From Eledone cirrhosa (Eukaryota), in NCBI GenBank assembly GCA_964016885.1, contig CAXHJY010001278.1, positions 1 through 33,734 on the forward strand: a stretch of DNA of 33,734 nucleotides, given 5' to 3'. This document shows positions 1 through 33,734 of this stretch, one piece after another. The position numbers were made by a program, and so were the translations under genes. Positions within the stretch are counted from its first letter, which is position 1. Each line of letters starts with the position of its first letter. The notes under the pieces are model-generated. The model did no database searches, was not told the origin of the DNA, and was given only the letters and a program-made list of their open reading frames with translations.

Positions 1-172
1 ACTGTAAATGAGGTTGGTGTTAGGAAGGGCATCCAGCTGTAGAAATCAAGCCAAATCAGTTCCTGTATGAGCAAGGCATGGTCAGCCGACCAGACACTGC
101 CCACAACAGGACAACCCGTCTAACCCATGCTAGCGTGGAAGAACGGACGTAAAATGGTGATGATGATGATGA
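1..172 (+). mobile_element. 3' end of an RTE-tailed SINE (or related RTE LINE 3' UTR) ending in a (GAT)n tail; 5' part lies outside the window
   Basis: actgtaaatgaggttggtgttaggaagggcatcc...aatcagttcc closely matches the SINE on the minus strand at ~26030-26085 and the RTE 3' UTR at ~18010-18055; ends in cccatgc..gcgtggaa..cggacgt plus gatgatgat. Confidence 0.75.
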
Positions 173-180
173 TATACATA

Positions 181-217
<37 letters not shown>

Positions 218-273
218 ATATAATATATAAAGTTAAATAAAAGTCAAATGATTAAAATTTAGCTTCGTTTATT

Positions 274-328
274 ACTGCTATATATATTTCAGTGACAGCC
301 ATCTTTGGCTGTGACCTCTTCAGGCAGT
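274..328 (-). ncRNA. Type I hammerhead ribozyme, inverted copy
   Basis: Reverse complement of 487-541 with intact core and fully paired acagcca/tggctgt distal stem II. Confidence 0.85.
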
Positions 329-486
329 TTGAATTAGTATGGTTTAGACAAGTACATATGTTGTTTAGGTGTATGATATTGTCAATACTCTGATATACAA
401 CCCAACAAGGAACTGGGCATATCAGAGTATTGACAATATCATACACCTAAACAACATATGTACTTGTCTATACCATACTAATTCAA

Positions 487-541
487 ACTGCCTGAAGAGG
501 TCACAGTCAAAGATGGCTGTCACTGAAATATATATAGCAGT
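487..541 (+). ncRNA. Type I hammerhead ribozyme (family 1 pLTR)
   Basis: Stem I actgc(487-491)/gcagt(537-541); core CTGAAGA 492-498; stem II ggtcacagtca-aaga-tggctgtcact; GAAA 525-528; palindromic stem III ATATATAT; predicted cleavage after A536. Confidence 0.85.
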
Positions 542-689
542 AATAAACGAAGCTAAATTTTAATCATTTGACTTTTATTTAACTTTATTTTACACTACTC
601 CGGAGTAACCAAACCAACCTGCGCACTTCGTTGAGTGCTCCAGCCTGCATACTGAGGTGTTGGTATACAACCAACATAAACTCAAAATC

Positions 690-6534
<5,845 letters not shown>

Positions 6535-7610
6535 GTTTTCTCTTTCTCTTAATTTCGAGTATATTTTTTTGACCGGCCACCTTCCTGGTGGCAAGGTTGT
6601 AAAAGAAAAGAAATTGTCATCCCTTGAATCGCAAGAATGTTTTGCATATTTTGAAGGTGCCAGCTATCGCAGCCATTTGTAGACTATGAATTAGGGAGCT
6701 GCGCTTTTTGTCCGCAAATCCAAGTTCGGTCATACTTTGGTCCAAGCGGGTTGGTATATAACCCGTAGCACCAATAATGATGGGTATGAAGCTAAAGGTG
6801 TATCTTGGATACTGGATTTGTAAGCTCCTCATCAATGGTCCGTAGATGTCCTCCTTCTCCTGTATTTTTCTGACAACGTTTACATCAAGTGGGCAGCTGA
6901 TCTCCACAACAGAACACGTTTTCAATGTGTGGTCCCAAACTACAATATCAGGCCGGTTGTGCTTTAATTTGGTGGCAGTTTTTATTTCAGGTTCCACCAG
7001 TATTCCTTAGTGCCATCTGTCTCAATATATTCTTCCTCGTTTGTTGTTAATTTTGTTTTCCGAAGTGCGTTCCAGATAGTTCTAGCTATCCCATCGTGTC
7101 TCATGGGGAGGTAGTAGCGAGATGACATTCTTTCGCAGCTGGCAACAATGTGGCTTACATCCTCGATCTTTGTTTTACATAGCCTACATTTATTGTCAGC
7201 TGCTGGCCCTCCTCTTTTGTGCAGCAGATATTTGGTAGGGAGTTCTTGTTCCTGTATTGCATAGAGATATCCCTCAAGGTGTGATGTCATAAACTTGTCG
7301 GAACTCCATGCCAGGCTTTTTGAGTGGTTTATCCCCTCTATGGTCTGTGTTTTACGCCTCAAGTATCCATGCACAACTTTCTCTGTAAATTGGTCAATTT
7401 TTTTTTCTTGTTTGAACATTGAATAGGATCTTCCGATTGCTCTGGGTGAGAGATTTATATCAGGCTTTATTCCATATCTCTCCTCCAGATCAGTCGCTAT
7501 TCTAATGATATTTCTTTTTTCATGCTCATAAACCTGAGCAAGATGGTCGCCAACCTTTTTCCTCTGTTGAAGGTGTTGCTTCAGTGTTACTATCCGGGTC
7601 TCATATGTTG
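6535..7610 (-). mobile_element. 5'-truncated R4/Dong-like non-LTR retrotransposon (C-terminal CCHC knuckle + restriction-like endonuclease), one frameshift near 6990, short 3' UTR
   Basis: ORFs 6982-7419 and 6617-6997: [56 protein letters not shown]; reading frame stays open upstream to ~7610. Confidence 0.88.
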
Positions 7611-7931
7611 TATGTATATATATGTATATGTATGTATATATATATGTATGTATATATATATGTATATGTATGTATATATATATGTATGTATATATATATG
7701 TATGTATATATATATGTATGTATATATATATGTATGTATATATATATATATATGTATGTATATATATATATATATATGTATGTATATATATATATGTATA
7801 TGTATGTATATATATATATGTATATGTATATATATGTATGTATATATATATGTATATATATATATATATATGTATGTATATATATATGTATGTATATATA
7901 TATGTATATATATATATGTATATATATATGT

Positions 7932-7971
<40 letters not shown>

Positions 7972-7990
7972 GTATATATATATATGTATG

Positions 7991-8023
<33 letters not shown>

Positions 8024-8046
8024 GTATGTATGTATGTATATGTATG

Positions 8047-8077
<31 letters not shown>

Positions 8078-8378
8078 GTATGTATGTATGTATATGTATG
8101 TATATATATGTATATGTATGTATATATATATATATGTGTATATATATATATATGTATGTATATATATGTATATGTATGTATATATATATATATGTGTATA
8201 TATATATATATACGTATATATATGTATGTATATATATATATGTATGTATATATATATATATATGTATATATATGTATGTGTATATATATATATATGTATG
8301 TATATATATATATATATGTATATATATGTATGTGTATATATATATATATGTATGTGTATATATATATATATGTATGTG

Positions 8379-8411
<33 letters not shown>

Positions 8412-8663
8412 GTATGTATATGTAAATATATGTATGTATATTATATATATATGTATATATATGTATGTATATGTAAATATATGTATGTATATATATATAT
8501 TATGTATATATATATGTATGTATTATGTATGTATATATATATGTATGTATATATATATGTATATATATATATGTATATATATGTATGTATATATATGTAT
8601 ATATATGTATGTATATATATATATATATATATATGTTTGTATATATATATATATATATGTATG

Positions 8664-8694
<31 letters not shown>
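7611..8694. repeat. (TA)n/(TATG)n microsatellite
   Basis: Direct reading; G-interrupted on +. Confidence 0.99.
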
Positions 8695-8696
<2 letters not shown>

Positions 8697-9585
8697 CATC
8701 ATCATCATCACGCTTGCATGGGTTTGGACGGGGGTAGTCCCGTGTTCCACGCTTGCATGGGTTTGGACGGGGGTAGTCCCACTTGAGGCAAGAGTGATTG
8801 TCTTGCTCGCATAGGACTGTCTGGCAGGTTTTCTACAGTTGGATGCCCTTCCTAACACCAACCACATTTACAGTGTGTGTCTGGGAGGTTTTTACCGTGT
8901 TGCCTACACGGCCACATTACAGCGTGGACTGTGTGTTTTTTTGTCGTGACACCTACACGATCTCATTTGTTTCGGCCTGGATGGCGCGGCACCAACATAA
9001 CTTTACATAGAACGGGGTGGTGTGGATCGGGTGGGGGTGGTGGTGGTGGGACGGGGTGTATTTTGTTAGAGATGCCTACTGGCTGGAGTAGGTTTTACTA
9101 TATATTTAGGTAAGGCGGGTCTTCTCTGTTACTGAGTACCGCCAAAGGTCTCGGTCCAGTGACATTGTCTTGGAGAGGTGTAAGTGTGTGATGTCGGAGT
9201 TTATCAGCTCGTCCCAGGTTTTTCTAGGTCTGCCTATTCCGTGACTACCGTCTATCTTTATTGCCCTGCACTTTGTTATACAGCTATCGACTTTCATGCG
9301 CATCACGTGTCCATACCAACGTAGCCTTCTCTCGAGTAAACAACATCTGATCCCTCTTATCTCTAATTTTTTCCTTAGTCGTTTATGCTTTGCCGTTCAC
9401 GTATATTACTGTTACACATCCAGCGGAGCATGCAAGCTTCGTTCCTCTCTAGTCTGTGTATATCCTCTGCACACAATGCCCAGGTCTCGCTGCCATGCAG
9501 CATTGCTGTTCGTATGCAGGCATCGTACAACCTGCCTTTCATTTTTAGTGAGAACCCTTTAGCAGCTAATAGTGGTATAAGCTCT
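8695..9585 (-). mobile_element. 5'-truncated RTE LINE copy (subfamily A) with (GAT)n tail
   Basis: Near-identical reverse complement of ~17298-18183 ([11 protein letters not shown]...TEKTRLT + 3' UTR); small frameshift near 9377; duplicated 3' terminus. Confidence 0.93.
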
Positions 9586-9598
9586 ATGTATATATATG

Positions 9599-9641
<43 letters not shown>

Positions 9642-9688
9642 ATATATATATATGTATGTATATATATATATATGTATATATATATATG

Positions 9689-9726
<38 letters not shown>

Positions 9727-9904
9727 TATATATATGTATATATATGTATGTATATATATATATGTATATATATGTATATGTATGTATGTATGTATATATA
9801 TATATGTATATATATGTATATGTATGTATGTATATATATATATGTATATATATGTATATGTATGTATGTATATATATATATATATGTATATATGTATATG
9901 TATG

Positions 9905-9953
<49 letters not shown>
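9586..9953. repeat. (TA)n/(TATG)n microsatellite
   Basis: Direct reading. Confidence 0.99.
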
Positions 9954-9959
<6 letters not shown>

Positions 9960-10222
9960 AATGAATAATAACAGGTAGACATCATAAAAAGGTAATTTAT
10001 TCCGTGTGCTTACAAATGTTTCCACTGTGGTTATACAGCCTAGTTATGCTATGTGTAAATTTACAACTATTTGCAAAACTCAAATATCAAATGCTGTGAC
10101 CACTGTATCATCAGAGGAATGCCAATCACCGGGATACAATAGAATACATTGATAAGAATCTCCATAACACACATAGCTCTACACGAAATCAAGGAATACG
10201 TAACTGGGGGACTAAAATACAA

Positions 10223-11065
10223 GTGCACACACGCAGTACCACCAGACATACTAATAATAGAAAATCACCACCAAATAAATCACGTTGTAGAAAGTATATC
10301 TGGTATAATCCTATTTTTAATGCCTCCATTTGTACAAAACTATCTCTTTCATTCTTTAAGTTAATCAACAAGCATTTCCCTAGTTCCCATAAATACAGTA
10401 AAATTCTGAACTCTAAAACTATTAGACTATCATACTCCATGGCACCAAACCTTGAAGCATACATAAAAAAACTTAACTTAAAGCAATTAAAGAAAACTAC
10501 AAAACAAAATATTTTGGTAACAGATGGGCAGAACGTAATATCTGCCTCCCAACCACTAAATGGGAGACGGGTATTACACAACCCACCTGTACCGCTATCA
10601 TAACCTATCCATGGTATACCCGCTACCCACAACAAAAACTGTTACTACCATCTACCTGAAAGATGTCCATTGAAGAATGAATGCCTAAAGTCCAACATTG
10701 TTTAGCAATGCACGGTTGAATCGAACGACCAGAAATGGTATTACATTGGGTCTACCACCACCTCGTTTAAATCTCGCTGGTACCGTCATCGATTCTCAAT
10801 TAAACATCCTGATCACCGTTTTGTGACCACGCTCGCCAACAAGACCTAGCAACTTCGTGAACGCAACCAACAGTTCACCTTAAAATGGGATATACGTTCC
10901 AGCGCAAGTGCATATCGGAGTGGATTGAAGTACTGCAGGTTATGTAACCTTGAACTCTTTTACATCTTAAAATCCAAAAATAAACTACTTAACGATAGAA
11001 TCGAACGATCATTATACTGCAACTACAAACTAAAAGCTAAATTCTCTCACTATAAAATAACTTAA
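10223..11065 (+). pseudogene. Decayed PLE C-terminal region (linker + GIY-YIG endonuclease)
   Basis: One reading frame from 10223 to TAA at 11063-11065, interrupted by in-frame TAA (10601) and two TAG codons; NIV*QCTV...YYIGST GIY-YIG-like signature. Confidence 0.8.
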
Positions 11066-11550
11066 CATTCGAACCTGTAACTATAACATCGCTTTCTAGC
11101 TAGCCACCTTCTCTTCCCCCACACTACAAGACAATACCCTGCCTATCACTATAAATGATAACTTTGTGCAATTCGCAGATTACTACTACAAACCCATAGT
11201 TCACCCACCCCATAGCTTTCGTCTGTCCCCTCTCTATCTCTCCCTCTATATCCATTCCACCCTCTCTCTCTCGCCTTTGGCCTACCTCCCTCTCTCTCCA
11301 CATCTATGAACCTGCCCTCTGGGGCAATAAATAATTCCAACCTTGACTATCAACGCATCGCTTAAGGTGGTCGCTCTAAGAGTAACCAGTATAATAAAAC
11401 CCCTACCATAACATTTTGATTAAGATATCTACAAACCACTCTCTCCTATTTCTCCAACCCCTGCATATCTTTCTCTCTCTCTTCCTTTTCTACTCTATCT
11501 TCTCCAATAACCTCACTTAAGGGTATTTACATTGTACATTTTAACCATTC

Positions 11551-11662
11551 TGCTCTGATGATACAGTGGTCACAGCATTTGATATTTGAGTTTTGCAAAT
11601 AGTTGTAAATTTACACATAGCATAACTAGGCTGTATAACCATCGTGGAAACATTTGTAAGCA
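11551..11662 (+). ncRNA. Type I hammerhead ribozyme with long stem II insert (Nematis-like pLTR)
   Basis: Stem I tgct/agca; CTGATGA 11555-11561; stem II tacagtggt...accatcgtg (imperfect) enclosing ~65 nt; GAAA 11647-11650; stem III ACATTTGT; GTA cleavage triplet ending at 11658. Confidence 0.7.
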
Positions 11663-11873
11663 CACGGAATAAATTACCTTTTTATGATGTCTACCTGTTA
11701 TTATTCATTCTTTATCTACACTCCGGAATACAGAAGGATCAGGAACTAAGTTTCTTCAACAATTCTTCCATAATTCGTTGAGTAACCCCTCACCGTACGT
11801 CAACCATATCCAGTGTAGTAATTAACCATTACTGCATCTAGGATAATCCTATACCTAATATATATATATATAT

Positions 11874-13816
11874 ATATTGTTATACTTTGGGGGGGGGGGG
11901 GTCATGTTGCCAATAAGAAACACACGCACCAGTTGCTTTCACTTCAATTTATTATAATAAATTTATAAATTTAGGAATTTATAAATTTCCGGTTGGTTGG
12001 TTCCACAACCAGGTGGTTGTTTATATATTGTCAAAGTTCTTTCGTCACACATTCTCTGACCTCTTTAGTGACTGGAGATTCTTTTCTTTGTTTTATATGC
12101 CTCTCCTTTGTTCTGTCTTACGCCATCTTATTTTTGTGTGTGTGTTGTGTGCTTAGTTTGTGCAAGTGTTACATCCGGGTGTCTGTGTGTTTATATTTAT
12201 TTATTTATTTGTTTATTTACATGTTACTGGTTGGTTGTTTGTTCTATGTGCATTTGTGTTTTCATTTTGTCCTTAATTGTAGGTTGTGATGTTGCTGTTC
12301 CACTCATGTTTTCTATTTAATTTTGGTTGTAATTCATTTATGTTTATTGCCTCTGTGATTTGTCTAAACATTGCGTCTTTTCTGTGTGTAGATTCTATTT
12401 TTATTACTATGTTCTCTAATTTACCCTTATGTTCTATTTTAGCATGTTGGTAGAGTACAGATGATTCTTTACTATCTTGAAGGTCTCGCCAGTGTTTATT
12501 TATCCGTTCCCCTATACTACGAGCTGTCTCACCTATGTACACTATATTTTTATCTCTACATTGTCCTTCAGTACATCTTATGCTATATACTACATTTCTA
12601 GTTTTACAGTTAATATGGGGATTTATTTACAGATTATACATTTCTTATCTATACTGGGAGGTCTTTGAAAAGAGTATAATTCACCTCTAGGGGTTGTCTC
12701 GATGAACATTACACTCTGGTATTTTTTGCTATCATACCATGAGTTTATTCTATTAGCCTTGTTCCTAGTTCTTTCTATTCTATTCCAAAATGTGCTCCTA
12801 TACAAGGGGCAGGTCCCATTTATGTCATTATTTACCATTTTTTCCTATTTGGTTCTGGCTCCTCTATACACTCTGATTTTATCTCTCTGATTGTAACCAG
12901 AGAACTGCATACGGTGGATGAAGTGTTGTATGTGTCTCTCTAGTTCTTCGGGGTTGCACATGCGGGACACGTTTTTCATCACCCGTACCAAATCCGCAAT
13001 CAGTATGTTGATTTTGGTATGGTCCGAAACAGCTGAGTTTCGGTGGATCAGATATTTGGAAGTCATGGGTTTGGCATAATGGGAATGGAGGATTTGTTTT
13101 TTGTTATTAATGGTATCTAACCAGAGCTCTGTGTCTAGTACAGGTAATCGATGGTTGGGGTGTTTGCTTGGGTAGTCTATAGTAACTCTAATACTCTGGT
13201 GGATGGAGTTAGCTATTTACTGGATGCTTTCCATTGTGTTTTTCTCTAATTCCTGACTGTTCTCTAGTGGGGGTGTTTTAACTACGATGTTTATATCATC
13301 GACGTAGCGGGAGTACATTATCAGGGTTAAGGGGTCTTCTAATTGTTCTTTGAGTTTAAGTTTAAGTCTACTGTCCCACCATACCATGAATAGGTGAGCT
13401 ATGTCGCCTGCAATGCTAACACCAATGGCTGCTCCCTCCTCTTGGGCATATGTTTTTCCATTAAATTTGAACATATGTTCCTTAAGGGTTAATTTTATGC
13501 TGGCCCCCACCGCATGTGCAATCATTTTCTTTAGTTCATCGTGGTTTTCGGGGGTCCGTATGGCTCTGGTCCTCCCGTTCCATCTATCTGTGTGGGTTTT
13601 CTTGGCCATTGAGGTAATGGTAGGTGGTCTGCCTCTTGCTGGTCTTGTAGGGCACAGGTTGCTAAGGTCATATGTGTCTAGATAATTATTACTATAGGTA
13701 AGTTTAAGTAGGAGTCCCAGCTCACTGGTATCAATCCCACGGAATTCAACATTGATATCGGTTTCAACACACGTTTTCAGATAAGGAATCTTGCTAAACA
13801 AATTCAGAAACGAAAT
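11874..13816 (-). mobile_element. 5'-truncated, decayed Penelope-like element (probably Hydra-like clade): RT + GIY-YIG, 3' UTR/pLTR 11874-12272, tail placed inverted at 13755-13816
   Basis: ORF pieces 13217-13756 (QEEGAAIG..AGDIAHLFMVWWD, YSRYVDD), 12845-13066, 12623-12838, 12273-12542 (NVVYSIRC..C...YIGETARS..ER..H..H, E..N); pLTR matches 27283-27530. Confidence 0.85.
12030..12073 (-). ncRNA. Degenerate hammerhead ribozyme (core CTAAAGA, likely inactive)
   Basis: Homologue of 27328-27372 with G5->A in the core, a stem II mismatch and a CTT triplet. Confidence 0.6.
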
Positions 13817-14975
13817 CATCATCATCATCATCATCATCATCGTTTAACGTCCCTGTTCCACGCTTGCATGGGTTTGGACGGGGGTTTTCCCACTTGAGGC
13901 AAGAGTGGTTGTCTTGCTCGCATAGGACTGTCTGGCGGGTTTTCTACAGCTGGATGCCCTTCCTAACACCAACCACATTTACAGTGTGGGACTGGGAGGT
14001 TTTTACCGTGTTGCCTACACGGTCACATTACAGCGTGGACTGTGTGTTTTTTTGTCGTGACACCTACAAGATCTCGTTTGTTTCGGCCTGGATGTTGTGG
14101 CACCAACATAACTTTGCATTGAAGGGGGCGGTGTGGATGGGGTGGGACGGGGGTGTATTTTGTTAGAGATGCCTACTGACTAGTAGGTTTTACTTTGTAT
14201 TTAGGTGAGGCGGGTCTTCTCTGTTACTGAGTACCGCCAAAGGTCTCGGTCCAGTGACATTGTCTTGGAGAGGTGTAAGTGTGTGAGGTCGGAATTTATC
14301 AGCTCGTCCCAGGTTTTCCTGGGTCTGCCTACTCCGTGGCTACCGTCTATCTTTATTGCCCTGCACTTTGTTATACAGCTGTTGTCTTTCATGCGCATCA
14401 CGTGACCATACCAACGTAGCCTTCTCTCGAGTAAACAACATCTGATCCCTCTTATTTCTAATTTTTTCCTTAGTTCGTTTATGCTTTGCCGTTCACGTAT
14501 ATTACTATTACACATCCAGCGGAGCATGCAAGCTTCGTTCCTCTCTAGTCTGCGTATATCCTCTGCACACAATGCCCAGGTCTCACTGCCATGCAACATT
14601 GCTGTTCGTGTGCAGGCATCATACAACCTGCCTTTCATTTTTAGGGAGAACCCTTTAGCGGCTAATAGTGGTATAAGCTCTCTGAACTTTTTCCATCCAG
14701 TTCTGACTCTAGTTACTGTACTTTCAGAGCATCCTCCCCCACTGCTGATTTTGTCACCCAGGTAACGGAAGCTGTCCACTATTTCTATAGAACCATCTGC
14801 GCAATTGAAAGAGTTAGTGTTTTGTGGGCACTTGCTGCAACTTATTGCACCAGAACACCGGCCACATGTAAAATCTGTGTTCTTAGTTAGCTTACCTGTG
14901 ATCCCACTACATCTTTTATGCACCCATACTTTGCATTTGGGACATAAAATGGAATTTCTACCTATGCCTTTCCTA
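13815..14975 (-). mobile_element. 5'-truncated RTE LINE copy (subfamily B) with (GAT)n tail
   Basis: Encodes [14 protein letters not shown]...TEKTRLT*, slightly diverged from 15397-17778; 3' UTR shares diagnostic bases with 26509-26658. Confidence 0.93.
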
Positions 14976-14983
14976 TATATATA

Positions 14984-15031
<48 letters not shown>

Positions 15032-15048
15032 TATATATATATATACAC

Positions 15049-15083
<35 letters not shown>

Positions 15084-15096
15084 TATATATATATAT

Positions 15097-15143
<47 letters not shown>

Positions 15144-15200
15144 CACACATATATATATATATATATACACATACACACATATATATATATATATATACAC

Positions 15201-15265
<65 letters not shown>

Positions 15266-15268
15266 TAT
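14976..15268. repeat. (TA)n/(CATA)n microsatellite between two head-to-head RTE copies
   Basis: Direct reading; C-interrupted on +. Confidence 0.98.
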
Positions 15269-18183
15269 TACCTATATAACTATCTGTAACACTAACTTCA
15301 ACTAACTTCAAAAAACGTGACAATCACCTGATCACCTATAGATCCGGGGAACACACAAGCCAGGTAGATTATATCCTTACCAGAAGACGTGACAGAGTGT
15401 CTGTTGTTAACACTAAATCCCTCCCCCATGAAGAATGCACCTCCCAACATAGACTGATAATTAGCGACCTCATAGTCAGGACGAGACGTACTCGACAACA
15501 GAAGAGGACTATCCTCAGGAGGAAAATATGGAAGCTAAAGGACCCCACAGCCAGGAATAAATTTCAAAGCATATTACTTGATGCTTTCGACAGTAAGGAA
15601 GAACATTTAGAGTCGGACAATATAGAGGGAGAGTGGGAATTTCTGAAAGCAAACCTGCTGTTGGCGACAGACGAGGTCTGTGGCTGGAGCAGGCCTGTAG
15701 GCAGGAGGAGAGTAACATGGTGGTGGAACAGTAAGGTGGAGGGGTCAATTAAGGCCAAAAAGCAGGCTTGGAAAGTATGGCGGGATGGGGGAAGTAGAGA
15801 GGACTATCAAGTGGCCAGGAGGGAAGCTAGGAGACAAGTGTACTTAGCAAGAAGGGAAGCTGAGGAAAGAAAGTTCAAGCATGTTCTACAACGCGATGAC
15901 CAAAAACGTGAGGTGTTCAGGATTGCTAGGCAATGCGTCAAGGAAAACCGTGATATTGTCGGGGAGAAGTGTGTACTAAACGACGATGGCACACTTGCCA
16001 TCACCGACGCTGATAAGAAGGTAGCTTGGAAGTGTCACTATGAAAGGCTTCTAAATGAGGAGAATAATTGGGAGAAAGGCAGTCTCCCCCATATCGACCC
16101 AATAGAGGGACCAGCAGTGTTAGTCGAGGGGAGTATAATAAGTAAGGCAATCAAGGATATGAAGACTGGTAAGGCGGCTGGGCCTTCGGAAATAGTTGCT
16201 GAGATGCTGAAGGCATCTGGCACGGTGGGACACACCATGGTCACCCGCATAGTTAACCAAGTCGTACAGAATGGGGTTGTTCCGAAGGACTGGCATAGCA
16301 GCATCATCGTTAACTGTTATAAGGGTAAAGGAGACGCCCTAGATAGGAGTAACTATAGAGGCATTAAATTAATCGACCAGGTCATGAAGGTCACGGAAAG
16401 AGTAATAGCGCAACTAATCAGAGAGAGAATTGACCTAGATGAAATGCAGTTCGGGTTTGTGTCAGGCAAAAGTACCACAGACGCTCTTTTCATAGTACGA
16501 CAACTACAGGAGAAGTACCTAGCTAAAGGTAAACCCCTCTACTTAGCTTTTGTCGACTTGGAGAAAGCCTTCGACAGAGTCCCCCGCTCCATTATCTGGT
16601 GGGCTCTTAGAAAACTAGGCGTTGACGAATGGCTTGTGAGGGCTATACAAGCCATGTATAAAGAAACAGTCAGCAAGGTTAGAATTAACAACGAATATAG
16701 TGAAGAGTTTAGCGTAAAAGTCGGCGTCCATCAGGGCTCTGTTCTCAGTCCACTACTATTTATTATTGCCCTTCAGGCTATAACAGAGGAGTTCAAGACA
16801 GGCTGCCCATGGGAACTCCTATACGCAGACGACCTGACACTCATAGCGGAATCAATGGCCGAGCTAGAGAAGAAATTCCAAACATGGAAGCACGGCCTAG
16901 AGTCAAAAGGACTTAAAATTAACCTGGCTAAGACCAAAGTACTAGTTTGTAGGAAAGAAAACAAGGCGGCGGTCCCTTCTGGGAAATGGTCGTGCTCGGT
17001 GTGTAGGAAAGGCGTAGGTAGAAACTCCATTTTATGTCCTAAATGCAAAGTATGGGTGCATAAAAGATGTAGTGGGATCACAGGTAAGCTAACTAAGAAC
17101 ATAGATTTTACATGTGGCCGGTGCTCTGGTGCAATAAGTAGCAGCAAGTGCCCACAAACTACTAGCTCTTTCAATTGCGCAGAGGGTTCTATAGAAATAG
17201 TGGACAGCTTCCGTTACCTGGGCGATAAAATCAGCAGTGGGGGAGGGTGCTCTGAAAGTACTGTAGCTAGAGTCAGAACTGGTTGGAAAAAGTTCAGAGA
17301 GCTTATACCACTATTAGCTGCTAAAGGGTTCTCACTAAAAATGAAAGGCAGGTTGTACGATGCCTGCATACGAACAGCAATGCTGCATGGCAGTGAGACC
17401 TGGGCATTGTGTGCAGAGGATATACGCAGACTAGAGAGGAACGAAGCTTGCATGCTCCGCTGGATGTGTAACAGTAATATACGTGAACGGCAAAGCATAA
17501 ACGAACTAAGGAAAAAATTAGAGATAAGAGGGATCAGATGTTGTTTACTCGAGAGAAGGCTACGTTGGTATGGACACGTGATGCGCATGAAAGTCGATAG
17601 CTGTATAACAAAGTGCAGGGCAATAAAGATAGACGGTAGTCACGGAATAGGCAGACCTAGAAAAACCTGGGACGAGCTGATAAACTCCGACATCACACAC
17701 TTACACCTCTCCAAGACAATGTCACTGGACCGAGACCTTTGGCGGTACTCAGTAACAGAGAAGACTCGCCTTACCTAAATATATAGTAAAACCTACTCCA
17801 GCCAGTAGGCATCTCTAACAAAATACACCCCGTCCCACCACCCCCACCCCCACCCGATCCACACCACCCCGTTCTATGTAAAGTTATGTTGGTGCCGCGC
17901 CATCGAGGCCGAAACAAATGAGATCGTGTAGGTGTCACGACAAAAAAACACACAGTCCACGCTGTAATGTGGCCGTGTAGGCAACACGGTAAAAACCTCC
18001 CAGACCCACACTGTAAATGTGGTTGGTGTTAGGAAGGGCATCCAACTGTAGAAAACCTGCCAGACAGTCCTATGCGAGCAAGACAATCACTCTTGCCTCA
18101 AGTGGGACTACCCCCGTCCAAACCCATGCAAGCGTGGAACACGGACGTTAAACGTTGATGATGATGATGATGATGATGATGAT
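15269..18183 (+). mobile_element. RTE-clade LINE (subfamily A), truncated inside the APE endonuclease, with intact RT region, ~400-nt 3' UTR and (GAT)n tail
   Basis: End of APE domain ([24 protein letters not shown]...SQHRLII), WWWN, RT motifs, [16 protein letters not shown]; GAT repeat tail 18157-18183. Confidence 0.95.
15301..17778 (+). CDS. RTE LINE ORF (partial APE endonuclease, reverse transcriptase, embedded C4HC3 PHD-type finger)
   Basis: Open frame from 15301 (ORF track 15397-17778); [45 protein letters not shown]. Confidence 0.93.
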
Positions 18184-19382
<1,199 letters not shown>

Positions 19383-21925
19383 CAGCCTCTGGCAGGGAAG
19401 CAGTGGAATCACTTCTTGACTTCATGGATGATTTCTTCCTATCCCAACTGGTGCTCGAACCAACGAGGTGCCACAAAAACGTCCTAGACTTAATTTTCAG
19501 CAATCACACTGACAATATCCACAATATTGCAGTGGAGAAAACTCTACTCTCTGATCATGACATGGTTCTCTGTGATCTGAGATTCCACCGTCCAATATAC
19601 AAACCCAATGTCATCTCTCCTGTCCATCCGTTTGACGCTATGGATTTCCACAATGCAAACTGGGAAGCGATCAGTCATGATCTTGCACATGTCGACTGGT
19701 CCTTCACGCACACTCATACACCCACTAACATCAAAAAGTCCTGGCAGACATTTGTGGACACTGTTACAAACATATGTGCAAAACACACCCCATTAAGAAC
19801 TATAAACAAATCTAAGAGCAGAATCCCTAGAAATAGAAAAACGCTCATCAGAAAAATTAAGAGAACGAACAAAAAAATCAACAAGCTGAAATACTGTCAG
19901 CAGCAACACATCAACTTGACTGCCATTTCATCACTAGAGATTAAAAAACATAACCTCCAAAACAACATAATGTCCCTCATCAACAATCAGAGAAGAGCTG
20001 AAGAGGCCTGGGCCATTGAGAAGATCAAACTCAATCCCAAAGTGTTCTTTTCATTTGCAAAAAAACACAAAATCACTGGCTCTACTGTTGGCCCTCTAAT
20101 TGATGAAAATGGCACTCTTCAAGACAATGCTAAAACCATGGGTGAGATACTGCAGAAACAATACTGCTCTGTTTTCAGCAATCCTGATATGGCCGATCTG
20201 GGCTGTATCGGCGATGTTACTCCCCATTACACCTTATCGGACATAACGTTTGGCGCCCCTGATGTCTTAGCGGCAATAAAGGAAATCAAGCATAATTCAG
20301 CAGTAGGTCCCGATAGGTTCCCTGCTTGTGTCTTGAAGGCGTGTCAACACCAACTTGCATCTCCTCTTGCCAATCTGTGGCGGAACTCACTGGATGCTGG
20401 ATATGTGCCAGAAAACCTTCTATCCCAGTCTGTTGTCCCAGTTTTCAAAAAGGGAAACAAATCCCTTGCCGTGAATTACCGTCCAATCTCACTCACCTCT
20501 CATATCATTAAGGTATTTGAGAGAGTGGTGAGATCGCGAATGACCCACTTCCTTGAGAGTAACAATATGCTGAACTCCAACCAGCATGGATTCCGTAATG
20601 GAAGGGATTGCCTGACGCAGCTACTGCATCACTTTGATGACATTTTGAGAGCCTTGGGAGAGGGTTCCAACACTGATGTTATCTACCTTGATTTCAGCAA
20701 GGCCTTTGACAGGGTTGATCATAACATTCTACTGAGAAAGCTGTCCAATATTGGTGTCACTAGAAAGCTGCTGCAGTGGATCAAGAGCTTCCTGTCAAAT
20801 AGAACCCAACATGTTGTAGTTGAAGGAGTCAAATCCAGCCCAGCCAAAGTCAGTAGTGGGGTCCCACAAGGCACTGTGTTGGGCCCACTTCTCTTCATCA
20901 TCTATATTAATGACATCACTGACATCATCAAACACAGCAACATTAAAATTTTCGCTGATGATTCCAAGCTCCAAAAGGTCATCAATGGCGTGGATGACCG
21001 GATAAGCCTTCAGTCAGACCTACTGGCTGTTACCCAATGGGCGGAAAAGAACAACATGTTACTGAACGAAGACAAATTCGAACTGATCCACTTTGGAAAA
21101 GAGGATGCTCTGAAACTCCCGTACTCCCTTCCCTCCGGGGAAACTCTCGTGGCATCTAACAACATCAGAGACTTGGGAGTAACCGTGGACAGCAACATAA
21201 GCTGGGCCACGCATATAAGCAGCAAAGTTGACATGGCCCGCAGAATGTGTTCCTGGATCCTCAGAACCTTCCAGTCGAGAGATTCCCACACCATTATCCT
21301 TCTCTTCTCTACTTTTGCCCGACCACACCTTGAATACTGTTGTCCACTGTGGTCTCCCCACACGAAACAAAGTATCATGAAACTTGAAGCTTCTCAAAGG
21401 GCAATCACGAAAAAGATAGATGGCATGTCAGACCTTGACTACTGGGGTCGACTAGAAAACCTGAAACTTTACTCACTCCAACGTCGCCGTGAGCGTTATA
21501 TTATCTGCATGATGTGGAAAATGTTCCATCAACACTGCCCAAATGATGTTGGCATCGCCTTCAAGATACACCCAAGGCTTGGGCCCCGTGCTATCCGTCC
21601 CATTCAAAAATCTAAATCGCAACACATAACAACAATACGGCACAATTATTTCACCTCAATCGGCCCTGCTCTCTTCAACATCACACCAGGACACGTCAAA
21701 ACAGAAACTGACCACACAAAATTCAAGAAGTCTTTGGACAAATTCCTCCAAGTAATCCCGGACAAACCACCCACACCCGGATATGTCTCCGCAAACAGTA
21801 ATTCTCTTCTCGAATGGGCCATGGTGCCCAAATCCTGAATTGAAAGACTTCGCCAGGTGGTGCTATTAAGTTAGACATGGCCTGGGCCAATACTGGCCAA
21901 AACATTTCAAAGTTATTCAAAGTTA
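19383..21925 (+). mobile_element. 5'-truncated CR1-like LINE, copy 1
   Basis: ORF 19403-21838; short 3' UTR with ggcca-atac-tggcc hairpin and (TTCAAAGTTA)x2 tail. Confidence 0.92.
19403..21838 (+). CDS. CR1-like ORF2 (end of APE endonuclease + reverse transcriptase), N-terminally truncated
   Basis: [91 protein letters not shown]. Confidence 0.92.
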
Positions 21926-21926
21926 C

Positions 21927-21973
<47 letters not shown>

Positions 21974-21989
21974 CATATATATATATATA

Positions 21990-22582
21990 GTTTTGCGAGG
22001 TTTTTTATATGAAATCGTGTGTCGAAACAAATATTGTTATACTTGGGGAGGGTCATATTTGTGTAATATTGCCAGAATTAATAACAGAACACACTCACTG
22101 TTTGGTTGGTTTTCGCTTCTCACTTCTGTGTCTTTTATATCGGTAATCTAACTTACTCGGTCCTCAATGTTGCCATAAACATACACTAGTCACCCATCAC
22201 ACAGCAAACAAAATACTATACACACACGCAAACGCATGCGCAAAGAAGACAAAATAAAATAATCAAACAAGCAAATAAATAAATAAATATATAGACAGAC
22301 TGAATAAAAATGGCGTAGACATACAATACAACAGGAGGAAAAGATAGCACCACTGAAAGATTTATGCAACGAAAGATTTATGATAAACTATATATATGTG
22401 TTTGTGTCTATATTGTATCTGTATTATTTTTGACCGTCGTTCAGTCAATGGCAACATTGAGGACCGAGTAAGTTAGATTACCGATATAAAAGACACAGCG
22501 AGAAGCGAAAACCAACCAAACAGTGAGTGTGTTCTGTTATTAATTCTGGCAATATTACACAAATATGACCCTCCCCAAGTAT

Positions 22583-22590
<8 letters not shown>
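21990..22590. mobile_element. Non-coding PLE pLTR unit (relative of the 11874-13816 family) with ~145-bp inverted arms
   Basis: 22031-22176 is the reverse complement of 22448-22590; terminus atgaccctcccc-aagtataacaatat and tail tttcgacacacgatttca (minus, 21990-22030) match 27506-27572. Confidence 0.8.
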
Positions 22591-22648
<58 letters not shown>

Positions 22649-22667
22649 GTATATATATATACATATG

Positions 22668-22699
<32 letters not shown>

Positions 22700-22818
22700 C
22701 ATATATATATATATACATATATATACATATATATATATATACATATATATACATATATATATACATATATATATATATATACATATATATACATATATAT
22801 AGACATATAAATATATAC

Positions 22819-22891
<73 letters not shown>

Positions 22892-22904
22892 CATATATAT
22901 ATAC

Positions 22905-22993
<89 letters not shown>

Positions 22994-23010
22994 CACATAT
23001 ATACATATAC

Positions 23011-23081
<71 letters not shown>

Positions 23082-23134
23082 TATATACACATATATATAT
23101 ATATACATATATATATACATATATATATACATAT
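22591..23134. repeat. (TA)n/(CATA)n microsatellite, largely a duplicate of part of 18390-19382
   Basis: Shares the marker agacatataaatatatacat (18621 and 22801) and the surrounding unit pattern. Confidence 0.97.
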
Positions 23135-25665
23135 CAGCCTCTGGCAGGGAAGCAGTGGAATCACTTCTTGACTTCATGGATGATTTCTTCCTATCCCAAC
23201 TGGTGCTCGAACCAACGAGGTGCCACAAAAACGTCCTAGACTTAATTTTCAGCAATCACACTGACAATATCCACAATATTGCAGTGGAGAAAACTCTACT
23301 CTCTGATCATGACATGGTTCTCTGTGATCTGAGATTCCACCGTCCAATATACAAACCCAATGTCATCTCTCCTGTCCATCCGTTTGACGCTATGGATTTC
23401 CACAATGCAAACTGGGAAGCGATCAGTCATGATCTTGCACATGTCGACTGGTCCTTCACGCACACTCATACACCCACTAACATCAAAAAGTCCTGGCAGA
23501 CATTTGTGGACACTGTTACAAACATATGTGCAAAACACACCCCATTAAGAACTATAAACAAATCTAAGAGCAGAATCCCTAGAAATAGAAAAACGCTCAT
23601 CAGAAAAATTAAGAGAACGAACAAAAAAATCAACAAGCTGAAATACTGTCAGCAGCAACACATCAACTTGACTGCCATTTCATCACTAGAGATTAAAAAA
23701 CATAACCTCCAAAACAACATAATGTCCCTCATCAACAATCAGAGAAGAGCTGAAGAGGCCTGGGCCATTGAGAAGATCAAACTCAATCCCAAAGTGTTCT
23801 TTTCATTTGCAAAAAAACACAAAATCACTGGCTCTACTGTTGGCCCTCTAATTGATGAAAATGGCACTCTTCAAGACAATGCTAAAACCATGGGTGAGAT
23901 ACTGCAGAAACAATACTGCTCTGTTTTCAGCAATCCTGATATGGCCGATCTGGGCTGTATCGGCGATGTTACTCCCCATTACACCTTATCGGACATAACG
24001 TTTGGCGCCCCTGATGTCTTAGCGGCAATAAAGGAAATCAAGCATAATTCAGCAGTAGGTCCCGATAGGTTCCCTGCTTGTGTCTTGAAGGCGTGTCAAC
24101 ACCAACTTGCATCTCCTCTTGCCAATCTGTGGCGGAACTCACTGGATGCTGGATATGTGCCAGAAAACCTTCTATCCCAGTCTGTTGTCCCAGTTTTCAA
24201 AAAGGGAAACAAATCCCTTGCCGTGAATTACCGTCCAATCTCACTCACCTCTCATATCATTAAGGTATTTGAGAGAGTGGTGAGATCGCGAATGACCCAC
24301 TTCCTTGAGAGTAACAATATGCTGAACTCCAACCAGCATGGATTCCGTAATGGAAGGGATTGCCTGACGCAGCTACTGCATCACTTTGATGACATTTTGA
24401 GAGCCTTGGGAGAGGGTTCCAACACTGATGTTATCTACCTTGATTTCAGCAAGGCCTTTGACAGGGTTGATCATAACATTCTACTGAGAAAGCTGTCCAA
24501 TATTGGTGTCACTAGAAAGCTGCTGCAGTGGATCAAGAGCTTCCTGTCAAACAGAACCCAACATGTTGTAGTTGAGGGAGTCAAATCAAGCCCAGCCAAA
24601 GTCAGTAGTGGAGTCCCACAAGGCACTGTGTTGGGCCCACTTCTCTTCATCATCTATATTAATGACATCACTGACATCATCAAACACAGCAACATTAAAA
24701 TTTTCGCTGATGATTCCAAGCTCCAAAAGGTCATCAATGGCGTGGATGACCGGATAAGCCTTCAGTCAGACCTACTGGCTGTTACCCAATGGGCGGAAAA
24801 GAACAACATGTTACTGAACGAAGACAAATTCGAACTGATCCACTTTGGAAAAGAGGATGCTCTGAAACTCCCGTACTCCCTTCCCTCCGGGGAAACTCTC
24901 GTGGCATCTAACAACATCAGAGACTTGGGAGTAACCGTGGACAGCAACATAAGCTGGGCCACGCATATAAGCAGCAAAGTTGACATGGCCCGCAGAATGT
25001 GTTCCTGGATCCTCAGAACCTTCCAGTCGAGAGATTCCCACACCATTATCCTTCTCTTCTCTACTTTTGCCCGACCACACCTTGAATACTGTTGTCCACT
25101 GTGGTCTCCCCACACGAAACAAAGTATCATGAAACTTGAAGCTTCTCAAAGGGCAATCACGAAAAAGATAGATGGCATGTCAGACCTTGACTACTGGGGT
25201 CGACTAGAAAACCTGAAACTTTACTCACTCCAACGTCGCCGTGAGCGTTATATTATCTGCATGATGTGGAAAATGTTCCATCAACACTGCCCAAATGATG
25301 TTGGCATCGCCTTCAAGATACACCCAAGGCTTGGGCCCCGTGCTATCCGTCCCATTCAAAAATCTAAATCGCAACACATAACAACAATACGGCACAATTA
25401 TTTCACCTCAATCGGCCCTGCTCTCTTCAACATCACACCAGGACACGTCAAAACAGAAACTGACCACAAAATTCAAGAAGTCTTTGGACAAATTCCTCCA
25501 AGTAATCTCGGACAAGCCACCCACACCCGGATATGTCTCCGCAAACAGTAATTCTCTTCTCGAATGGGCCATGGTGCCCAAATCCTGAATTGAAAGACTT
25601 CGCCAGGTGGTGCTATTAAGTTAGACATGGCCTGGGTCAATACTGGCCAAAACATTTCAAAGTTA
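23135..25665 (+). mobile_element. 5'-truncated CR1-like LINE, copy 2 (tandem duplicate; 2-bp deletion near 25465 frameshifts the C-terminus)
   Basis: Same 5' junction atatcagcctctgg; ORF 23155-25551 identical in protein to copy 1 up to ...KTETDH. Confidence 0.92.
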
Positions 25666-25722
25666 TATATATACATATATATATACAGATATATATATAT
25701 ATATATACATATATATATACAC

Positions 25723-25811
<89 letters not shown>

Positions 25812-25972
25812 GATATACATATACATATATATACATATATATATACACATATATATATATACATATATATATACACATATATATATATATACATATATAT
25901 ATATACACATATATATATATATACATATATATATACACATATATATATATACATATATATATACATATATAT
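25666..25972. repeat. (TA)n/(CATA)n microsatellite
   Basis: Direct reading. Confidence 0.98.
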
Positions 25973-26297
25973 ATCATCATTTCATTTTACGTCCACTTTT
26001 CCCTGCTTGCAAGGGTGGGATGGGAACTGATTCTGGCTTCATTTCTAAAGCGGGATGCCCTTCCTAACACCAACCTCATTTACAGTGAGTGCTGGGTGCT
26101 TTTTTGCCGTTGCACCTCCACGACCACTTTGCAGTGGAATGATAGGGACCCCATCTCATTTCTACAGTTGAGTAAACTGGAGCAATGTGAAATAAAGTGT
26201 CTTGCTCAAGGAAACAACACATCACCTGGTCTGAGAATTGAACTCACAACCTTTCGATTGCAAGGCCAATGCTCTAACCACTAAGCCATGTGCCTCC
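25973..26297 (-). mobile_element. Full-length tRNA-derived SINE with CORE-like body and RTE-derived 3' tail
   Basis: Pol III A box TGGCTTAGTGG (26278-26288), B box GAGTTCAATTC (26235-26245), ccttgagcaagacactt...ctgtagaaatg CORE-like segment, RTE-type ggttggtgttaggaagggcatcc, gatgat end. Confidence 0.88.
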
Positions 26298-26508
<211 letters not shown>

Positions 26509-26656
26509 TAGGAAGGGCATCCAACTGTAGAAAACCCGCCAGACAGTCCTATGCGAGCAAGACAACCACTCTTGCCTCAAGTGGGAAAACCCCCGTCCAA
26601 ACCCATGCAAGCGTGGAACACGGACGCTAAACCTGATGATGATGATGATGATGATG

Positions 26657-26658
<2 letters not shown>
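26509..26658 (+). mobile_element. RTE LINE 3'-terminal fragment (subfamily B) with (GAT)n tail
   Basis: Matches the reverse complement of ~13815-13965 including aacccgcc, acaaccact, gggaaaacccc. Confidence 0.9.
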
Positions 26659-27282
<624 letters not shown>

Positions 27283-27589
27283 AGGATAGAAGAAAGGAAA
27301 GGCACAGAAACGAAGAAAGAAATCCCCAGTCACTGAAGAGGTCACAGAGTGTGTGACGAAAGAACTATGACTATATATATATAAACAACTATCTGGTTGT
27401 GGAACCAACCAACCAACCAGAAATTTATAAATTTGTAAATTTATAAATATATAATAAATTAAATTGAAGTGAAAGCAACTGGTGCGTGTGTTTCTTATTG
27501 GCAACATGACCCTCCCAAAGTATAACAATATCGGTTTCAACACACGATTTCAGATAAAGAATCTTGCTAAACAAATTCAGAAATGAAAT
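27283..27589 (+). mobile_element. Solo PLE pLTR + tail (same family as 11874-13816)
   Basis: 27283-27530 matches the reverse complement of ~11874-12115; 27528-27589 matches 13755-13816. Confidence 0.87.
27328..27372 (+). ncRNA. Minimal type I hammerhead ribozyme
   Basis: Stem I agtca/tgact; CTGAAGA 27333-27339; extra G; stem II gtcaca/tgtgac; GAAA 27358-27361; short stem III AGAACT; CTA triplet ending at 27367. Confidence 0.82.
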
Positions 27590-27828
27590 ATGTATGTATA
27601 TGTATATATCTATGTATATATATATGTATATATGTATATATATGTATATATATATGTATATATATGTATATATATGTATATATGTATATATATATGTATA
27701 TATATGTATATATATGTATATATGTATATATATGTATATATGTATATATATGTATATATATGTATATATATATGTGTATATATATATGTATATATATATG
27801 TGTATATATATATGTATATATATATATG

Positions 27829-27859
<31 letters not shown>

Positions 27860-27892
27860 GTATATATATGTATATATGTATATATATATGTA

Positions 27893-27947
<55 letters not shown>

Positions 27948-27972
27948 GTATATATATGTATATATATATATG

Positions 27973-28051
<79 letters not shown>

Positions 28052-28068
28052 GTATATATATACATATG

Positions 28069-28099
<31 letters not shown>

Positions 28100-28144
28100 G
28101 TATATATATATATGTATGTATATATATATATGTATATATATATG

Positions 28145-28177
<33 letters not shown>

Positions 28178-28276
28178 GTATATATATGTATATATATATG
28201 TATATATATGTGTATATATATGTATATATATATATGTATATATATGTGTATATATATATATATGTATATATATGTG

Positions 28277-28309
<33 letters not shown>

Positions 28310-28395
28310 GTATATATATGTATGTATATATATGTATATATATGTATGTATATACATATGTATGTATATATATATGTATGTATATATATATGTGT

Positions 28396-28433
<38 letters not shown>

Positions 28434-28456
28434 GTATATATATATATATATATGTA
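27590..28456. repeat. (TA)n/(TATG)n microsatellite
   Basis: Direct reading. Confidence 0.99.
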
Positions 28457-28595
28457 TTAGAAAGTGAGGGTTTTTTTTACAAAATGAAAAATAACCGAGG
28501 TGTCCTACACGAGTGAAAGTATAAAGAAAAAGAGATGAAATCGAAAATGCAACTGGTGTCTTATTTTTAAAAAAAATATATATATTTATTTGGTT

Positions 28596-28633
28596 CCTTT
28601 ACCGGTTTCGCAGTTCTTCTGCTTTTCAAAAGG
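28596..28633 (-). ncRNA. Minimal type I hammerhead ribozyme with U3/A8 variant core
   Basis: Minus strand reads CCTT-TTGAAAA-GCAG-aagaa-CTGC-GAAA-CCGG-TA-AAGG: stems I and II paired, palindromic ACCGGT stem III, GTA triplet. Confidence 0.8.
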
Positions 28634-28850
28634 TGAGTTGAGATGGAGGGTCTGTGGTTTTTCTCACATCTGGTTGGTCTCTGAATGTTACTTATTTTAT
28701 ATGGAAAAATTGGCTCGAAATGCCAGGTTTTTCGAGAAGTAATTTGATTGGTTTGTCAATAATTATAATAAATTTCGCGCCAGTTCGCGTTACAATAGTT
28801 CTTCAAATAAGAGGGGGGAGGTTGTCACAGGTTGTTTTTTCATATATGAG

Positions 28851-29148
28851 TGTTTGAATTTCTTTTTACTTGAAAAAAGGGGCTCACGAAGGCTTTTTTT
28901 GGTTGGTTATAAATGAAATTATGGCTGTCACGTAAACAAGTTTTCATTAAATTTCCGTGCCCTTATTTGGAAATCCATTCTGTAGCCTTTTTAGAGAATT
29001 TTATAAGTGAAAGATAATGGTCAAGAGAAAGGGATGGGAGAATTGTTCTGGTTCAGTGAATATGGTTAGTTCGCTGGGGTGTCAGAATTCAGATTTTCTA
29101 TTGAATAAAGAAAGTAAAGATATGTATGTTTATTTGTGTGCTTGTGTG

Positions 29149-29179
<31 letters not shown>

Positions 29180-29490
29180 TTGAATTTCTTTACTTAAAAA
29201 AAAAGGTGGCTCATGAAGGCTCTTTTTAATAAACGTGATTTGATTGGTTATAAATGAAATTTGGTTGTCACGTGACCAAGTTTTCATTACATTTTTGCGC
29301 CCTTATTTGGAAATCTATTCTGTAGCCTTTATAGAGAATGTTATGACAATGGAAAGATAGTGGTCAAGAGAAATGGGATTGGGAGAATTGTTCTGGTTCA
29401 GTGAATATGGTTAGTTCGCTGGGGTGTCAGAGTTCAGATTTTCTATTAAAGTAAAGATATGTATGTTTATTTGTGTGCTTGTGTGTGTGT
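28851..29490. repeat. Diverged tandem duplication (~326-bp period) in the Neptune-like 3' UTR
   Basis: tgtttgaatttcttt...ggctca.gaaggc...gcccttatttggaaatc.attctgtagcc...ggttagttcgctggggtgtcaga occurs from 28851 and from 29177. Confidence 0.9.

Positions 29491-33734: not shown

Follow-up and report, generated by a model that had tools for sequence, protein, structure and literature searches.

A duplicated bulged hairpin motif at the copy ends of Hydra-clade Penelope-like elements, a candidate anchor for the internal start of reverse transcription

Cis-acting RNA structures that recruit their own reverse transcriptase include epsilon of hepadnaviruses and the 3' untranslated region of R2; epsilon is a bulged stem-loop from inside whose bulge protein-primed synthesis begins, and R2 starts at the RNA 3' end. 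Among Penelope-like elements (PLEs), the Poseidon element PAc was reported to initiate reverse transcription internally in vitro on AT-rich nicked DNA, at two sites bounding its tail, with RNA downstream of these starts being required (Frangieh 2024, PMC11167929; statements on this and the other cited papers refer to those parts of them that were available). PAc shares with the elements described here two fixed copy ends downstream of the hammerhead of the terminal repeat (pLTR), with an optional tail between them, and an AT-rich target. It belongs to another clade, however, its starts are in an AC-rich stem-loop within the ORF and a binding motif has only been hypothesised for it, whereas Hydra elements have a covarying hairpin in duplicate, located in the 5' untranslated region on the 3' side of each end. 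No RCUC/UY-GAGY stem was seen by eye in the Poseidon RNA of Figure S1B of that paper. The Hydra clade was described as consisting of short units with a C-terminal GIY-YIG endonuclease, a CxCX5C linker, a hammerhead and a (TA)n target (Craig et al. 2021, PMC8557442), but the available account describes only the hammerhead and mentions no second RNA element. The minimal hammerheads of PLEs (Cervera and De la Pena 2014, PMC4209133) are separate from the motif considered here, which lacks a hammerhead core. Matters open for PLEs are the choice of the internal start site, the optional tail and the reported need for tandem copies, the reason for which is likewise open (PMC11167929, PMC8557442, PMC2377424).

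The stretch analysed here (the window) comprises 33,734 nt of Eledone cirrhosa DNA, contig CAXHJY010001278.1, and is animal DNA rich in (TA)n microsatellites with fragments of several retrotransposons between the runs (Table 1). A molluscan, perhaps cephalopod, source is also what the abundance of microsatellite and the bivalve-associated names found for relatives of one ORF would suggest. Four hammerhead-bearing PLE ends were identified, namely those of family 1, family 2, a third family and an end with a U3-A8 variant hammerhead. Stem III is a palindromic TA in family 1 and a CCGG palindrome in the U3-A8 variant, a core that is known from Cercyon elements (PMC4209133). The third family possesses a conserved extension common to two subfamilies, and its copy near 12070 has a mutated hammerhead core. 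The first 15 bases of the hammerheads of family 1 (492-506) and the third family (27333-27347) are identical, with the repeats being otherwise unalignable. An AATAAA is situated 5-10 nt past the hammerheads of families 1 and 2 (542-547, 11668-11673), as it is in many Hydra-type relatives, and is a possible polyadenylation signal. The family 1 copies at 397 and 32850 have identical start points, which suggests a fixed 5' end, either a transcription start or that of a short non-autonomous element. Two LINE-type reverse transcriptase copies of 2.5 kb, 99.6% identical, lie in tandem (19386-21910, 23138-25660), reflecting either a recent duplication or an assembly artefact. Judging from their translations, we take 15280-17778, 13820-14973 and 8740-9582 to be an RTE-like LINE, with an open frame of 832 codons and partial copies in inverted orientation, and 6617-7006 with 8270-8499 to be another non-LTR element in pieces with a microsatellite between them.

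Table 1. Features of the PLE families in the window
Feature	Position	Strand	Basis or remark
Family 1 terminal repeat (pLTR), reaching the short-copy end	397..592	+	99% match to 32850-33041; shared sequence until 592
Inverted short copy of family 1 pLTR, makes a palindrome	230..396	-	self-BLAST
Family 1 type I minimal hammerhead	488..540	+	descriptor scan; core 492, predicted cut after 536
Family 1 motif, 5' strand (lower stem ACUC, upper stem CGGA)	597..604	+	
Family 1 motif, 3' strand (UUCG, bulge 631-632, GAGU) and 3' flank GCUCC	627..641	+	
Family 1 spacer hairpin, family-specific	653..684	+	z -2.5
Family 1 tail, (TA)n at its end	593..686	+	loose ends onto (TA)n at 685 in read run X1
Tail-less family 1 copy	32850..33045	+	stops 4 nt short of motif position
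Family 2 ORF, broken 3' part, Hydra-clade (thumb, linker, GIY-YIG region)	10124..11065	+	stops and frameshift
Family 2 type I hammerhead, long stem II	11551..11662	+	descriptor scan; core 11555, predicted cut after 11658
Family 2 motif, 5' strand	11720..11727	+	
Family 2 motif, 3' strand	11774..11783	+	3' flank deviates from RCUNU consensus
Family 2 spacer hairpin, family-specific	11807..11845	+	z -4.0
Family 2 tail, (TA)n at its end	11716..11856	+	
Inverted tail-less copy of family 2 pLTR	9954..10121	-	stops 4 nt short of motif position
Neptune-like PLE ORF	29959..32846	-	tie to family 1 unproven
U3-A8 variant hammerhead, tail without motif	28596..28633	-	1.3 kb downstream of Neptune-like ORF
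Third PLE family	11885-13843, 21992-22578, 27285-27587		own two-end structure; without motif

Two words, ACTCCGGA (at 597 and 11720) and TTCGTTGAGT (at 627 and 11774), are shared by the tails of families 1 and 2, with no further occurrence of either on the + strand of the window. They stand where an earlier note on this DNA had placed them and pair as it described (ACUC with GAGU, a 2-nt bulge, CGGA with UUCG). In family 1 the pairs are 597-600/633-636 and 601-604/627-630, so that the fold has a lower and an upper stem of 4 bp each, the latter including one G-U, with a bulge of 2 nt on the 3' side. Among 3000 dinucleotide shuffles of both tails, none had two ordered shared words summing to 18 letters (best 17). 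The motif flanks of the two families are unalignable (local score 33 against a shuffle mean of 28 and maximum of 47). In both families the motif begins 60 (family 1) and 61 nt (family 2) past the cut site of the type I hammerhead and 4 nt beyond the end of the short inverted copy. It lies just past the boundary of pLTR and tail as the earlier note had it, but the boundary positions given there, 588 and 11711, are 4 nt short, since shared sequence continues to 592 and 11715. The UU bulge holds for the window sequence; in contigs of very high summed depth from read run X1, however, position 632 is C in about 98% of depth, so that most family 1 copies have UC and the 10-letter identity between the families is partly luck. 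No variant of at least 5% was listed at the 16 paired positions of the family 1 motif in this run. The motif was found to be absent from the window's third family and from the U3-A8 end. Folded alone, the motif regions are weak (z -0.5 to -0.7); in the context of the tail the lower stem has a pair probability of about 0.07, and constraining the fold costs 1.1 and 0.3 kcal/mol.

The label Nematis-like that family 2 had been given is wrong; the family groups with Hydra-clade elements and on sequence grounds appears to belong to that clade. In a tree of 68 endonuclease domains, a quick version based on that domain only, family 2 was placed within a 50-row clade of motif-bearing elements (SH-aLRT 96, with a long end branch) and apart from Neptune-like rows. 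Its endonuclease is 24-37% identical to those of motif-bearing elements and 16% identical to that of the Neptune-like ORF. These relatives were gathered using the broken ORF of family 2; HMMER found them, while a word-index protein search with the endonuclease did not. They possess the CxCX5C linker, CxxC and CxH around conserved E and N, and DKT (the last in P0192 and P0256; together with RWK it belongs to the N-terminal half, which the 5'-truncated window copy lacks), features which were described for the Hydra clade (PMC8557442), and one family of genome bin G008 matches by eye the 3' end of Hydra-2_Amil in that paper. The linker of family 2 reads C-Y-Y-X5-C, the second cysteine of the motif that is invariant in the relatives being lost in this broken copy; CxxC is present before the conserved E, and the CxH position reads C-N-Y, both being intact in the relatives. 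The pLTR of family 2 has a canonical hammerhead and is inserted into (TA)n, as in the Hydra clade. Of the Nematis features, a CX2-5CxxC linker and a CCHH endonuclease motif, no CxxC was found before the GIY-YIG motif of family 2, which by eye is unlike the Nematis rows of Figure S2 of Craig et al.

No family 1 ORF in sense orientation was found within the window. The base after the hammerhead GAAA is U in family 1, C in 26/26 motif-bearing families and U in seven of 13 Neptune-like or other families. The copy at 32850 adjoins the 5'-truncated Neptune-like ORF, whose linker resembles the Neptune rows of Craig's Figure S2, in opposite orientation. Past this ORF there is no family 1 sequence, a different hammerhead being found instead 1.3 kb downstream, which weakens the proposal that family 1 is the ORF's own repeat.

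Relatives of the motif-bearing elements were obtained from animal DNA in genome bins (80 stretches of bin G008) and from metagenomes. The bins G008, G005, G004, G002 and G003, all GTDB representatives, contain much animal DNA, with dozens to more than 100 PLE matches. In 77 metagenome loci, drawn from the best 80 of 502 matches to one alignment and therefore related and possibly from few host groups, the motif was identified at 40 of the 55 hammerheads linked to Hydra-type ORFs and in 27 of 34 Hydra-type families. The 15 hammerheads without it comprise eight at contig ends, four of short copies, two of truncated copies from motif-bearing families and one of a Neptune-type neighbour; among the seven families without it, six lack that stretch and one is the Neptune-type neighbour. 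The background was 14/2800 in shuffles and 43/5000 in random windows. PLE hammerheads sit 36-73 nt upstream of the first motif copy. By eye, three of the six Hydra consensus sequences in File S7 of Craig et al. carry the canonical motif (one from a coral and two from a sea cucumber, one of these with a tandem pair before the start), a copepod sequence has purine-bulge variants, one of them with a compensated lower-stem pair, and an octopus sequence has an imperfect candidate; the remaining sequence, which stops short of the motif site, has no copy.

The consensus consists of an RCUC lower stem, an upper stem that covaries and ranges from one pair to eight or more, a 2-nt 3' bulge (UU, UC or UA), GAGY and an RCUNU flank; about 21 nt are conserved and the loop can be as short as 4 nt. 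Among 45 motif-bearing elements the identity between endonuclease domains is 33-100% (median 53%). The alignment held one row per family and copy (48 rows), 4 of 66 rows found by regular expression having first been dropped as nested or spurious pairings. In it 96.7% of cells are paired, and two-sided changes numbered 45 compared with 16.4 in shuffles (0/500 reaching this; the same on 94 rows), these shuffles ignoring relatedness and the first upper pair having been part of the search descriptor. Upper pairs 2 and 3, outside the descriptor, pair in 34/44 and 26/29 rows, and both show five pair types. There is hardly any variation in the lower stem, which is GCUC/GAGC in 46 of 48 rows; the ACUC/GAGU of the two window rows is a compensated change and, together with the copepod case, the only covariation there. 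RNAalifold returned the lower stem only, with a covariation term of 0. Absence of the motif from related PLE tails, lack of covariation, or two tails that are alignable close homologues, any of which the earlier note held to count against it, was not encountered. Upper stems contain G-U 5 times against A-C 3 times and the antisense fold is better in 27/48 rows, so that the strand that folds may be either the sense RNA or its complement.

The earlier note had also described a further hairpin in each tail. These are real in the window (Table 1) but not general, since only four of 28 spacers reached z <= -2, two of them being the window's own, and a second hairpin was rejected as a general feature.

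The motif is not PLE-wide. It was found in none of 13 Neptune-like or other families, ten of which have sequence beyond the short end. A covariance model of the motif gave no match in four other genome bins (150 candidates scored in each), and its single match among 33 mostly Neptune-like loci was to a Hydra-type element from another host. Exact-word matches in viral contigs (eight loci, none with a PLE protein) were dismissed as chance; in five host-contaminated genome bins exact words gave four matches, not above control and none in G008. No viral relatives of the Neptune-like ORF were found. The Neptune-like tails of three G008 families (L172, - strand, near cut 80; L183, + strand, near 2107; L221, + strand, near 1609) form long hairpins starting 6-9 nt past the short end, with a 3' strand resembling GAGU and without the canonical bulge or lower stem; these are possible distant counterparts and were left out of the motif counts. 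A non-Hydra PLE family of bin G007 (L311, L315, L335) has GAGC followed by ACUGU and no 5' strand, about 70 nt past the hammerhead cut and about 25 nt before the start codon.

Both window copies were missed by the covariance model made from short-loop copies, because they enclose 30 and 54 nt, compared with 6-17 nt in the relatives. A profile trained on the 46 other rows, with no window rows and with long loops allowed, ranked the family 1 copy first and the family 2 copy second of 3119 candidate sites in 42,854 nt (third and fourth without flanks), with scores of 12.3 and -2.7 that lie under the training range of 20.4-36.4. The words might instead be unrelated to the Hydra hairpin and be due to coincidence, to a short open reading frame or to splicing. 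Besides the failure of the covariance model, the difference of 24 nt between the gaps of the two families, with one frame open in both, and a pyrimidine tract with UACAG nearby in family 2 speak for this. Against it stand the profile ranks, the placement of the words as expected relative to hammerhead and copy end, and enclosed lengths in relatives that take every value from 6 to 17 nt, so that no frame is kept; on this variation the coding and splice readings were rejected, and we regard an unrelated origin of the words as highly improbable. From the ranks and the position, the window motifs are likely homologous to the Hydra hairpin, less firmly for family 2 given its atypical 3' flank, and both would be long-loop versions of the first motif copy of the relatives.

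Full-length units were found to hold two motif copies spaced 55-74 nt apart (27 units), with the ORF starting 10-27 nt past copy 2 in 25 of the 27. Truncated copies were aligned to longer family members, and the junctions of short copies onto microsatellite fall 1-6 nt before copy 1 (17/17) and those of tailed copies 0-5 nt before copy 2 (18/18); these distances include TA microhomology, and the true junctions may lie a few bases further upstream. The motif therefore marks the position of both copy ends, with the short pLTR ending before copy 1 and the pLTR with its tail before copy 2. Family 1 has a matching pair of end sites, since loose ends leading into (TA)n occur in read run X1 at 592 and 685. 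Junctions off microsatellite (11 in the short-copy set, eight in the tailed set) range from -22 to 88 nt and are mostly contig ends or places where alignment breaks down between diverged subfamilies, though one at least, 30 nt before copy 2, is a genuine truncation. Of 273 TA steps, 183 lie beyond the two 9-nt windows, unused as ends; a calculation by hand over about 18 family-and-site combinations gives 0.33 to the 18th, or about 2e-9, a value that is overstated given the relatedness of the families. Positions -8 and -6 are enriched in TA (19/48 each compared with 3-12 elsewhere).

The location of both copies in the 5' untranslated region, the second of them just before the start codon, together with an internal promoter of Penelope in the same region (PMC2377424), might indicate that the motif serves cap-independent translation of the uncapped RNA left by the hammerhead cut, or forms part of an internal promoter. 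This would leave the 35/35 microsatellite junctions just upstream of the motif unexplained, and compensatory changes argue against a site in double-stranded DNA. As the main function it seems improbable; it could be a second role.

The motif holds a fixed position relative to the cDNA ends, and its upper stem shows compensatory pairing, as befits a priming signal. Judged from sequence, we consider it rather probable that the hairpin anchors the reverse transcriptase and sets the start just 5' of itself, with two hairpins giving two starts and the tail lying between them. The reverse transcriptase-endonuclease of the Hydra clade would bind the hairpin in the 5' untranslated region and nick (TA)n target DNA, whose freed end would pair with AU-rich bases 5-8 nt upstream of the hairpin, fixing the start about 3-9 bases upstream of it. 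Copying would run away from the hairpin, leaving the one used uncopied. The two starts would yield the short and the tailed copy, the tail being the spacer between the hairpins. As each linear round would lose one hairpin, a lineage of linear copies would pass from two (the tandem unit) to one (the tailed copy) to none (the short copy), and both would be retained only on tandem or circular templates; we infer that this loss would explain the need for such templates. For full-length family 1 elements a second motif copy is predicted just past the tail. The earlier suggestion of a conserved element tied to the internal start site agrees with the covariation and the junction positions, while binding by the reverse transcriptase is an expectation drawn from them.

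Copy ends alone cannot separate a start site from a cut site. The GIY-YIG endonuclease might read the motif in DNA, be it single-stranded cDNA, an RNA-DNA hybrid or an extruded hairpin, and cut a few bases upstream, trimming or resolving an insertion intermediate, in which case the ends would be cut sites. Craig et al. attribute the tail to endonuclease-mediated resolution (PMC8557442), and earlier work on Drosophila virilis, as cited in PMC11167929, found the tail to be needed for endonuclease recognition of plasmid DNA. Either strand may be the one that folds, and the 3' strand with its flank (GAG-YR-CTN) is near-palindromic, though this is weakened by a free fourth flank base (C 30, T 8, G 7, A 3 of 48). 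About five motif copies have a 5' boundary no more than 12 nt from the motif, after microsatellite, as a cut would leave them, but the 5' boundaries of the other orphan copies are scattered. Since short copies lack the motif altogether, the enzyme would have to act on the donor or the template, and internal starts were measured directly on RNA (Frangieh, PMC11167929). Cutting of any of these DNA forms is for these reasons held to be unlikely, although it is the strongest rival to the anchor reading.

RNA cleavage just upstream of the motif, by a second small ribozyme or a protein nuclease that it guides, with the resulting 3' end then priming the start, would also account for ends that keep a constant, short spacing 5' of the motif. 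HDV-like ribozymes cut at their own 5' edge, a placement that these ends resemble, and invariant unpaired bases lie beside the stem. On the other hand, the conserved part measures about 21 nt with loops down to 4 nt, and to our knowledge the known self-cleaving ribozyme classes are all larger; no base is conserved at the putative cut, the offset differs among families and Rfam gives no match. We find such cleavage quite improbable, and the second ribozyme that the earlier note had offered as an option is unlikely.

For an anchoring hairpin, telomerase RNA offers a parallel. Its template boundary element is likewise a short helix with conserved foot bases, bound by a related reverse transcriptase, that fixes a template edge, and its alignment region is a short stretch that pairs with the primer (PMC4993307). 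The telomerase helix, however, lies 5' of the template and stops synthesis, whereas the Hydra hairpin is found 3' of what is copied and would determine where synthesis begins; the two are likened by position and role and not by sequence or structural homology. Like that boundary element, the hairpin could instead be a stop signal, on an antisense RNA template. An antisense template was once proposed for PLEs (PMC3846280), and the antisense strand folds at least as well. The fixed ends nevertheless adjoin the (TA)n target and the other ends are variably truncated, as expected of starts, and sense RNA was the template in vitro (PMC11167929), all of which makes a stop signal on antisense RNA very improbable.

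The two motif regions were searched separately against Rfam 15, a search of the whole window having been swamped by microsatellite matches (as judged from the 150 of 356 matches listed), and gave no match near a gathering score (best E 1.7 and 4). In eight motif-bearing loci there was no match with E up to 1, and as the hammerheads were missed as well, the sensitivity of this search is limited. A full-text literature search found no account of any second RNA element, either in the tails of PLEs or in Hydra elements. The motif is apparently undescribed, and by analogy would work like the known cis-acting signals that recruit a reverse transcriptase; in contrast to epsilon and R2, Hydra elements have a duplicated signal, with their copy ends located upstream of the stem.

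A minimal covarying RNA element that predicts both copy ends in a whole clade makes the question of start-site choice testable with few mutants. For annotation, the motif is useful in marking element boundaries and start codons. Because the reverse transcriptases of PLEs are the closest relatives of telomerase, a template-positioning helix in PLEs would bear on the origin of telomerase RNA elements. More tentatively, and with less confidence than the anchor itself, it is conceivable that a duplicated 21-nt RNA anchor acts as a start-site ruler across PLE clades, with family 1 being either Neptune-type or mobilised in trans, and that this explains the tail as well as the dependence on templates that are tandem or circular. 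If true, the hairpin may be a portable tag with which the Hydra protein could be made to copy any RNA, starting at an internal site of choice.

Follow-up and report, generated by a model that had tools for sequence, protein, structure and literature searches.

EN+ Penelope-like elements (PLEs) insert as a composite unit that has been described in PMC8557442 and PMC3846280 (papers are cited here and below for the portions of their text that were available). The unit encodes a C-terminal GIY-YIG endonuclease (EN) and has a pLTR with the first ORF codons, an inverted 5'-truncated partner, a tail that stands on one end only and extends the ORF start, a (TA)n target with no visible target-site duplication and a hammerhead-like motif in the pLTR. 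These features recur at the locus studied here, the hammerhead-like motif in a putative minimal form. In Pen2a_Av 12 codons lie in the pLTR, and with the tail their number rises to 22 (PMC3846280). The origin of such inverted, one-side-tailed insertions is debated, self-priming, endonuclease resolution and two RT start sites having all been put forward. Frangieh et al. (2024) found that the anole PLE PAc cleaves and extends both target strands and that reverse transcription begins internally at two sites, which bound the tail; a dimer was predicted (PMC11167929). For L1, 66% of 1703 inversions carry deletions and 17% short duplications, the latter with a median of 22 bp (PMC2912911, bioRxiv 2024.08.27.596794), and L1 loci with very short non-inverted arms are known for which twin and dual priming are indistinguishable (PMC2837659).

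We analysed a 33,734-nt stretch of contig CAXHJY010001278.1 of Eledone cirrhosa (GCA_964016885.1), hereafter the window, an animal-type sequence of (AT)n microsatellites densely packed with retroelements. The insertion at 11874-13816 is a dead EN+ PLE with a C-terminal EN, lying in an (AT)n microsatellite (Table 1). Its inverted body comprises, in order, the RT from just after motif A, a linker, the GIY-YIG domain, a 3' region and the pLTR. The order RT to C-terminal GIY-YIG, by which EN+ PLEs are recognized, was found from the arrangement of the domains and from 66% identity to P0001, a predicted protein of Octopus vulgaris that is the nearest named protein to the RT fragment. The RT profile PF00078 gave a weak match under its gathering score (E 0.001), and PF01541 matched over its gathering score (E 1.1e-5). 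The endonuclease contains the CCHH residues as defined in PMC8557442 (VVYSIRCTEGQC...YIG...H...H), which separates the element from the Hydra clade, where CCHH is absent and the linker is CxCX5C; the C-terminal position of the EN separates it from the Naiad/Chlamys type with an N-terminal endonuclease. A CX2-5CxxC linker upstream of GIY-YIG, a Neptune/Nematis feature, is present in the CX4CX2C form, as seen in P0001 (CTENYCTVC) and in a loose end of the X4 contigs behind 12628 that reads CIDKNCVIC on translation by hand, the first linker cysteine being changed to serine in the studied copy. We call the copy dead because its RT has premature stops at 13217-13219 and near 12845, lacks ~32 codons near 12680 relative to P0001 and is frameshifted near 12628, and because many bases of the body differ from nearly all family reads.

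The pLTR of the body contains the ORF start, with an ATG at 11905-11903 (minus) and the peptide MT..PKYNN. It also carries a putative minimal hammerhead-like motif in which one core base is changed (CTAAAGA, against CTGAAGA in a solo copy of the same family at 27333-27361); minimal hammerhead forms are described in PMC4209133. The solo motif has the core CTGAAGA...GAAA with stems I and II. A search of Rfam returned no hammerhead match in 9900-14000 or 27284-27590, just weak unrelated matches.

Table 1. Features of the studied insertion, its flanks and related insertions in the window
Feature	Position	Strand	Details
Hammerhead-bearing palindrome (E)	230-689		overlap ~170 nt; ~100 nt extension on the right arm only
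Head-to-head insertion of another PLE family (A), left flank of the studied copy	9958-11858		short tail-less arm 9958-10121, minus
(AT)n target microsatellite, left	11858-11877	.	last ATAT (11874-11877) common to element end
Tail-less 5'-truncated PLE body, ending at the pLTR/tail border	11874/11878-13754	minus	~1.9 kb
pLTR stretch common to the solo copy	11874-12117	minus	84.6%
Minimal hammerhead-like motif in pLTR	12030-12075	minus	motif scan
GIY-YIG endonuclease, CCHH residues	12273-12626	minus	Pfam PF01541; out of frame with RT
RT core, thumb and linker	12645-13754	minus	66% identical to P0001 (Octopus vulgaris)
7-nt inverted repeat spanning the inner junction	13729-13735 / 13751-13757	plus	15-nt loop
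Tail-only arm	13755-13816	plus	62 nt; ATAT + 58 nt, codons 9-28 of the ORF N-terminus
(CAT)9 tail and 3' part of unrelated RTE-like retroelement, right flank	13817-14975	minus	label from ORF alone
Head-to-head insertion of the sister family (C)	21992-22590		arm 21992-22176, minus, with a ~43-nt tail; arm 22177-22590, plus, without tail
Solo 5'-truncated pLTR + tail, same family, in (AT)n	27285-27589	plus	reference for the contiguous state

The preliminary description had taken body and tail to be contiguous in an intact copy of the family, the solo copy. The contiguity was borne out: the pLTR end of the body aligns to 27531-27285 (84.6% over 254 columns, E 1e-74) and the tail arm to 27528-27589 (59/62 identical), so that the two parts tile the solo copy exactly, with no element base lost at the split, and the final base of the tail arm coincides with that of the solo copy. 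The solo copy itself is not intact, being a 305-nt 5'-truncated pLTR with its tail. Body-tail contiguity is nevertheless the native state of the family and the solo copy is representative, since the RAD reads of two individuals (X10 and X11) and the X4 contigs show body and tail contiguous; opposite-strand joints from body positions 11899-11901 to 13755 account for 482 reads in X10 and 368 in X11 (three rows summed in each). As in Pen2a_Av, the first codons of the ORF lie in the pLTR and are prolonged by the tail, and the element thus shares with EN+ PLEs a pLTR that overlaps the start of the ORF and may be followed by a 3' tail. The ATG of the solo copy is at 27506, and the same start peptide is found in the sister family C. 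The tail-encoded start peptide aligns weakly to residues 6-26 of P0002 (4/300 shuffles reach the score); there was no N-terminal match in seven of the other eight proteins and a weak one in P0008 (37/300 shuffles).

Three further points concern the reads and the tail. A search with the pattern 13755-13773 gave 0 matches in viral contigs, and its four matches in metagenome contigs, of only 19-22 nt and with no other element sequence, were set aside as chance. An EcoRI site at 13742 that had seemed of use with the RAD reads was set aside, as 296 of 303 X10 reads differ at 13745 and the site is nearly private to the studied copy. Ratios of tail to pLTR read depth were left out, depth being no measure of copy number.

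At the inner junction the family RT does not contain an antisense tail, so that on this count the split stands. Beyond 13754, twelve X4 contigs depart from the sequence of the window, their consensus beginning CTCTC (agreement 0.98). This continuation is in frame and agrees with P0001: translated by hand on the minus strand, it reads EKCVEMISES followed by NVEF as in the window, where P0001 has EKCVEMINESQVEF. A protein alignment that extended into the tail (CVE) was discarded as a chance likeness of the antisense tail to native KCVEM, the DNA of the reads being different. The proposal that the tail is joined to the RT coding sequence through a shared ATAT did not hold: native RT has CTCT at 13755-13758, and the ATAT belongs to the tail arm. 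Because the family RT continues with CTCT, and the native pLTR precedes the border with ACA, the join 13754/13755 is blunt, with 0 nt of native microhomology unless the template of the studied copy differed from the family. It had further been stated that only the ATAT is duplicated and nothing is lost. The second part stands, and the duplication amounts to 0-4 nt, as the left ATAT may belong to the target. ATAT 11874-11877 is likely primer microhomology; if it is derived from the target, the RNA was divided at a single bond with no base lost or doubled, and otherwise 4 nt were doubled. No target-site duplication is discernible between the flanks, (AT)n on the left and (CAT)n on the right. No read spanning 13754/13755 was found among the rows listed (15 of 298 for joints, 12 of 249 for between-letter positions, 24 of 2711 for loose ends), nor did any listed piece cross the whole insertion.

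The junction is crossed by an inverted repeat of 7 nt, the second half of which takes 4 nt from the end of the body and 3 nt from the start of the tail arm. Snap-back end joining, known from DNA break repair, leaves an apparently blunt join with a short inverted repeat across it. This snap-back type of synthesis-dependent microhomology-mediated end joining is treated in PMC2943611 and PMC5728401. In a simulation set up after the motif had been noticed, and hence post hoc, a repeat of this length was reached in 15 of 1455 simulated joins in the same class and in 46 of 1455 when any of the four classes was allowed. The junction may therefore owe its position to end-joining rather than to polymerase collision; if so, the tail cDNA was possibly longer, and the tail-only arm is uninformative on collision on one RNA.

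Three other head-to-head insertions in the window (A, C and E in Table 1) can be compared with the studied copy (B); C is of the sister family, and A and E are of other families. In C the arms overlap by ~143 nt and the tail-less arm ends at the same AAGTATAACAAT/(AT)n site as in B, which is why we conclude that the split of B coincides with the fixed pLTR/tail terminus of the family. Minimum free-energy folds around this border gave no stem-loop common to the solo copy and family C. The long arm of A has a ~147 nt extension and the overlap is ~166-170 nt, and palindrome E has a short loop. Thus the overlaps in A, C and E are 143-170 nt, and B is a zero-overlap case with a tailed arm that lacks the pLTR. 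All four tail-less arms end at 3-4 nt of AT microhomology with the (AT)n target. The tail is present on exactly one arm in all four same-family head-to-head insertions in the window, a count that leaves out the pair at 32849/32850, whose arms are unlike; with free arm starts the chance of this would be 1 in 16. The tail of family C ends ~17-19 nt earlier than that of the studied family.

The arms of A share one rare base (10056 and 11613): at 11613 another base is found in 588 of the 602 reads of X10 and in 485 of the 496 reads of X11. Each arm also carries private differences, and the base at 10056/11613 is absent in ~98% of family reads. The A arms thus come from one template or one source locus, or were homogenized later. 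We regard the two arms of such insertions as coupled, because of the one-sided tails (4/4) together with the rare base common to both A arms. Such coupling would follow from one RNA bound by a dimer, from a single source locus whose sites are used asymmetrically, or from fold-back of one cDNA that is nicked at the border.

Near-zero overlap is not unique to the studied copy. At another locus of the family, seen in reads of both RAD individuals (82 + 109 reads), the tailed arm starts 18 nt upstream of the ATAT; the joint runs head-to-head from 11918 to 13755 and shows a short hairpin loop and 2 nt (GA) of microhomology. In the X4 contigs, a joint at 11917 probably represents a tailed arm starting 7 nt upstream of the ATAT, because a match read on the opposite strand would have been longer. 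Three opposite-strand joints present in both RAD runs (11937-12266, 11997-12913 and 12244-12573) and two X4 joints (11933 and 11922) may be other inverted junctions, and were left uncounted as their orientation is not given. Near-zero overlaps therefore occur as part of a spread, in a read-joint table that by construction favours short ones. If truncation falls over 200-350 nt, a rough estimate of the chance that a tailed arm starts in the 5-nt border window is 1-3%.

The window also holds a number of other elements. RTE-like LINE copies with (GAT)n tails are found in both orientations (8737-9583, 13817-14975, 15280-18178 and 26512-26653); the copies at 8740-9583 and 17300-18144 are 99.2% alike, and related short 3' pieces are at 1-168 and 26023-26134. 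Fragments of another non-LTR element, with the restriction-like endonuclease motif RPDIVV and a CCHC-like motif, lie at 6617-7600 (minus). A 2.5-kb direct duplicate (19385-21911 and 23137-25661, 99.6%), which contains a LINE RT fragment and an upstream piece and flanks C, is either a recent tandem duplication or an assembly duplicate. The PLE in 28460-33042 has a 770-aa frame for RT and GIY-YIG at 29959-32271 (minus), and its long 3' region contains tandem duplications of ~320 nt (84%) and ~100 nt (83%) at 28847-29707. It abuts an inverted tail-less pLTR (32850-33042) without an (AT)n spacer; this pLTR has no match in the 3' region of the PLE, and is either an inverted arm that stems from another family, which would mean two RNAs in one event, or an insertion made later at the edge. 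The same hammerhead-bearing pLTR is found at 397-589, with one mismatch in 193 and exactly the same 5' starting point (ACAACCCAAC). This shared start lies ~90 nt upstream of the core of the hammerhead and suggests that the 5' boundary is fixed or that both arms derive from one short source element.

How did the studied insertion arise? Its outer ends are the two fixed termini of the family, facing outward, and two 5'-truncated ends meet head-to-head. Read 5' to 3', both strands leave the target as sequence antisense to the RNA; the top strand begins at the border and the bottom strand at the end of the tail. We think it probable, though well short of certain, that RT was primed from both cut target strands and that the cDNA ends were then joined by repair. 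By analogy with PMC11167929, the GIY-YIG endonuclease would cut both strands of AT-rich DNA, and RT would start at the two sites bounding the tail. A top-strand primer ending in ATAT could pair with AUAU at the border and copy 1877 nt back into the RT region, and a bottom-strand primer would copy the tail. The 3' end of the long cDNA might then snap back on a 4-nt inverted repeat, gain ATA and pair with the ATAT of the tail cDNA, a step for which the statistics are weak. A longer tail cDNA would be trimmed at the ATAT, and trimming alone would give a tail-only arm.

Several observations argue for priming from both target ends. The AT microhomology at all four tail-less ends suits a target-derived primer, the tail arm ends where the solo copy ends, the border is fixed in the sister family C and the tail is one-sided in 4/4 same-family pairs. 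To these can be added that PAc of the anole cleaves and extends both strands and starts at two tail-bounding sites (PMC11167929), and, in the window, the 7-nt snap-back repeat and the rare base shared by the A arms. Against it, the overlaps of 143-170 nt (3/4) need strand displacement or two templates and are unlike L1 twin priming, the in vitro work comes from a different clade and Frangieh et al. saw no start-site difference between the strands, which by itself would give no one-sided tails. The snap-back motif was seen before it was tested, and the want of a junction-spanning read among the rows listed also counts against this reading, as does the fact that fold-back of a single cDNA would account just as well for tails on one side, for rare alleles shared by the arms and for hairpins at the junction.

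The preliminary description had named two primers acting on a single RNA. The polarity expected of two primers is present; a single RNA is possible, two RNAs, or one cDNA folded back and nicked at the border, giving the same sequence. Priming from both ends on one RNA (twin priming, with or without collision) is accordingly a tentative proposal, and to the same tentative degree we entertain two RNAs or tandem units (dual priming). A narrower form, in which a protein dimer sitting on one RNA across the tail primes both target strands at the tail edges, is programmed twin priming, and this we consider rather doubtful. If it were true, the one-sided tail would be obligatory, the tail-only arm would reflect distal RT stopping at the proximal cDNA instead of displacing it, and a genome-wide spike of tailed arms starting exactly at the border would be expected.

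The strongest competitor, which we hold to be somewhat unlikely, is that a single cDNA running from the tail end into the RT region folds back and self-primes its second strand at the border, after which a nick by the endonuclease at the pLTR/tail border frees a 5' end of the cDNA, and this is joined to the second end of the target. Self-priming has been proposed for PLE palindromes (PMC3846280), the tail has been ascribed to endonuclease-mediated resolution (PMC8557442) and the D. virilis endonuclease requires the tail for recognition (cited in PMC11167929). Fold-back with a nick yields an inverted body, a one-sided tail (4/4) and any overlap from 0 up without displacement, and the rare allele common to both A arms and the short loop of palindrome E agree with it. 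However, RT in vitro starts directly at both tail boundaries from the cleaved target, which makes a later nick unneeded (PMC11167929), and in the studied copy the fold-back, over a loop of 1.9 kb, would have to hit precisely the site that is nicked later. The AT microhomology at the four tail-less ends suits priming, although joining could use it as well.

It is far less probable that a 5'-truncated tailed copy was inserted first and the stretch from (AT)n to the border was inverted later between self-complementary ATATs. ATAT being its own reverse complement, this would give exactly the observed sequence, including an ATAT absent from native RT; yet the inner break must strike the fixed terminus, one of 13 ATATs (12 in the body and the border), and the outer break must fall in the last (AT)n repeat. 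Head-to-head insertions ending at the border are common in the window anyway, and the snap-back repeat would stay unexplained. Two abutting insertions of one family, the first a 62-nt copy of the tail alone and the second a copy without tail, are more improbable again: PLEs are heavily clustered in (AT)n and the unlike pLTR at 32849/32850 abuts a PLE without a spacer, but there is no (AT)n remnant between the arms and the parts tile the family sequence exactly. An assembly chimera between two family copies is the least credible, for although the region is microsatellite-rich and the listed rows include no spanning read, a collapse would join in shared sequence and the junction has 0 nt of native homology, the ends are family-specific termini and the window holds three further cases of the architecture.

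Priming from both target ends is thus the reading that we carry forward, and the tail-only arm is the limiting case in which the models differ in expected frequency. Two primers on one RNA would be favoured if arm starts were in excess exactly at the border, and two templates or fold-back if the starts were spread smoothly. The studied family has very many copies, and one locus decides nothing on mechanism; the value of the insertion lies in the genome-wide count of arm starts that it prompts.

Compared with L1 twin priming (PMC2912911, bioRxiv 2024.08.27.596794), the studied insertion likewise has a short sense 3' arm and an inverted upstream part, with cDNA ends that in both systems are joined with or without microhomology. 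The L1-type polarity, a sense arm and an inverted arm that adjoin in the RNA, is present; the native microhomology that is frequent but not obligatory at L1 inversion junctions is absent at 13754/13755. In L1 the second primer lands by chance complementarity, whereas the second site of the PLE is a fixed terminus, and overlaps are long in 3/4 cases. Snap-back end joining is known for DNA break repair and not for PLE junctions, and the case here is a single one (1-3% by simulation).

The likeness to PAc (Poseidon, Anolis carolinensis) lies in two tail-bounding start sites in the 5' end of the ORF, an AT-rich target and the use of both strands, although PAc belongs to a different clade from the studied family. 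In the available text of PMC11167929 the two start sites are nowhere tied to inverted insertions, the sole use of 'inverted' being for a blocking dT. A literature search of the papers accessible outside older subscription journals found, in the text available, no PLE paper invoking twin or dual priming, and the available portions of PMC13282606 and bioRxiv 2026.07.22.740005 hold nothing further on the insertion shape. The link between two-site RT initiation and head-to-head PLE insertions is thus one that we infer here. With respect to the canonical EN+ PLE unit, the tail of the studied family is longer (58-62 nt, against a reported 30-40 bp; PMC8557442, PMC3846280), and the extensions at 11712-11858 (~147 nt) and 588-689 (~100 nt) also exceed that range. 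The partner is shrunk to the tail, with an overlap of 0-4 nt instead of most of the pLTR, and a tail-only arm was not found described in the available text of the same two papers. The studied insertion is thus a clean instance of a type of insertion that is already known, taken to the limit of zero overlap.
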